The notes under the pieces: model-generated
Database searches by the model: none
Told to the model about the DNA's origin: nothing
The model's input: the letters and a program-made list of their open reading frames with translations, nothing else
Program-made: the position numbers and the translations under genes
Origin: a virus
Lineage: Duplodnaviria; Caudoviricetes
Reading direction: 5' to 3' (one strand)
Length of the DNA: 64,000 nt
Virus record (IMG/VR): IMGVR_UViG_3300029305_003884
Location: 96,001 to 160,000 of that record
Part shown: positions 1 to 64,000 of the stretch, piece by piece
How the letters are laid out: every line of letters begins with the position of its first letter
Numbering within the stretch: the first letter of the stretch is position 1

Positions 1-425
1 AAAAACTCCTTCGTGAACCAATAATGCTTGCATTTTCCAGGAACATCCTTTGTACCCTTGATGTAAGAGCGGCTCCTACCGATTACTCCCCACTGTTCAA
101 GGATATTGACGTAGTCCAAGTAGTTGGAACCGAGTATCCTGTCGTAGATTTTCGAGTAGATTGGGACAGCCCACTTGTCAATATCGATTGACCAATGGTG
201 CTTTATAGCCATGTTGAAGGCCATCTGGTAACGTCGGTAGACTGTATTCACGATGTAGACCAGAAATTCGAAATTTTTCCTATGCACTCCATCCAAAGTC
301 TCAGATTTAGCCATCAAATACTCGAAAATACGGTTAGGAACCAGCATCTTATCGAAGGAATAATGGCTGTCTGACTCAGAAAATTGGTCTAAAATACGTA
401 AAGAAAGTGCAAGTTTCGAACTCAT
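1..425 (-). CDS. Hypothetical protein, runs off the left edge of the window; possible N-terminal winged helix
   Basis: Not in the ORF track. Manual translation from ATG at 425 (MSSKLALSLRILDQF...LGSNYLDYVNILEQWGVIGRSRSYIKGTKDVPGKCKHYWF) stays open to position 1. A TTGACA-17-TATTTT promoter lies just upstream. Confidence 0.75.
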   Translation of the reverse strand, partial: MSSKLALSLRILDQFSESDSHYSFDKMLVPNRIFEYLMAKSETLDGVHRKNFEFLVYIVNTVYRRYQMAFNMAIKHHWSIDIDKWAVPIYSKIYDRILGSNYLDYVNILEQWGVIGRSRSYIKGTKDVPGKCKHYWFTKEF

Positions 426-432
426 CGGCGAT

Positions 433-461
433 AAAATAAAATTAAAATCGGGTTTTGTCAA
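433..461 (-). promoter_or_regulatory. Sigma70-like promoter, probably giving a leaderless mRNA
   Basis: Minus strand TTGACA (461-456), 17 nt spacer, TATTTT (438-433), then only 7 nt to the ATG at 425. Confidence 0.65.
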
Positions 462-624
462 GTACCTACTCAAATGAAATCCACATTTGCACCCCATTTA
501 CCAAGGATAACACTATATGTTCTCACTTTTTGATATTAAAATATAAACTTAGGCTGTAAAAAAGATATTTTAGTTTAGAAAAACATCATTTTTTTTTCTC
601 AACCCTAGTTTATTCACTCAGATT

Positions 625-2382
625 ATGAAAGTTTACTTCGATTTCCTTAAAGATAACTCGGCTGTCGTCAACGTCTATGACGGCACCCCAACTGAAATCA
701 ATCGAGTATATGCCTACCTTAACACTTGCATCAAGTATGAGGACAAGCAGGCCACCTACACCGAAAAGTACAAGAACGGATACAAGAAGGAATACGTCAA
801 TTTTTACGACAAGGATGAACGGACCGTGCCCATCGGTCTGATTGCTAGGGTGTGCGACATGTTGAAGGGTAAGTTCCCGACGATGCAAATCGGGATGTCG
901 TCCCTGTCCCCGAGGATTCAGTCGATGTTCACGCCGAAGGTCGTATTGAGCAGGGAGGACATCATCAAGTACGCCGAGACGCTCAACATCCACGACCGCA
1001 AGGAGGGGTTCAAGCTCAGTCTATATGACCATCAGGTTGAACTCATCTATCAGGCCATGCTGCACCGACGTGGTTCGTTGAAGGCCTGCACAGCCTCTGG
1101 AAAGTCACTGTCCATCTATGTGATGGCGAGGTACATGACCGAGGTCGAACACAAGAAGATTGCCATAGTCGTTCCGAACTCGGGCCTCGTGGTCCAGTTG
1201 ATGGAAAACTTCTACGACGACTACTCCTGGGACGAGGCGCACGAGAACTGTACCCTAATCTACGGGGACTCCAAGGACAAGCTGACTGCCTCACAGAAAA
1301 AGAAGCTGGCTGAACTGCACCTTGGCGAGGAAGTGATGTTGAAGCCTATCGTCATCACGACTTGGCAGAGTCTGCAGAACAAGGAGCCGTCCTTCTTCAA
1401 GCGGTTCGATGCGGTTATCGTTGACGAATGCCAGGGATGCCGTGGTCCAGTCCTCCGTAAGATTCTCGACTATTGCACGTCGGCGGAGAACTTCAAGATA
1501 GGCGTTTCGGGTACGATTCCGAAGGAAGGCCTTGAAGCAGCCTGCATCGAGGCGTCTCTTGGAAAGAGGTACGAGATTGTCAGCCTGTGGCAGCTTGCCG
1601 AGAAGAAGCTTATCTGTCCTGTGAAGGTGGTCGGCCTGTTCGTTCCGTATCCGCTGGATTGCCGAACGACCATCTGCTACTCGAAGTTCGATGAGGAGTA
1701 TTCAATCGTGACTGGCAACCGCAGTCGGTACGACATCCTCGACATGCTCATCAACAACAAGATGATAACGACGGAGCAGAACACGGTTATTCTTTTCCGA
1801 AACATCGACCCGCTGGAACGAGTCGCCGCATACTTGCAGGAACATCATCCAGAGTTCAAGTACAGCATCATCAAGGGAGACGTAAAGGCCGTCGAGAGAA
1901 ACAAAATCCGTGCCGAAATGGATTCATCTTACGGGCACATTCTTCTCGGCACATACGGCTGTCTCCAAGCGGGAATGAACGTGAAGAAGTTGAACAACCT
2001 TGTTTTCGGCGACCCAGGAAAGTCGATGTACATGATTATGCAGTCGATTGGCCGTATCGTCCGTAAGTGCAACGGCAAGGAAATCGCAACCTGTTACGAC
2101 ATCGTTGACGACGCTTCGTACATGGTACATGGTCGCAAGCTGGGTGACCACATCAACGAGAACTGCATGGTTCGTCACTTCCGTGAAAGGATGAATTACT
2201 ACGATGATGACAAGATTCCTGTAACCACGGTCGACCTCACGGGTATAGTCGAGGCCGATGTCAAGCTCGACGATATCAAGCAGAAGAGAAAGGAGAAGGC
2301 GGAGAAGCGTGCGGCCCAGATGGAGAAAAAGAAAAAGAAGGCCGCAGAGGGCCTTCTGAAAAACTACCGCAGGCAGTTCTAG
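625..2382 (+). CDS. uvsW: UvsW-like SF2 DNA helicase
   Basis: Walker A ACTASGKS, IVDECQ (DExH-like), GVSGT, QSIGRIVR motif VI and YDIVDD, as in T4 UvsW. Confidence 0.9.
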   Translation: MKVYFDFLKDNSAVVNVYDGTPTEINRVYAYLNTCIKYEDKQATYTEKYKNGYKKEYVNFYDKDERTVPIGLIARVCDMLKGKFPTMQIGMSSLSPRIQSMFTPKVVLSREDIIKYAETLNIHDRKEGFKLSLYDHQVELIYQAMLHRRGSLKACTASGKSLSIYVMARYMTEVEHKKIAIVVPNSGLVVQLMENFYDDYSWDEAHENCTLIYGDSKDKLTASQKKKLAELHLGEEVMLKPIVITTWQSLQNKEPSFFKRFDAVIVDECQGCRGPVLRKILDYCTSAENFKIGVSGTIPKEGLEAACIEASLGKRYEIVSLWQLAEKKLICPVKVVGLFVPYPLDCRTTICYSKFDEEYSIVTGNRSRYDILDMLINNKMITTEQNTVILFRNIDPLERVAAYLQEHHPEFKYSIIKGDVKAVERNKIRAEMDSSYGHILLGTYGCLQAGMNVKKLNNLVFGDPGKSMYMIMQSIGRIVRKCNGKEIATCYDIVDDASYMVHGRKLGDHINENCMVRHFRERMNYYDDDKIPVTTVDLTGIVEADVKLDDIKQKRKEKAEKRAAQMEKKKKKAAEGLLKNYRRQF

Positions 2383-5300
2383 TCTTCATCATCCATCGGA
2401 ATGAATTCGTTACGCCAATCCGCTTTTCTACGCTTAGTGACTTGGCTATTCTGCTTATCTTCGATTTCTGACAAGACCTTTTTCGAGGTCATGTTATTCG
2501 TATATCCTGTAATCGTTCTATATTGGCGGCCTGTGACCTTAGTTATCTGCGGGTTGGTGGACATTACGATTACAACCATATTCAGCATCGAGATGTTGAA
2601 GAGGATACGCAGTCTGGGGATGATTGCGTTCACCAACTGTTGGTAACCCAAGTTTCCTTCGAATGCGATTTGTATGTTGTCGTTGATGTACTTCTGCATT
2701 TTCTTGATGTCGTCCATATCCAACACTTCTTGCACGGTATATGTACTCTGCCCGGCCAGATTGAAGTTAACGGTGAGCAGGTATACAGTCTCGAACAGGA
2801 TGTCGATTAGATATGCGTTCAGCAAGAAATCGTTCTGGCATCCGAGTCCGCCTTCGTTGTAAAGCTTTCCTGACGGTGACTGTCCTTTTGTCATCCCTTC
2901 TATTTCTTGTGAATTGACGTATCCACGTACAGGGAAACTGGATGCGATACTCGGGTCTTTTCCCATAACGTCTGTACGAACCTTGTTGTACAGCATGATT
3001 ATGTGTTCAGTGAGTGTGAATGAATCTTGGATATCCTTCTTGAACGAATCGTCTGCCATGATGCCCAAGTTCGTCTTCTTCACGCCGTCGAAAATCGTGT
3101 TGATGAGTTTAGTCTTGCTTCCGTTGCGGTTGAACTTGCTAATGAGAGCCTTTCGTGTCTGGTCGTTCAGCATCTTGTTGGTGCGAAGGGCTTCCTTGAT
3201 TTTGCTGCAGCAAGTTTTTGCTGCGTTTTCGTATCTCTCGATTATCTTGTTCAGGAAGTATCCTTGTGCAAGACGGTCGACGGATTCCATTGATTCGTCC
3301 ATACCGAGCATTTCCAACGCCTTTTTGTCAACGGACATGGTGGTGTCATCAACGGTCGGTGCTTCGGCTGGGGGTATGGTGTCGATACCGTAGTCCTGAC
3401 GGATGCGCTCGATAATCTCGTTGAGGTGTCTCAGCTGGAAAACGTATGGCTTGATGCTGCCCTGCAAATCTTCAATCATGCTCACGAATTTTCCGATATG
3501 CTCGAACGAAGTCTTCGCCTTGGATTTATTTTCAATTTTGGTGAAGTGGTTGACTTTCATTTCAGCAGGGCTCATGTGAGTCCATCCGTTATGCTTGTAT
3601 ATGTATGAACAGTTGCGGAGGGCGTCAGGCATCATATTGTGGTAATGGTCGCTCGGGAGTTGCAGCCACTCCATTCCGTCCAGGATGTTCTTGATGGCTG
3701 CGTTATCCGTTTCCAGAGTATACATTCCATCAGATTCCATGAGCAATCCGCTTTGTTCAAGGAAATTGAGTGCCGAGGTAAGTGGGTTGGGGTCGGTCAG
3801 CGTTATAGAAGCAATGATTTTGCCTTCCATCGCTTTTGCCGCCATCAAGTTTACCACGGTCGGCAGGTTGTTTAGGCTGTACGTCTTGCCGCCGCTTTTG
3901 AGCGTGATTGGATGGTGTGTGTTGATATTGGCAGAACGATTCTGGGATGTCCTGCTGTCTGGGTCCATCTGGGCAAGCTTAGAAAGTTGGCTCAGTATGG
4001 TTGCAAACGCCATGACATGTGCGTCACGCTCGACCATTTCCTGATTAACTGATTGGGCCGAGTTGAGGAATTTCTCTCGGAGCTTTTCCATTTCGCTTGC
4101 CTTATCTTGAAGCTCAGGCGGCAACTCGCCCAGTGTAAGGTAGCCGACAAGTCCCTGAATCGTTTCGTAAGGAGAATTGAACAACTCCCTGACGAGGATT
4201 CGGTTTAGGTCATACACAACGGAGTTCGGGTTATTCTTAGGCTCGATTTGGTCTGGAACCTTTTCGGGATGTCCGTTGAGAGTAGCCAACATCTTTGCGA
4301 ACATCAGCTTCTTGGTCTTCTCGACGGTCAGGGTTGTCGAATCGAACGAGTCATCATACTCCTGTTCGAACTTTTCCTCTCCCGTATAATTGTCAATTAC
4401 GCTACCAGCCTCATCACCGCTCTTCATAGTTGCCTTGCCCATTTCCGTCTCGGTTTTCAGCTTATCCTTGATGATACCGAATGTCACGAAGTATTCAGGG
4501 AAAATCGCACGGTATTGTGCCTCGGACATGATGACGGTTCCGAGGTTTCTGTAAGTGCCAGATTCGACTGGTCCAAGATTTTCGATTGCAAGAAGTTTGT
4601 TCAGGGTAGTGACGAACTGGGTATATACGTCGATGCCGTTGCTATCGGTACGGTCCTGTTTTCGAACGCTAACCTCGATGGTGTTCACCGGAGCCGAGCC
4701 GTCCTCCCCTTTGCTCCCTCTTATGTACTTCATGGTACCAGCAAAGCGGTATATACCAGCTGTCTTCAACAGGTTACCAACGTCAGCGGTAGATTTTATC
4801 ATGTCCCTGACCTTCTTCTCGCAACGGTCACGCAAGTCGTCGAAGGAAGAAGTGTCATCATCGGCTTCTTTTAGTTCGGCTGCTTTGCGTATGGCATTGA
4901 GCAGGGTTACATCATTGAGGATATTGTGGTAATCCGACCTGATGGATGCCAAAACGACATTCAGGTCCTGGTTCGTGAAGTTGTTTTTGACCATCTCTGA
5001 GGCGTACATGCTGAGTTGTTTTGTATCTTTGATGATTTCCGCTCTCGGGTAACGGGAGCTTAACACGTTGATGAATTCTTGTGCGCTCGGATGCTTATCT
5101 AGTGTGGCGAGCTTAATGAAATCGTCGCTGACCATGTCGCTTCGTGTGAAACAGGACATGAAATATGCGGCGAGGCCGTCTTTTGCATCAGTGATGTCGT
5201 CAACGAATATCCTCTGCTGCATGTTGAGAAGAGCGTTGTCTATCGTCTTGCCCATGTACAGCTCCATCAAGCTTACTGGACTGAATGGAAGGACGTTGAA

Positions 5301-5546
5301 CTTGGCGTTGGGCTTGTTCGGGTCGACCAGTGTATCCGTGCGGATTTTTGGCATGATGGAGTCGACGACCTGTTCGACGCTGATTGTCGCCTGGTCCTTG
5401 ACCTTGTTTTTGACTAGCGCTTCAACAATGTCCCTTATGTTCTTTTCAGTGTACAACTCATGCAGGAAGCCGTTGTTGTTGGCCTGTCCTAGTACGTGCC
5501 GAATATAGAAAATTAAAGCGTATTCCTTTTGAAGAGTCGTAAACAT
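2379..5546 (-). CDS. Large hypothetical late protein (1055 aa), possibly virion-internal
   Basis: Long ORF with phage-typical codon use, preceded by TATAAACTAG on the minus strand. No recognisable motif. Confidence 0.8.
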   Translation of the reverse strand: MFTTLQKEYALIFYIRHVLGQANNNGFLHELYTEKNIRDIVEALVKNKVKDQATISVEQVVDSIMPKIRTDTLVDPNKPNAKFNVLPFSPVSLMELYMGKTIDNALLNMQQRIFVDDITDAKDGLAAYFMSCFTRSDMVSDDFIKLATLDKHPSAQEFINVLSSRYPRAEIIKDTKQLSMYASEMVKNNFTNQDLNVVLASIRSDYHNILNDVTLLNAIRKAAELKEADDDTSSFDDLRDRCEKKVRDMIKSTADVGNLLKTAGIYRFAGTMKYIRGSKGEDGSAPVNTIEVSVRKQDRTDSNGIDVYTQFVTTLNKLLAIENLGPVESGTYRNLGTVIMSEAQYRAIFPEYFVTFGIIKDKLKTETEMGKATMKSGDEAGSVIDNYTGEEKFEQEYDDSFDSTTLTVEKTKKLMFAKMLATLNGHPEKVPDQIEPKNNPNSVVYDLNRILVRELFNSPYETIQGLVGYLTLGELPPELQDKASEMEKLREKFLNSAQSVNQEMVERDAHVMAFATILSQLSKLAQMDPDSRTSQNRSANINTHHPITLKSGGKTYSLNNLPTVVNLMAAKAMEGKIIASITLTDPNPLTSALNFLEQSGLLMESDGMYTLETDNAAIKNILDGMEWLQLPSDHYHNMMPDALRNCSYIYKHNGWTHMSPAEMKVNHFTKIENKSKAKTSFEHIGKFVSMIEDLQGSIKPYVFQLRHLNEIIERIRQDYGIDTIPPAEAPTVDDTTMSVDKKALEMLGMDESMESVDRLAQGYFLNKIIERYENAAKTCCSKIKEALRTNKMLNDQTRKALISKFNRNGSKTKLINTIFDGVKKTNLGIMADDSFKKDIQDSFTLTEHIIMLYNKVRTDVMGKDPSIASSFPVRGYVNSQEIEGMTKGQSPSGKLYNEGGLGCQNDFLLNAYLIDILFETVYLLTVNFNLAGQSTYTVQEVLDMDDIKKMQKYINDNIQIAFEGNLGYQQLVNAIIPRLRILFNISMLNMVVIVMSTNPQITKVTGRQYRTITGYTNNMTSKKVLSEIEDKQNSQVTKRRKADWRNEFIPMDDED

Positions 5547-5567
5547 GGGATATCCTCTTAATTAACT

Positions 5568-5577
5568 CTAGTTTATA
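5568..5577 (-). promoter_or_regulatory. Putative late promoter (TATAAACTAG, 9/10 match)
   Basis: Near-match to the recurrent TATAAACTAT decamer, about 20 nt upstream of the 5546 start. Confidence 0.65.
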
Positions 5578-5586
5578 CTTTTTTGG

Positions 5587-5615
5587 TTGACAAGCCGCTT
5601 GGAAAAGACTATATT
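5587..5615 (+). promoter_or_regulatory. Sigma70-like early promoter of rnh
   Basis: TTGACA-17 nt-TATATT, followed by an AGGAG RBS and ATG 5636. Confidence 0.75.
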
Positions 5616-5635
5616 GTCAAATTAGGAGTTTAATT

Positions 5636-7051
5636 ATGATAAATACCCATTCTACTTACAAGTACGACACAAACAGGCTCATGGTGATAGACTGGTCGTC
5701 CATCGCCCACCAGAACATCCATTCGATTCAGGCTGCAGAGAAGGCGGGAGACGATTACGGAATCCAGACTAAGGAAGACGAACTTCGTCTATGGCGGAAC
5801 AAGATGGTCACCTCGATGAACGACTTGATTCAGCGGTTCAATCCCCTTGATATCATCATTGCCGTCGACGATAAGTCTTGGCGAAAAGATTTCGTCAAGG
5901 AGTATTACGGTAAGCATACCATCGTCTATTACGACGAGACCTACCTGTACACCGAGACGGAAAACTATGCATACCGCATAGGAAAGCCAGACAAGACCAA
6001 GGAAGAGTACACCGTCGATAGGATTGCTGTGAAGGATTACAAGACGTTCAGGGATAAGCCGCACAAGCTTCTCAATGAACTCTCGCCCGCAAAGCAGGAA
6101 ACCTTGTGGAATCTCTATGAAATCAGCAAAAAGTCCAAGAACGAGAGTAAGACGCCAATCATTCCCAGCTACAAGGGAAAGAGAAAGTACAGTGAATGGA
6201 CTGCCATCACGCCTAAGGCCGAATGGCAGGCGTACAAGGATAAGTTCGCCCTTGACCTAGCCAAGTACTACCGTGCGGTCGCAATCCAGGTGAGCGGTGC
6301 CGAAGGTGACGATGTTATCTACGGTGCGGTCACGTCGTTGCAGGACAAGTACAGTAGCATCGTTGTTGTCACGAGAGATAGTGACATGATGCAGATTGAA
6401 TGCAAAAAAGCGGTGTTCTATGACCACCTGAACGGCAATTTCCTTTCCTGCGAATCCCCGTCCGACTACCTCATCGCTAAAATCGTCTCTGGCGACAGTA
6501 GCGACAATATCCATGGCATGTGCTTGCCTAACCCGAAGACACCAGGTTTCCCGAAGGCGACCTGCGTGGGCAAGGATGGCGCACCGAAGTTCGTCAAGGA
6601 GTGCGGCGATGTATATGAGACGGCGAAGCGTGACGGATGGCTCGACCAGTTCATGAGGAACAAGACCCTTATCGACCTCAGTTGCAGTCCTGTTGAACTC
6701 AAGACGGCGATTACCGAGGCATGTAGCCGTGTCGGAACGAGCGAGCTTGCCCCTGCCGAGGCCATGGAAAACATTGGCATCACGAAACACCAGATTGATT
6801 TCATCAAGAACCTGCGTGGCCGTGGATTCTATTCATTTAACCCGAGAAGCGATATTGAAAATTGCAATAGGCTGTTTGAGGGTGATAGGAATGCCCAGTC
6901 GGCAAAGATAGACCGAATCCAGGAAGACCTGACTTCCCCGATTTCGGCGGTGCCTGTTTCTACTCTGGTAGGCAATCAGGCTCAACCTGTCCCAGACTTC
7001 AATGTCGGCAACGCATTTGCAAGCCCGTTTGGCGACGACCCACCGTTTTAG
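5636..7051 (+). CDS. rnh: T4-type RNase H / 5'-3' flap exonuclease
   Basis: LMVIDWS, SWRKD, YKGKRK, GAEGDDVI, VTRDSDMMQ and GDSSDNI motifs of the FEN/T4 RNase H family. Confidence 0.9.
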   Translation: MINTHSTYKYDTNRLMVIDWSSIAHQNIHSIQAAEKAGDDYGIQTKEDELRLWRNKMVTSMNDLIQRFNPLDIIIAVDDKSWRKDFVKEYYGKHTIVYYDETYLYTETENYAYRIGKPDKTKEEYTVDRIAVKDYKTFRDKPHKLLNELSPAKQETLWNLYEISKKSKNESKTPIIPSYKGKRKYSEWTAITPKAEWQAYKDKFALDLAKYYRAVAIQVSGAEGDDVIYGAVTSLQDKYSSIVVVTRDSDMMQIECKKAVFYDHLNGNFLSCESPSDYLIAKIVSGDSSDNIHGMCLPNPKTPGFPKATCVGKDGAPKFVKECGDVYETAKRDGWLDQFMRNKTLIDLSCSPVELKTAITEACSRVGTSELAPAEAMENIGITKHQIDFIKNLRGRGFYSFNPRSDIENCNRLFEGDRNAQSAKIDRIQEDLTSPISAVPVSTLVGNQAQPVPDFNVGNAFASPFGDDPPF

Positions 7052-7074
7052 CATTTATTGTTCGACTCATCAGG

Positions 7075-7103
7075 GTGTCGGGCGGATTTCCGTCCGACAT
7101 TTC
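7075..7103 (+). terminator. Intrinsic terminator
   Basis: TGTCGGGCGG-ATTT-CCGTCCGACA stem followed by TTT, after rnh. Confidence 0.6.
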
Positions 7104-7150
7104 TGTTTGGAAAAATGTAATTTATTGTTGAAATATAACGGGATAATATC

Positions 7151-8506
7151 ATGAATCCACGAGTCTATCTATTGGCCAGAGTAGCCAAACAGTCCAAAAT
7201 GAAGTTCAAGATGTGGTGTAAGTACCATGAAAACATTGGATTTCGTAAAATTTACATCTTTACCAACGATGAACCCGAATGGTTCCAGGAAGCCAAGAAG
7301 GAAGTCATCGAATCTAGCGACCGTTTCGTGTTCATCAAGCCTGACGAAAGGTGGAGGAAGGTGAGTGAAATCGTCAAGGCGTTTCTCAAACACTGTGGAA
7401 ACGGTGACTGGGGTATGCTCCTGTCAACTGACGAATACATCTTTACGGAAAAGCGTGACAAGTTCAATGTCGGCAACCTCGTCGGCTACGTCATCCAGAG
7501 GCTTCATGCCCGTTCCGTTACGCTCTACAAGGAATACGTCAGGGAAAACGATGGTTTCGAGTTCAAGGCAAAGGATTATGACACTTACAGCATGGACGAC
7601 GAGAAGTTCCCTGTGGCCAGCACTATACTGTTCAGCGTTCAGGATGTAAACAGCAACCCGTTGTCTAGTCCGTTCACCCCAGCAAACCAGGCTCAGTGGA
7701 TTGACTCCCGCTGGCAGCCGATGAACAAGGACATCCTGACTACGCAGGTGCCGAGGTTTACCGAATGTGCCGTCCGTGTAATCAAGCTCCTTGAAGCCGA
7801 TGCCGTGGACGAAGAATCCGACAAGAGTTTCGATGTGAAGGCAACCGCTTTCTGGCAGTATTACCTCTACAAGTTCCCTGAAATCACCCCGAGATTCCCG
7901 CCGAAGGCTACCAAGGCAAAGGAGGAATTGGAGACGAAGATTCAGGAAATCGCCGAGGAGTCCAAGGTGGAAGCTCCTGCCGAAGAAAAGGTCGAATACA
8001 ACCTCGATGGCGAACTGATTGGCCGTGTGATTGCCGCTATCTTGAACGGAAGTGACTATGCCAAGGTTCTTGAAGACATCCATGCGGCAAGACTCCCTGT
8101 GTCGGACGATGCTGTCAAAATTGTCTACGAACGTGAATGCTACAACATCATCGAAGGAAGCGAACCGTTCCAGCGTTTGCTGCAGCTTTTGACCGAAGGT
8201 GCAAAGCCGCAGGCAATCATGAAGGAACTGCACGTTTCCCCGAAGAACTTGAAGAAGTGGCGTGAAATGCTTGAAAGCATCCCGCCTGAAATCAAGGCGA
8301 AGTTCGACAAGGCTGAATCCGAAGAGTCAACCGTCGCTGTCGAGGAAGAACTGGTTCCTGTTGCGGTAGAAGAGAAGAAGCCGAAAAAGAGGGGCCGCAA
8401 GAAGAAGGATGCTCCCGTTACCGTGGAAGATATCGACAACGGTATCCAGCCTGGAACGAAGGACTGCCCCGTAGAGGAAATTCCGACAGATTCACAGGAA
8501 GAATAA
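7151..8506 (+). CDS. Glycosyltransferase-like (GT-A, GT2/GT92-type) N-terminal domain fused to an HTH and an acidic tail
   Basis: WCKYHENIGFRKIYIFTND and DWGMLLSTDEY resemble the W..YH...GF..iyiydn and W....DxDE motifs. LTEGAKPQAIMKELHVSPKNLKKW is HTH-like. Confidence 0.6.
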   Translation: MNPRVYLLARVAKQSKMKFKMWCKYHENIGFRKIYIFTNDEPEWFQEAKKEVIESSDRFVFIKPDERWRKVSEIVKAFLKHCGNGDWGMLLSTDEYIFTEKRDKFNVGNLVGYVIQRLHARSVTLYKEYVRENDGFEFKAKDYDTYSMDDEKFPVASTILFSVQDVNSNPLSSPFTPANQAQWIDSRWQPMNKDILTTQVPRFTECAVRVIKLLEADAVDEESDKSFDVKATAFWQYYLYKFPEITPRFPPKATKAKEELETKIQEIAEESKVEAPAEEKVEYNLDGELIGRVIAAILNGSDYAKVLEDIHAARLPVSDDAVKIVYERECYNIIEGSEPFQRLLQLLTEGAKPQAIMKELHVSPKNLKKWREMLESIPPEIKAKFDKAESEESTVAVEEELVPVAVEEKKPKKRGRKKKDAPVTVEDIDNGIQPGTKDCPVEEIPTDSQEE

Positions 8507-8574
8507 CGGAATAGCCTGAAAACAATATATTTTTAATGGGAATCCAGTGGATTCCCATTTTTGTTGGAGATACG

Positions 8575-8991
8575 ATGACGGAAGATAATTTCAAGAATAC
8601 AGTTTTGCCTATGGCCGAGAAGTATATCACCATACCCGATGCCGTTCCAGAAGTCGTCGAGTACTTGAGACATGTCTCGAACTACGAATACACTTTCGCC
8701 CGTTTTGTGGACGAGGAAACCCGTCTTATTGCTGAAATGAAGTTGACAAAGGACGATATCCTGTCCGAAGTCACGGAAAAGCACAAGTTCAAGACAATTC
8801 CCCGCTACACGAACAATACGCTCCTCATGAACCGAATCAATGGAGACCCCCGCCTCGTGGACTGGAACGGGAAGATTGCCGAGCAGGAGGAATACCTTAG
8901 CTCGATGAAGAACGTTCTGAGCATCATCCGAGAGAACAGGTTTGCTTGCCAGAAGATTCTTGACCATGAGGTCTCGGTCGGACACCAGTAA
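8575..8991 (+). CDS. uvsY: UvsY-like recombination mediator
   Basis: About 138 aa, helical, INGDPRLV...EEYLSSMKNVLSIIRENRFACQKILD pattern, directly upstream of uvsX. Start moved from 8536 to ATG 8575 (GGAGA RBS). Confidence 0.65.
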   Translation: MTEDNFKNTVLPMAEKYITIPDAVPEVVEYLRHVSNYEYTFARFVDEETRLIAEMKLTKDDILSEVTEKHKFKTIPRYTNNTLLMNRINGDPRLVDWNGKIAEQEEYLSSMKNVLSIIRENRFACQKILDHEVSVGHQ

Positions 8992-9077
8992 TCTTATAAA
9001 CATAGAATGTCAACACATTAGCAAGTCTGAAGACCATGACCCCCTGGGTTGAACGTCGAACCAGACAGGAGTACAAT

Positions 9078-10334
9078 ATGTCTAAATTGACAGACAGGTT
9101 GAAGGCAAATAAAGCCTTCGCAGAAAACATCATTAGCAAGAACGAACCAGTCGAATACATTGGTTCAGGAATCCCAGTTCTTGATATCCTTTTCAGTGGT
9201 ATGATTGGCCACGGTATCAAGAAAGGCCACATGACGGAAATCGCAGCCCCGTCTACAATGGGTAAGTCCCTCATCGGTCTTTACTATCTCGCCACTGCTT
9301 ATCACGCTGGCATGGACTGCCTCGTAGTATCGTCGGAAGGCGCATTCAACTTTACGTTGGCCCAGCGTCTCGGTGTGAATACTGACGACATCGTTGTGTT
9401 CGAGTCCAAGTATATCCACCAAATCAACGAATTTATCACTAATGCCCAGAAGGAGATGAGCCGTAAGGAACGTCACGAAGTGTTCCTCCTGTTCGACTCT
9501 TGGGGCCCGATTATCTCCTTGCAGCGTGTCGAAGCCATTGAAAAGCAGACGGGTAAGGACAAACCGACTGCCGACATGGGTCAGACCGCTATCAAGAAGA
9601 ACGAACTCGCCAAGCTGATTAACGCATCCGAGTTCACTTCACTTATCATCAACCACGTTTACGACTCCCTCGAACAGTACAAGGACCCGAAGAATATCCC
9701 TGGTGGTTGCGAACTGTACTTCAACAGCGATGCCATCGTGCTTGTTTGTACGAATGGAAGAGCCTACAAGTCGAAGAACGAGTCTTCCAAGATTGGTAAG
9801 ATTGGTAAGATTGCCACCGCCCAGATTAAGAAGGGTCGTGACGGTATGGAAAACCGCACCTGCGAATACCGTATCCTTACGAACGGTGGTATCGACCGCT
9901 GGTATGGTCTTGTCGACGATGCGATTGCCGCTGGTGTTGCCGTTGTAACGCCGAAGGGTAATAAGGGCACATTCGTGCATCGTCCTGACTACGACATCGA
10001 CAAGGAAACTGGCGAACTTCTCCGTGAGTTCCGCTGGACGGATGACGATAGCGACCAGTGCAACACCAAGGAGTTCATGGAACCGCTGGTAAGCGACCCG
10101 AAGTTCCTTGCTTACATCGAGAAGGCATACATGTACGATGTGTCTCTCTTCGCCCGTGACCTCGTGGGTGACATGCCCGCCCCGATTTCCGAGGAAGAAG
10201 CCACCAAGAAGAAGGCCCGTAAGAGCAAGTTGAAGGCTGAAGCTGCAGCAACCCCGAAGAACATCAGCGACGAAATCGAAGGTGTTCAGGAAGAGACCGC
10301 AGCCGAGATTGCCGCAAAGGGCACTCAGGCTTAA
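9078..10334 (+). CDS. uvsX: UvsX/RecA-like recombinase
   Basis: GSGIPVLDILFSG, Walker A APSTMGKS, SSEGA, LFDSWG, DMGQTA, INHVY and GGIDRWYGL. Start at ATG 9078 after CAGGAG (ORF track start 9036). Confidence 0.92.
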   Translation: MSKLTDRLKANKAFAENIISKNEPVEYIGSGIPVLDILFSGMIGHGIKKGHMTEIAAPSTMGKSLIGLYYLATAYHAGMDCLVVSSEGAFNFTLAQRLGVNTDDIVVFESKYIHQINEFITNAQKEMSRKERHEVFLLFDSWGPIISLQRVEAIEKQTGKDKPTADMGQTAIKKNELAKLINASEFTSLIINHVYDSLEQYKDPKNIPGGCELYFNSDAIVLVCTNGRAYKSKNESSKIGKIGKIATAQIKKGRDGMENRTCEYRILTNGGIDRWYGLVDDAIAAGVAVVTPKGNKGTFVHRPDYDIDKETGELLREFRWTDDDSDQCNTKEFMEPLVSDPKFLAYIEKAYMYDVSLFARDLVGDMPAPISEEEATKKKARKSKLKAEAAATPKNISDEIEGVQEETAAEIAAKGTQA

Positions 10335-10350
10335 TTAAAAGTACCTAATT

Positions 10351-10387
10351 AAAACCAGGCGGTTTCCCGTATTCCGCCTGGTTTTTT
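10351..10387 (+). terminator. Intrinsic terminator
   Basis: AAAACCAGGCGG...CCGCCTGGTTTTTT. Confidence 0.8.
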
Positions 10388-10390
10388 ATC

Positions 10391-10419
10391 TTGCCAATCT
10401 TGTATTTATAATGTATTTT
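10391..10419 (+). promoter_or_regulatory. Sigma70-like promoter of the helicase gene
   Basis: TTGCCA-17 nt-TATTTT. Confidence 0.55.
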
Positions 10420-10454
10420 TAGACTGCAATATATTATAACCGAAGGAATTTTTT

Positions 10455-11966
10455 ATGGTAGTAGCAGACTTAAACGATGAAGAATATGTCCTGCGGTGTT
10501 TCTTTGAAGATGAAAATGTCCGTCTGCGTATAACGGACAAGATAAAAGAAGAGAATTTTGAAGATAAGGCGGACAAGCAGATTGTCCACCTCGTTCACTC
10601 GTTTAATAGAAAGTATGGTCGTTATCCTACTGCACAGGAACTTGTAACTGGATTAAATCAGAACCCAGGATACAGCGATGAAGCCAAGGAACAGCTCCTG
10701 AAGATTACTAAGCCTATTGGCGTTATCGCACCAGACGTTAAGAAGAAAATCATTGAGGATTATTTCAAGTTCAAGGTGTCACAGAGGCTTATGGAGGAAT
10801 ATGCCCTCCACATGCACGGAAAGGACCCGAATGCAATGCGTGGTATCATGCCGAAGTTGCAGGATGCGTTGAACTTCAAGCTGAGTACAAACATGGGTAT
10901 TCACTACATCCGTGACGCTAAGTTCGCAAAGTCGAAGCTCGGTGACATGGAAAAGAGTATCCCTTCCAAGATTGGTGCAATCAGGCAATACACAAGTGAA
11001 GCTCCTGAATCTCAGGGAACTTGCGGTGGATATTTCCGCAAGTGTTTGAGCGTTGTCGGTGGTACATCTGGTGGCGGTAAATCCATGTTCATGGTGAACG
11101 AGGCTGCCTTTGCTGCAACCTTGGGCTACAACGTGGTTTACATCAGTCTTGAACTTGATGCCGCCAAGATTTGGGAACGTGTCACTAGCTCGTTGCTCAA
11201 TGTTTCCCGTTACGACATTGCCAAGATGACGGATGAGGAAGTTATCGTCAAGTTGCAGGATACACACGACCCGTCGATAACTGCTCCTGGAAACCTGTAT
11301 ATCAACTGGATGCCTACCCGTAAGACGACGCCTGACGATATCGAGGGTTACCTGAACGAACTGGAACAGGTGGAAGGCGTAAAGATTGACTTCCTTGTGG
11401 TTGACTATATCGGTATTATCAGTCCGAACGCAGGTACATACAGTTCGTATGACGGAAGCTACCAGAAAATTCTGTATGCTGCCGAACAGTTGAGAAACAT
11501 GGCCGTCAACAGGGATATGGCTGTTCTTACTGGAACCCAGATGCAGCGTGCTGGCTACCGTATGAAGGATATCGGCATGGACCAGACGGCTGGTTCCATG
11601 GGTCTTGGCGATACGGCTGACGTCTACTACATCATTGTCCATGACGTTGCGTTAAAGCGTGCTGGCTTCCTGACTGTCACGATAGGAAAGAACCGAATGG
11701 GCTCGTCGGATGTCCAGTTCAACGTGAGGGTCGACTGGCCGCACATGTGTATCAGCGATGTTCTACCAGAGGATGCCGACATTATCAATAGCATAATGAT
11801 GGAATCCATTGCACAGGAAGCGATGGCGGCGAACGGGCAGCGGAGGCCGCCACAAGTACAACAGCCTCAGCAACCGCAGCTGCAGCAGCCACAGGAGCAA
11901 CCTCGGAAGAAAAAGGAGAAGCCGATAGACCCATCGTTTGCCAATGTGGCCCAGAACTACTTTTAA
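10455..11966 (+). CDS. gp41: DnaB-like replicative helicase (T4 gp41-like)
   Basis: Walker A GGTSGGGKS, YISLEL, VVDYIGI, TGTQMQR, DTAD and KNRMG. Q/P-rich C-terminal tail. Confidence 0.92.
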   Translation: MVVADLNDEEYVLRCFFEDENVRLRITDKIKEENFEDKADKQIVHLVHSFNRKYGRYPTAQELVTGLNQNPGYSDEAKEQLLKITKPIGVIAPDVKKKIIEDYFKFKVSQRLMEEYALHMHGKDPNAMRGIMPKLQDALNFKLSTNMGIHYIRDAKFAKSKLGDMEKSIPSKIGAIRQYTSEAPESQGTCGGYFRKCLSVVGGTSGGGKSMFMVNEAAFAATLGYNVVYISLELDAAKIWERVTSSLLNVSRYDIAKMTDEEVIVKLQDTHDPSITAPGNLYINWMPTRKTTPDDIEGYLNELEQVEGVKIDFLVVDYIGIISPNAGTYSSYDGSYQKILYAAEQLRNMAVNRDMAVLTGTQMQRAGYRMKDIGMDQTAGSMGLGDTADVYYIIVHDVALKRAGFLTVTIGKNRMGSSDVQFNVRVDWPHMCISDVLPEDADIINSIMMESIAQEAMAANGQRRPPQVQQPQQPQLQQPQEQPRKKKEKPIDPSFANVAQNYF

Positions 11967-11981
11967 ACACAGGAGTTAAAA

Positions 11982-12185
11982 ATGACGGAAGACTATTTTG
12001 TGAAGAACAGGGAAACCGTGCAGGTTGTCCCGTATGCCCTGTATGATACATTGCATGCTCTCGGGTTGGACGGATGCGAGTGTATAGTGTCCAAGGAAGA
12101 CGGTCACCTCGTTGTGCACTACTGCAAGCGTCCTAAGGTCAGTTGTACCGATGAACCTACATCAGGTGCTGTAAACTGCCCGTAG
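11982..12185 (+). CDS. Small hypothetical protein (67 aa)
   Basis: Strong CAGGAG RBS, in line with the operon. Confidence 0.65.
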   Translation: MTEDYFVKNRETVQVVPYALYDTLHALGLDGCECIVSKEDGHLVVHYCKRPKVSCTDEPTSGAVNCP

Positions 12186-12295
12186 ATTACGGTTTAACGT
12201 GGCTTCCAAAACACGGCATTAAAGCTAGCAGCACTTTTGGTGGGCATAGCCTTTAAAAATGTATTTTACCCAGTAGATTGAACTACTGGGTATTT

Positions 12296-12709
12296 ATGTT
12301 TACCGTTTTAGACGAACACCAGAGGCAGATGATTTGCGGAAAGATTAAGGCGATGTTTTCGACTCCGTCCGCAGTTGATGGGACATGCGGACTGTTCAGC
12401 ATGCCCGAGCAGTTGATTAAGGACAGGGCGGCGTATTTCAACGAATGCGTCGAGTCGGTCTACCAGCTTTTACACGAAGGGAACTCCCAAATCGGGATGT
12501 TCGAGGTCGTGTCGAGCCTTGACGAGTATTTCGACATTGAGTTCCTTGTCAAGAATGTCTTCTCGGACGAAATCATTGAGTCGATAGTCGACCAGATTGC
12601 CGACACTTTCGAGAAGGCGAAGCGGGATGGCCGGTTGAACATGGATGAGTCCAGTTTGCCGCCTGGATTGAAGGAAAGGATTATAGCACGTTTGGAAAAG
12701 AGGGGTTAG
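12296..12709 (+). CDS. Hypothetical protein, possibly gp33-like late transcription coactivator
   Basis: Acidic helical protein (FNECVESVYQLL...FEVVSSLDEYFDIEFLVKNVFSDEIIESI) loosely like gp33, located upstream of gene 32 as in T4. ATG 12296 preferred over TTG 12278. Confidence 0.4.
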   Translation: MFTVLDEHQRQMICGKIKAMFSTPSAVDGTCGLFSMPEQLIKDRAAYFNECVESVYQLLHEGNSQIGMFEVVSSLDEYFDIEFLVKNVFSDEIIESIVDQIADTFEKAKRDGRLNMDESSLPPGLKERIIARLEKRG

Positions 12710-12710
12710 C

Positions 12711-13406
12711 ATGAAAAGATGTACACTTACTGGTGCCGACAAGAAGATGTTGGAGGAAAACCAGCGGGAAAAGAAGCAGCAGCTTGCCGCATTGAACGCC
12801 GACATGCAGAAGATGGTGGCTACTGGCCACAGCAAGATGCTTGACGAGACGCCGTTCCTGCCGACTGGTCCCAAGGCTTACCAGCTTGTCGAGACTGAGC
12901 ATTACAAGAAATGGATTCAGAAAATCCGTGAAAGCGCTCCTGAAAAGAAGTGGGTTGGTAAGAGCTACTTCGGTGTTGCAGAAGAATACACTGAATCGTC
13001 GGAAAAGGTTTCCGAGAAGGTACTTGACCAGCAGGAAGTCGATGAAATTACCGAGACTTACGTCGACGAGAACGGCAAGCAGCGTGTCAAGATTCGTGAC
13101 GACTACGACCCGAACCATGCCAACGAGGTCGAAGATACCGAGTTGAGCAAGGAAGAAAGGAACGTATTCGACTTCGCCACCATCAAGAACAAGGTGGTCG
13201 CCCACCTCGAATGGAGCCTTGACGACCTGTTCGACGACATCGAGGAGTCCCTGAACGAGCTTCATGCTGACGAGGAGGACTACCAGACCCCTGAGAACCT
13301 GAGGGAAGTTGTCGCCACGATGCAGAAGACCGAACAGACCAAGATGCTCGAATACAAGCGCCAGCAGGCGGAAGCGCTGGAATATAAAAAGAAAAATTTG
13401 CAATAA
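12711..13406 (+). CDS. Hypothetical acidic protein with an SLDDLF motif
   Basis: 231 aa ORF with GAGGGG RBS; contains WSLDDLF. Confidence 0.7.
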   Translation: MKRCTLTGADKKMLEENQREKKQQLAALNADMQKMVATGHSKMLDETPFLPTGPKAYQLVETEHYKKWIQKIRESAPEKKWVGKSYFGVAEEYTESSEKVSEKVLDQQEVDEITETYVDENGKQRVKIRDDYDPNHANEVEDTELSKEERNVFDFATIKNKVVAHLEWSLDDLFDDIEESLNELHADEEDYQTPENLREVVATMQKTEQTKMLEYKRQQAEALEYKKKNLQ

Positions 13407-13410
13407 CATC

Positions 13411-13439
13411 TTGCAAACTGGATTGAAATAATCTATATT
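13411..13439 (+). promoter_or_regulatory. Sigma70-like promoter of the SSB gene
   Basis: TTGCAA-17 nt-TATATT. Confidence 0.7.
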
Positions 13440-13450
13440 TGCACTAAACG

Positions 13451-13503
13451 GTGTCATGTTATAAACTTTAATCGAGGAAATTCCTCAGTTAATAACATGG
13501 CAC
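13451..13503 (+). promoter_or_regulatory. Long stem-loop in the SSB mRNA leader
   Basis: GTGTCATGTTAT pairs with ATAACATGGCAC (one G-U), with inner AACT/AGTT and GAGGA/TCCTC pairings. Confidence 0.6.
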
Positions 13504-13521
13504 TAACAACTAGGTAATAAC

Positions 13522-14952
13522 ATGAATACTAACATGAATAATAACATCGACCTGAATTATGTCCCTGCGGCTGCTTCCGCACCGCAATCCCAGTCAACCG
13601 ACCAGTCTCGTCAGACGGACGAACGTATCTGGAAAACTAGATTGGACAAAGACCATAAGTCCTATTCCGCACAGGTTCGTATTCTTCCGAACATGAAGCG
13701 TGATGCACAGGGTAACTTGGATTACGACCGTGCTAATCCGTCCCCGTTCCGTAAGATTATGGTCCACTACCTCCGCATTGGAAACTGCGAAAAGAAGTAC
13801 TTCAAGTGCTTGAAGACTACCCACGACGGTATCAAGCAGAAGGGCATCTGCCCTTACTGCGATTGGACGTTTAACCGCTACTTCATGCTCAAAAAGGCAG
13901 CTGATGCAGGTGATGCAGTGGCCGCAGCCGAATTGGAGGTTAACCAGATGAACCAGGCTTCGACATCTTATGTTGTCAACGCTTTGATTCGTTTGGATGG
14001 CGTTAACCAGGAATACAACAACAAGGTGAAAATCTGGGACCATTCCGTGAAGGTTAACGAAACCCTCGACTATCCCCGTGAACCTGAAGTCGTTGCGCTC
14101 CGTCGTTGGCATAACACCAAGGAACACCGTTACTCGCCAGATTCCGAGTTTGAACCTGACATGATTGAGATGAAGAACGCTTCCCGTTTCTTCCCCGAAC
14201 AGATTATCGGTGGTCGTGACTTTGTTGTTACCTGTCAGGAATCTGGTAAGGAAATAAACGGAAAGAAGCTCAACAGCTATGACAGCAGCAAGTTCGTCGA
14301 CACTCCGAGCGACTTGGCCAGCACGAGGGAAGAAGCAATCGCTATCCTCAACCAGTGCGTGGACCTCGACGAATACCAGAAGGAAGACCTCCCTGCCAAC
14401 TATCAGGAAGCACAGAAGATGCTTAATGACTGGTTGGCTACACAGGTCGGTAGCGCTGCCGTTGAAGTGACCCCGAATTCCGCTGCTCCTGCCGCCAGGG
14501 CTAACCCGAACGTGACTCACGTTTCTGGTGCAGAATTCCTCGGCAATGCTCAGCAGCAACAGGGCGCACAGCAACCTGCCTTGGGCAATCCTCCTGTAAT
14601 CAATGAGGCAGTGAACCAGCCCGCTCAGCAGGCCGCTCCTACACAGCCGTCCTTGAATGGTCTGGCCAATCAGGCCGCACCGCAGGCTCAGCCGCAGTTC
14701 GCACAGCAACCGCAGATGAATATGCAGACTCAGCCTCAGATGGCTCCGCAGCCTCAGATGGCTCCGCAACCGCAGATGGCCCCGCAGCCCCAGTTTGCAC
14801 AGCCGACTATGGGTGCTCAACCGACGATGGCAGCTCAGCCGACGATGGCAGCTCAGCAGCAGGTTGTACAGCAGTCGCAGTTTGCTCAGCAGAATCAGCC
14901 CGCTCCGCAGCCGAATGCCGCAGGTTTCGCTGATGATGACCTTCCGTTCTAA
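13522..14952 (+). CDS. gp32: Single-stranded DNA-binding protein (T4 gp32-like) with a long Q/P-rich tail
   Basis: DERIWK, AQVRILP, Zn ligands H..CLKT..CPYC, YVVNAL, NNKVKIW, GRDF and SYDSSKF. Ends in ADDDLPF. Confidence 0.88.
   Translation: MNTNMNNNIDLNYVPAAASAPQSQSTDQSRQTDERIWKTRLDKDHKSYSAQVRILPNMKRDAQGNLDYDRANPSPFRKIMVHYLRIGNCEKKYFKCLKTTHDGIKQKGICPYCDWTFNRYFMLKKAADAGDAVAAAELEVNQMNQASTSYVVNALIRLDGVNQEYNNKVKIWDHSVKVNETLDYPREPEVVALRRWHNTKEHRYSPDSEFEPDMIEMKNASRFFPEQIIGGRDFVVTCQESGKEINGKKLNSYDSSKFVDTPSDLASTREEAIAILNQCVDLDEYQKEDLPANYQEAQKMLNDWLATQVGSAAVEVTPNSAAPAARANPNVTHVSGAEFLGNAQQQQGAQQPALGNPPVINEAVNQPAQQAAPTQPSLNGLANQAAPQAQPQFAQQPQMNMQTQPQMAPQPQMAPQPQMAPQPQFAQPTMGAQPTMAAQPTMAAQQQVVQQSQFAQQNQPAPQPNAAGFADDDLPF
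14731..14853 (+). repeat. 18-bp coding tandem repeats (QPQMAP x3, QPTMxA x3)
   Basis: cagcctcagatggctccg repeated, then cagccgacgatggcagct-like units. Confidence 0.85.
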
Positions 14953-14967
14953 TCAGAAATGATTATT

Positions 14968-14995
14968 AAGGGCGTGCCGATTGGCACGCCTTTTT
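14968..14995 (+). terminator. Intrinsic terminator
   Basis: AAGGGCGTGCC-GATT-GGCACGCCTTTTT. Confidence 0.85.
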
Positions 14996-15025
14996 CGTTT
15001 TAATGTATTTTAATGTAGAAAGTAA

Positions 15026-16213
15026 ATGGATGGAAGTTTTATGATACTTTTTGATACCAATTCTCCTGCACTTCGTTATGCCGCTTCTCTTATCTCTGGT
15101 GTGGAAAGTGAAGACGAACCAGTGAAGGTCGTTATCGGTGATGACGCCGTGTTATTCACCTTGAAATGTGGTCTTAAAATCAAGACCCCGATTTGGAAAG
15201 GTGACTACGACGTGTCCGACTTCGCTGACTGCAACGAGTTCTACTTTAATGCTCGTTTCCTCGGAAAGGCGCTCAATACCTGCATCAACAGCGACCAGAT
15301 TGCATTCATGCGACAGGACGACACCGTCCATGTTGCTGGCTACCTGAAAAAGCCTGACGTTCCGAAGGAGGATGTCAAGAAGCTTGAAGATGGTTCCGAT
15401 AAGGAAGCTGCTGGCACTGACATTGTCGTTGCCGAAGAAGAGGAAGCCGAACCGATTTTCTCCTACGAGGCCGAACTTGTCAATGTGGAACCGTTTGACG
15501 AAGCCGAATTTGGCGAATCTAATGCTACGTTCGTTATGGAACAGAGCGACATGGTCGAACTGTTCAGTCTCAGCGACTACTTCACTGATGTGGACATCTG
15601 CCGCAAGTCTGGCGTCGTTTCCTTCCGTGTTGGAAACGACGATATGTCCGTGGTTACCCGCTACAACATGAGCAATGTTGGAAACTCCAAGAGCGACCCG
15701 AACTTCGCCTTCAACGTAAGCAAGTCCACGATGAAACTTCTCTCCTTCATCGGTACGGGAAGCGTGACCATCGACTATGACGAGAAGAACAGCGCCATTA
15801 CCGCAAGTGACGGTTCTATCACCGTTGTTGCCAAGGTCGAACCGAGCAAGTACGAGACTTTGGTGTTCAAGGATGGAGAAACCAAGTTCATCACTCCTGG
15901 TACTGCCTTCGACGAGGCAATTCCGAAGCTGTGCGAAAACCTTGCTGCTACGAACAAGGATGACGAACTCACGTTCGAATACATCGGCCCGCTCAATGTG
16001 GGTATCACTTGGAAGGAAAAGTACGGCGAAATCTTCAAAATGGTTTCAGTTGGGGAAGCAAAACCGTTCGAACCGTTCGCAATCAAGTGTCGAATCCTGC
16101 ATATCCTTCTCGGTAGCATCCATGACAGTTCCGTCATCTTTGCCGAAACCGCTACGGGAAAGCAGGTCGCCCTGTGTTCGAACAAGCGGTATCAGCGAAA
16201 GGTGATATTCTAG
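15026..16213 (+). CDS. DNA polymerase III beta-clamp-like (DnaN-like) protein, divergent
   Basis: About 395 aa with three beta-alpha-beta-beta-beta-like segments: FYFNARFLGKALNT..QIAF, FNVSKSTMKLLSF..SVTI..ITVVAKVEPSKY and FAIKCRILHILLGSIHDSSVIF. Confidence 0.5.
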   Translation: MDGSFMILFDTNSPALRYAASLISGVESEDEPVKVVIGDDAVLFTLKCGLKIKTPIWKGDYDVSDFADCNEFYFNARFLGKALNTCINSDQIAFMRQDDTVHVAGYLKKPDVPKEDVKKLEDGSDKEAAGTDIVVAEEEEAEPIFSYEAELVNVEPFDEAEFGESNATFVMEQSDMVELFSLSDYFTDVDICRKSGVVSFRVGNDDMSVVTRYNMSNVGNSKSDPNFAFNVSKSTMKLLSFIGTGSVTIDYDEKNSAITASDGSITVVAKVEPSKYETLVFKDGETKFITPGTAFDEAIPKLCENLAATNKDDELTFEYIGPLNVGITWKEKYGEIFKMVSVGEAKPFEPFAIKCRILHILLGSIHDSSVIFAETATGKQVALCSNKRYQRKVIF

Positions 16214-16218
16214 TTAAC

Positions 16219-16243
16219 GAGCCAGCCAAAAGCTGGCTTTTTT
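16219..16243 (+). terminator. Intrinsic terminator
   Basis: AGCCAGC-CAAAA-GCTGGCTTTTTT. Confidence 0.8.
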
Positions 16244-16252
16244 AATATCCCC

Positions 16253-16281
16253 TTGCAAAATGTTTCTTGATGTACTATATT
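16253..16281 (+). promoter_or_regulatory. Sigma70-like promoter of the clamp-primase unit
   Basis: TTGCAA-17 nt-TATATT. Confidence 0.7.
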
Positions 16282-16335
16282 TAATGGGTAAAGTAAGTCC
16301 GCTTAAATTAAAACTGAAAAATAGCGAGGTTTGAC

Positions 16336-17229
16336 ATGGGCGTCGTCCGTATTAGCCAAGAATACTTCAATGTGTTGAAGACCATAAACTCGATGATGAA
16401 AATGAAGGCTGGCCTTATATTCAAGGGCAGGGGCAGTGATGGCCAGTTCACTGGAAACTACTACTTCAACGGTATTTGCGACAGTGCTATGATTCACGTT
16501 GTTGCGACCGAAAATGACGTGTCCTTCGAAGAACCTCGTCTGCAGATTTCATCCCTTCCAGACTTCATCAAGTATGCGGAAGCCACTGGCTTCCCGAAAT
16601 GCGAGATTAAGGTCGCTCGTGAAAGGACTATCCGTGGCATGGAGTATGACAACATCATCTTCACTGGTAAGGAAAAGGATGCTCGTATCGGTGTCGCCGA
16701 CGATTCAGTGTATGCGGACAAGAAGTACATGAAGATTTTTAACGAGCAGCTGGCCCTGGTTGCCCGCCTTGGTTTCAATGAGGACATTCTTCATGGTATC
16801 GTCAAGGATATCAAGTTGATTTCTACTTGCAAAGCCCTCTCGTTTACCGTCAGCAACGACCTGCAGTGTAAAATCCTCATCAAGGGAAGCGGAACGCAGC
16901 AGATTACGAGAAAGATTGACGAGCATTGCTTCTTCGTTGAAGACGAAGCGCAGTGCCTCGATGCATTCGCAGGCGGCAAACAGAGACTGTTCCCGTCTGG
17001 TTCCCTCCGTTTCATGGACACCATCGGTGGCGATGTGAATATCGAGCTCCGCCGTTTCAAGAATAGCGCAAACGACCTTATGACAATGAAGGGCTATATC
17101 GTTAAGCCTGGTGCCCTTATTGACAAGTCGAACAAGGAAAAGGATGCCCCGAGAAGCGAGATTAACGTTGTCGTGGCGAGCTCCGAATTTAGCGTAAAGA
17201 TTGTATCTAACGTGGACTACTTCGCATAA
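16336..17229 (+). CDS. gp45: Sliding clamp (T4 gp45-like)
   Basis: N-terminus VRISQEYFNVLKTINSMM..LIFKG and LQISSLPDFIKY match the gp45 pattern (LS..T..ILKNF..IN / IYDL..FL). Confidence 0.65.
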   Translation: MGVVRISQEYFNVLKTINSMMKMKAGLIFKGRGSDGQFTGNYYFNGICDSAMIHVVATENDVSFEEPRLQISSLPDFIKYAEATGFPKCEIKVARERTIRGMEYDNIIFTGKEKDARIGVADDSVYADKKYMKIFNEQLALVARLGFNEDILHGIVKDIKLISTCKALSFTVSNDLQCKILIKGSGTQQITRKIDEHCFFVEDEAQCLDAFAGGKQRLFPSGSLRFMDTIGGDVNIELRRFKNSANDLMTMKGYIVKPGALIDKSNKEKDAPRSEINVVVASSEFSVKIVSNVDYFA

Positions 17230-18344
17230 TGGCCGATTTTCGTGACATACCTGATGCCGACATGAAAGCTGCCGTAGAGGAAGCTTTTGGTGGCTACGAA
17301 ATGGTAGAGGAGTTGAACGCTTTCAACTTCGTGTGTCCATATTGCGGGCAGATACCGACGAACAAGATGCTCAAGCCTGAACGAAAGGCTTATGTGTACA
17401 AGGATACTTGGAACTTTGTCTGCTACAAGTGCCATCCTATGCATCACGTCATGTGGGAATTTCAGGAATCACATCCTGACATTTTCAAGCGATTGCTGTT
17501 CATGATGTATGGCAAGAACGGTCAGCCCAAGACAGAACGTCACAAGCGCCAGTATATAGAGGATGCTTATCCTTTCAAAGACGGCGAACTCGTTTCTCTT
17601 GAAGATGAAAATGATGCTGATGCCCAGATGGCCGTCGAATACTGCAAGAGTCGAAAAATCAGGGAAAAAGTATACAAGGACTGGTTTGTCTGCAAGAAGG
17701 ATAAGAAATTCCTTGATACGAACCCTGATGGAAGCTTAAAATTGAACGCCTATGGTCTTCCTACGGGAAACGAGTATGGGGGCCGACTGATTATCCCATA
17801 TTACCGTTTCGGTGGTTCGTGGGTCCAGTTTGATGCCCGAGACTTGACCAATACATCAAAGCTCCGTTACAGGAACTATGCAGGCGCCAAGCGTGAGCTG
17901 TACAATGGAGATTTCCTCCATTTCAACAAACCGTTCTTCATGCTTGAAGGAGCGGTCGACTCTACGTTTATCAAGAACTCCGTCGCTGTCGGCGGATTGA
18001 AACACTTCAAGAGCTTTATCGAGGCTAACCCGAATTTCATGGAATACAAGGAAAACGGCGTCATCATATTCGATGCTGACGAGGCTGGAATTGACGACCT
18101 TCGTTCCGTTATGAACCTTGGATTCAAGTGGTTCGACTGGGGTAAGCTTCGTAATGACAACCCTCAGTCAAAGGGTTTCGGCGGTAAGGTGAAGGATATC
18201 AACGATGCCGTGCTGAACTGTTCTGAAGTGAAGATGACACCAGACGGTTATGTAGACCCTGAGTTCATTGCCAGCCACACTTACAGTGCCGAGGCTGGAA
18301 TCATGTTGCTGAATCTGCGTTACGGGGCCCCTAAGAAGCGTTAA
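17229..18344 (+). CDS. gp61: DNA primase (T4 gp61-like)
   Basis: Zn finger NFVCPYCG...VCYKC, RLIIPY, TOPRIM motifs FMLEGAVDSTF and IFDADEAG, plus KDIND. Confidence 0.9.
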   Translation: MADFRDIPDADMKAAVEEAFGGYEMVEELNAFNFVCPYCGQIPTNKMLKPERKAYVYKDTWNFVCYKCHPMHHVMWEFQESHPDIFKRLLFMMYGKNGQPKTERHKRQYIEDAYPFKDGELVSLEDENDADAQMAVEYCKSRKIREKVYKDWFVCKKDKKFLDTNPDGSLKLNAYGLPTGNEYGGRLIIPYYRFGGSWVQFDARDLTNTSKLRYRNYAGAKRELYNGDFLHFNKPFFMLEGAVDSTFIKNSVAVGGLKHFKSFIEANPNFMEYKENGVIIFDADEAGIDDLRSVMNLGFKWFDWGKLRNDNPQSKGFGGKVKDINDAVLNCSEVKMTPDGYVDPEFIASHTYSAEAGIMLLNLRYGAPKKR

Positions 18345-20658
18345 GCTTGTCGTTGTGGTCCTTTGCGTATGCGTTATCCCAGTTACTGTCGTCAGTCAGG
18401 TTAGTATTGTCGAGTCCTACTTCCACTGTTGGAAGCAGTTGTGCCAAGTCCAGATTTTCGGTATCGAACATTGCCAGTTTCGGGTCCTTCTGACTGATTT
18501 CAAGATGGATACACGGGTCGACTTCCTTCGGTCCGAAACCCTTCGGGGCGTAATAGTCCATAAGCAGGGTCTGGTAGGAGTTGTCCTGTTTTCCGTTTGG
18601 CGTGTTCTTGTACGGTTCCGATGACATGTAGCAGATTGACGAGAACTTCTTCATCTGTGCCTCGGTCACCTTCGGGAACTTTGCGTAACATACGCTCGTC
18701 GCAATATCGACACACTGGGAGACACTCGGGTCCTTCGTGTGGTTGGAAACGGGGTTTTCATAGCCGAATGATTTGCACTTGGATATCATTGCGGCAAGTG
18801 CGGCCTTTGCTCCTGGTGAATTGGGAGGGAATGGTTCCTTTGCGTATGCCTGAACATATACGGGCTTTCCGAAACGGTCGGTAACGATTGAGCCGTCCTT
18901 TGAAATCTTCGGTTCGAGACCGTCATTTCCCTTTCCATAGAACTTATACCAGATACGGGCGTACTCGTCGGTCACTGCACGTCCCTTAGAACCGTATGCT
19001 ACAGTGGGCTGGCCAGTTTTCTGCATGCTGTTGAACATGATGGTGGCCTGTTTCTCGGGGCTTCTGTACAGAGATGTCACCATCACGTATTTCACCCCGG
19101 CCAGACGGGCCAGGTAAGTAATCACGTTCTTTGTCCTTGTGGACATTTCGCCTTCCGTAGCCTTGTTGTCGATTGTAACGTCGGTTGCTGGGGGCAAGGT
19201 CGAAGCTACATTCTCATGTACGAGAACTCTTGCGGCGAAGAGTCCTTTCAGGTTGCGGGAAATCATGTTTATTCTCTTGCATCGGTTGTCAATGCGAGAA
19301 AGGTCTGTACCATACTCTGGCGGACGGAACCCGACGTATTTGTAAATCAAGTTTGCTTCGTCACAACGGCGTTTCCTCATGTCCATATCGAGTGACTCTG
19401 GGTTTGTTCCGTATGTGAGTCTGGAAAGGATGTCTGCTATGTAAGTGAAATACTGGTTGGCGAGCTTTTCGTCACGAGGAACACCCTCTACCGTAATCGA
19501 CCTGGTGGAGTTCTTTTGTACTGTAACGACCTGTCCGTTTTGAATATACTTGTCACCTTTTAAAGGAACCATAGACAATGTCTTTGAGTATCCAAGGTGG
19601 TAATACATTCCTGTACGAAGGCAATAGCTCAAAAATGCCGATGTTGCGTAGTTTCCGCTGACATCGCAAGCGAATCCAGAGGTCTTCAAGTAGCTAACCA
19701 AAGCTGTCTTAACACAATCGGGGCATGAGTTGTGGCTTAGCATACCCCAATGGTAGTAAGGCCAATTCTGTTGGTAAACAATCGGGCCCCATACGGCCAT
19801 TTGAACATAGCGGTAGAACGAGAATCTAATCTGGGTTTCGGTTAGTGTAAGTCCCTTCACGTCATCGTCAAGGTCATTATAAGTCTTCCCGAGTACGACG
19901 GCGTTGGATGCCTTCATAATTAGTTCAAACTGTTCTTCCTGAATGCCGCCCTTCACGTCGCCTTGCGGTTCGCCATTCTCGTCAACCGTCACGACAGCAA
20001 ATATCTTTTTGAGAACCATCTCACGGGTACTGCCACCGATATCGAGAGGGATACCAGCGCCGATGTAGATGCTTCCTTCCGAATCATAGATGGTCGGGCT
20101 CTTCTTAATCTCATGGTCATAGAGGAATGACCAGTCAGGCATGAAATGTCCTCTACGGAAACACGAACCCATGCTGATGGGAAGGCCTCCCAATCCGATA
20201 AGGAGAGGCGGTAGAATGTCGATATCGTACGGGTTCAGGCCCATAGCGGCGGCGTTTGCGGAATACATGCTTTCGGCGGATGCTCCGACAGGGGCAAAAA
20301 CACCGCTAGCGGATATACCCGCCTGAATCGTGTCGGTCTTTGCCTTGGTACAGGTAAGGAAACCATCGAGCTTGTTGATGATTTCTTCCAGCTTCGTTGT
20401 CATAACGCCATAGGACTCGTTTCCAAGGAAATCCTTTATCATGTCGGAGATAGCGGAAGCGAGAGCGCTCATGCGGCGTTTGTTGTACTCTGGTACGGAA
20501 TCTCGTTGCCAAGGGGTCAAGCCGTTGCTTTCGTCGTCGATGTCATAGAAACCGTACTTGTTCAGAATCGAGTAGAAAGCACCTTCCCTGTCGGTGGTCT
20601 GTGCAGCAGCATCGTCGATAGCTGTCTTGAGTTCCCCTGTGTAGTGACCTGAAATCAT
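18331..20658 (-). CDS. Putative peptidoglycan hydrolase: phage-lysozyme-like domain plus M15-like peptidase domain
   Basis: FLYDHE..PTIYDSEGSIYIGAG and RKRRCDEANL (GH24-like ends); VTSLYRSPEKQ, SNH...CVDIA and CIHLE (M15/LAS-like). Confidence 0.6.
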   Translation of the reverse strand: MISGHYTGELKTAIDDAAAQTTDREGAFYSILNKYGFYDIDDESNGLTPWQRDSVPEYNKRRMSALASAISDMIKDFLGNESYGVMTTKLEEIINKLDGFLTCTKAKTDTIQAGISASGVFAPVGASAESMYSANAAAMGLNPYDIDILPPLLIGLGGLPISMGSCFRRGHFMPDWSFLYDHEIKKSPTIYDSEGSIYIGAGIPLDIGGSTREMVLKKIFAVVTVDENGEPQGDVKGGIQEEQFELIMKASNAVVLGKTYNDLDDDVKGLTLTETQIRFSFYRYVQMAVWGPIVYQQNWPYYHWGMLSHNSCPDCVKTALVSYLKTSGFACDVSGNYATSAFLSYCLRTGMYYHLGYSKTLSMVPLKGDKYIQNGQVVTVQKNSTRSITVEGVPRDEKLANQYFTYIADILSRLTYGTNPESLDMDMRKRRCDEANLIYKYVGFRPPEYGTDLSRIDNRCKRINMISRNLKGLFAARVLVHENVASTLPPATDVTIDNKATEGEMSTRTKNVITYLARLAGVKYVMVTSLYRSPEKQATIMFNSMQKTGQPTVAYGSKGRAVTDEYARIWYKFYGKGNDGLEPKISKDGSIVTDRFGKPVYVQAYAKEPFPPNSPGAKAALAAMISKCKSFGYENPVSNHTKDPSVSQCVDIATSVCYAKFPKVTEAQMKKFSSICYMSSEPYKNTPNGKQDNSYQTLLMDYYAPKGFGPKEVDPCIHLEISQKDPKLAMFDTENLDLAQLLPTVEVGLDNTNLTDDSNWDNAYAKDHNDKLNAS

Positions 20659-21368
20659 TTCTTTTTCCCTCTGAGATGGATAATGACGCTACCGTTTTCG
20701 CCGTTGTTCTTTCCGCTGTGTCCCTTACCGACGAACGTGTAGTCCATTTGCTTGCCGTCATGCATGAATGTCAGCTTTACATCCTTTTCTATGAACCCAG
20801 TTCCATTGCATACGCTGCATTTTTCCTGAGGTTCAAGCCCACGACCGTTGCAGAATTTACATGCGAGGACTACGTCATGGAGACCATCATCTTTGCGTTC
20901 GACCGTGCGAACCTTACCGATACCGTTGCAATGGGTGCATTTCCTGAACCTGCTGGCACCAGTGCCCGAGCAGTTGTAGCACAGGCACCTGCGGACGTAC
21001 TTTACGCTGATTTCGCCTGGGCAGAACAGCTTTTCGTCACTCAACCTTATGGTGCGGGTTACGTTCCTTCCCCGTTTCTGGTATTTCTTGTCGACTGGCT
21101 TCTTGTGGAAGTTCTTGCAGATGTTGCATTCGCCGAATAGCTTTGACCATAGTGTAAAATCGGAGTTGTTCTGGTGTTCACGGTCATATTTCTTACGGAG
21201 TTCTTCTGTTTTAATCAGATTGTATGCTTCCGTGATTTCAGCCATCTTGTCGGAAGTGTCCGATTTAGAGTGGTCGGGGTGAAACTGTATCGCCAACTGG
21301 CGGTACGCCTCTTTCACCTGTTTGTCGGTGCAATCTGGCTCTAAGTTTAGTACGCTATACGGGTTCAT
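20655..21368 (-). CDS. dnaJ: DnaJ co-chaperone (J domain plus Zn finger, short C-terminus)
   Basis: NPYSVL, HPD motif and four CxxCxGxG repeats. ATG 21368 follows AAGAGG (ORF track start 21386). Confidence 0.92.
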   Translation of the reverse strand: MNPYSVLNLEPDCTDKQVKEAYRQLAIQFHPDHSKSDTSDKMAEITEAYNLIKTEELRKKYDREHQNNSDFTLWSKLFGECNICKNFHKKPVDKKYQKRGRNVTRTIRLSDEKLFCPGEISVKYVRRCLCYNCSGTGASRFRKCTHCNGIGKVRTVERKDDGLHDVVLACKFCNGRGLEPQEKCSVCNGTGFIEKDVKLTFMHDGKQMDYTFVGKGHSGKNNGENGSVIIHLRGKKK

Positions 21369-21389
21369 TTTGTGCCTCTTTTTCACTCA

Positions 21390-21399
21390 ATAGTTTATA
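21390..21399 (-). promoter_or_regulatory. Putative late promoter TATAAACTAT
   Basis: Exact decamer upstream of dnaJ-lysin. Confidence 0.75.
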
Positions 21400-21427
21400 T
21401 TGCGTGCGGGAAATCGTGCCGCTATAT

Positions 21428-21437
21428 TATAAACTAT
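21428..21437 (+). promoter_or_regulatory. Putative late promoter TATAAACTAT
   Basis: Exact decamer, divergent partner of the 21390 copy. Confidence 0.75.
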
Positions 21438-21461
21438 GTTAGAATAATGCTGGATTGACTT

Positions 21462-21956
21462 ATGGATGCAAAAATTCTGACAGAAGCTCACTGGAAACGC
21501 AAAAAGACCAAGGGCAAGAAAGGTGGAACGCCTAGGTTCCAGCCAACGATTGGGTTTGGTTCCCGTAAATTTATCGGTGCATACGCTCCTGGAAGAGCGT
21601 ATGGCCCAGCATTCCCTATGGGTTTCGGTTGGGGCGAGATGTCAAGCGTTCCTGGCGGCCCTTGCGGAGACGGTACGGTGGCTGCCGACGCATCTGGTGC
21701 TATGGAAGCTGCCGAGGGAGTAGCGAACGACGACGAAGACTTGATGATTAGCGACAGGGATAAGCTCATTTATGCCCTTCGTGGAATCATCGAGAACGCC
21801 AAGGTTGCCTACGAGGCGGTTACTGGCGTTCCGTATGACGAAGAAGACGATGTCCCCGAGAAGAAGGATGAAAACCCATCCGAACAGGAAGAGCCAGGTG
21901 AAGTCGAATATGACGATGACGATGGCCCAGACGAAGACGGTAGTGACGATAACTAA
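21462..21956 (+). CDS. Hypothetical late protein with basic N-terminus and acidic C-terminus
   Basis: 164 aa ORF after a late motif; has ILTEA near the N-terminus. Confidence 0.7.
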   Translation: MDAKILTEAHWKRKKTKGKKGGTPRFQPTIGFGSRKFIGAYAPGRAYGPAFPMGFGWGEMSSVPGGPCGDGTVAADASGAMEAAEGVANDDEDLMISDRDKLIYALRGIIENAKVAYEAVTGVPYDEEDDVPEKKDENPSEQEEPGEVEYDDDDGPDEDGSDDN

Positions 21957-21967
21957 GCGGTAAGGTT

Positions 21968-24145
21968 ATGGATAATAATGACGTCCTACAAGATGTAGTT
22001 GACAGCGTCTACCAGAAGACGTTGCTTAGTATACCAGCATCGGTTACATCTATTGCTGACGCCGTCAATGATGAGTTCATCAACAATTTCATCATGTTCT
22101 TCAAGGGAAGTCGGTTGGATTCCGTTCCTCTGTTGGACCCTCTTAACGACAAAAGCCGTCAAAAGGTGATAGAGCTTTTCGAGTCAATCGAAACTGACTT
22201 CTACAAAACCAGCAATAGTACGACAGACGTATCGACATTGCATAGGGACATGAACACCCTTAATATGTACCTTGACGGCAGGAAATCCTATGACGATGTG
22301 GTGAAGGATGCATACCATAACGTACAGAATATGGCGGGTGCGAACGCTGAAGCCGCTGAGCTTGTCAATAAGGTGAATGAGAAAAGACAGGGTATTCAGG
22401 CGTTCATGAGGCAGCGTGGGTCTTCATACGACAACGATACTCGTGAAGGAATACGCACGCATTTCTTGGAAAACGGTCTTATTTTCGAGACGACCGACTC
22501 GCAGGGTAATCCTATCGACAAGATAGTACCCGAGGAAATGCAGAAGCGTCCGAGTGAAGTTGAGGAACTGATGAACGCCGTCATGCAAGTAGTCAATAAT
22601 GCCAGAACGATTACTGGTATTTCTGACTGTAGATGGGCGGGCTTTCTTTCGGCATCTGGCCTTAAAATTGGTAAAGAGATTGTCGGTAGCGTTGAACGGG
22701 GTGACCCTATCATGCATGCATACCAGGCATGCCAGACGGTGGCCGAGGCAAGTAAGGAAAGGGCTCTTCTTCTCAAAAAGAACATCGTTCATAACGAAGA
22801 AACTTCTTTGTCGTATTCGGGTGACCCGTACATGTCATTATTGTTTGACATGATTAAGGAAGGGAAGGTGACTAAGGAGCCTACTGGCCCTATAACTATC
22901 GTTGATGCAACTAAGATAACGGTAGATGATATCAGAACACTCTATAATCATGTAAAGAGCGCTTTGTTCAATCTAGGCCCGATTGAGACCAGTCCAGTAC
23001 AGTTCACCGAGAACTTCGATGAGAAGGCAATGCGCTTGAAAGAATATATCGAGTTCATGAATAGCCGTGAGATTAGCTCTATTGTCGCTCAGGACAAAAC
23101 ACTAAAGAGCAATATGACGAAGTTGATTGCGGCATACATCCTATCAAAGTCGGTGCATGATACATTTGATGGTTGTAGCATGATGTACTCGAAGACTGAC
23201 GTCACGATGGATGATGGAAAGCTTCCATCGCTGGACACATTCAAACAGGCAATAGACACGAACTGCAAGTCATTCCCTAATTCGGACATTGACAGGGACT
23301 ATATCTTTGACTACAAGATAATGTTCACGTCTGAAATACCGTATTTCCCGATTGAACAAATTGTCAAACATAATCCGATTCTCTATAACCTGATGGTTGA
23401 ATACTCCCGCAGTTGCATGGATGACTTTACATCAAGGGTAATGGAAAAGCGTGCCAACTCAAACATACCCGTACAACATATTTCGGGTGAGTTTGCTGAC
23501 CACTTTAACGAACAGATGCGAGGTGTTGCACGTATTGATGAGTACTGCGAGAAATTGAAGATATCTACACTGGTTAATCCGACTCAGTTTGCCGATGCTT
23601 TCAATGCGGTATCTAACGGGATTGCTTATGCATCCAGCAAGGATATTAACGACACGGAGACTGAGTACAGGCTTTGGTCAATTCTGAAGACTCTTGCAAG
23701 CAAGACGCCCGAAGCTCTCGGAAATGACGTGAAGAAGGAATTCATCAATGTCTCACATGTACAAGAAGACCTGTTGTTTAGACTGAATCTTGCTATCAGT
23801 GCTGGCGTTCTTTCAAAGAAATCGGGATACCACTTCTCGGGTAACTTCGGTACGGTTACGGAAGGACGAAATCCACAGGCCACACGTATCGACCGAATCA
23901 TGAAGATATTCTATGCATATATTATTGGGTTGCGTTTCATTAAGACTAATGCCGCATTGGCAATGGTGGGCTACCCAAGAATAATGAGCATGAAACTGGT
24001 CAAGCCTTACATGAACAAGATATATGAATTGGTGAAGGAATACAATACCGCCTTTGAGGAAAACCATGCCGAGACATTGCAATGCTCACGGGAGTGGTCG
24101 GATAAAATAATTGCCGAGCTTGAAAGGTGTTTTAGGAGGGTTTAA
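21968..24145 (+). CDS. Hypothetical late protein (725 aa)
   Basis: Long ORF with AAGG RBS. No recognised motif. Confidence 0.8.
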   Translation: MDNNDVLQDVVDSVYQKTLLSIPASVTSIADAVNDEFINNFIMFFKGSRLDSVPLLDPLNDKSRQKVIELFESIETDFYKTSNSTTDVSTLHRDMNTLNMYLDGRKSYDDVVKDAYHNVQNMAGANAEAAELVNKVNEKRQGIQAFMRQRGSSYDNDTREGIRTHFLENGLIFETTDSQGNPIDKIVPEEMQKRPSEVEELMNAVMQVVNNARTITGISDCRWAGFLSASGLKIGKEIVGSVERGDPIMHAYQACQTVAEASKERALLLKKNIVHNEETSLSYSGDPYMSLLFDMIKEGKVTKEPTGPITIVDATKITVDDIRTLYNHVKSALFNLGPIETSPVQFTENFDEKAMRLKEYIEFMNSREISSIVAQDKTLKSNMTKLIAAYILSKSVHDTFDGCSMMYSKTDVTMDDGKLPSLDTFKQAIDTNCKSFPNSDIDRDYIFDYKIMFTSEIPYFPIEQIVKHNPILYNLMVEYSRSCMDDFTSRVMEKRANSNIPVQHISGEFADHFNEQMRGVARIDEYCEKLKISTLVNPTQFADAFNAVSNGIAYASSKDINDTETEYRLWSILKTLASKTPEALGNDVKKEFINVSHVQEDLLFRLNLAISAGVLSKKSGYHFSGNFGTVTEGRNPQATRIDRIMKIFYAYIIGLRFIKTNAALAMVGYPRIMSMKLVKPYMNKIYELVKEYNTAFEENHAETLQCSREWSDKIIAELERCFRRV

Positions 24146-24147
24146 AG

Positions 24148-25539
24148 ATGTCCGCTAGGTTGGAACTTTACAAATATACAGGAAAGGATGGAGACTTCGG
24201 CACACATGTCGAGAGTCTTGGTCTCAAACGCATCGACACATGCGTTCCCTCGGTTTACTCTGATAAACATTCGGACGGAGAAACTAAACCGTCGGATGAT
24301 GCAAGCGACAGTGCGACATACTGCATTTACAGGCCTGACGACCCTGAGTGCAAGGCATACTCTTTCGAGTGTGTTTTCAAGCTCGTGTTGAAGGACCCGC
24401 CCGATGTACAGTTGAGCAACGTACGTCTGTATCCAGTCGGACCTCGACCAGAGGAACCAGATACTGCAAGGCTGTATATAGGCAATTCGGTGGACTATCA
24501 CCAGCCGACGAACAGCAAGTCGGTAATCGCCGTAAACGACATCTGGAATTACAGCAAGGACCATCCATTCTACCTGACGGTGGCTGGAAACAGCGGTCAG
24601 ATGCTCGACTATCGTCTGACGAATACGTCGTACAATGTCGAGTGGAAGGACTATGGTTTTGGCAACGTAATGGTCATGAACGGTATCCGTCAGCCGATGA
24701 TACCAGTCCCGAACAAGCAGGACGGTACTCCTGTAATGATTACGTTCTTCAACCACACGTTCATGCCTACCGAGGACGACTTCATCAGGTTTGTCGACCC
24801 GGCCACAGGCGTAGACATCACTGGCGACAGCTCCTTTGTCGTAGACCGTGGAGTTGGCGAGAATAACGTGAAGTATCTGACGATATCGGTTGACGTGAAG
24901 TTTATGCTCGCCCACCCGAAGGGAATCATCTATCATATTCCTGGTTTCCCTCCGACTACTGGCTACTTTATTTCATGGGCGTTGTTGCCTTCTCAGGCCG
25001 AACCTGGTGGAAAGGTTACGGACAAGTTGATTGAGACAGTGGACGTGCAGGTTAAGTGCGGTCCACACGGTCATCCAGAATACTACCTTAACGGTGCAAG
25101 GAAGCCAATGCTGACCTTGGCCCCTGGTGTAATCTACCATTTCATCAACCATGACGGCTCCCGTTTCCCGATGAGGTTCATCAAGGATTGCCGAATCCCG
25201 AACGCCGCTGATGTTAATAACATAGTGGTTGATGGCGTAACTGTCCTCAACGGGGGTACTGACCAGGAAGAAATCTTTGTTGACCCAGAAATTACCTTGA
25301 AACATGGTGCCTGCATAAACGCCTACGAGGCTGTATGCGAGCTGAATGTTGGTAATTCGGCGTTCGTCCACCCGATTTGCATGGTCGGAAACTACAATAT
25401 CTGCCGTCCGATGGGTTCGATTTACAACCCGATGCTGGCGGGAGAGACGGATTACGTCTACTTGCAGCTTGAAATCGACGGAAAGACCAAGCCAGGGTAC
25501 TGTGTTCCCGACATTAAGATAGAATATGATGAAAACTAA
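24148..25539 (+). CDS. Putative virion structural protein
   Basis: YSFECVFKL..PPDVQLSNVRLY and TDYVYLQLEI...YDEN frame two internal repeats (MNGIRQPMI..FFNH..FIRFVD / LNGARKPML..HFINH..PMRFIKD). Confidence 0.55.
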   Translation: MSARLELYKYTGKDGDFGTHVESLGLKRIDTCVPSVYSDKHSDGETKPSDDASDSATYCIYRPDDPECKAYSFECVFKLVLKDPPDVQLSNVRLYPVGPRPEEPDTARLYIGNSVDYHQPTNSKSVIAVNDIWNYSKDHPFYLTVAGNSGQMLDYRLTNTSYNVEWKDYGFGNVMVMNGIRQPMIPVPNKQDGTPVMITFFNHTFMPTEDDFIRFVDPATGVDITGDSSFVVDRGVGENNVKYLTISVDVKFMLAHPKGIIYHIPGFPPTTGYFISWALLPSQAEPGGKVTDKLIETVDVQVKCGPHGHPEYYLNGARKPMLTLAPGVIYHFINHDGSRFPMRFIKDCRIPNAADVNNIVVDGVTVLNGGTDQEEIFVDPEITLKHGACINAYEAVCELNVGNSAFVHPICMVGNYNICRPMGSIYNPMLAGETDYVYLQLEIDGKTKPGYCVPDIKIEYDEN

Positions 25540-25561
25540 TTTTTAACAGCTGATTAAATCC

Positions 25562-25571
25562 TATAAACTAT
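25562..25571 (+). promoter_or_regulatory. Putative late promoter TATAAACTAT
   Basis: Exact decamer. Confidence 0.75.
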
Positions 25572-25602
25572 GTGTATAATGAATCGTTTTACGAGGAAGA
25601 AA

Positions 25603-27075
25603 ATGTCTAACGAAAAAGAACAGAAACCAACGGTGCTTGAAGCAAACATGGCCTTTGATGCTTCGCCCGCTCTTTTCGAGTCAATTATGAACGAAGGTCC
25701 CATCAAGTATGGACCGGAAGACGACGGTATTGACATGATTACTACCCCAGAAGGTGATGAGGTTGTAGACCCTCGTACCATCATGGACGTTAATATCGAA
25801 GCTCCCGTACAGTCTGGTGCGACATTCAATTCAACAGTTGACCCGATTTCCGATGAAGAAGGCGACAACTACATGAGTCAGTTCCAGGACTACATCGAGA
25901 ATATCCACAAGCAGGAAATCACTGATGACGATATTGACGTGGCTGGTGCAACGATTCAGATGTTGAATAACACTAGACAGGACGTTGCTGGTTACATCCG
26001 TCAGCAGATTGCCGACGCATCCGAACGTCTTAGCAAGCAGAATGCCAACCCTGCACAGCCTGATGGCGTTGTTGCCGACATGACTGGCGAGGGCCGTATC
26101 CCGAGCGAAGGTACTGCTGGTGTTAGCGATGGTGCCGAAGGTGGTCTGGAACCTGGCATGGAAGAAGGCGCACCTGACCTTGGCGATGGCGGACTTGTCG
26201 AACTCGACACTACCACTCATCTCACCCCAGAGGAAGATGCTGGTGCTGGTGAAGACCTTGGTGCCATGTCTTCTGACCCCGACTTCGGTATTGGCGGTTT
26301 TGATGCTGGTAACGAAGCTCCTGCTGAACCTGCCGAACCTGCTCTTGAAGAGCCTGCTGAACCTGCTGCTGGTGAAGAAACTCCTGCCGAACCTGAAAGT
26401 GCAGAAGAACCTGCAGGAGGAGAGGAAGAGTACGACCCTTTTAGCGACCTAGACCTTGGCGACGAAGAACCGAAGTCCGGCGAAGGTGCTTCCGAGGAAG
26501 GTGCTGCTGAAGGTGGCGAATCGGAAAGTGGCGAAGTTTCAGAAGATGAACTTCCTGGTGTCGTTGACGATGGCGAAGGCGAAGGCGATGGTGACGGCGA
26601 AGAAGAGGACAAGGGTGAAAAGCCGTTGACTGAATCCGTCCAGATGAGAAACTTTCGTGCCCGTCTCGAATCCGTGCTGAACAACTACGACAGAATCTGT
26701 AAGCAGCGTGAAGCACAGGCAAAGTGCGAAGCCATTGTGAACGCAGCCAACAAGAAGATGCTCGCTGAATCCGTACAGCAAAAGAACCTCAAGGCGCAGT
26801 GCGAATCTATCGTTGGTGCTTACCGTAAGGCCACTAGCCAGAGCAGACTGAAAACCAAGCTTGAATCTATCGTTGGCAAGTACAACCAGCAGAAGATGCT
26901 CGCTGAATCGGCTTCTTTCGCTGCTCCGCAGAGTAAGCCTATGCTTGAAAGCGAAAACCGTCTTGCAATGATGAAGGCTCAGTGCGAGTCCATCGTTAGC
27001 GACTTCCGCAGGGCAGAATCCACTGCAAATGCGGCAAAGGCGATTATCGATAACTACAAGCAGAAGCTCGCCTAA
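25603..27075 (+). CDS. Acidic prohead core/scaffold-like protein with repeated x-E-S-I-V motifs
   Basis: Very acidic E/G/P-rich middle; C-terminal helical repeats RLESV, KCEAIV, MLAESV, QCESIV, KLESIV. ATG 25603 follows GAGGA (ORF track start 25570). Confidence 0.55.
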   Translation: MSNEKEQKPTVLEANMAFDASPALFESIMNEGPIKYGPEDDGIDMITTPEGDEVVDPRTIMDVNIEAPVQSGATFNSTVDPISDEEGDNYMSQFQDYIENIHKQEITDDDIDVAGATIQMLNNTRQDVAGYIRQQIADASERLSKQNANPAQPDGVVADMTGEGRIPSEGTAGVSDGAEGGLEPGMEEGAPDLGDGGLVELDTTTHLTPEEDAGAGEDLGAMSSDPDFGIGGFDAGNEAPAEPAEPALEEPAEPAAGEETPAEPESAEEPAGGEEEYDPFSDLDLGDEEPKSGEGASEEGAAEGGESESGEVSEDELPGVVDDGEGEGDGDGEEEDKGEKPLTESVQMRNFRARLESVLNNYDRICKQREAQAKCEAIVNAANKKMLAESVQQKNLKAQCESIVGAYRKATSQSRLKTKLESIVGKYNQQKMLAESASFAAPQSKPMLESENRLAMMKAQCESIVSDFRRAESTANAAKAIIDNYKQKLA

Positions 27076-27098
27076 TACGGTCTGTAATATATTTCATT

Positions 27099-27129
27099 AG
27101 ACGGCGTAAGTATTTACGCCGCCTTTTTT
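27099..27129 (+). terminator. Intrinsic terminator
   Basis: CGGCGTAAG-TA-TTTACGCCG followed by CCTTTTTT. Confidence 0.75.
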
Positions 27130-27152
27130 ATGGTCTGAAATTCGTACCAGAT

Positions 27153-27162
27153 TATAAACTAT
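27153..27162 (+). promoter_or_regulatory. Putative late promoter TATAAACTAT
   Basis: Exact decamer upstream of the baseplate operon. Confidence 0.75.
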
Positions 27163-27185
27163 TTTTGAAATAAAGGCAGTTTATT

Positions 27186-29789
27186 ATGGCAACTAACATA
27201 TCTCGAAAATACACCAACATATCGTATGATGACATCAGGGACAACCTGTTGACCATCTTTAAGGCTAAGGGTGGCAAGCTTGCTGATTTCAGCACATCTT
27301 CATACGGAAGAATGATGATTGAACTCTTCTCTGGCGTAGCGGACCTTATGGCCTACTACGGTGAAAGCTCGTTCAACAACGCCTTCCTTGAAACTGCCTA
27401 CAACACCCCTGCCATCTATGCTGGTGCGAGAATGCTTGGATACAGCATCCGCCGCCCAGTTCCTGCAAAGGCTGCCTTCGCTATACAGACCAAGAAGACT
27501 GGCGTCTATGGCAAGATTAAGATTTTCATCCCTATGGGCACCCAGTTCAGTATCGGTAGCAGCATCCTTACTGCCGTCAGTGATTCCGAATGGGAATATG
27601 ACCGTAACAACGACCCCGATGAAACGGGCTTGCTGAAACTGATATCGGGAACATGTGTTTGTGCTGAGGGATACTTCAAGGAAACTGTCTTCGTGTCTAA
27701 CGGAACTCAGAACCAGACCTTCTATCTTGCTGATGGCGGGTTTAGTGACTATTTCGGGGAAAATGACCCCAACTATGCCGAAGACCATAAGTTTGAAAGC
27801 AGGAAGAATACTTTCACGAGCGTAACTACTGATGCTTCCCTTGTCGACAACTTCGACAGCACGGATGCCATCAATGGCAACATCTATTGGAGAATCTCCC
27901 GCAGAGGCTTCATTGACCCAGCCTTGGAAAACAAGGTGAACGACATCGAGGCTTTCGTGGAAGGCGAAAACTCCACGACCAACTATACGGTCTTGCTTGA
28001 AACTGCCAACGACGGAAGCGTTCAGGTTAGGTTTGGTGACGGTCTGAAATCCGCCATTCCTTACGGAGAAGTGAAGGTTCACTACTTCTACACCAACGGT
28101 GAGCGTGGAAACCTCATCAATGTTGTCGGAACGAAGATTAACCCGTACAAGTCCAACATTCACATCAGGAACGAGTACGAAAACGAATCCGATATCAAGC
28201 TGGATGACCTGAGTTTCGCCTTGACGAGCGATGTGAGGGGTGGTCTCGATATTGAAAGTATCGACTCCATCAAGAATAACGCCCCGTCAATCTATGCTAC
28301 TTTGGATAGGCTGGTGAACAAGCTGAGTTACCAGATATTCCTCAGCAGGTATGCCGACATCAAGTATGCTACGGCATTTGGCGAGGACATTCTGAATACG
28401 AAGCTGCCTGACGGAACGCTTGACATCAAGTATATGAACCAGGTAAGGTTTACCGCAATCAAGGACCTTTACAGGTTGAAGGAAGATAAGTATTATCCTA
28501 CCGCACCTGACGAGTATTTCCTCTCTGGATTCAAGGTTAACGGCTTGATGTACATCTGGCAATATGACAACCAGAAGATGCCCGACAAGACATGTGCATA
28601 CAAGTTCAGGGATGCGATGGAAACCGCTGTGAATAACATAGCGGAAGTCCTGTACAACAACGACCCATCGCACAACGTCGAGTATTACAAACAGATGATG
28701 GTAAATGCAGTTCCTCATGGCCAGTCATTCCAGGATGTCGTCACCTTGCCGTATGTCGATACGGTGTTCGGTGCTAAGCTGACCCCGTATGACTTTGTCG
28801 AGGTAGGAAGCGAAATTGACAGCATAATGAGGGCTCTGAACCGTCGTGGTATGATTACGGTTGGCGCTGGATACCACATGTATGTGTACCCAGTTGTGCA
28901 TAACTACAACATTAAGCTTGACCTTATCCTGTATCGTGGAAACAACTTCAGTGACATCAAGGAAAAGCTGAAATACAACGTATACAAGTACCTCAAAGAC
29001 AATACAGATTTCAAGACTGGAATTTACAGGTCGAGGATTGCCTCCCTGATTCACGCTTTCCCCGAAGTGGCTGGCGTTAATGTCACGTTCGAGGCGGCAA
29101 ACGACATGTATGACAACCTGGATTTGACCGAGTTGACATGGATGGGTGATGCGACGAGTGAGTACATCACTTCTGGCTCGATAGGCAAGGAAGGATTCAA
29201 CATTACGCTCGACTACACGCACCATGCACCTGGTCATGAGTCCTATACGGAATCTCTCACGTTCCCCGTTCCGTCTCAGACGGAAATGTCTAGCCTTATC
29301 AGCGCCTACTACAAGCAGTATCTGGCAACTACGGCAGATGGCAGGTATGTCATCAGGGAAGGAATCAACGAGGATGACGTAGACAAGTTCGTCGCCTATA
29401 TTTGGGACCTTTTGATGCAGTCCATGTTCAAGTCGATTTATGCCGCATACAAGGATACCCGTGGAACGGGAGACCTCGACCGTGCGAACAGGTATTACGA
29501 CTTGATTGATGCGATAAAGGGATGGACGCTGACGAAGGAAAATAAGCTGGCTTTCGTCGATACGGACGTTGTGACTTCCTTGAAGGAAACGAACGGAAAC
29601 TTCATGTATGACTACATCCGTTACGGATTGGAATACGTGAAGCTGGTCAGAAACATCCTCCTCTACAAGGTTGCCAAGAGCCTTATCGACAAGGACGGAA
29701 ACATCACGAACTATTCTATGGACAATGAGATTGTCCAGTGCGAGATACATCCCGAGGACATCACGATTTCCTACGACAGGGAAATCTAA
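27186..29789 (+). CDS. gp6: Baseplate wedge subunit (T4 gp6-like)
   Basis: YDDIRDNL..DFSTSSYGRMMIELFS..AFLETA..ARMLGY, VRFGDG, GGLDIESIDSIKNNAP. Confidence 0.88.
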   Translation: MATNISRKYTNISYDDIRDNLLTIFKAKGGKLADFSTSSYGRMMIELFSGVADLMAYYGESSFNNAFLETAYNTPAIYAGARMLGYSIRRPVPAKAAFAIQTKKTGVYGKIKIFIPMGTQFSIGSSILTAVSDSEWEYDRNNDPDETGLLKLISGTCVCAEGYFKETVFVSNGTQNQTFYLADGGFSDYFGENDPNYAEDHKFESRKNTFTSVTTDASLVDNFDSTDAINGNIYWRISRRGFIDPALENKVNDIEAFVEGENSTTNYTVLLETANDGSVQVRFGDGLKSAIPYGEVKVHYFYTNGERGNLINVVGTKINPYKSNIHIRNEYENESDIKLDDLSFALTSDVRGGLDIESIDSIKNNAPSIYATLDRLVNKLSYQIFLSRYADIKYATAFGEDILNTKLPDGTLDIKYMNQVRFTAIKDLYRLKEDKYYPTAPDEYFLSGFKVNGLMYIWQYDNQKMPDKTCAYKFRDAMETAVNNIAEVLYNNDPSHNVEYYKQMMVNAVPHGQSFQDVVTLPYVDTVFGAKLTPYDFVEVGSEIDSIMRALNRRGMITVGAGYHMYVYPVVHNYNIKLDLILYRGNNFSDIKEKLKYNVYKYLKDNTDFKTGIYRSRIASLIHAFPEVAGVNVTFEAANDMYDNLDLTELTWMGDATSEYITSGSIGKEGFNITLDYTHHAPGHESYTESLTFPVPSQTEMSSLISAYYKQYLATTADGRYVIREGINEDDVDKFVAYIWDLLMQSMFKSIYAAYKDTRGTGDLDRANRYYDLIDAIKGWTLTKENKLAFVDTDVVTSLKETNGNFMYDYIRYGLEYVKLVRNILLYKVAKSLIDKDGNITNYSMDNEIVQCEIHPEDITISYDREI

Positions 29790-29798
29790 GGGGCGATA

Positions 29799-32700
29799 AT
29801 GGCAAAGAATCCTATTGCAGTAAATGACGGCGGTCTATTCCGCTTCGTAGATTTCATGAACTACGTCCCAGACTTCCTGAAGGAAGAAGAGGACGTTGTT
29901 ACCCTTATGCAGCTGTTCAGCGACTACCTGAACAACGCTTACAGGAACCTCGAAGATTCGACTAGGTTTACGTTCAACTTTTTTGCTACCGAGAGTACGG
30001 CAAAGGCGATGAAGAACCGCATTGACGAGTTTGTCAAGAAACTGTCTGCATGCGATAGCAACAACCTTTATGTGTACTACCTGTCATTGCCTAGAACCAA
30101 TGCTACGTACAATACGACGAAGGCGTTGAGTTATATCAAGAACAACATCTATTATGAGGGTGAGTTTAGCGAGACAATCCCTCTGGATGTGTACAAGAAC
30201 ATGATGAAGGGCAATAGCAGTGGCGACCCGTCGAACGATGGTGACGTAATCTATATCCAGTACAAGGACAATAGCGTTTATCCGTATTACATTAACAAGG
30301 CAGATAACCTGTTGGTGCTCGACCCGATGAGGACTTCGCAGGACCCGTTCAAGAATACGATGAATGCGATGATTAACGGCGCCCCTCGTGTGATTAAGTT
30401 CATCCCGAAAGATGTGAGCGAAGCTGTTGTTTCCTTTGTCGGTCAGATTAACAACGCCAATGTGTACAGCATCAAGTTCGATGTCACGATTGACGAGGTG
30501 GAGAATTCCCCGTCGAGATACCGTGAGGAAATCGGTACCGACACCATTGATGTAGACCTTTATAAATACTTTGGTGAAAATACCAATTATGTTTCCATAG
30601 ACAACGCCAACGGTGGCGAGATTTTCAGCTGGAATGGCGATGCTCCGACTGGAATATTCTACTTCAAGGACCTGTATGAGTTCATGAACGGAAAGGACTC
30701 GTATATCTATCAGGAATACAGGATAGAAAAGGTAGAGTTTATCGAGAACGAACAGAATCCGAACCAGTCTGGCTCTGGATATCTGACTTTGTCCAATGTG
30801 GTCAACCTTAATGTAGGCGATTCGTTCATTATTGAAAGCAACGAGATTGTCGGAACTAGCGGCGCCCGTGATGTGACGCTGGCTGGTCAGTATACTGTCG
30901 AGACCGCACCTTGCGGAAACATATTGAAGGTAAAGTTCAGGGATGTGATAGACCTTACTCCTGGCGTATCTCGTGTAAAATACATGACTATGCCCAACAG
31001 GCTGTATAAGTATGCGGTGTCTTATTCTCATCTTGGTTACGATTATGGCAATGTAACGCCGAAACTCGAATGGGACCCAGACGCTTCCATAAATGCGGAA
31101 GCGGTTAAGGTAGGCGATACTGTATATCCGTACACGACTAGGGGTAACAAGAAGATTGGCGAACTCCGTTTTGAAAACATGTACAGTTTTGAGGACGACC
31201 CTAACGATTCCGATAACTACATAAACGTGAAGGTTAAGAATTTCGTGGATATTCCAGGTACTATCGAAATCATTGCGGGTAACCACTACTATTTCGAATG
31301 CCGCCATGATGAGATGGAATCCGAAGAATGGGTCGATGCGCTTGACAGTGCGTTTGGTGATGCTTTTGATACTCCATTGGCAAGCTATTCCGTATCTGGC
31401 GGACGTTCGTATTTCAGAAAACTGACAGATAACGGACAGGTTAAGTTCCCGTTGGGAAAACGAAGCATAAAGAGGGCTGATGCAGATTCGTTGGTGGTCG
31501 ATGTATATGCGATGGATGCTGCGATGGGATACTTTACAGACGAATATGATGCCCGAGATGTGGAGATGCACAGCGATGTCGTTCCTGAAGTAGGCGACTT
31601 CTGTTTAATATCAAAAATTGAGCGTGGTGATGAAGGAATTATTCGAACCGAAGATAACAAATTGTATACGATTCAGCAGGCCACTCTGATGGACCCTGCT
31701 GGTGCAAAGTATCATGTATGGTTTGATAAGGATATTCCTGAAATAACCGATGGAAACGATGAACCTACGATAAATGGATTATATGAGTTCACATTCTTGA
31801 AAGGACCCGCTAATAGGTCAAGGGCGGTTATTGGTTCAGTTGAAGGTAATACGGCAAAATGCCGTTATTGGTATGAAGATATATACACTGCGGATTACTG
31901 GATGCCGTCGGACGGTTCCTATCTGCTGAAGTGTGCCTACAAAGATGAATTTAATGATGTCATACGGATTAAGGAATTTATCCCTGGCAATGGATACAAG
32001 ACTGGTGATATGGTCTACTGGCCGTTGACCAAGTCTATCTACCGTGTTACGAAGCCTATCTCTGGTTCTGAGAGCGAGAGTGAATTGATTGAGAAAGGTG
32101 CCGTCGTACCTTATATGTACACGGTTGCCGACATTGCAAGAAAGCCGATTTACAACGATTACATGGAAGGAATCTTCCGTACATCGCAGCTTGAATATGG
32201 TGAGACGGTTGACATTGACCAGTATGAGAAGCTGAATGACGTATTGAACAGGTTGTTCATTGAAAAGGCGGATGATAACAGGCTTATATTCGGATGGAAG
32301 GATAGGGACTTCCTGATGAACATGGCTACTTACAATACGTCGGGCAAGGCTAGGACGGGTTTCTGTGAATTCTATACGACATACGATGAAAATGACATCG
32401 TATTGAAGAACATGGAGAACTACTCGATAGCCAGCACGATTCCGGGGGAAGGCGTAACCTTGAAGGGCCTAGCCAATACGCTGGATATCACTGCAATGAG
32501 ATTGAACGCAACAGAAACCGCCGCTGGCACATATATTGTTACCGTAACTGCGGCAAAGCACAACCTGCCAGACCAGTCTAAAGTCAGGGTCAGCGGGGCG
32601 GTCAGTCCTTACGAAATGTTCGACTTCAATACCCCGCCTAACGAATTCGATATCATTACCGTCATCGACCAGGATAACTTCACGTACGTAAGGCATTCTG

Positions 32701-34988
32701 ATTATGACGAATCGAACATCACTGCTAGGGGAAATGTGACTATCACTGGTTATCGTGACATCTACAACCCGATAACTAGGATAGACTATTATCTCACGCA
32801 GCCTGCGGAGGAAAAGTACAAACCTGGGTATCTGTACATACACACGGCATACCCGCACGGCTATTCAATCTACACGAAGGCAACTATTGTCAATGCTCCG
32901 ACAAATACCGCCAATGACGGATGGATTAACGAAGTCCTCGGAAGCAAGCACAAGGTCGATGTGATTGTAGATGACTACGTCTATGGAATTAAGCTCGATG
33001 CCGTTCACGTTCCTCTTGAAGGGGCTGAGTGGCTCCATTACGAGACGGGTTCCTCTCACTCGAACAATCAGTTGGAAAACTCGTATTCGATGGTTTCCCC
33101 TGAAGAAGGTGATGTCTTGAAGGTGGGCGACACGTACTACAAGGTTGGCATAATGGATTGGACGGAACTCTCTGGTGATACCATCGAGACACCGTTCTAT
33201 CTGTATACCCACCAGAACATCATGGACATCTCGTCAACTAACCCGTCGAGCGCCAAGGGTGACGAAAACTTGATAGAATCCATTACGTTTGACGGAAACG
33301 ATACCGTGACGGTAGTGGTTCATGACAGGATGGACTTGGTCGAGAAGAAGAGCTGTGTGTACATAAGTGCGGTCTACCCGTTGGAATTTGATGGCCGATT
33401 TGTGGTGGATACCGTTGTTACCCCTCGTATGTTCACATACAAGGTGGTGCCGAAGAGCATTCCTGAAAAGGCGGTCTATGCGGTTAACAACTGCAAGATG
33501 ACTTGCACGGAAGGAAAATGGTTCAAGTATCTTGTAAGCGAAGTCATGGTGAACCGTAAGTCCACCTATGAAATCTTCAAGTACGGAATTGCGATTGTTG
33601 ATTCCATCGCACAGAAGCCGTCTCTGGACTATGTGGAAACCGAGATTCCACATGGATACAAAGAGGGCACACGCATTGTCCTGTATGTCGGAGAGAAATA
33701 CTACAACGCCATTGTTACGGGAGTTGTCAACGAAAAGGCATTCCTGTACAAGTTTGCTGACGGCAGCCGTTCAATCGACGTGCTTGGTGGCTATGCATTC
33801 AAAGGTGTGTACATTCCAGAGAATGGACACCTTGACGATGTCGAGCCGCTTGGTATGTATAAGCAGTACCTGAACTGCATTGATGCCGAATACGATTTTA
33901 AGGAAGGCGACATTGTGTTCGCTTATGACAATCTCCATGACGACATGCCTAAGAGGTATATCGTCAAGAAGGGTCTGTGGACACCGTGTACCGAAAAGCG
34001 TATCATGAAAATCAAGAAGATTGATATAGACAGGTATCATAACAACGAGTGGGATAATGCCGCAACGGATGAGATGATTGATGAGTATGTGTACCACCCG
34101 TATACCTACCCTGAAATGGAACGCATGATAGCCGAGGACCTGGATAATGGAATCTCGTCCTACATAATGCCGTTCCACATCAGGAGCTACAACTTCTCAA
34201 GCCCGTACGTGGAGAACATCGACACGACGGAACAGCCGATGCCTCAGTTCAACTCGAAGCATGACTATGCTTCTGTCGCACCTCGCTTCGACATGGATGA
34301 TAAGTTCAAGGGAATCCCAGATATGAAGTATCCTCTGGTTGAAAAGCTGGAACGCCTAATCTATCTCAGGGACGCCAATGTAATCGACTTTGAGCTTATC
34401 GGATATCTGGCCAGGTTCATGGGATATGACATCACCGATGCCAAGAACGACGTTGATGCCAACCGCATGTATGCCACTAGGGAAGACCGTGAAAAGGCTT
34501 TGAGGGAAACCGTGTCCAACCTTCCGCAGTACTACACGCTTGGCGGCACAAGGCCGGGCCTCGAAATGCTTATGGAAACGTTCGGCCTGGTGGCCGAGGT
34601 TATCACGATGTGGACCGATGTCGACCGTCCGTATGACGAACTCATCGAAGAAGACCAGGTTAGCATCCGTGAAAATTCCGACTATGAGCAGGGAAAGATA
34701 AGTAAGTGGGTTCCTACACATCACGTCAAGGTAAAGTTCCGCAGCGATGCCAACTTCGACAACGGTGTCGTTGGTGACGAGAAGGTAAATACCTTGATAA
34801 AGAACATCAAGTGCTTCAAGCCAATCCAGGTTGTGTTCGATGATTTCATCAAGTATCTTGACCTTCCCCACGGGAAAATATATGTTAAGAACGTAACGTT
34901 CACGAACACTGGAAAGACGGACGTGAACATGAATTACAATATCGATGACAGCGAATCTGAGATGTGTGGTAATATATGGGACAAATGA
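29799..34988 (+). CDS. Large baseplate wedge protein (gp7/P2 gpI-like) with internal beta-rich repeats
   Basis: N-terminal YVPDFLKEE..LMQLFSDYL and C-terminal IDFELIGYLARFMGYD..LPQYYTLGGTRPGLEMLMETFG; internal T..PHG/HNL repeats; directly follows gp6. Confidence 0.65.
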   Translation: MAKNPIAVNDGGLFRFVDFMNYVPDFLKEEEDVVTLMQLFSDYLNNAYRNLEDSTRFTFNFFATESTAKAMKNRIDEFVKKLSACDSNNLYVYYLSLPRTNATYNTTKALSYIKNNIYYEGEFSETIPLDVYKNMMKGNSSGDPSNDGDVIYIQYKDNSVYPYYINKADNLLVLDPMRTSQDPFKNTMNAMINGAPRVIKFIPKDVSEAVVSFVGQINNANVYSIKFDVTIDEVENSPSRYREEIGTDTIDVDLYKYFGENTNYVSIDNANGGEIFSWNGDAPTGIFYFKDLYEFMNGKDSYIYQEYRIEKVEFIENEQNPNQSGSGYLTLSNVVNLNVGDSFIIESNEIVGTSGARDVTLAGQYTVETAPCGNILKVKFRDVIDLTPGVSRVKYMTMPNRLYKYAVSYSHLGYDYGNVTPKLEWDPDASINAEAVKVGDTVYPYTTRGNKKIGELRFENMYSFEDDPNDSDNYINVKVKNFVDIPGTIEIIAGNHYYFECRHDEMESEEWVDALDSAFGDAFDTPLASYSVSGGRSYFRKLTDNGQVKFPLGKRSIKRADADSLVVDVYAMDAAMGYFTDEYDARDVEMHSDVVPEVGDFCLISKIERGDEGIIRTEDNKLYTIQQATLMDPAGAKYHVWFDKDIPEITDGNDEPTINGLYEFTFLKGPANRSRAVIGSVEGNTAKCRYWYEDIYTADYWMPSDGSYLLKCAYKDEFNDVIRIKEFIPGNGYKTGDMVYWPLTKSIYRVTKPISGSESESELIEKGAVVPYMYTVADIARKPIYNDYMEGIFRTSQLEYGETVDIDQYEKLNDVLNRLFIEKADDNRLIFGWKDRDFLMNMATYNTSGKARTGFCEFYTTYDENDIVLKNMENYSIASTIPGEGVTLKGLANTLDITAMRLNATETAAGTYIVTVTAAKHNLPDQSKVRVSGAVSPYEMFDFNTPPNEFDIITVIDQDNFTYVRHSDYDESNITARGNVTITGYRDIYNPITRIDYYLTQPAEEKYKPGYLYIHTAYPHGYSIYTKATIVNAPTNTANDGWINEVLGSKHKVDVIVDDYVYGIKLDAVHVPLEGAEWLHYETGSSHSNNQLENSYSMVSPEEGDVLKVGDTYYKVGIMDWTELSGDTIETPFYLYTHQNIMDISSTNPSSAKGDENLIESITFDGNDTVTVVVHDRMDLVEKKSCVYISAVYPLEFDGRFVVDTVVTPRMFTYKVVPKSIPEKAVYAVNNCKMTCTEGKWFKYLVSEVMVNRKSTYEIFKYGIAIVDSIAQKPSLDYVETEIPHGYKEGTRIVLYVGEKYYNAIVTGVVNEKAFLYKFADGSRSIDVLGGYAFKGVYIPENGHLDDVEPLGMYKQYLNCIDAEYDFKEGDIVFAYDNLHDDMPKRYIVKKGLWTPCTEKRIMKIKKIDIDRYHNNEWDNAATDEMIDEYVYHPYTYPEMERMIAEDLDNGISSYIMPFHIRSYNFSSPYVENIDTTEQPMPQFNSKHDYASVAPRFDMDDKFKGIPDMKYPLVEKLERLIYLRDANVIDFELIGYLARFMGYDITDAKNDVDANRMYATREDREKALRETVSNLPQYYTLGGTRPGLEMLMETFGLVAEVITMWTDVDRPYDELIEEDQVSIRENSDYEQGKISKWVPTHHVKVKFRSDANFDNGVVGDEKVNTLIKNIKCFKPIQVVFDDFIKYLDLPHGKIYVKNVTFTNTGKTDVNMNYNIDDSESEMCGNIWDK

Positions 34989-36196
34989 GAGAACATTTCC
35001 TGTATGACGCCTTGGTCGTAACGAACAAGGTTGACCCCGAATTGAGGGGAGGTGTACAGGCTAGAATCATAGGTGAAACCGACGAAATTGACGACGATGC
35101 TCAGTATTTCGTCCGCCCAGACATGACCTGTCTGAACGCCGTCCCCGAGAAGGGATATTACCTGAAAGTCTACTTCATCGACGGGGACATAAGGCAGGGA
35201 AGGTATGTGGCGGTTTCTCCGTCAAAGGACGGATTCCTCGATTACAACTACACGGCAAAGAACTCCTATCCTAACGTCGCCGTCTACAACCTTGGTGGTG
35301 ACGGATTCATGCGTTACTACGACAGGGCGAAGCAGATGAGTACGATAGACTGCCCGAACGGGGGTCATATCGTATGGGATGGAGAAAGCAAGATTTTGAT
35401 GACGAGCGACAAGGCTTACGGCAATGCTGGAAACGGGGCCAACAACAATGAAGGTGTACCCGAACATGCCGTATTGACCGAGGCGTCGATAGACATATTC
35501 ACCGCAATGCCTGTCGGAAAGGGTGTCCTTAACCAGGGAAGTGAATATCTGACTATCCCGCATGTTTCGGCTAAGACCATCGAGATGTACAACAACCCGA
35601 CTGCGGACAACAAGAGCAATGAACCGTCCGTCATAGTCGAGGGCGACCCGAGCGCAACGTTCCTTCCTATCAATGATGCTAATGGTAAGAAGGTTGATGA
35701 AGTCGAACTGTCATTGACTCGAAACTACATTTCGAGATTCGACAAGAAGATAGGCAAGATTATCATCGGTATCAGCGATTCCAAGACGTTCCCCGAGATG
35801 GCTGACGAGTTCATGAAGGAAGGGTCGCAGTCCAGCGCCCATTACCTTGTGGGCCAGATAGAAGGTGACCCTGAAATTGCATCTGAATCTAAGACGGGCA
35901 TACTCAACAACTCTGGTTTCTTGCAGTTCGTCCAGTTGGACCAGGATGCCTATTATGCCAGCGGACTGGAATACAATGACGAGGCGGCGAATAAGAATGC
36001 CGTATCTATCGTGCTTGTCGCATCCGAGAACCCGCTGTCTACGATTGGTTCGTACTCTACTTACCAGAAGAACATGGTGAAAAAGCTGATTGCTCACATA
36101 AGGGCCGAAGCAAAGGATGATACGATTCCAGTAATCAACGCCAGCGATTTGGATGGGCGACCGTCGCTACCAAAGGTATCAGAAACATTTGAATAA
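34976..36196 (+). CDS. Baseplate hub/spike protein (gp5-like OB fold) with a C-terminal amidase_2/PGRP-like domain
   Basis: VDPELRGGVQARIIG and VPEKG..V.FIDGD (gp5/Vgr OB fold); SSAHYLVG..LQFV..DAYYA..NKNAVSIVL..YQ (amidase_2 fold). Confidence 0.7.
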   Translation: MGQMREHFLYDALVVTNKVDPELRGGVQARIIGETDEIDDDAQYFVRPDMTCLNAVPEKGYYLKVYFIDGDIRQGRYVAVSPSKDGFLDYNYTAKNSYPNVAVYNLGGDGFMRYYDRAKQMSTIDCPNGGHIVWDGESKILMTSDKAYGNAGNGANNNEGVPEHAVLTEASIDIFTAMPVGKGVLNQGSEYLTIPHVSAKTIEMYNNPTADNKSNEPSVIVEGDPSATFLPINDANGKKVDEVELSLTRNYISRFDKKIGKIIIGISDSKTFPEMADEFMKEGSQSSAHYLVGQIEGDPEIASESKTGILNNSGFLQFVQLDQDAYYASGLEYNDEAANKNAVSIVLVASENPLSTIGSYSTYQKNMVKKLIAHIRAEAKDDTIPVINASDLDGRPSLPKVSETFE

Positions 36197-36224
36197 AAAA
36201 TGCCGACCATTGGTCGGCATTGTT
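36195..36224. terminator. Bidirectional terminator between convergent genes
   Basis: AAAAAATGCCGACC-ATT-GGTCGGCATT. Confidence 0.8.
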
Positions 36225-36226
36225 CG

Positions 36227-37336
36227 TTATAGGTCGGCCCAGGGGTCATCCCCTGCGTCCAGCGAGGATGTTTCGACGACATCTCCTTTGTGGGCATTAG
36301 CAAAGGCTGCCCTTTGGTTTGTTAACAGTTTTGCTCGTTTTTTCTTTTCCTTGCTGATAGGCTTGTCGAAGTCGGCTGCATCTCTGTCGGACATATCAGA
36401 ACTTGGGATAAAGCTAACGAAGTCAGCGAGTGTTGTGTCTACCGATTCCACTGTGGTGTCTGAGGAGAACCTGTCGACATCTGCTTTTGGCTTTGTGTCC
36501 TTGTCGGAAGGATTCTCAAGCATTTTTTCGGCGTCCATGCGTTCTTCAGGAGTAGCTTCATGGCTGTCATCATCGCTGTCATAGAAGCCTTTTTCGTATG
36601 TAGAGATGTCAGAAGTGACCGTTGCGTCGAACTGGTTCGCAACGAAATTGTTAATATCTTTTGCTAACGAGAAGATTGACGATTCGTTACTAAGAGTGGC
36701 TACTCTGAGCTTATCGTGGAATGCAGCAGCAATATCTTTCAATAGCTGAACTACATATGTACCTGAACCGATAACGCTAAGACATTTGTCCATGCGGTCA
36801 GTATTGTAAGAGTTCCTCCTCCTGCCGGCAAGCGCTTCGGCCTGCCTCATGTACTTGTCTGAGTCGAATGAATTGAACTTGCTGATTAGCCAGTCTATGA
36901 ATTTGGCCATGTTGTCTATATCACTGGGTTTACATAGGTTTTTGTCAAGTAGCTTAGGTGCTACCTTGACGTAAGCGTCAGCCAGCGTTGTGCCTGCTGT
37001 CGATTCAGTGCGTTTTGGTTCGGAAATCTCATCCTCAATTTCGGCGATATCGTCCGCAGGGTCTGGAGTGGTTCGTTCGCTAAGGTTGTCAGCAAGCGTG
37101 CTTGCGTCGACACCGTTTGCATCGAAGTCGTCGTCGGTGGATTCGTCATCATTATCAATGTTAAGGACGTTTTCGCTGTCGTCTTCGTAGTATGCTTCAT
37201 CAGAGTCCAAGTCGTCATATAGACCGATAGCATTTTCAAGGCATACCTTGAATAGTTTCGTCAGTGCTTCGAGCTCTGGTTTCTGAACCCCCATCTGTGC
37301 GACGGATTCGGTAAAAAGTCTGAGTCGGTTGGTCAT
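36227..37336 (-). CDS. Hypothetical acidic late protein with an N-terminal propeptide-like motif (putative internal head protein)
   Basis: ORF downstream of a late motif; N-terminus RLFTESVAQMG..ELEALTKLFKVCLENA. Confidence 0.7.
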   Translation of the reverse strand: MTNRLRLFTESVAQMGVQKPELEALTKLFKVCLENAIGLYDDLDSDEAYYEDDSENVLNIDNDDESTDDDFDANGVDASTLADNLSERTTPDPADDIAEIEDEISEPKRTESTAGTTLADAYVKVAPKLLDKNLCKPSDIDNMAKFIDWLISKFNSFDSDKYMRQAEALAGRRRNSYNTDRMDKCLSVIGSGTYVVQLLKDIAAAFHDKLRVATLSNESSIFSLAKDINNFVANQFDATVTSDISTYEKGFYDSDDDSHEATPEERMDAEKMLENPSDKDTKPKADVDRFSSDTTVESVDTTLADFVSFIPSSDMSDRDAADFDKPISKEKKKRAKLLTNQRAAFANAHKGDVVETSSLDAGDDPWADL

Positions 37337-37362
37337 GAACAATCCTGTGTCATTTACTTAAT

Positions 37363-37372
37363 ATAGTTTATA
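37363..37372 (-). promoter_or_regulatory. Putative late promoter TATAAACTAT
   Basis: Exact decamer on the minus strand. Confidence 0.75.
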
Positions 37373-37400
37373 AGGGGGTGGAACGGATTCCGTGCCACAT

Positions 37401-37410
37401 TATAAACTAT
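37401..37410 (+). promoter_or_regulatory. Putative late promoter TATAAACTAT
   Basis: Exact decamer, divergent partner of the 37363 copy. Confidence 0.75.
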
Positions 37411-37434
37411 TGTTGTATTTCAGAGACTATCGAT

Positions 37435-40400
37435 ATGGCAGCGAAAACACAGATAACTAATAAGGGACTTGAACTATTGGCATCTTCATCTAAGGCGACT
37501 GGCCAGCACTGGTGGATTGGATGGTACGCCCTGGCGTTCGTGCCTGATGAATTGCAGGAAGAGGATGGAGAAAAGCTCAGCCCTTCGATGACGAAGCTGA
37601 CGGAAAATGGAGATATCATCTATAATATCTTCCAGGGCGACATGAACGGTGACGGCTACCAGACGACCAAGGCCAGTTCGAAATTCAAGTCCGTAAACTA
37701 CGATAGCAACATCAAGAAGAACTATCGATATGTTCTTGATGAGGATGGAAAGAACAACCTCGTTACATTCGTTGACGGAACAAAGGGCTTGAAGGGTGCC
37801 TATGTCTATCCTGGTGTCGAGGTGAACACGTCCCGTGACAACAACGGCATCGGCTATACAAAGTCTCAGATTCCGTTGCCTGCCCCGCTGTTGTACACTG
37901 GTGTAAAGGCCGCTGGCGAAGGATGGTCTATCAACGGTATGAACATTTTCCTCGGTTCAGGAAACTATAGCATTGACAAATTCTATCCAGTGGAAGAAGT
38001 CGATGGTGTTGCCGTTCCGAGGGTGTCTACGGATTTCCGTAACTATGAAGGTTACAAGAATGGATTGCCGAAACCAGAGTCTGGGAATAAATATGAAGAT
38101 GGATTGGACGAGTTTAACTCCGACCCTTCCAACCCCAATAAGGTGGATTCAGACGGATGGACTCCTTCTGTATATACTTATACACAGAATGACGAAACGG
38201 ACATGGGCGAAGACTATAACCAATACTGTTTGGAGTATTGGAAAATCCTTTCCATCTCGAACTTCAACAAGTATTGTGCCCCAGTCAACGCATCTAGCCT
38301 CCTGTATGATGAAAATACGGGTTGCCGCAACATGGCCAAGGCCACGAAGTACTTCCCGATTAGCGACTACTCTGTAACGAGTACCGCCAAGACTGCCGAT
38401 AACGAGTATGCTACGGGCATTAAGCTCAAAGTCCAGTTGAAACTCAATGGAAATGCAGAGGACGATGCTTATTTCAAGGACGTTGAAGGTGATGCCGACA
38501 ATGTCGCTTCGTTGATTCCGTCTCCGACCGAAGAACAGCAGAAGTTGTTTAATAGCCAGATGGTCTCGTTCAAGTTTAACCGTATTGGTATCTATGCCGT
38601 TCCGATGAGACAGTACGGATGCTCTGGTGACAGTGCCGAGATGAAGGCCCAGTATCAGATTGATACCGAAGCCGAACCAGTCCTGTTTGCCGTATGTGAA
38701 TGGGATTCCCCAGTCACGTTGAGCGACTCTGGTGAAGGCTTGTCTGAATTCCAGTCCGATATTTTCGTTGACCTCTCCGCAGCAGTCGACGATTCTTCTG
38801 TAATCCGTGAAAGCGCCGTGTTCTACAACCTCTATGAGGACGATGCCATCGACTGGTACAAGAACCAGCTGGTTGCTAACGCTGCCATGGGTGAAGCCAT
38901 CATCAACATGCAGATTGAGATGGGCTATATCCGTGACCAGAAGAATGCCAAGGGATGCTGCCCGAAGCAGGAAGAAATCAAGCAGAATAACAAAGTTTCA
39001 ACTGGGTTGAGAAACCTGGTTGATGCCGAGGATTATAATTCGAACTCTGTTCGGAACAGGCTTGCTGCGGAAGAAGGCAAGGCAATCGATGCAGTGTATT
39101 CCGATACGATACTACATTTTGGTGGATTTGGTGTCCCTCACGTAAACCGAGCAAACCTTCCTGGAATTTATGCACGAAAGACTACGGTAGTTCATGAGCA
39201 GGAAGAAGGCCAGACGCCGATAACGGAAAATCATTATTCCGCTTTCTTTGGCGAAAGCTGTTATATGAAAACTCCGTTCGAGGATGCGGTATTTAAAGAC
39301 AGTGATGATAATGACATTACGTATCATGACATGGCCACAACCTCATACACGGAAGATGAGGAACGGGCTACTAGAATAGGTAAGTTGTGGGTTCGACGAG
39401 ACTTGTATTATGAAGTGTACTCGTTCGTTAAGCCGATGAACCCGATGGTTGATACATTGACTTATGATTATCCTGACGACGTTGACACGAATGGACTTGT
39501 CAATCCAACAGGAACAGTGGTTGATACCTTTGGTGAGACACTGCCTGGTCGGGGCCAAAACGGAACCGTGATAATTACTAAGACCTCAGCGGGCACTAAG
39601 TGGAAGGATAAAGATGCAACAACATCAAACCCAGGGTTGCCGCCTGAGTTGACAGCGGCGGCGGTTCCTGAGCTTTATGCTGAAATAGACCGTTCGCTTT
39701 CAGACTATGAAACCCAACGTGTTTATGAAGTTCCTTATTATCAGTATACGTTAAACCGTGACTACAGTGGGTATGCTGTTGAGAGAACTACATCGTTGAG
39801 GCTGCCGAAAGTACAACTCTACAACATAAACCAGTTGTCTGAGATTAAGCAGCAGTTGAGTTCTACTAAATGGAGAATTCCTACCCTTTCTGACTGGAAA
39901 GCGATTATTGCTGAGAGTACTGATGAAAAAATGGCGAAGATTAGGTCTTCGGCAAACTGGAATCAGACTGGTGGAGATGGTGGGGTTTTCCCGCTTGGTG
40001 GTGCAATGAGTACTCGTTCAGGAAAGACTCTTTACTATGACATGGAGTCTCCTGCAATATACTTGGCTATTGATGGAGTGACCGACCAGGTTGTGGTAAT
40101 GCGTGAAAACCCAGAAACAAATAAATTTGGGTTTGAAATTATTAGTACGCCTAGCGCTCCTAATGGTTCGGTAAATTATATAAGTATCCTCTGTGTAGCT
40201 GATGCCGTCAAGGTGTCCGACCCAATTACTAAGTATAAGCTCGGCTACGACTCATACGCCCTCATGGAAGGAAGCGTTAGTGCGGGTACGCATAATTTCA
40301 ATGCTAGCGAGAATAGCATTATTACCGAGTCCGCTCATTACAATAGCATATTTGGGGGAATGAACAATACTATCAACAACTCGTCCCACAATATGGTGCT

Positions 40401-42246
40401 GAACGGGTTTAATAACCAGTTGATGGGTGCAGTGTTTGCTACGGTTTGCGGTAATGATAATTTACTGCAACTGGATTCTGATAATGCCCCAGTATGCAAC
40501 ACGCTGATGGTTGCTCGTCATAGCGTGGCTCGTGGATGTTTGACCTCGCTAATTGCTACTGAAAATTCTGAAATTGATTCAACAAAGATATGCAGTGTAT
40601 TGGGAAATAACATCAGAATCAATAGCGCTTCTGTATGTTGGTGTTCTCGTATCGCTGCTGATGGTTCAGAGTTTACCCGTGAAGTAAAATGTTCGGACGT
40701 GTTGGCGCATTTGGCACACCACATTCCTCAGCTATACATGACTAGGGCGACGGTGTCAAATGTAGGTGTACCCAATGTAAAAGGCCTCGATGAAGGCACT
40801 GGAATACTGAATTGTAGTGACTTTATTGGATATAACGTACAGTTTTTTGCTAAACCGACCGAAGACCAGTCTGATATTAGCGATGATAGGACTCTATTCT
40901 GTAGTCGCATGGCGGGTCAGTCTTCTGGGTTGATTAAGGCAAAGGCTATTCTGTCTGATGTGTATACTCAGTTCGACGGGTCAGGTTGGAACAGTAGGTT
41001 TAAATACCGAACATTGGAATCAGTATCCATTTACGAGAGTAGCATTAAACTGTGCAATTCTACCATTGGAAGCAACTATATAGACAACCCAGTAGATTCT
41101 GGCAGAATTTCCTTCTGTGATATTTCTCTTTGTTCTAGCATAATGCTGCTGACGACTGAGGGAGCATCTGGTACGACGAAAGATATCGCTTTCGGCGTAA
41201 TGAAACTTGCAAATTCCTGCATTAAGCTGAGCGATTGTGCATATATCTATGATGTAGGTGATAATCATTGTCTGCGTGAATCAAACATCCGTTATGCTAC
41301 ATTGGTGGGTAAGACACTAACTCTGACATCTGGTACCTTCCAGAACATGCATCTGTATGGTTCATTGACTCTGTTCACATCTTTGGCAAACCACCTCATC
41401 TTGAGTGGATTGGATGGAACCAATGTAGGAAATGGATTCGCCGCAAGCAATTATATTTCTGAGTTTGGGTCTTTCATTGTGGCAAACGACCATGGATATC
41501 CGATGATTTGGTCATTGGGTGGCGTTGGTATGTACATGAACAAGATGATTCTCGGAAACTGTGGTGTAAGCGGTGCTTCTGAACCTCATATTGGTGATGT
41601 CCTTACTGTCGTAGGTGTTGAAGGTAATTTGGCGACAGTTGCCTGGATGCCGGGTGGCACGAACGGAAAGTTTGGAACAATCAATTTGGAAGTGACGTTC
41701 AAGTGTGCTAATACTGGATGGGCACAGGGTGCAGGCGGCGAATATGCAATGAACCTGTGGGCTCTAAGAGACACCAGTAGGGCAGATTGCATTGTCCTAA
41801 ATGGCGAGAATATTCCTAATAGTGGCAATGTGGTTGAGACCATGAATGGACGCCTTGGTAATAGCGATATTAAATTCAAGGTTGAGAATGGCCTGTTGGT
41901 GCTTGAAAACACGGGTAGCGACACCTATACGATTTCGGGAAGTGCAGCTTGCGCCGAAGTATCTAGGACTAACGTCGGCGAACCGACGAGTTCATCCTAT
42001 GGCTGGAATATGTGGGATACTGATGACTTTATACCTATGCCTCTTGGTCATTATTCCGCTGCATTGAATACGGATAGTAATGTCGGTGCCAACGGTACTT
42101 ACGACGATATGCTTAGGTATCTCATTTTGGGCTTTAAGAAGAGCGATGATGCACAAGGTGCTGGAGAGCTATGCGGCGTGACATTGGCTGAGGACCAAGA
42201 GTTGGTATGCAAGTATAGCGTGAATATCAATTATCGGAAGTCGTAA
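37435..42246 (+). CDS. Tail fibre/receptor-binding protein with P2 gpH-like N-terminus, FISUMP-like domain and beta-helix-like region
   Basis: MAAKTQITNKGLELLA and FNRIGIYA..VLFAV (tail-collar fibre N-terminus); WRIPTLSDW..FPLGG..ISILCVAD; NSIFGGMNNTI-type repeats. ATG 37435 chosen because the late motif lies inside the 37378 extension. Confidence 0.7.
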   Translation: MAAKTQITNKGLELLASSSKATGQHWWIGWYALAFVPDELQEEDGEKLSPSMTKLTENGDIIYNIFQGDMNGDGYQTTKASSKFKSVNYDSNIKKNYRYVLDEDGKNNLVTFVDGTKGLKGAYVYPGVEVNTSRDNNGIGYTKSQIPLPAPLLYTGVKAAGEGWSINGMNIFLGSGNYSIDKFYPVEEVDGVAVPRVSTDFRNYEGYKNGLPKPESGNKYEDGLDEFNSDPSNPNKVDSDGWTPSVYTYTQNDETDMGEDYNQYCLEYWKILSISNFNKYCAPVNASSLLYDENTGCRNMAKATKYFPISDYSVTSTAKTADNEYATGIKLKVQLKLNGNAEDDAYFKDVEGDADNVASLIPSPTEEQQKLFNSQMVSFKFNRIGIYAVPMRQYGCSGDSAEMKAQYQIDTEAEPVLFAVCEWDSPVTLSDSGEGLSEFQSDIFVDLSAAVDDSSVIRESAVFYNLYEDDAIDWYKNQLVANAAMGEAIINMQIEMGYIRDQKNAKGCCPKQEEIKQNNKVSTGLRNLVDAEDYNSNSVRNRLAAEEGKAIDAVYSDTILHFGGFGVPHVNRANLPGIYARKTTVVHEQEEGQTPITENHYSAFFGESCYMKTPFEDAVFKDSDDNDITYHDMATTSYTEDEERATRIGKLWVRRDLYYEVYSFVKPMNPMVDTLTYDYPDDVDTNGLVNPTGTVVDTFGETLPGRGQNGTVIITKTSAGTKWKDKDATTSNPGLPPELTAAAVPELYAEIDRSLSDYETQRVYEVPYYQYTLNRDYSGYAVERTTSLRLPKVQLYNINQLSEIKQQLSSTKWRIPTLSDWKAIIAESTDEKMAKIRSSANWNQTGGDGGVFPLGGAMSTRSGKTLYYDMESPAIYLAIDGVTDQVVVMRENPETNKFGFEIISTPSAPNGSVNYISILCVADAVKVSDPITKYKLGYDSYALMEGSVSAGTHNFNASENSIITESAHYNSIFGGMNNTINNSSHNMVLNGFNNQLMGAVFATVCGNDNLLQLDSDNAPVCNTLMVARHSVARGCLTSLIATENSEIDSTKICSVLGNNIRINSASVCWCSRIAADGSEFTREVKCSDVLAHLAHHIPQLYMTRATVSNVGVPNVKGLDEGTGILNCSDFIGYNVQFFAKPTEDQSDISDDRTLFCSRMAGQSSGLIKAKAILSDVYTQFDGSGWNSRFKYRTLESVSIYESSIKLCNSTIGSNYIDNPVDSGRISFCDISLCSSIMLLTTEGASGTTKDIAFGVMKLANSCIKLSDCAYIYDVGDNHCLRESNIRYATLVGKTLTLTSGTFQNMHLYGSLTLFTSLANHLILSGLDGTNVGNGFAASNYISEFGSFIVANDHGYPMIWSLGGVGMYMNKMILGNCGVSGASEPHIGDVLTVVGVEGNLATVAWMPGGTNGKFGTINLEVTFKCANTGWAQGAGGEYAMNLWALRDTSRADCIVLNGENIPNSGNVVETMNGRLGNSDIKFKVENGLLVLENTGSDTYTISGSAACAEVSRTNVGEPTSSSYGWNMWDTDDFIPMPLGHYSAALNTDSNVGANGTYDDMLRYLILGFKKSDDAQGAGELCGVTLAEDQELVCKYSVNINYRKS

Positions 42247-42881
42247 TGAAGCTCTGCCAACTGAACCTGACAACGAAGTGCAACTTTTCCTGTCCAGAAT
42301 GTCCGACAGGAGAGTGGCACAACTTTGTCGAAAAGCCTCAGTATATTGTGAAGAATGCGGACTTGTTCCGTTTTCTTCGCAAACTGCCGCCTGATGTATG
42401 GGAAGTCGAACTGACGGGTGGAGAACCCTCCCTGTATGACGGTATAGATGAATTGGTCAACTGGCTTGAACTTAACGGTTATCACGGCGAGATAAAGACA
42501 AACGGTTCACGCAAGATTCCTCGTATGGGTTCAATGAAGATGATATCGGCATGGCACAGATGGGACCAGAGGCCGATAGACTACGACATGATACTCATAG
42601 TCAAGAACCTGTTCGACCACGAGGCCGAGAAGATTCAGTATTGCGAGGACAACCACATCCCGTATAGGCTTACTGACCGTATTGGAGACCAGCACCCTCG
42701 GTACAGGCATGGCATCAAGGGCTACATTGGGGTAAACCCTGCTGGCTCAATCGTACCTTGCCCTAAGATGAGTGCGAATGACTCGATGCCTAGAATATCT
42801 GACAAAGAATACACATTGCCAAAGGGGTATATCTGCCCTTGGTGCAAGACGGGACAGGACTATGAGATATTTACAAAATGA
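42246..42881 (+). CDS. Radical SAM enzyme with short C-terminal Cys cluster (twitch-like)
   Basis: CNFSCPEC (CxxxCxxC), LTGGEP, IKTNGS, then VNPAGSIVPC...CPWC. Confidence 0.9.
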   Translation: MKLCQLNLTTKCNFSCPECPTGEWHNFVEKPQYIVKNADLFRFLRKLPPDVWEVELTGGEPSLYDGIDELVNWLELNGYHGEIKTNGSRKIPRMGSMKMISAWHRWDQRPIDYDMILIVKNLFDHEAEKIQYCEDNHIPYRLTDRIGDQHPRYRHGIKGYIGVNPAGSIVPCPKMSANDSMPRISDKEYTLPKGYICPWCKTGQDYEIFTK

Positions 42882-42904
42882 AGCGGGTTATTTCCCGCTT
42901 TTTT
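42881..42904 (+). terminator. Intrinsic terminator
   Basis: AAGCGGG-TTATTT-CCCGCTTTTTT. Confidence 0.8.
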
Positions 42905-42926
42905 GATATCTTTTTTATCTCCATTA

Positions 42927-42936
42927 TATAAACTAT
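42927..42936 (+). promoter_or_regulatory. Putative late promoter TATAAACTAT
   Basis: Exact decamer. Confidence 0.75.
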
Positions 42937-42969
42937 ATGTGAAATTGAGTCCATTACAGGGATTTTAGT

Positions 42970-45900
42970 ATGAATATGCCGCAAATTGTGCTCGAAGCCA
43001 TGTCCCCCAAAGATATTGACAAGGCAGTCAAGGCAGACGCCAGAGAGAACTTTCAGAAGCTGATAAGCTATACGTTCCCGATAACCGAGGAAATGGCGAA
43101 AAACGCCCACTCGTACGAGATTGAGAAGCGGGTAACAGAAGAGCATCAGCCAGTCACCTTTGAATGGGTTGCCAAACACTATTCGGACCGTGATGTCGGC
43201 ATGATGATTGACCTTGCCAAAAGCATTCTGCCGAAGAAGCGTGTACGCAGCATTTTCTTCAGTACGAAGAGTCCGAAGGAACAGGCGTATTACGCCCGAC
43301 AGTATCATGAACTTGCCGCACTTAAATGTGATGATGGTTCGGACGGCGTTAAGGACGTGCCGACCGTATTCGAGCGGTTCTTGAAGCTTATCGGTAAGAA
43401 ATTGAACGAGAAGGCGGATAACACCTTTGTTACTACGTATGATAAAGAAGGTGTACCCACAACGAAGAAGCTGGATGGTGAGGCTCAGCTCAACGAAGTC
43501 GCTGGAAGCTACTATAGCGTGCTCGAAGAGGCATTGAAGACCAACTATGTCTCTGTCATGAAGCAGATGAGTACCCAGAAGTATACCGAATCTGAGGATG
43601 TCGGTAGATATGCGGCTTTCCTCAGGTACATCTTCCAGTATGTGGACGATGCACGTACGCAGAGGAACCCATCTACTGGCGAGAAAAAGCAAATGCCCCT
43701 GAAGGAGCTCTTCGGCATGGGTAGCGAGAACCTCGCTAGGAAAGTGTTGTCGCCGATTTCTGGAAGCTCTTTGGGTGCTAAGACTAACTGGGGTTCTGTT
43801 CTCAATGCGGGTAATGCCATACTGAAGAGAATCGACCCGTCGAGGCTGACTAACAGTAACCTGGATGATATCTATATCTATCCTCAGTATGTCGTCGATG
43901 TGCTGTCTCTGACGAATGAGACTATACCGAGGTTCTGCGCCGTGTTGAAAAACCACAATTACGGTGACATTGCCGAAGCGTTGAGTAATGGAAAGCCTAC
44001 TGGTAAGGCACAGAACACGAAGCTTGACATTACGTCATCTCGCCTTATTGCGGCGTTGAAGGACAAGGGAGTCATCAGTGACTGCCTCAAGGCAGACCTT
44101 GCTGATGTTTTCAAGAAGTGGGGAGACAGCTGGGTGACTCAGGAACCTAGCGGCAATGTCACTATTTCGTTGGATAAAACCCTTGCTGAAAGGCCGAAGA
44201 TGGATAATGCTGATGAGAATACTGTCAGAGCAGTCGGTGTCGCAATTGGCCAGCCTAAAAAGCGTTCTAATACCTTCCGTGAATATACGGGCGAAGACAT
44301 TGTCGACCAGGCTCATAGGGACATGACCGTAGCTAAGGCTACGGTTGTCAAGAACCTTAGCCAGGAAAAGATTGATGCGGAACTCGAACGTATGAAGATG
44401 GAAGGCGTTCCGCTTTCTCAGAGACTGGACAACTTGAAGACTGATGAGGGAATCGGTAAGGCCGAAGATAAGCTCGGACGTGATATTGGCAAGGATATGA
44501 AGGCCGCTAAGAACTATAAAGGCGACGCCGCTGAGACAAGTGTCGTGTTCTTTACGGATGACGGTAAATCTCACACATACAAGGTTGGTCCTCAGATTGA
44601 TATCCAGCTTGCCAAAGATGTCGTCCCGAATGTTTTCTTCCGTAAATCGCAGGCTGGTGTCTACTTCATCGCTATTCCGCACGGAGTTGCATTTGCCACC
44701 ATGCAGAATAAAGAAGGTGAAATCATTCGCAACGATACGCCTGATACCTTGACCGATGGATTGACCTGCAATAATAAGAGGGCTATCTTCGCCTCGGTGA
44801 AGGAATTGATGAATTCAGCTATCGGTAGGTATAGCAGGGCTGTTGCTCATGATGGAAAAACAGGTCGAATTCGTTTCAGCTCACCTGCAGCGAATAACGC
44901 ATATGCCCAGGTTCTTGCTGCCTTGAAGGAAATGAAGGCTCAGGACCTGGCGTTCCCTGATGTAAAAGTAACGGACATGACTGGTCTAGTCACCTTGTTT
45001 AAGAGCATTCTTTCGGTGACTGTTCCTGATGAGGAGAATATCAATGAGATTCTAAAGCCGTTCTCGACCCCAGGAAACGACTTGACGATGACTGTTGAGA
45101 CGTACAATCCTGCTACTGGAAAATTCGTATTCAATACTAAGGCGTCCCCGAAAACGCTAGTCACCCACTTGAAGGAGATGTACAACCTTGGTAGTCCAAA
45201 GGTTGTTATGAACGTCTTGAACGTGCTCGTTCCAAATAGGTGGAACCTGAGCGAATGGAACTACTCTAACGTAGTGAGAGCCGCAAAGGCGATGAATGCT
45301 GAGGGTGATGAGGACGAAGGCGATGCCCAGAATGCGTATTATGGAGACCTGAACGACGCTTTTAAGAAAGCGTATGAAAGGGTGTTCCCTAATCCAGATG
45401 AGGCAAACTTCGATTTGGAACATACGAAGGATTTGCGAGATGAAATCGTCGCTGAATTGGCTGAGTATGGAAACAACGAGGCCGCACGAGATGTCTTGAA
45501 GATAAAATTCAGTGATTTTACCGATTTCACCCGTCAGCTGGAAAATGTTGGCAAGTATAATGATGCCGATACGGATGGCCAGCCAGACGATGGCACGGAT
45601 AGTGTCGATTATTTTGATGACCATGCCGTCGTTGACGAAAATGGCTATAACAGCTATGAGAATTACAATGACGCTATGTCTCACGTCGATGCACAAGAAG
45701 ACGAGGAATCGATTCCTGACACAAGTGCATTCGGCGATGATGATAGCAATCTAGCACAGAGAGCGCTCGACTCTGCAATAAGGACGGTGTGCGGAACGAC
45801 TGAGCCTTCTTCTATTGATGCCGCCCGTACTTCCCGTATACAAACTACGCTTGCAAAACTTTTGGTCAAACTTCAGTCCAAAGGCTTCATTCGCATTAAA

Positions 45901-48900
45901 ATTGCTCATGCAGTACAATCTATTCAGTTCAAGAATTATGCCGATTTCAGGAATAAGTACTGGTCTATTGTTGCGGATGCGATTGAAAAACGTCCTGGTG
46001 TTAGCGATAACCGTCTCCGTATGGATAAATTTGTCGAGGATGACATCAACGCTTATGCTAAGCCGATGTACTTTACCAAGCAAATCTTGCGTTCAGGCTT
46101 GGATGATGCCGCCTATAATGGAAGTGACCGTATGGTTATTCCAGTAATGGGTGCGTTGATGATTAAATATGCGACGGAGCACGCAATCAAGAACAATAGT
46201 CTTGAGCAATTGTTCGACCGTGACGACCTGGTTGAATCGTTCAACGAGAATTTCACTAAGGAATATGACGAGAAGAAATCGGCAGGTACACCTGATTTTA
46301 ATGCATATGCTGCGATGAAGCAGAAAATCGACGCTGACCCAGAATACATCACGAAGGTTGCCAATATTGTCGTGAAGAATGCCGATGGTGTTGTCAAGGA
46401 TGTGATGGGAGTTCCTGTCGGTAGCGGAAGTATGCCTGTTCAGTTCGATGCCCAGACTGCAAGGACGCCTGGTTCGCCGGGTCGAGTGCTTGTAGACTTC
46501 TGCCTGTACAATGTCGAAAGCGACAAAACGGCGGAAAGGAATAGGCTGCATGAGGCATTCGGTGCCAGCAACAGTATCCGTATCATGTTGGAGAAATTGC
46601 GTCGTTCTGTTCCGAGTGAGTGCTTGTCTATCGACTACGGCAACGTTCCAAACGGTCCAGGAAAATTGGATACGATGGACGCAAAGAAGATTGAAGAAAG
46701 TGAATGGTCAAATCTGAAGTCATATTACGGACGTGCTTCGATTTGGAAGGATAGGTACAGTAGCCTTAAATCCAAAATCGATGACATTTACAGGCTTGGT
46801 AGTCCAGACGCCTTCGAGGTGGATGCGGGCGATACTTCTCCGTATAAGTACGACAATAAAATGATTGACCTTGGAGCGGTTCATGATTTCTTTACGAGCC
46901 TGATGACGTTGGCTAGTACGTACAATGACCTCGGTGCCAGTGAGAAGAACGGAAGCGTTACTGAAAGACAGGTTGCTCGTCAGATGACTCTAAACAATGA
47001 GGTGCAACGCCAGAAGGTGCTCATCAATTCTCATTTCATGAAGTTGAAGGCTTCGTTTGATAGCATATACAATGGAGTGAAGAATGGTGGTACGTTGACC
47101 GAGAAGCAGAAGAACATTGTTGATATGGTGATGCATGAGGTCGTGCTGAACCCGATGAACGTGCTTATCAACAATAACGCAAGGCTCATCACGGCATTCG
47201 CCTACTATGAAGCCCTCGTCGGTATGAAGGGCGAACGTGACCTGTCGCCAACGGGACGGGAATATGGCTTTGGTAGTGATGCTGCTAAGGGTCTTGGTAA
47301 GGAAGGCGAGATTGTTGGCCGTAATTCTGCGGTTGATACAGCTGACGCTGGTCTGCAGCTGGTTTATACAATCATGGGGACGAAGGGTATCCGTGAAAAG
47401 GCGGCTCAGATTGAAAAACATATCAGCCCAGAGAAGGCTAAGTCCGACTTTGAGGAGTATTTCGCTGAGTTCGGAAGTCAGTATCCAACCGCTGTTGACC
47501 TCTTGAACAGCGTATCCACTAAGGAAGAGCTCAAAAAGAAGAAGGGCGATAGGATGTTCTTCTGTGACTATGCGGGTGATATTCCGAAGAGAATCACTGA
47601 ATCCGAAAGCCTGTACATGGCACGAGTCCGCCAAATTCGTACGAGCGAAATGATACTGCTTATGTTCAATCTGTCTTCTGATATCCTGAACTCTGTGAAT
47701 GGACACGGATACGGAAATGACATGAATGAATACCATCGTATCATGGCCGCTCAGGGTGGATTGGTGAACTCCGATGCAATGGCTGACGGAAGCATTGAGA
47801 TACTATCCAAGAAACTTCTGAATGAGCTTGTTAATGTTGATGCCGAGCTTGCATTGGCAACTGATGCTGTTTCGAAACGTGGCGGTAATAACCCTGCCGA
47901 AAAGGCTCGTGGCGTTCTGCGTGGTAGGGAAAAGTATCCGCAGAACAAGACGAATGAGTTTATCGATGAGCTTGTCAGCGATGATAAGCTTGACGTTAAC
48001 AAAATGCAGGACCTGCTCGTTGAAATGGGCCGTGATGGAAATCCCACCCTCGTTGGCGGCGGTAGTGCGATGAACCTTGATGCAAGCTTGGATGTATTGG
48101 ACGTAGGGGATAACAATATGCTTATCCACTCCAACAACAAACTCAAGTTGCGCCAGGGCGATTTCCTTGTCATTCGTGCAGGTAATGCTGTCCGAGTGGC
48201 GAACGTGCAGGCTGTTGCAGGCGACGCTAAACTGAGGAACTACTATATTGACCGAGTGTATGACCTCAAGGTTGGCGACGAGAAAGTTCCGTTCAGCCGC
48301 TTCCAGTCAAGAAACGTACTTTCTCCTCGTGATTTGATGGATAGATTCGACGATGTCATCGTAACATTGGGCGAATGGCATGATGATTACCCGGATTTTG
48401 TCCCTGCGGATATCATACACAAACTTATCGTGTTGAACCAGGTATACCGTACGTCTGCATGTTCTGATGTGATGAAGTCAGCAGTTTCTTACTATGCATG
48501 GCGTGCCAGCAATTACCGAGAAGAGAGCCTCAAGCCACAAGAAATTGTGTTCAAGGGTGCTCCTATTAACGGTTCGGTTGTGAGAAAGCTTGTCCTGGCG
48601 ATAGTTGAAGACTTGAAGAAGTTCGGTCGTGGCGGTGAGCTTGAACATCTGGACCGTTATGACACGATTTGGAATATGCTGCCTGATGATTTCAGGGAAG
48701 TTGCGGCTCAGTTCAATCTCAGCATCGGTTCTCCGTCTGCTGGCAAGGAAGAGGCCAAGGATTACTCCAACATCGTGAAAGCAACAAGTCTTGACCTGAA
48801 CCAGAAAAACATCATGTCTAGTCTCGTTGCCGCTATCGGAAAGCGCTATGGACGTGTGAAGCTTGCATATATCGACAAGGCATTGCAAAAGCCAGAAATC

Positions 48901-49197
48901 AAGCAAAACTACAATATCAACGACGCCGAGGTCCAGAATATGCGTTCCGCACTCAACGGTGAATACAAGAATGAACTTGATAATATCATCAAGGAACATG
49001 CATGGCGTATTGCCGAAGCGCTTGTCAAGGCATATAAGAACTCGGATGACACCCCGACGTTCGATGGCGCTATCCAATACATCAAGGATAATTTGAAGAG
49101 CGCTAACCCACTCCTCAGAGACAATCCTGATGAATTTGGCGAATATGTCCGTAGCAACTTTGCCGTGAAGGTGAAGTATATTCTCGGAATCCGCTAG
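42970..49197 (+). CDS. Very large hypothetical late protein (2075 aa), possibly an internal virion/ejection protein
   Basis: Own late motif and terminator; IVLEA at residues 6-10. No catalytic motif recognised. Confidence 0.8.
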   Translation: MNMPQIVLEAMSPKDIDKAVKADARENFQKLISYTFPITEEMAKNAHSYEIEKRVTEEHQPVTFEWVAKHYSDRDVGMMIDLAKSILPKKRVRSIFFSTKSPKEQAYYARQYHELAALKCDDGSDGVKDVPTVFERFLKLIGKKLNEKADNTFVTTYDKEGVPTTKKLDGEAQLNEVAGSYYSVLEEALKTNYVSVMKQMSTQKYTESEDVGRYAAFLRYIFQYVDDARTQRNPSTGEKKQMPLKELFGMGSENLARKVLSPISGSSLGAKTNWGSVLNAGNAILKRIDPSRLTNSNLDDIYIYPQYVVDVLSLTNETIPRFCAVLKNHNYGDIAEALSNGKPTGKAQNTKLDITSSRLIAALKDKGVISDCLKADLADVFKKWGDSWVTQEPSGNVTISLDKTLAERPKMDNADENTVRAVGVAIGQPKKRSNTFREYTGEDIVDQAHRDMTVAKATVVKNLSQEKIDAELERMKMEGVPLSQRLDNLKTDEGIGKAEDKLGRDIGKDMKAAKNYKGDAAETSVVFFTDDGKSHTYKVGPQIDIQLAKDVVPNVFFRKSQAGVYFIAIPHGVAFATMQNKEGEIIRNDTPDTLTDGLTCNNKRAIFASVKELMNSAIGRYSRAVAHDGKTGRIRFSSPAANNAYAQVLAALKEMKAQDLAFPDVKVTDMTGLVTLFKSILSVTVPDEENINEILKPFSTPGNDLTMTVETYNPATGKFVFNTKASPKTLVTHLKEMYNLGSPKVVMNVLNVLVPNRWNLSEWNYSNVVRAAKAMNAEGDEDEGDAQNAYYGDLNDAFKKAYERVFPNPDEANFDLEHTKDLRDEIVAELAEYGNNEAARDVLKIKFSDFTDFTRQLENVGKYNDADTDGQPDDGTDSVDYFDDHAVVDENGYNSYENYNDAMSHVDAQEDEESIPDTSAFGDDDSNLAQRALDSAIRTVCGTTEPSSIDAARTSRIQTTLAKLLVKLQSKGFIRIKIAHAVQSIQFKNYADFRNKYWSIVADAIEKRPGVSDNRLRMDKFVEDDINAYAKPMYFTKQILRSGLDDAAYNGSDRMVIPVMGALMIKYATEHAIKNNSLEQLFDRDDLVESFNENFTKEYDEKKSAGTPDFNAYAAMKQKIDADPEYITKVANIVVKNADGVVKDVMGVPVGSGSMPVQFDAQTARTPGSPGRVLVDFCLYNVESDKTAERNRLHEAFGASNSIRIMLEKLRRSVPSECLSIDYGNVPNGPGKLDTMDAKKIEESEWSNLKSYYGRASIWKDRYSSLKSKIDDIYRLGSPDAFEVDAGDTSPYKYDNKMIDLGAVHDFFTSLMTLASTYNDLGASEKNGSVTERQVARQMTLNNEVQRQKVLINSHFMKLKASFDSIYNGVKNGGTLTEKQKNIVDMVMHEVVLNPMNVLINNNARLITAFAYYEALVGMKGERDLSPTGREYGFGSDAAKGLGKEGEIVGRNSAVDTADAGLQLVYTIMGTKGIREKAAQIEKHISPEKAKSDFEEYFAEFGSQYPTAVDLLNSVSTKEELKKKKGDRMFFCDYAGDIPKRITESESLYMARVRQIRTSEMILLMFNLSSDILNSVNGHGYGNDMNEYHRIMAAQGGLVNSDAMADGSIEILSKKLLNELVNVDAELALATDAVSKRGGNNPAEKARGVLRGREKYPQNKTNEFIDELVSDDKLDVNKMQDLLVEMGRDGNPTLVGGGSAMNLDASLDVLDVGDNNMLIHSNNKLKLRQGDFLVIRAGNAVRVANVQAVAGDAKLRNYYIDRVYDLKVGDEKVPFSRFQSRNVLSPRDLMDRFDDVIVTLGEWHDDYPDFVPADIIHKLIVLNQVYRTSACSDVMKSAVSYYAWRASNYREESLKPQEIVFKGAPINGSVVRKLVLAIVEDLKKFGRGGELEHLDRYDTIWNMLPDDFREVAAQFNLSIGSPSAGKEEAKDYSNIVKATSLDLNQKNIMSSLVAAIGKRYGRVKLAYIDKALQKPEIKQNYNINDAEVQNMRSALNGEYKNELDNIIKEHAWRIAEALVKAYKNSDDTPTFDGAIQYIKDNLKSANPLLRDNPDEFGEYVRSNFAVKVKYILGIR

Positions 49198-49216
49198 TGC
49201 ATTAGACATATTTAAC

Positions 49217-49248
49217 AGAGCCACCGTTGAAATAACGGTGGCTCTTTT
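49217..49248 (+). terminator. Intrinsic terminator
   Basis: AGAGCCACCGTT-GAAAT-AACGGTGGCTCTTTT. Confidence 0.88.
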
Positions 49249-49286
49249 ATATTGTGTTCCAGGGGCATCCCCATTTGTTTCGGCGT

Positions 49287-49296
49287 TATAAACTAT
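49287..49296 (+). promoter_or_regulatory. Putative late promoter TATAAACTAT
   Basis: Exact decamer. Confidence 0.75.
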
Positions 49297-49321
49297 AGGT
49301 AAAATAGCCTATTACCACATT

Positions 49322-51727
49322 ATGTCGATGCTTGATGCTGATTTTGATTTTACTGATGAGGAATTGGAGGAGATGGAGAAGGCCGCCTCTGATGCAGAAG
49401 CTGCGGAAAAAGAGGCTGATGCCGAGAAAGAAAAAGCTGCCGCCGACTCATTTTTCTCATCACAGGAAGCAGATGTTTCTGAATCTGACTTGGATGCATC
49501 CTTGTCTGAAGATGAGGACGAAATGTTTAGTGGTGTAGAAGGCGAGGACTCTGATATCTCCTCTGTCGATGAGAACGAGGAGTTTTTAGCTGACTTGGGC
49601 CCGCTGGATGAAGATAAAGGTGGAAAAAGAACGAAAAGTATATTCGATTTGGGAGGATTTCGGAAAAAAGGGCGCCCTGGCCCAAGCCGTTCTAGGAGGC
49701 GTGAGGAGGAAGTCTACGATGATGATAATGATGGTAGGCCTGAACCATCAGTCTACATACCGCTTGGCGAATCATTGAAGCAGGCCGCAGAGGACAATGA
49801 TGTTGACTATGCTGACGTTTTCTCGTTCATCATGGCGATAGACTCATCGGCAAACAAGACGATTTCTACCAAGTACGATTCTACTGTATACAGCGACGAT
49901 TGTGACTATTTTGTACAGTTCCTATCAAAAGTATTTCAGGCCAATAGTCAGAGGACATTGAGTATCATCGTTTCGGAAGTCATATCTTACCTCAAAAGGA
50001 ATGCGGGTATGACCTTTACGGCGATTGATATCATCATGTATTGCAACGAGCTGTATGCTCAGGTTGAAGACAAGGTCCAGGTATTCTCTTTTAACGCTAT
50101 TGGATACACCAAGATGAGAGTCCTGGTGGAAAATGCGTTCATTATTGAGTATTTGAATAACATCGGAATTTCTAAGGACCTGAAAGTCGGAAACAATGTA
50201 GACGATGCGGTTAATGGTGTCATCCAACTGGCAGTGGCGGTTGCCTATCACATGTACGAGAACATGCTTGGCGATTCCGTTGAAAAGTATAGTATGGCTT
50301 ACAAGAGAATAGAAACCGATAAGCCAGAAATGCTCAATGTAATCGAGGAAGGTGATTACGAGTCGTTCTATAAGATGTTGAGGACTTTTGGAGGTTCTGG
50401 GACTATTGGCATAGACATTCGTGATATCGACCTGAATGTGGAGTCATATTCTCCTGGCGAGGCCGCCGCTCTCTATGCGGCAGTAATAGCAAAAATGGAC
50501 GAATTCGCCGCAAAGTATCACCGTACGTATGACAACGAGGATGTCGAACGTGTAGTTGACAGCATCGTTAGTAGGGGTTACCGAGCTTCGCAGACGAATG
50601 CGATAGAGTATTATTGCGATGAGCTGTTCAACCCCAAGAAGGCCGTAAAGAAGAGCGACGACAAGGATACGGTAAGTGTTGACAATGGGATGAACATTGC
50701 GACGAAGGCTTATATTCCAGCGGGTTACGGCCTGAGTAAGTCTCACATCGAGATAAACAAGCCTTATACGGAAGTGTTCGGCATTCCCTTCATCAACATA
50801 CGCCATCCGCTGTTCAAGACGATTGCGATGAGGTATAGCAAGAAGTATACCAATACCAAGGCCAAGAAATCTAATGGAAAACTAAGTGCCATGGACAAGG
50901 TGTTGGAGAAGCGCTTGCGTGACGTTGAGGTAAATGCGGATAAGGCCGAGCGTCAGCTGATTAAGGAAATCAAGAAGGGAAGCCTCATGTCTAAATTCTT
51001 GATAGGCGACACCAAAAAGGATACTCAGGTCGAGGGAGAAGGTTTGGGTCTAGTGTCTACCATCGAGAAGGGTCTCCGCAAGGTCACCTCGTTTGCATCA
51101 AATCCGAGACTCGTCAAGAACATATTGAAGCTCATCAAGATGGCCATGGACGGTGAGGAAACCCCTGTGTCAAGGAACACTCTTGTGGTTGCAACTAACA
51201 GGATGAATGCTTATGACAGGAACCCGCTTGTTTCTAACTACGAGAATGACCAGTATACTAATGTCAGGGTTGTCAACCCGACTAAGCCAGAGAAGAGTGC
51301 CGCTGTATCGAAGAAGTATTTGAAGCAGTTCTATGATATCGTAAATCCGTTGGAGAATGCTGACGAATATATTGCCTGTGGTGCGTTCTCGGCAAATCTG
51401 GTGAACGGATTTGAGGGAAGGGGTATGTTCAAGGCGCAGCTGAATACGGTCTCTGGCGGGGCTATTGACCCGAGCGCCGTGTCCGATGCTGCCATAACCC
51501 TGTTCCGTCAGGATATCTTGGCACACGGTGGATATCCGTACACTTACGTGTTGACTGACCAGTTCACTGGCGAGAACAACCAGGTATACAAGATAACCCG
51601 TAACAACAATTTCTTCGGCGACCTTATAAGGCTCGATGTGGACCTTGTTGCTATACATGTCAAGAAGGCGGGTATAGATGGAATTTTCATCATGGAGAAC
51701 CATGATGCGGAAGTGCTGTTTAGCTAG
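49322..51727 (+). CDS. Hypothetical late protein (801 aa) with a highly acidic N-terminus
   Basis: Long ORF following a late motif. Confidence 0.8.
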   Translation: MSMLDADFDFTDEELEEMEKAASDAEAAEKEADAEKEKAAADSFFSSQEADVSESDLDASLSEDEDEMFSGVEGEDSDISSVDENEEFLADLGPLDEDKGGKRTKSIFDLGGFRKKGRPGPSRSRRREEEVYDDDNDGRPEPSVYIPLGESLKQAAEDNDVDYADVFSFIMAIDSSANKTISTKYDSTVYSDDCDYFVQFLSKVFQANSQRTLSIIVSEVISYLKRNAGMTFTAIDIIMYCNELYAQVEDKVQVFSFNAIGYTKMRVLVENAFIIEYLNNIGISKDLKVGNNVDDAVNGVIQLAVAVAYHMYENMLGDSVEKYSMAYKRIETDKPEMLNVIEEGDYESFYKMLRTFGGSGTIGIDIRDIDLNVESYSPGEAAALYAAVIAKMDEFAAKYHRTYDNEDVERVVDSIVSRGYRASQTNAIEYYCDELFNPKKAVKKSDDKDTVSVDNGMNIATKAYIPAGYGLSKSHIEINKPYTEVFGIPFINIRHPLFKTIAMRYSKKYTNTKAKKSNGKLSAMDKVLEKRLRDVEVNADKAERQLIKEIKKGSLMSKFLIGDTKKDTQVEGEGLGLVSTIEKGLRKVTSFASNPRLVKNILKLIKMAMDGEETPVSRNTLVVATNRMNAYDRNPLVSNYENDQYTNVRVVNPTKPEKSAAVSKKYLKQFYDIVNPLENADEYIACGAFSANLVNGFEGRGMFKAQLNTVSGGAIDPSAVSDAAITLFRQDILAHGGYPYTYVLTDQFTGENNQVYKITRNNNFFGDLIRLDVDLVAIHVKKAGIDGIFIMENHDAEVLFS

Positions 51728-51736
51728 GTGGAATGT

Positions 51737-52468
51737 ATGAACGAGAAGAAAATCTTTATGGAAGCCGTAGGCAATTTCGGTCTCACCGTACGACAGTACG
51801 AGAGCATTTCTCGGCTGTATGACGTGTGTTTCGAGGCGACGATGAAGGACCTATCGGGACCCGTAGACAATCTCAGAAAGTACAGGAGCAAGGCACTCAT
51901 GTTCCATTACAACGACCTGACGAGGAACCCGAAAACTGGACATGCTGTTGTTCACTTCGTCGTTCCGTCGGCAAGCAATGAGAAGAATTACGACGTCTAC
52001 ATCGAGTTCATCCCGAAAGATGGAACTTTGTTCAGCATGGCCCAGGGCCCGATGACTCCAGCAAAGAAGATTGGTTTGCTGCGTTCGTGCGATGTGAAGG
52101 TGTTCTGCACATGTCCTGACTTCAACTGGTCTGGCATGAAGTATAACCTAAAGCATATTTACGACAGCTACCTTTCTGGATACGAGTCCATTGAAGGTGT
52201 TCCGCCTGGTGGTGAGGATATTCCTCCCAATGTTAAAGACCCTCATCACAAGAATAGGGTGTGCAAGCACTTGCTTGCGGCGTTTAATGCAGTTATGACG
52301 AACTGGATGACCATTATCAAGGCAGCCAAGAACTATCGTATAACAGATGAGCCGCCAGTGAACGAGGAACCTGTCGAGGAAACCCCGATAGAACAGGCTC
52401 CGGCAGAAACACCAGCGGCTACTCCCGAAGTAGACGAGAATATCTCGCCTGACGAAAACGGAATTTAG
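51737..52468 (+). CDS. SWIM-type zinc-finger protein with N-terminal propeptide-like motif
   Basis: VFCTCPDF...VCKHLLA (CxC...CxH). ATG 51737 preferred over GTG 51728. Confidence 0.7.
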   Translation: MNEKKIFMEAVGNFGLTVRQYESISRLYDVCFEATMKDLSGPVDNLRKYRSKALMFHYNDLTRNPKTGHAVVHFVVPSASNEKNYDVYIEFIPKDGTLFSMAQGPMTPAKKIGLLRSCDVKVFCTCPDFNWSGMKYNLKHIYDSYLSGYESIEGVPPGGEDIPPNVKDPHHKNRVCKHLLAAFNAVMTNWMTIIKAAKNYRITDEPPVNEEPVEETPIEQAPAETPAATPEVDENISPDENGI

Positions 52469-52530
52469 TTTTAAAAACGTATTTTAGTGTATGGGCCAGC
52501 ATTGAGCGATGGTGGCCTGACGCTCTCTAT

Positions 52531-52540
52531 TATAAACTAT
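52531..52540 (+). promoter_or_regulatory. Putative late promoter TATAAACTAT
   Basis: Exact decamer upstream of the prohead genes. Confidence 0.75.
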
Positions 52541-52573
52541 ATACGAATGTAATGATTATTGTGGTTTTCGGTG

Positions 52574-52753
52574 ATGTCAATACCAGGACTTAAAGACAAT
52601 GATGCACGCTCGCTCATAAGCTATCTGCTTAATGGCGACTCCACAAACGTGGAGAAGTTGGTCAATGCCTATATGGAGTCCGCATATAGCATCTGCACGA
52701 AAGAGAAGACCAAGATAGTCATGGAAAGTATTAACTCACCCAAGAAGGCGTGA
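52574..52753 (+). CDS. Small protein, possible prohead core component
   Basis: Sits between the late motif and gp21, where T4 has gp67/68; contains YMESA and IVMESI. Confidence 0.5.
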   Translation: MSIPGLKDNDARSLISYLLNGDSTNVEKLVNAYMESAYSICTKEKTKIVMESINSPKKA

Positions 52754-52767
52754 GTAGGGGAAGCGTC

Positions 52768-53502
52768 ATGGGAAAGATGCGTGAAATCATTGGCGTACCG
52801 AATTTCAACGACAGTAAAGTGACTGTTGCGGAACGCACCGACTTGTATGGAAATAAGGTTAAAAGGCTTATCCTGGAAGGCACCGCTATCGTGTGTGACG
52901 AACCAGGTATTAACGGTCGTTCATATCCTCGTGCAATCATCGCCAGGGAAGTTGAAAAGCTGAACAGGACGAAGATACCTCTTGGACGACTCGCCGCTGA
53001 ATTGAACCACCCCCGTGTCGACATGGAAGGAAATCCGAAGGATTACCCGATTTTCGAGATGAACCTTTGGAAGACTTGTGCCGTCATCGAGGAACTCCGA
53101 ATGGACGGAAAGAATCTGTACTGTCGAATGGTTGTTGCCGAGGATACCGACGCTGGTCGAAACCTTGCAGGCCTCATCAAGGCTGGCTACACTCCTGGCT
53201 ACTCCCTGCGTGGTGCGGGTGATACCATCGAGCTTCCCACTGGCTATGAAGAAATCGACCCTGATTATGTATTGATTACTGTTGACGTTGTTGGAAACCC
53301 GAGCTTCGACAACAAGGCTCTCATCACGAGTCATTTCGAAAGCGACGCTGGAAAGAAGAAGGCACACAAGATTCTTACCGAGAGCATCAATCGCTATGGA
53401 AAGGAAGTTGCCTTGAATTACAGCCTGCGTAATAAGAATTTCCTAACTGACCGTTATCATTGCTACAACAGGGAAGCTCTACTCAACAATTTGCGTGGAT
53501 AA
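52768..53502 (+). CDS. gp21: Prohead core protease (T4 gp21-like)
   Basis: LILEG, NGRSYP, AELNHP (catalytic His), GYSLRGAG (catalytic Ser) and TVDVVGNPS. Confidence 0.92.
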   Translation: MGKMREIIGVPNFNDSKVTVAERTDLYGNKVKRLILEGTAIVCDEPGINGRSYPRAIIAREVEKLNRTKIPLGRLAAELNHPRVDMEGNPKDYPIFEMNLWKTCAVIEELRMDGKNLYCRMVVAEDTDAGRNLAGLIKAGYTPGYSLRGAGDTIELPTGYEEIDPDYVLITVDVVGNPSFDNKALITSHFESDAGKKKAHKILTESINRYGKEVALNYSLRNKNFLTDRYHCYNREALLNNLRG

Positions 53503-53513
53503 GGTGACAAACT

Positions 53514-54464
53514 ATGGAACTGTCAAACATTTTAACAGAAGAAGAACTTGGTAGCATCGCCCCTTCGATTGTTGCGAAGATTGAAGCGAGCTGCAACAAG
53601 GCGATAGCCGACTACGAGGCGAAGGGCGACCGGCAGTTCAAGTCCTTGGTCGAGGCCGTGTCTGGACAATTTGATGCGTTGGTAAAGCCAGCTGTTCAGA
53701 AGAAGGTGGACAGCATGGGCGATAACGCTGTCAAGGGTAAGCTTTTCGAGGCTTTGCAGAAGATTGTGAATGTTCTTGAAGAATGCCAGATAGAGACCAC
53801 GCAGGAAAGGGAAGCGAAGAAGGCTGTTGCCCAGTTGAAGACGGAACTTCAGGAGAAGGTTGTCGAATACAAGCGTGCCATGAAGCAGCTTATGTACGCC
53901 AAGATTGCCGACAAGGTTCTCCGTGAGACCAACGGCTATCGTCCAGACCTCCAACAGAAGGCGGTCGAATACTTTACCAACCCTTCTCTGGACATTTCCC
54001 TAGACGACCTTAAACGTGAAGACATTTTCAACTACATCAATGGTATCGAAGACGACAAGATTTCGAGCAACGAGTTCAGCGGAATCGGTGAAATCAAGGC
54101 TCCTAACCAAGTCGATATGAATGAATTGAACGAGATAGCCGACAGCCTGATGCATGACGACATCATGGACAACGGACTGACGAACTATCGCAAGAACAAC
54201 CTCGCCGTTAACGAAGTTAGGTATCCAGCTGGTGGAAACGCTGCTGTCGGCAAAAGGATGCGTCCTGCGCCCAAACTGGCCTCCGTAGGCTTCGGCAGCA
54301 AGTCTGCTGCATTTGAAGCCCTTGGGCAAGGACTATCCAAGAACAAGGTGTATAACAGCCCCGATGTTACCAAGGAAATGCTCGCCCAGCCGAGTTCGCT
54401 GGACAACGACGTTTCCGATGATGATGTCAGGCAAGCCCTGAGCGCAATGAACGTGTTCTCGTAA
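53514..54464 (+). CDS. gp22: Prohead core scaffold protein (T4 gp22-like)
   Basis: Helical coiled-coil protein directly after gp21, with several L-x-E-A motifs. Confidence 0.6.
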   Translation: MELSNILTEEELGSIAPSIVAKIEASCNKAIADYEAKGDRQFKSLVEAVSGQFDALVKPAVQKKVDSMGDNAVKGKLFEALQKIVNVLEECQIETTQEREAKKAVAQLKTELQEKVVEYKRAMKQLMYAKIADKVLRETNGYRPDLQQKAVEYFTNPSLDISLDDLKREDIFNYINGIEDDKISSNEFSGIGEIKAPNQVDMNELNEIADSLMHDDIMDNGLTNYRKNNLAVNEVRYPAGGNAAVGKRMRPAPKLASVGFGSKSAAFEALGQGLSKNKVYNSPDVTKEMLAQPSSLDNDVSDDDVRQALSAMNVFS

Positions 54465-54487
54465 CCAGTTTCCACTTTACACCAAAC

Positions 54488-54521
54488 GAATGGGGGTCCT
54501 ATCTCACGGGGACCCCCATTC
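54488..54521. terminator. Strong hairpin after the scaffold gene
   Basis: GAATGGGGGTCC...GGACCCCCATTC 12-bp stem; U-tract is weak. Confidence 0.6.
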
Positions 54522-54543
54522 AAATATTGTATTTTATATAACG

Positions 54544-56883
54544 ATGAATCCTAAGCACGACGAACTCTGGAAACTCCCGCAAGACACGCTCGCTCTTGCA
54601 TCGGAATATGACATATCTCCCGTTGTCAACGACGAGGAGATTGCTGGCATGGACTTCTTGACGGAGGAATCCGATGGCAAGGTAAACTACGACGAAATAA
54701 AGTACGAGATTCCGACGGATACGAAACAGATACTCCAAGCTAATGTGGAATACGGACTTTACGAGCTCTCCGAAGCCGACCGTGTATTGAAGGATAATGT
54801 CAAGTACATAAGTCTGAAATATATATGCAGGAACTTGAACCGTACGGTGGAATGGGTAATCGACAGGGATATCCTGCACAACCTATTCTACATTCTTGAC
54901 AGCAACGGGGATAGGCTTTACCGTGAACCCGAGGTGGTGGAACGGTGTAAGTTTCTGGCCATCGAGTTTAGAAGGAAGGACCTTCCGTTCTCCACGTTCG
55001 GTAGGATGGAAGCCGCTGAATATCTCGGGGTATCACAGGGAAAGTTCGAGTCTATCGTGAAGGATATTCCGTTCAAGGAACAACTTTCTACCGACGGCGA
55101 AAAGCACGTAGTGTACTACAAGAAGGACCTTGATGTTTACTACCGTCATCACAATTTCTTGGACATTGTCGCAAAGGCCAATGCAACCATTTCTTTCGAG
55201 GATGTCGTAGATATAATCGGAAACGTGTCGAAATCTAACGAGTTCTTCGCCGTGTACAAGCCGAGAAAGATGAAGACGATGGATGGCTATGTGACAGACA
55301 GGTACTCGTCCGATGACGTAAGGAAATTCATCGATTCGCACAAAGGCGACACATCTATCTACAACCCGTTGAAGGATGTCATTTCTAGCGACATGGCTAG
55401 GATATACATTGGGGCTACCAAGAAGGAATGGTTGCGTGCCAGGTACGAGAAGAAGCTGATACGCCCAGTCAGGAAGGCAAACGGTTCAAAGCTTAGTAGA
55501 CCTGGAAAGGGATTCGCTATGTTCCTCGTGGATGACCTCGACAGGTACATGTATGAAAGGGATTGCGGCGAACTGTATGGACTCGGAAAGGAGTTCATAA
55601 CGAGAAAGCATATCAAGAACAGATACGGTGTCAATGACAAGTGGATTGACACTTACGCAAAGGACAGCGACAAGGTTCATGTAAAACTGGCTTCGGGAAA
55701 CGTGATGACATGGGCGACCTATCATTCCAGCAAGGTGAAGGAAGTGATGGTGGGTATCAACTATGTAGATATCGAGGCTTTAATCAAGGGTGGAAACTTC
55801 ATCGACATAACCCGTGAATTTATCAGGAAGAAGTTGAAGATTGACAAGGAGGAGAACGCAAAGCGCTACAAGAAGGGCAAGTTCTCCATCCTGATGATGC
55901 ACAAGAAGTTTGTCGAGATGAGGAAGAAGAGTCCGTATCAGTACCACGAGGTAACCGACGACGATGTCACCCTCGCTCTCGATACGAAGATTAACGAACC
56001 CCGATTGGTCATGGCCGAAAAGAAACGTCTCCTTAAAAAGATTAAGCAGAAGGAAATCGAGCATGATAACAAGATGAGGGAGATACTCGGTCTGACACCA
56101 GTCAAGTGTCCTGGAGTCACCAGCAACGATGTCGTCAAGTCGTTGACGTCGCCGCAGGTGTTCCGATGCATATACAAGAGGGGCGAGGTTGACCTTTACA
56201 AGCGGTTTGATGGCGGATACAAGACGTATGATTATGTCTACCACCCGAACCATTACTTCACTAGGAAGCACAGTGCCGACAGGGTTTCCCTGAGTGTCAA
56301 GGCGTTGTTCTCGGGCATGTTCAAGATGGAGGAGGAAACATTCAGTTGTCCCCCAGATTGGTTTGTATATATGGACAGCTCGACCTGCATATCGGATATC
56401 TTCTGGAAGGAAAAACTCGATAGGCTCCCGAGCGATGTCGGCATGGTTGGTACTTACGGTTGGAAGACGGTGCCTGCCTCGTTCAACTGGCACGAGAGCC
56501 ATGATTCTTACGGATGCTACGAGGGAATGTCGATTAAGGACAACAGCACGAGGAAAATCGTTGGTGAACTCGGGTTCGGTGAACTTACGGACGTGGCAAT
56601 TCTTGGTGGGCCTGTATTCGCAATAAGGGCGAGCATGATACAAGACATCCTCCGTGTCCGTATATTGAACGGGTATGTCATAGGTGACGACCATATTGCG
56701 GCTGAGTTGTCTATGTTCTGCCACGAGTGCCGCCAGAGGGTGTGTGTAATTGACACGAATGTCGTAACCTGTATAGATTACATGGATTACGTGGGCGGAG
56801 AGGACTGGGATGAGGACCAGATTAACTTTGTTTTGCGTTGGCAGCACCGTCTGTCAAAGATGAGGGAAGCCCCGACATTATAA
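54544..56883 (+). CDS. Protein with tandem MerR/excisionase-like HTH repeats and a C-terminal glycosyltransferase-like domain
   Basis: GRMEAAEYLGVS..VYYKKDLD, SSDMARIYIG..MFLVDDLD and related repeats; C-terminal WFVYMDS..VGMVGTYG..VAILGGPVFAIR..ELSMFC. ATG 54544 preferred because 54490 lies in a hairpin. Confidence 0.6.
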   Translation: MNPKHDELWKLPQDTLALASEYDISPVVNDEEIAGMDFLTEESDGKVNYDEIKYEIPTDTKQILQANVEYGLYELSEADRVLKDNVKYISLKYICRNLNRTVEWVIDRDILHNLFYILDSNGDRLYREPEVVERCKFLAIEFRRKDLPFSTFGRMEAAEYLGVSQGKFESIVKDIPFKEQLSTDGEKHVVYYKKDLDVYYRHHNFLDIVAKANATISFEDVVDIIGNVSKSNEFFAVYKPRKMKTMDGYVTDRYSSDDVRKFIDSHKGDTSIYNPLKDVISSDMARIYIGATKKEWLRARYEKKLIRPVRKANGSKLSRPGKGFAMFLVDDLDRYMYERDCGELYGLGKEFITRKHIKNRYGVNDKWIDTYAKDSDKVHVKLASGNVMTWATYHSSKVKEVMVGINYVDIEALIKGGNFIDITREFIRKKLKIDKEENAKRYKKGKFSILMMHKKFVEMRKKSPYQYHEVTDDDVTLALDTKINEPRLVMAEKKRLLKKIKQKEIEHDNKMREILGLTPVKCPGVTSNDVVKSLTSPQVFRCIYKRGEVDLYKRFDGGYKTYDYVYHPNHYFTRKHSADRVSLSVKALFSGMFKMEEETFSCPPDWFVYMDSSTCISDIFWKEKLDRLPSDVGMVGTYGWKTVPASFNWHESHDSYGCYEGMSIKDNSTRKIVGELGFGELTDVAILGGPVFAIRASMIQDILRVRILNGYVIGDDHIAAELSMFCHECRQRVCVIDTNVVTCIDYMDYVGGEDWDEDQINFVLRWQHRLSKMREAPTL

Positions 56884-56888
56884 ACTAT
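56879..56888 (+). promoter_or_regulatory. Putative late promoter TATAAACTAT
   Basis: Exact decamer overlapping the upstream stop codon. Confidence 0.75.
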
Positions 56889-56903
56889 GAATGATTAGAC
56901 TAT

Positions 56904-58499
56904 ATGTCGGAGTTCATAGGTATGAATAACAACAGCACGTTTGCGTATGTCCACACGGAAAGCGGACCAGTAAAACCTGCAAAGGCGGTACCCATCGAGA
57001 CGATGAGGAACATTGTCGCTTCCATCCAGGGCAAACATGTCCGTGGAGAAAAAGGAACTAACTGGGCTGACCTCGCCAAGAAGGTGAACAAGGATTGCAA
57101 CCCGCACGGATATACAACGATACAGACAATTTTGAATAAGGTGTTGACCGAGGCTGCCGCCCAGTCTGTCGGAAAGTCTGTGTTCCGACTTGACCTTGGA
57201 AACGTGGTGTGTGACTCTGCTCATGCAAAGTTCAAGATGAACAGGCGAAACCATTCTGTCGTAGTGGATATGCTCTATCCTAACGACAATGGCAATATCA
57301 CTATTCGATACAATGTCGATGACGTGGCTGCAAAGATGTTCGAGCTTTCCCTTGATTCGGAACACTATATCAACGGTTTCGGTATGACTATCATTAAGTG
57401 CTGTGACGATGCCATCAAGGAAGCCGAGGAAATGACCGAGGAAGAAGACATCTACTCGACCGAAAATGGATACCAGCCGATAATGTCAGCAGATATGCGT
57501 GGTCTTCTCAGCATTGCCAACTCCATAATGGAATCTCAGGTTGCTGTTGATTCTAATGGATACGGTGAAGCTGACTTTAACGCTAATCCAGCCCCCGATG
57601 CCACCATGGGCGGCATGGGCGGCATGGGAAGCGGAACCCCTGGCGGTGAAGGTGGTCAAGGTGGTGGCGCAGCTTCTCTTGGTGGAAATTTGGAAAAGCC
57701 AGAGAACGAAGTGAATTTTGTCGACTTCTGCCTGGGAAACCTCGATACCTCGCAGCCGCTTGATAAGGCACAGCATGGTTCTTTTGCTAGGCTGACAGAC
57801 ATCCTTGCTGATAGGATGGCAATCGAATTGAAAAAGACTCAGAAGGGCGAAACGCTTACAGGAAAACAGATTGCTAACGGAACGCAGGGTATAAAGTCGG
57901 CGCTGAACGCTAATCAAAAGCTTACTCAATTCCAGGAATACTATCCGCAGTTCAAGGGAATGGTTTATGAAAAAGAAGCCCAAGCCCTTGCGAACTTCCT
58001 TGAGAGAACCGATGTGGACAACGCAATGGACTTCGAGGCGTGGCTATACAGCGATAAGACGATGCAGGAACTGGCAAAGCGTAAGGGTGTAGGACTGCAG
58101 ACAGGAACCAAAGGCGATAACCAGGATGTCGCTCCCCTTCCAAGTGACGGAACGGAGGCCGCTGCAAACAATACTGCTATGGATGCTGGTATGGGCACTG
58201 GCATGGGTGGTATGGATGCTGGCATGGGCACTGGCATTGGCGGTATGGATTCTGGCATGGGCGCTGGCACGGATACTGGCATGGGCTTTGGCATGGGAAC
58301 GGGAGTTGATAATACGGAAACAGCCCCCGCTGGCGATGGATTTGGCGGTCCTGACATAAACGATATTGGCCAATTGGACCAGATTAGTGAGAATACTAGC
58401 GAGGAACTGCCTAACTTAGGTGGTGAAGCAAATCAAACCGACCAAGTTGACTTAGGTCTCGACACTCAACCCACGGACGAGAATAATCCGCCTGCATAA
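56904..58499 (+). CDS. Hypothetical late protein with Gly/Met-rich repeats
   Basis: 531 aa ORF with GGMGGMG and MDAGMGTGMGG repeats. Confidence 0.8.
   Translation: MSEFIGMNNNSTFAYVHTESGPVKPAKAVPIETMRNIVASIQGKHVRGEKGTNWADLAKKVNKDCNPHGYTTIQTILNKVLTEAAAQSVGKSVFRLDLGNVVCDSAHAKFKMNRRNHSVVVDMLYPNDNGNITIRYNVDDVAAKMFELSLDSEHYINGFGMTIIKCCDDAIKEAEEMTEEEDIYSTENGYQPIMSADMRGLLSIANSIMESQVAVDSNGYGEADFNANPAPDATMGGMGGMGSGTPGGEGGQGGGAASLGGNLEKPENEVNFVDFCLGNLDTSQPLDKAQHGSFARLTDILADRMAIELKKTQKGETLTGKQIANGTQGIKSALNANQKLTQFQEYYPQFKGMVYEKEAQALANFLERTDVDNAMDFEAWLYSDKTMQELAKRKGVGLQTGTKGDNQDVAPLPSDGTEAAANNTAMDAGMGTGMGGMDAGMGTGIGGMDSGMGAGTDTGMGFGMGTGVDNTETAPAGDGFGGPDINDIGQLDQISENTSEELPNLGGEANQTDQVDLGLDTQPTDENNPPA
58179..58302 (+). 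repeat. 33-bp coding tandem repeats (MDAGMGTGMGG-like)
   Basis: atggatgctggtatgggcactggcatgggtggt followed by degenerate copies. Confidence 0.8.
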
Positions 58500-58509
58500 G
58501 AGGTAGACT

Positions 58510-59118
58510 ATGAGTACTGTAGTTGTTAACGCAAACCCGCTTAGCAGCGGAACCCCAGTAGCGGCAACCCTCTCTACCATAACGGGTATGGACCAGGGTA
58601 CAGTGGCGGCAAAACTCGATGCTGAAATCCGTGACGAGGAAAATCGTCGAATGATGAATCCTTCTGCCTTCCCTGAATTGGATAGCCCTTACGAAGTGGC
58701 GAAGACCTCGATGAAAAATGTGAGGGCCGAACTGTTGAATCCTGAGATGGACCTTTCTAAAGAGCCTAGCGCAACTACTACTGAACAGGCGCCAGGTGCA
58801 TCAGAATTCAGTGCTCAGACGATGGACGACTTGGATGCCATTGCCGATGTGGCAAACTCCATAAATCCAGACCCGTATGATGACATAAGTGGTGCAGACA
58901 TTGCAATGAACCAACAGTCGGACCCAAGTTCTGTAAACGGTGATTCCGACCTTACTAATCAGTCACTTGATTTTATCAACTCAATTGAGCCTACGCCAGA
59001 CCAGCCTGCCCCAGAGGTAGATTTGGTTCAAGGAGAGGAAACCACGGGAGATAATCAAGAGACGGAAGATAATCAAATCGAGGACGACCCAAATATGGCA
59101 TTGGGCGGTGAGATTTAG
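58510..59118 (+). CDS. Hypothetical acidic low-complexity protein
   Basis: 202 aa ORF with GAGGT RBS. Confidence 0.75.
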   Translation: MSTVVVNANPLSSGTPVAATLSTITGMDQGTVAAKLDAEIRDEENRRMMNPSAFPELDSPYEVAKTSMKNVRAELLNPEMDLSKEPSATTTEQAPGASEFSAQTMDDLDAIADVANSINPDPYDDISGADIAMNQQSDPSSVNGDSDLTNQSLDFINSIEPTPDQPAPEVDLVQGEETTGDNQETEDNQIEDDPNMALGGEI

Positions 59119-59127
59119 GGGGCCTAT

Positions 59128-59790
59128 ATGGATTTCAATGATGTTCCTGAGCATGAACTGTTCGAAGCTATCAGCGGCGAGTCGATGATAGAGGAATACC
59201 AGCCAGATGACGACGGTGGTGTCATCGATGGATTCGAGATTGACGGGCAGACGAACTCTGGGCCGTTCGACGAGAATTTCAAACTGTATATAAAGAACCC
59301 GAATCAGATTGACGATGCCACCCTCGATGAACTGGGCAAGCTGATTGACGGCAAGTACAGTGACAACTTCCGAGACATTAAACACATCGTTGCTAAACCC
59401 GATACGGTGGAACAGCTCAAAAATGCGGATATGGTCGAGTACATAACATACGAGGGAATTCCTGTCGGCGTTCTTACCGTAAGCGACCCTACGAAGGAAA
59501 ACTACATGAATATCGTCCCAGCGGAGACGTATTCCCTCCATAGCGCCTACAACCTTGATAACAGGCTCGAAATCGAGTATTTCGTCGTGTCGTCTGAGAT
59601 GAATGAGTATCCTGTCGCACAGGAGCTGGTAAACCACCTCCTGGAACAGAAGATTGCCACGTTCATGGTATGCCCAGCGGACGACTTTTCGACTAACGAG
59701 TTGTTGAGGAAGGTCCACTACAAGTACGTCAAGACGTTCAGGATAGATGCGGTCGACTACGACATCAACCTGTATGTAAACCGAGAATAA
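59128..59790 (+). CDS. GNAT-fold protein (degenerate acetyl-CoA motif)
   Basis: PVGVLTV..LEIEYFVVSSEMNEYPVAQELVNHLL..STNELLRKVHYK follows GNAT motif A/B spacing. Confidence 0.5.
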   Translation: MDFNDVPEHELFEAISGESMIEEYQPDDDGGVIDGFEIDGQTNSGPFDENFKLYIKNPNQIDDATLDELGKLIDGKYSDNFRDIKHIVAKPDTVEQLKNADMVEYITYEGIPVGVLTVSDPTKENYMNIVPAETYSLHSAYNLDNRLEIEYFVVSSEMNEYPVAQELVNHLLEQKIATFMVCPADDFSTNELLRKVHYKYVKTFRIDAVDYDINLYVNRE

Positions 59791-59830
59791 AAAATATACT
59801 TTAATGATGAAACATCTACTAGGGTAGATT

Positions 59831-60487
59831 ATGAACAACAACGAATACTTTGGACAGCCTCAGCAGCCGCAGCAACCTCAATACGCCCCTCAGCAGGGGT
59901 ATCCTCAGCAGCCGCAGTACTATCCGCAACAGGGTTATCCCCAGCAGGGATATCCGCAACAGGGTTATCCGCAGCAGGGTTATCAACAGCCAGTCGGAAA
60001 CCCTGGTATCATGCCCCCTGGTGCGTACCAGCAGCGCCCCCAGTTTGAAGGACAGGGGTATCAGCAGGGAAGACCGAACACGCTTCCTGGTGGTCAGAGA
60101 ATCGTGGAATCTCCGTACGGAAACGATACCGATGCGGCAACACGGGACTACTGCAACCAGATTGATGCCGATGGACGACTCGAAGAGTTGAACAAAGCAC
60201 TCGACATGATTAACGGAACCGCCGAAAATCCTGGCGTCGAGGGAAACATCTATGCTATGAACCAGAAGATGGAATCGGTCAGGAAAAACGGCAACACTGG
60301 AATCACCGACAGGCAGAATCTTTTTGCCGTCCTCAATTCCATGGAACAGTTGGCACAGATTGTTTCCGACCCTGCTTCTTGGTTCCCGCAAGGCAGTCAG
60401 GAACAAGTGCCGAAGTTCAAGCCGCTTCTCAGCAAACTTGCTGCGGGTCTTCGGAACTACATCGAGAAATTGAAGATGTTGAACTAA
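59831..60487 (+). CDS. Hypothetical protein with N-terminal PQQGY repeats
   Basis: 218 aa with a Q/P/Y/G-rich N-terminus and helical C-terminus. Confidence 0.8.
   Translation: MNNNEYFGQPQQPQQPQYAPQQGYPQQPQYYPQQGYPQQGYPQQGYPQQGYQQPVGNPGIMPPGAYQQRPQFEGQGYQQGRPNTLPGGQRIVESPYGNDTDAATRDYCNQIDADGRLEELNKALDMINGTAENPGVEGNIYAMNQKMESVRKNGNTGITDRQNLFAVLNSMEQLAQIVSDPASWFPQGSQEQVPKFKPLLSKLAAGLRNYIEKLKMLN
59888..59983 (+). repeat. 15-bp coding repeats (PQQGY)
   Basis: ccgcaacagggttat-like units. Confidence 0.85.
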
Positions 60488-60511
60488 TTCGTGGACATTG
60501 CTAATATGTAT

Positions 60512-60540
60512 GAGGCGACCGTTGAGGTCGCCTTTTATTT
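60512..60540 (+). terminator. Intrinsic terminator
   Basis: AGGCGACC-GTTGA-GGTCGCCTTTTATTT. Confidence 0.8.
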
Positions 60541-60562
60541 TAGGCGAAATTGGGTACAGGGT

Positions 60563-60572
60563 TATAAACTAT
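60563..60572 (+). promoter_or_regulatory. Putative late promoter TATAAACTAT
   Basis: Exact decamer. Confidence 0.75.
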
Positions 60573-60596
60573 TGGTAAAGTTTTGCTGGTTACGTC

Positions 60597-61784
<1,188 letters not shown>

Positions 61785-61814
61785 TCCTGAACGTAGTGTA
61801 TCAACAGGAGTTGG

Positions 61815-63524
61815 ATGATGGCTGCAAATGGACTTATAGTCTTCAACGGAGCTAATACTGGTGGGATATTCTATGGTAATATCCCCGTTGATGCGGTGTA
61901 TTATGGCAATGTTCTTATATGGAAATTGATAAGCCTATTGATGGGTACGGACAGATTCGTATGTATTGAGTTCACGCCTGACCATGATATAGTGTCGAGT
62001 TCGCAAAATCCCGTTGCTATAACTGTTTTCATGAATACTAACGACTTTACTGATACGAACCCTCCAATGTTTATATTGGATGCGGCAGGCGTTACATGTG
62101 GATACAGTACGGTTGGAGTAGTCTCTGGTCAAGAGACTATCGATGGATGTACTGGATACAAGCGAACTAATACATTTCTTGATAACAAACTGTTTTTGCA
62201 GGCTGGTAAGAAATACTATATCTGCTACAAAAAAGGCCGATACACCGAGGCTAATGATTACTTTGCATATTATGATAAGCCAGGAAATTATAAGCTATAC
62301 AATGTGTATGATGCTCATACCACTGTTCAGAATTTGATTGGGAAAAACAACATTGGTACGTTGACTTCGCTCGTTGATTTGATAGAGGCATCCCAAGACG
62401 ATTTATTTATATGGGAAGGTAGTAACAGCGCAGGTATGACCCCAAATGATGAATACATTCGGAATGGCGATTCGTTGAGCAATTATGTTCCTGAATTGAA
62501 TTTTGGCTCTAGCGACAAATATGAAGTTCTGAATCATATTCTGTTCATGGATAAAGGAGGTGGCCAATATGGTAGCCCTGGTGATAAATTTGTTATTACC
62601 GAAACTTATAGTACCGCAAGTGGCACCCCTGCGGGTGTTATAAGCAGAACGTCAAATTATACTACCCATGTGTGGATTCCTCCTTCGGCGAGTTTCTTTA
62701 GCAGAAAGGCGGATGCTTATAAGTATATTTTTGATGCTAATGTTCATCTATCTGATAATGATTCACAAGGAAAAGCACTTGTCTGGGGAAATAACTACAT
62801 ATATACCTACGGTGCATGCTATTCAAGAGGTAGTCAGTATCTAGGATATACCTGTTATGAGTCAAGAACTAACTCGTATATAGACGTCCCTGGCGATATA
62901 GCTAAGGTTAACCAAGACGAATTGTTTTATATTGAACAGAGTGTGGCGAGTTTGGTCGGTTCTAGTGAAGGATTGAAGATTAGAGGCAGCCAATCAGTAG
63001 ACGCCGTTGCCATTGCTAATTCGAGTGATTCGGAGCCAAAGCAATTTGCTACAATAGCAGCTCAAATAAGTCACGGTACTGTATGGTTTGTTGGAGATAG
63101 TCTTTGGTACCCATTTGTGCCTAATAAGTTATATACAAAAACAGGCAGTTGGAATGCTACAATTACATCAACAACTCCATTAACATCTGAGCCGTCTAAC
63201 CCAGCAACTAATGATGTTTATTACAAAGCAGGCAACGTAACCTGGGGTTCAATCGGTGATGAATGCATTGTTAAATGGGATGGCAGTTCATGGGTTAAAG
63301 TTAACACCTATGAGTATAGTAACTATCTCTCATATCAAGATGCACAAAACATGTTTAGCGATGCAAATACAAATGGTATCTTGACTGAATTTCAGCCTAG
63401 CCAACTATTCCAGTCAGAAAACGTAACCAATTTGGTTACGAAGGTAACGTCGAATGAAAACTTCGCTGCGGCAACAGTCCATGATGACAAAGAACACTAT
63501 TTTGAGATTGTAGAGGGAACATAA
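61815..63524 (+). CDS. Putative fibre tip/receptor-binding protein (AT-rich)
   Basis: N-terminal IFYGNIPVDAVYYGNVLIW is typical of phage fibre-associated proteins; beta-rich; follows the collagen gene. Confidence 0.55.
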   Translation: MMAANGLIVFNGANTGGIFYGNIPVDAVYYGNVLIWKLISLLMGTDRFVCIEFTPDHDIVSSSQNPVAITVFMNTNDFTDTNPPMFILDAAGVTCGYSTVGVVSGQETIDGCTGYKRTNTFLDNKLFLQAGKKYYICYKKGRYTEANDYFAYYDKPGNYKLYNVYDAHTTVQNLIGKNNIGTLTSLVDLIEASQDDLFIWEGSNSAGMTPNDEYIRNGDSLSNYVPELNFGSSDKYEVLNHILFMDKGGGQYGSPGDKFVITETYSTASGTPAGVISRTSNYTTHVWIPPSASFFSRKADAYKYIFDANVHLSDNDSQGKALVWGNNYIYTYGACYSRGSQYLGYTCYESRTNSYIDVPGDIAKVNQDELFYIEQSVASLVGSSEGLKIRGSQSVDAVAIANSSDSEPKQFATIAAQISHGTVWFVGDSLWYPFVPNKLYTKTGSWNATITSTTPLTSEPSNPATNDVYYKAGNVTWGSIGDECIVKWDGSSWVKVNTYEYSNYLSYQDAQNMFSDANTNGILTEFQPSQLFQSENVTNLVTKVTSNENFAAATVHDDKEHYFEIVEGT

Positions 63525-64000
63525 TGGCAGTTTACGCATTTAACAAGAAAACGAACGTCTTGGAGTTCAAATGTTCTAACAAGAATGTTCTGGATATCAT
63601 ACTATCGCAGAAGAAAAAGGATATCCGTGATTATGACATCTTACAGGAGTTTGGTATGAGGTATATATCAACCATTACCCATGTCGATGGGGTATGTATT
63701 TACAACAACAGGGAATACTGGTCGAAAACCGCTGTACAGAATCCGTTGACCCCAGAAAACTATTCTGAACACGAGGTGTTAGACTTTATTGGAAGGGCGG
63801 TTCCTTACGATAGGTATGTTGATGAATTGAACACGAATCTTAACCGTATCAGTGCGATTGATGGAACCATCGGTGAAGTCATATACAACATAGATATTGG
63901 CAATGAGATGATTGCGTTGTTCAAGGAAGAATGCCGTCTGACGAACTTCAGGGGAATTACTCCAATTGAGATTGCGGCAAAGCTGGCCCAGGCGTACACG
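63524..64000 (+). CDS. Hypothetical protein, runs off the right edge of the window
   Basis: Not in the ORF track. ATG overlaps the previous TAA (TAATG) and the frame is open to 64000 (MAVYAFNKKTNVLEFKC...KLAQAYT). Confidence 0.75.
   Translation, partial: MAVYAFNKKTNVLEFKCSNKNVLDIILSQKKKDIRDYDILQEFGMRYISTITHVDGVCIYNNREYWSKTAVQNPLTPENYSEHEVLDFIGRAVPYDRYVDELNTNLNRISAIDGTIGEVIYNIDIGNEMIALFKEECRLTNFRGITPIEIAAKLAQAYT

Follow-up and report, generated by a model that had tools for sequence, protein, structure and literature searches.

Organization of the unit

The window analysed here is a 64-kb stretch (64,000 nucleotides) of the IMG/VR virus record IMGVR_UViG_3300029305_003884. It contains a unit of two genes, the first for a large fibre-like receptor-binding protein and the second for a small radical SAM (rSAM) enzyme, P0001 (Table 1). 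The window contains 11 exact copies of the promoter-like motif in front of the unit, and 10 of these copies sit 17-43 nt 5' of the ATG of long ORFs. When one mismatch is tolerated, 15 matches are seen where 3.0 would be expected, and 15 was reached in none of 100 shuffles. The next such motif 3' of the unit is found at 42927. According to the ORF list of the unit, no further credible ORF lies within it, and a blastn search with the whole unit gave no match. The original prediction had described a two-gene operon that begins with this motif, is joined by a TAATG in which the enzyme's ATG overlaps the fibre stop, ends in a terminator and holds nothing else, and all of these elements are present where it placed them. 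Judged by the sequence, the TAATG overlap is a translational coupling of the fibre and the enzyme.

Table 1. Positions of the features of the two-gene unit in the window
Feature	Position	Strand	Remarks
Mirror copy of TATAAACTAT	37363-37372	-	Faces the divergent gene 36227-37342
Promoter-like motif TATAAACTAT, phage-specific	37401-37410	+	34 nt 5' of the fibre ATG
Fibre-like receptor-binding protein gene, 1603 aa	37435-42246	+	Likely ATG start; relatives align from residue 1
Conserved N-terminal domain, ~560 aa	37435-39114	+	Presumed baseplate-attachment part
Weak Fib_succ_major (FISUMP)-like segment, aa 764-844	39724-39966	+	E 0.042
Variant-specific Cys/Ser-rich beta-helix-like middle segment, aa 929-1290	40219-41304	+	4.1% Cys
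Tip domain, class R1, aa 1291-1603	41305-42243	+	Ends ...LVCKYSVNINYRKS; conserved C1506, C1580, C1592
Stop/start overlap TAATG	42244-42248	+	Fibre TAA 42244-42246, rSAM ATG 42246-42248
Minimal twitch-like radical SAM enzyme (P0001), 211 aa	42246-42881	+	From motifs, AF2 model and family alignment
Intrinsic terminator	42880-42910	+	Hairpin 42880-42901 with 8-bp stem, then T-run; closes the two-gene unit

The fibre-like protein

The mechanical ORF of the fibre gene opens at GTG 37378 and would encode 1622 aa. The likely start is instead ATG 37435, since relatives match the 1603-aa product from its first residue. More than 120 relatives were found, with N-termini 31-98% identical, lengths of 883-1974 aa and swapped C-termini. 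Identity across the N-terminal domain is 77-98% inside the megaphage clade and falls to 28-42% in a clade that lies deeper. Neither Pfam nor PHROG nor PDB gave a sequence match to this domain, also when PDB was searched with a profile and Pfam was scanned member by member. Pfam and PHROG searches with the fibre, with neighbouring genes and with ten of the upstream partners yielded no useful match, and neither half of the fibre had a tblastn match among cultured phages. The one lead to a named fibre family is a weak protein-atlas match to a Phage_tail_fib cluster (score 0.78). The FISUMP-like match is seen again in three relatives, at the corresponding place (E 0.0016-0.0046), in all cases under the Pfam cut-off. 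A gp6-like baseplate wedge gene (27186-29789; phrog_219, 6e-26) lies two to three genes 5' of the fibre gene. The fibre-type features tested, namely a position in the tail/baseplate module, a conserved N-terminal anchor and an exchangeable C-terminus, are all present. The ~1600-aa gene of the original prediction is there, and its product is called fibre-like on the strength of context and architecture rather than of homology to a named fibre family.

The C-terminal half of this protein had been described as rich in Cys, Ser and Asn, and its composition bears this out (2.7, 10.6 and 8.1%, compared with 1.0, 7.1 and 7.1% in the N-terminal half). It had also been read as a clue to the action of the enzyme, and here the prediction is not supported. 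The Cys excess is confined to residues 929-1290, a segment absent from other rSAM-linked fibres, and residues ~981-1284 are without a counterpart in the fibres of loci L003 and L004. In fibre relatives the middle segment gives weak left-handed beta-helix Pfam matches. Other rSAM-linked fibres hold 1.1-1.6% Cys, equal to fibres without rSAM. Cys-richness is a feature of this variant which neither correlates nor travels with the enzyme, and it was rejected as a link between the two.

A minimal twitch-like radical SAM enzyme

The three motifs predicted for the enzyme are all present and conserved family-wide: C12xxxC16xxC19, G58GEP61 and the tail C172...C197xxC200. Across 102 family representatives, C12, C16 and C19 are kept in 84-86%, the remainder being N-terminally truncated calls, and they occur in every aligned relative with an intact N-terminus. 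GGEP is conserved in 99%, C133 in 88% and C172, C197 and C200 in 96%. The AF2 model (pLDDT 84.7) is a partial TIM barrel followed by a hairpin (159-170) and C172, with C197xxC200 leading into a helix (201-210), a C-terminal topology which we take to be of the twitch type by its likeness to the BtrN structure. The seven-Cys SPASM motif CX9-15GX4C...CX2CX5CX3C...C is absent from the P0001 family, which has four conserved Cys after the core; these residues, C133, C172, C197 and C200, most likely hold a predicted second Fe-S cluster. An RRE (PqqD-like) or other substrate-binding domain was not found in P0001, and with the cluster motif beginning at residue 12 there is no room for an RRE.

The nearest solved folds by Z-score are SuiB (13.7), MoaA (13.3), PqqE (12.2), SkfB (12.0) and BlsE (11.9), with DesII (11.1), BtrN (9.7), QueE (8.3-8.7) and PflA-AE (8.2) further away. 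Foldseek gave the same grouping, SPASM/twitch being nearest, and a BFVD fold search returned generic uncharacterised viral rSAMs only. Matches to NCBIfam models span the first ~120 residues at most (mostly ~90) and stay far under the cut-offs. The best of them is to the QueE model (residues 10-93, 35.1 bits against a cut-off of 260.1), and the third-ranked is to the NrdG2 model TIGR02495 (29.7 against 131.15 bits). With Pfam PF04055, P0001 reaches 25.4 bits against a cut-off of 29.5, and relatives pass it: P0035 reaches 39.9 bits, and P0005-P0016 are annotated as PF04055. With scores and folds of this kind, identity with QueE was ruled out, as was that with the NrdG/PflA activases, for which a partner gene is also missing: neither NrdD, PFL nor queuosine companion genes are found within the unit. 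On its modelled fold, P0001 is a radical SAM enzyme nearest to the SPASM/twitch group, and neither QueE nor NrdG. The choice between these fold groups, left to structure comparison by the original prediction, has thus fallen to SPASM/twitch.

Other candidates were also considered. A short precursor-peptide ORF is absent from the unit, and neither sequence nor fold searches revealed any likeness of the enzyme to Tfa/gp38-type chaperones. The anSME substrate motif (C/S)x(P/A)xR is missing from the fibre of the window; of the 25 upstream partners 2 contain it, at sites that are not conserved. The only tblastn matches were rSAMs of Campylobacter phage CPt10, which belong to a five-rSAM cluster with an amidinotransferase; this is another context, they are not of the P0001 family, and they were set aside.

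Family distribution and genomic partners

The P0001 family comprises about 120 clusters at 50% identity, almost all on phage contigs. Overall identity among full-length members is 31-40%, and the catalytic motifs and the four further Cys are essentially always kept. When the genomes of 185,579 prokaryote species were scanned once with a pair of conserved peptide patterns, a single full-length relative emerged. It belongs to the same megaphage, which had been binned with a Bacteroidaceae MAG from sheep reticulum. The 50,697 cultured-phage records hold no full-length homologue.

Gene contexts were collected by pattern scanning of IMG/VR and by a single scan each of genomes and metagenomes, and they cover a minority of the ~120 clusters. 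Of the 43 loci that could be used, 42 have an rSAM gene whose start overlaps the stop of an upstream gene on the same strand or lies within about 35 nt of it (within 12 nt in 40 loci), counts which overstate independence because many of the loci are related contigs. By sequence, the upstream partners form more than 10 unrelated groups from myovirus-like and lambda-like tail modules, and each partner that can be annotated is either a tail fibre or an assembly protein of the Tfa-like kind. Homologous enzymes had been expected behind the fibres of related phages; they are found directly behind fibre-module genes, in several unrelated lineages. The outcome that would have spoken against the prediction, clustering with QueE or NrdG together with homologues in unrelated contexts, was not seen in these loci. 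In the lambda-like loci J (phrog_31, 3e-43) comes first, followed by the tail fibre (phrog_11518, 2e-43), a Tfa-like protein and the rSAM. This Tfa-like protein (149 aa; phrog_1795, 4e-16) has tblastn matches to annotated tail fibre assembly proteins. Its presence between fibre and rSAM means that the enzyme is not a simple replacement for the chaperone that was noted as the usual occupant of the position behind a fibre.

Tip classes and the enzyme

From their last 200 aa the fibres sort into classes: R1 with rSAM, G with a glycosyltransferase-like gene, and others with nothing. Among close sister megaphages the enzyme is confined to one tip class (9/9), and it is present in only 7 of the 33 loci which share the fibre backbone of the window. 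Its presence follows tip class even among phages with fibre N-termini 77-83% identical, so that the predicted co-variation with the fibre C-terminus is borne out within close relatives. There are 19 unique R1 tips, 41-99% identical, and every R1 tip found has the rSAM next to it. Tip-anchored scans added 7 further R1 contigs, all with the enzyme at the same TAATG; counted together, all 8 R1 contigs other than that of the window have this overlap. Over the 19 tips C1506 and C1580 are conserved in 100% and C1592 in 89%, and no other Cys is conserved. The enzyme itself is 89-97% identical across R1 contigs, far above the tips that accompany it (41-98%), which argues that it is not tuned to their variable surface. 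A further tip class, R2, also goes with rSAM, with the exception that segment-level matches link it to three rSAM-less fibres (L102, L107, L105). Between the rSAM-linked tips R1, R2, B, C and D no common motif or remote homology was found (hhalign probability <16%). With tips of different lineages lacking detectable homology, no recognition element could be identified.

In sister phages with a class G tip, the same coupled slot is always occupied by a GT-A glycosyltransferase of 223-242 aa. Its protein model (pLDDT 94.8) matches B4GALNT1 (1e-9), AvpGT, TarS and TarP. The gene follows one ending ...FVKxxGxIYVMxY in 24 of 25 loci, and the backbones concerned range in length over 512-1745 aa. The two activities also meet in one protein: P0035 is a natural fusion of an rSAM and a glycosyltransferase domain (phrog_34859, 3.7e-8), of which there is one example.

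Comparison with known systems

The twitch/SPASM rSAMs (BtrN, MoaA, SkfB, SuiB, PqqE, EpeE/YydG, anSME) share with P0001 the CxxxCxxC and GGEP core, the partial TIM barrel, and a C-terminal beta-hairpin and helix with extra conserved Cys (fold Z 9.7-13.7). P0001 is smaller (211 aa, BtrN having about 250 aa), and it has no RRE, N-terminal extension or seven-Cys SPASM motif and reaches no NCBIfam/Pfam subfamily model. It is encoded next to a presumed virion protein of 1600 aa, where the known enzymes are paired with a short precursor peptide or with a pathway for a cofactor. The QueE/NrdG/PflA activases resemble it in small size and in the N-terminal cluster and GGEP motifs. However, P0001 scores 6-8 fold under their family cut-offs, its fold is further from them (Z 8.2-8.7 versus 12-13.7 for twitch/SPASM), its four C-terminal Cys are conserved, and a deazaguanine or NrdD context is lacking.

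In arrangement the unit resembles lambda stf-tfa, Mu S-U, P2 H-G and T4 gp37-gp38, in which the second gene is also directly 3' of the fibre, coupled to it and exchanged with the tip. These cassettes end in a Tfa/gp38-type chaperone, whereas the P0001 unit ends in an apparently active enzyme and that of its sister phages in a GT-A. The siphophage loci differ further from plain tip-chaperone cassettes in that a Tfa-like protein is present besides the rSAM. As for chemistry, mycobacteriophage capsid and tail proteins are glycosylated (Freeman et al., 2023, as cited in PMC11256854), and a mycobacteriophage tail protein is methylated in dependence on the host's MepM (PMC13445384). These cases share with the present proposal that structural proteins carry enzymatic modifications which matter for particle properties or adsorption, but the chemistry, enzymes and phages are different, with no radical SAM and no tip-linked cassette. 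Literature searches found no description of an rSAM paired with a tail fibre, with a receptor-binding or an assembly protein, or of a SPASM-type or megaphage case of this kind.

What the enzyme may do

The reading we prefer, with a probability of roughly 0.6, is that the unit is a cassette of a fibre tip and a tailoring enzyme, in which the rSAM modifies the co-encoded tip. A late promoter would yield one mRNA for the 1603-aa fibre and the 211-aa enzyme in this ~420-kb rumen megaphage, and through the stop/start overlap on that mRNA the two would be made together. The enzyme is predicted to be catalytically intact, with its partial TIM barrel, CxxxCxxC cluster, GGEP SAM site and short twitch-like C-terminus. 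Within the anaerobic cytoplasm of the host it would modify the C-terminal tip of the fibre; in the siphophage versions the target may be the tip or a fibre/Tfa assembly intermediate. The covalent change, made by radical chemistry, would be one that tip stability or receptor binding requires. The candidate chemistry we favour is a thioether or C-C cross-link with the conserved Cys1506, Cys1580 and Cys1592, followed in preference by epimerisation and then by action on a tip-attached sugar. The role of the tip as substrate, the binding of a second cluster and the type of chemistry are all points that we infer. The gain and loss of the enzyme together with one tip suggests, without proving it, that phages chemically tailor the host-recognising part of the virion.

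A carbohydrate might be the substrate instead, either a nucleotide-sugar or a glycan attached to the tip, with the enzyme forming part of virion glycosylation and the GT-A cassette being its simpler version. The glycosyltransferase in the identical coupled slot of sister phages, the P0035 fusion, the sugar-acting twitch enzymes among the near folds (BlsE, DesII, BtrN) and the precedent of glycosylated phage virions (Freeman et al., 2023, as cited in PMC11256854) all lean this way. However, the rSAM unit of the window and those of the other R1 contigs contain no glycosyltransferase, the top folds are mostly peptide-modifying (SuiB, PqqE, SkfB), and an enzyme acting on a small molecule need neither track one tip class nor be coupled to the tip. 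We regard this account as unlikely. Slightly less probable still is a tip-specific assembly factor, an analogue of Tfa/gp38 whose Fe-S/rSAM scaffold folds or trimerises the tip and leaves no covalent mark. It would explain the chaperone position, the translational coupling and the way in which the gene travels with the tip as in classical tip-chaperone cassettes. A non-enzyme role is hard to reconcile with catalytic motifs and four further Cys kept in essentially all full-length members at 31-40% identity, and it finds no help in the lambda-like loci, which already hold a Tfa-like protein, or in the lack of sequence or fold likeness to known fibre chaperones.

Operon ends behind fibre genes are common sites for accessory genes, and the rSAM could be an unrelated moron of this kind, for instance a QueE/NrdG-like activase or an anti-defence enzyme. 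QueE and NrdG2 do rank first and third among its NCBIfam matches and PHROG lists a QueE-like family, but the two matches cover residues ~10-93 only, at a small part of the cut-off scores, and the fold is closer to SPASM/twitch. Moreover, an unrelated passenger would not be expected to recur in close coupling in 42 of 43 loci of unrelated tail modules or to follow the tip class among phages with fibre N-termini 77-83% identical, and the unit has no queuosine or NrdD companions. This is the least probable of the accounts.

Implications

Extended beyond this locus, the tip-tailoring reading would have phages of anaerobic habitats carry exchangeable cassettes of a tip and a tailoring enzyme, either a minimal two-cluster rSAM that puts a radical-made covalent modification into the folded tip of the 1600-aa protein or a GT-A with an equivalent role for another tip, so that an enzymatic maturation step on which host recognition depends moves horizontally with the tip; we give this wider claim somewhat less than even odds. 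Sister phages with one fibre backbone and an rSAM tip, a glycosyltransferase tip or neither amount to a natural experiment in which the question is directly testable.

Receptor-binding proteins are viewed as determining host range through their genetic sequence alone. If the proposal is true, host-range prediction, heterologous fibre expression and tip engineering would need to take the partner enzyme and anaerobic Fe-S chemistry into account. Radical SAM protein modification would then reach large virion proteins, beyond small peptides and a few enzymes. The P0001 family would be the smallest twitch-type rSAM known, and a compact model for auxiliary-cluster enzymes.

The Phage and Its Two-Gene Unit

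The source record is 178 kb long and 42% complete according to CheckV, with the window corresponding to its bases 96001-160000. The contigs on which relatives carry the same genes measure 419-422 kb, so the window belongs to a megaphage of about 420 kb. A near-identical megaphage contig (L029, JAFXNA010000004.1, 317 kb) lies inside a Bacteroidaceae MAG from sheep reticulum, a case of a phage contig sitting in a bacterial bin. This binning places the phage in the rumen and hints weakly at its host.

Eleven exact copies of the motif TATAAACTAT occur between 21390 and 60572, and allowing one mismatch raises the count to 15 (3.0 expected), which no shuffle reached. Because 10 of the 11 exact copies stand 17-43 nt 5' of a long ORF's start codon, the motif behaves as a phage-specific promoter; two pairs are divergent (21390/21428 and 37363/37401). 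The original prediction described a unit made up of this motif, a large fibre gene, an overlapping radical SAM (rSAM) gene and a terminator, and it was confirmed as described (see table). The mechanical ORF of the fibre gene, from GTG 37378, is longer than 1603 aa, and the alignment of relatives begins at the Met of the shorter version.

Coordinates of features in the window and in other loci
Feature	Position	Strand	Remark
TATAAACTAT, examples	21428, 25562, 27153, 49287, 56879, 60563		exact match
TATAAACTAT, minus-strand copies	21390, 37363	-	exact match
TATAAACTAT	52531		no long ORF within 200 nt
Convergent genes	34976-36196; 36227-37342	+; -	
Hairpin between them	36199-36221		perfect 10-bp stem; terminator score on both strands
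TATAAACTAT of the unit	37401		exact match
1603-aa ORF, start ATG	37435	+	relatives align from Met
Fib_succ_major (FISUMP) match	39724-39966		sub-threshold
Stop TAA of 1603-aa ORF	42244-42246		last A shared with ATG of 211-aa ORF
211-aa ORF (P0001)	end 42881	+	
Hairpin and T-run	42880-42910		
Next TATAAACTAT	42927		exact match
Tandem rSAM paralogues	L032:6992-7678, L032:7675-8535		behind Tfa-like gene, lambda-like tail module
334-aa rSAM gene	L102:14498-15502	-	converges on and overlaps fibre end
GT-A glycosyltransferase, sister megaphages	L086:14942-15670, L089:14950-15672, L108:14227-14910, L111:12211-12882		
GT-A glycosyltransferase, anchored loci	L117-L141		coupled to fibres ending ...FVKxxGxIYVMxY in 24/25
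rSAM cluster, Campylobacter phage CPt10	L149, record 73874-79429		five rSAM genes and possible amidinotransferase

The 1603-aa protein has no match in Pfam, PHROG, PDB sequences or cultured phages. A gp6-like baseplate wedge gene is found upstream of its gene, and more than 120 relatives retain its first ~560 residues (31-98% identity), with total lengths of 883-1974 aa and differing C-termini. Weak left-handed beta-helix and FISUMP matches recur among them at fixed positions, the latter also sub-threshold at the equivalent place in the proteins P0195, P0188 and P0203, and the recurring FISUMP match suggests a real but divergent lectin-like domain. By context, the protein is probably a fibre or receptor-binding protein.

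A Minimal Twitch-Type Enzyme

The 211-aa enzyme, P0001, carries C12xxxC16xxC19, G58GEP61 and a Cys-bearing tail, and scores slightly below the cut-off of Pfam Radical_SAM. The NCBIfam models QueE (35 bits, cut-off 260), MoaA (31 bits, cut-off 284) and NrdG2 (30 bits, cut-off 131), as well as many SPASM maturase models, match its first ~90 residues only, and P0001 is a member of no named subfamily. An AlphaFold2 model (pLDDT 84.7, 19 relatives as input) was compared with solved chains by exhaustive structural alignment, with Foldseek giving a similar order. The nearest were SuiB (Z 13.7), MoaA (13.3), PqqE (12.2), SkfB (12.0), BlsE (11.9), DesII (11.1) and EpeE (10.9), as against 8.3-8.7 for QueE and 8.2 for PflA-AE. 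A QueE- or NrdG-like enzyme, the outcome that the original prediction had set against itself, is not what emerged. In the model, C172 comes after a beta-hairpin and C197xxC200 runs into the last helix, which we take to be the arrangement of the BtrN twitch domain; this predicted layout makes a second Fe-S cluster likely. Being 211 aa long and having neither an RRE nor the seven-Cys SPASM motif, P0001 is a twitch-type enzyme of minimal size.

Searching 1.8 billion representatives with a profile gave ~120 clusters at E < ~1e-14, most of them 195-300 aa long and most spanning nearly the whole profile, some being fragments or partial matches; beyond these, only generic N-terminal rSAM matches were found. 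Conserved across 102 clusters are the SAM cluster Cys, GGEP, T85-N-G87, H104, P110, D114 and K129, together with four further Cys (C133 in 88%; C172, C197 and C200 in 96%). One family member, P0056 (387 aa), has a ~160-aa insertion between CxxxCxxC and GGEP. Scanning 185,579 prokaryote species genomes with two conserved peptide patterns gave one true homologue, which is the same phage, and no full-length homologue was found in cultured phages. The sole source of cultured-phage tblastn matches was the CPt10 cluster, which lies near baseplate lysozyme and PAAR genes; its rSAMs are unrelated to the P0001 family and were rejected as members.

Coupling to the Fibre Module

Three alignments of the family, used for pattern scans of IMG/VR, yielded 27 and 16 further loci, on partly redundant contigs. 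The rSAM start overlaps (as TAATG, ATGA or TGATG) or closely follows an upstream same-strand stop in 42 of the 43 loci with a readable junction, the gap not exceeding 12 nt in 40 loci and reaching ~35 nt at most in the remaining coupled ones; in the uncoupled locus (L007), an inverted gene is inserted. The upstream partners fall into more than ten sequence-unrelated groups, several of which look like receptor-binding proteins in that the N-terminus is conserved, the C-terminus varies and paralogous copies follow one another. In lambda-like siphophages, the order is central tail fibre J (phrog_31), a tail fibre (phrog_11518, 2e-43), a 149-aa Tfa-like protein (phrog_1795), the rSAM and, in some loci, a second rSAM paralogue. 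By tblastn, the 149-aa protein matches proteins of Aeromonas, Vibrio and Aquamicrobium phages that are annotated as tail fibre assembly proteins. Family members extended at the C-terminus (about 290-305 aa) are common in lambda-like phages. Going by the coupled loci and this gene order, the family belongs regularly to the fibre module, whether the tail is myovirus-like or siphovirus-like, and it adds to the chaperone rather than merely replacing it.

Tip and Enzyme Vary Together

A scan of IMG/VR with the fibre N-terminal profile gave 33 loci, only 7 of which have the rSAM. In the others, the slot right behind the fibre's stop codon, at offset 0 or +4, is empty or holds a protein of 223-242 aa that bears NRxxNRNxGL, FFDGD and WGxEDQ motifs. 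The fold of its model is that of a GT-A glycosyltransferase (pLDDT 94.8), with matches to B4GALNT1 (1e-9), AvpGT, TarS, TarP and RmlT. Comparison of the last 200 fibre residues sorted the tips into clear-cut classes. R1 (...LVCKWxVDIxYRKV; the window and three IMG/VR contigs) and R2 (four contigs, a deeper clade) are followed by the rSAM, G (...FVKxDGKIYVMxY) by the glycosyltransferase, and five other classes with various endings by nothing. As an exception, parts of the R2 tip also match three fibres that lack the mini rSAM, in L102 and L107 (scored as none) and in L105, where the contig breaks off ahead of the slot. In L102, whose fibre has the same backbone, the opposite strand carries a different rSAM (334 aa) with the twitch dehydrogenase SpeY as its nearest PDB sequence (4e-5); in L005, too, that strand carries an rSAM-like gene, of 336 aa.

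Because rSAM and glycosyltransferase are both found among phages with 77-83% identical fibre N-termini, and the G pair recurs in a clade with ~30% identical N-termini, the tip moves together with its enzyme. The expectation that the enzyme would co-vary with the fibre C-terminus was borne out when the R1 tip served as anchor: the rSAM with identical TAATG overlap was present in all seven contigs (four new, from independent metagenome assemblies, and three known from IMG/VR), or 9/9 with the L029 contig counted. Anchoring on the glycosyltransferase placed a G-type ending upstream at -1 to +7 nt in 24 of 25 loci and at 38 nt in one, the backbones ranging from 512 to 1745 aa; phages with a different backbone of 512-606 aa also have the translationally coupled enzyme. 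The G tip and its glycosyltransferase are a candidate fibre-glycosylation cassette in their own right.

The Cys richness of the fibre, another clue of the original prediction, is real in the window protein, where residues 929-1290 account for most of it (4.1% Cys), but does not extend to other rSAM-linked fibres, whose C-terminal halves have 1.1-1.6% Cys, like fibres with a glycosyltransferase or with nothing. Part of that segment, residues ~981-1284, is missing from the L003/L004 fibres. Only C1506, C1580 and C1592 are conserved across 19 distinct R1 tips, no homology or common motif was detected between partner tips of the types R1, R2, B, C and D, and no anSME-type motif was found. Among R1 contigs the rSAM is 89-97% identical and the tip 41-98%, so that the enzyme evolves far more slowly; any recognition of the tip by it would have to rely on a conserved core or on some structural feature.

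What the Enzyme May Do

The most economical reading, to which we give a probability of about 0.58, is that the rSAM is a putative tip-specific tailoring enzyme, which is produced alongside the fibre and takes it as its substrate. Its main sub-rival, in which the rSAM would work on a sugar as part of a glycosylation pathway, is unlikely. In its favour are the alternation of the glycosyltransferase with the rSAM, the sugar-acting twitch enzymes BlsE, DesII and BtrN as nearby folds, and a natural fusion (P0035, 469 aa) in which the mini rSAM (residues 1-233) is joined to a domain of glycosyltransferase type (phrog_34859, 3.7e-8). Slightly less probable again is a non-catalytic chaperone, against which stands the near-universal retention of the catalytic motifs. 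That the rSAM is an unrelated accessory gene conflicts with both the coupling to fibre-module genes and the co-variation with the tip, and is improbable.

No report of a radical SAM enzyme linked to a tail fibre was found in the literature searched. Enzymes are known to modify virion proteins; the precedents are glycosylation in mycobacteriophage virions (Freeman et al., 2023, as cited in PMC11256854) and host-dependent tail protein methylation (PMC13445384). Particular to the system described here are a minimal enzyme of the twitch type that lacks an RRE, a partner that is a large, non-repetitive tip, the rSAM-glycosyltransferase fusion, and a natural three-way alternation in sister phages between rSAM tip, glycosyltransferase tip and bare tip.
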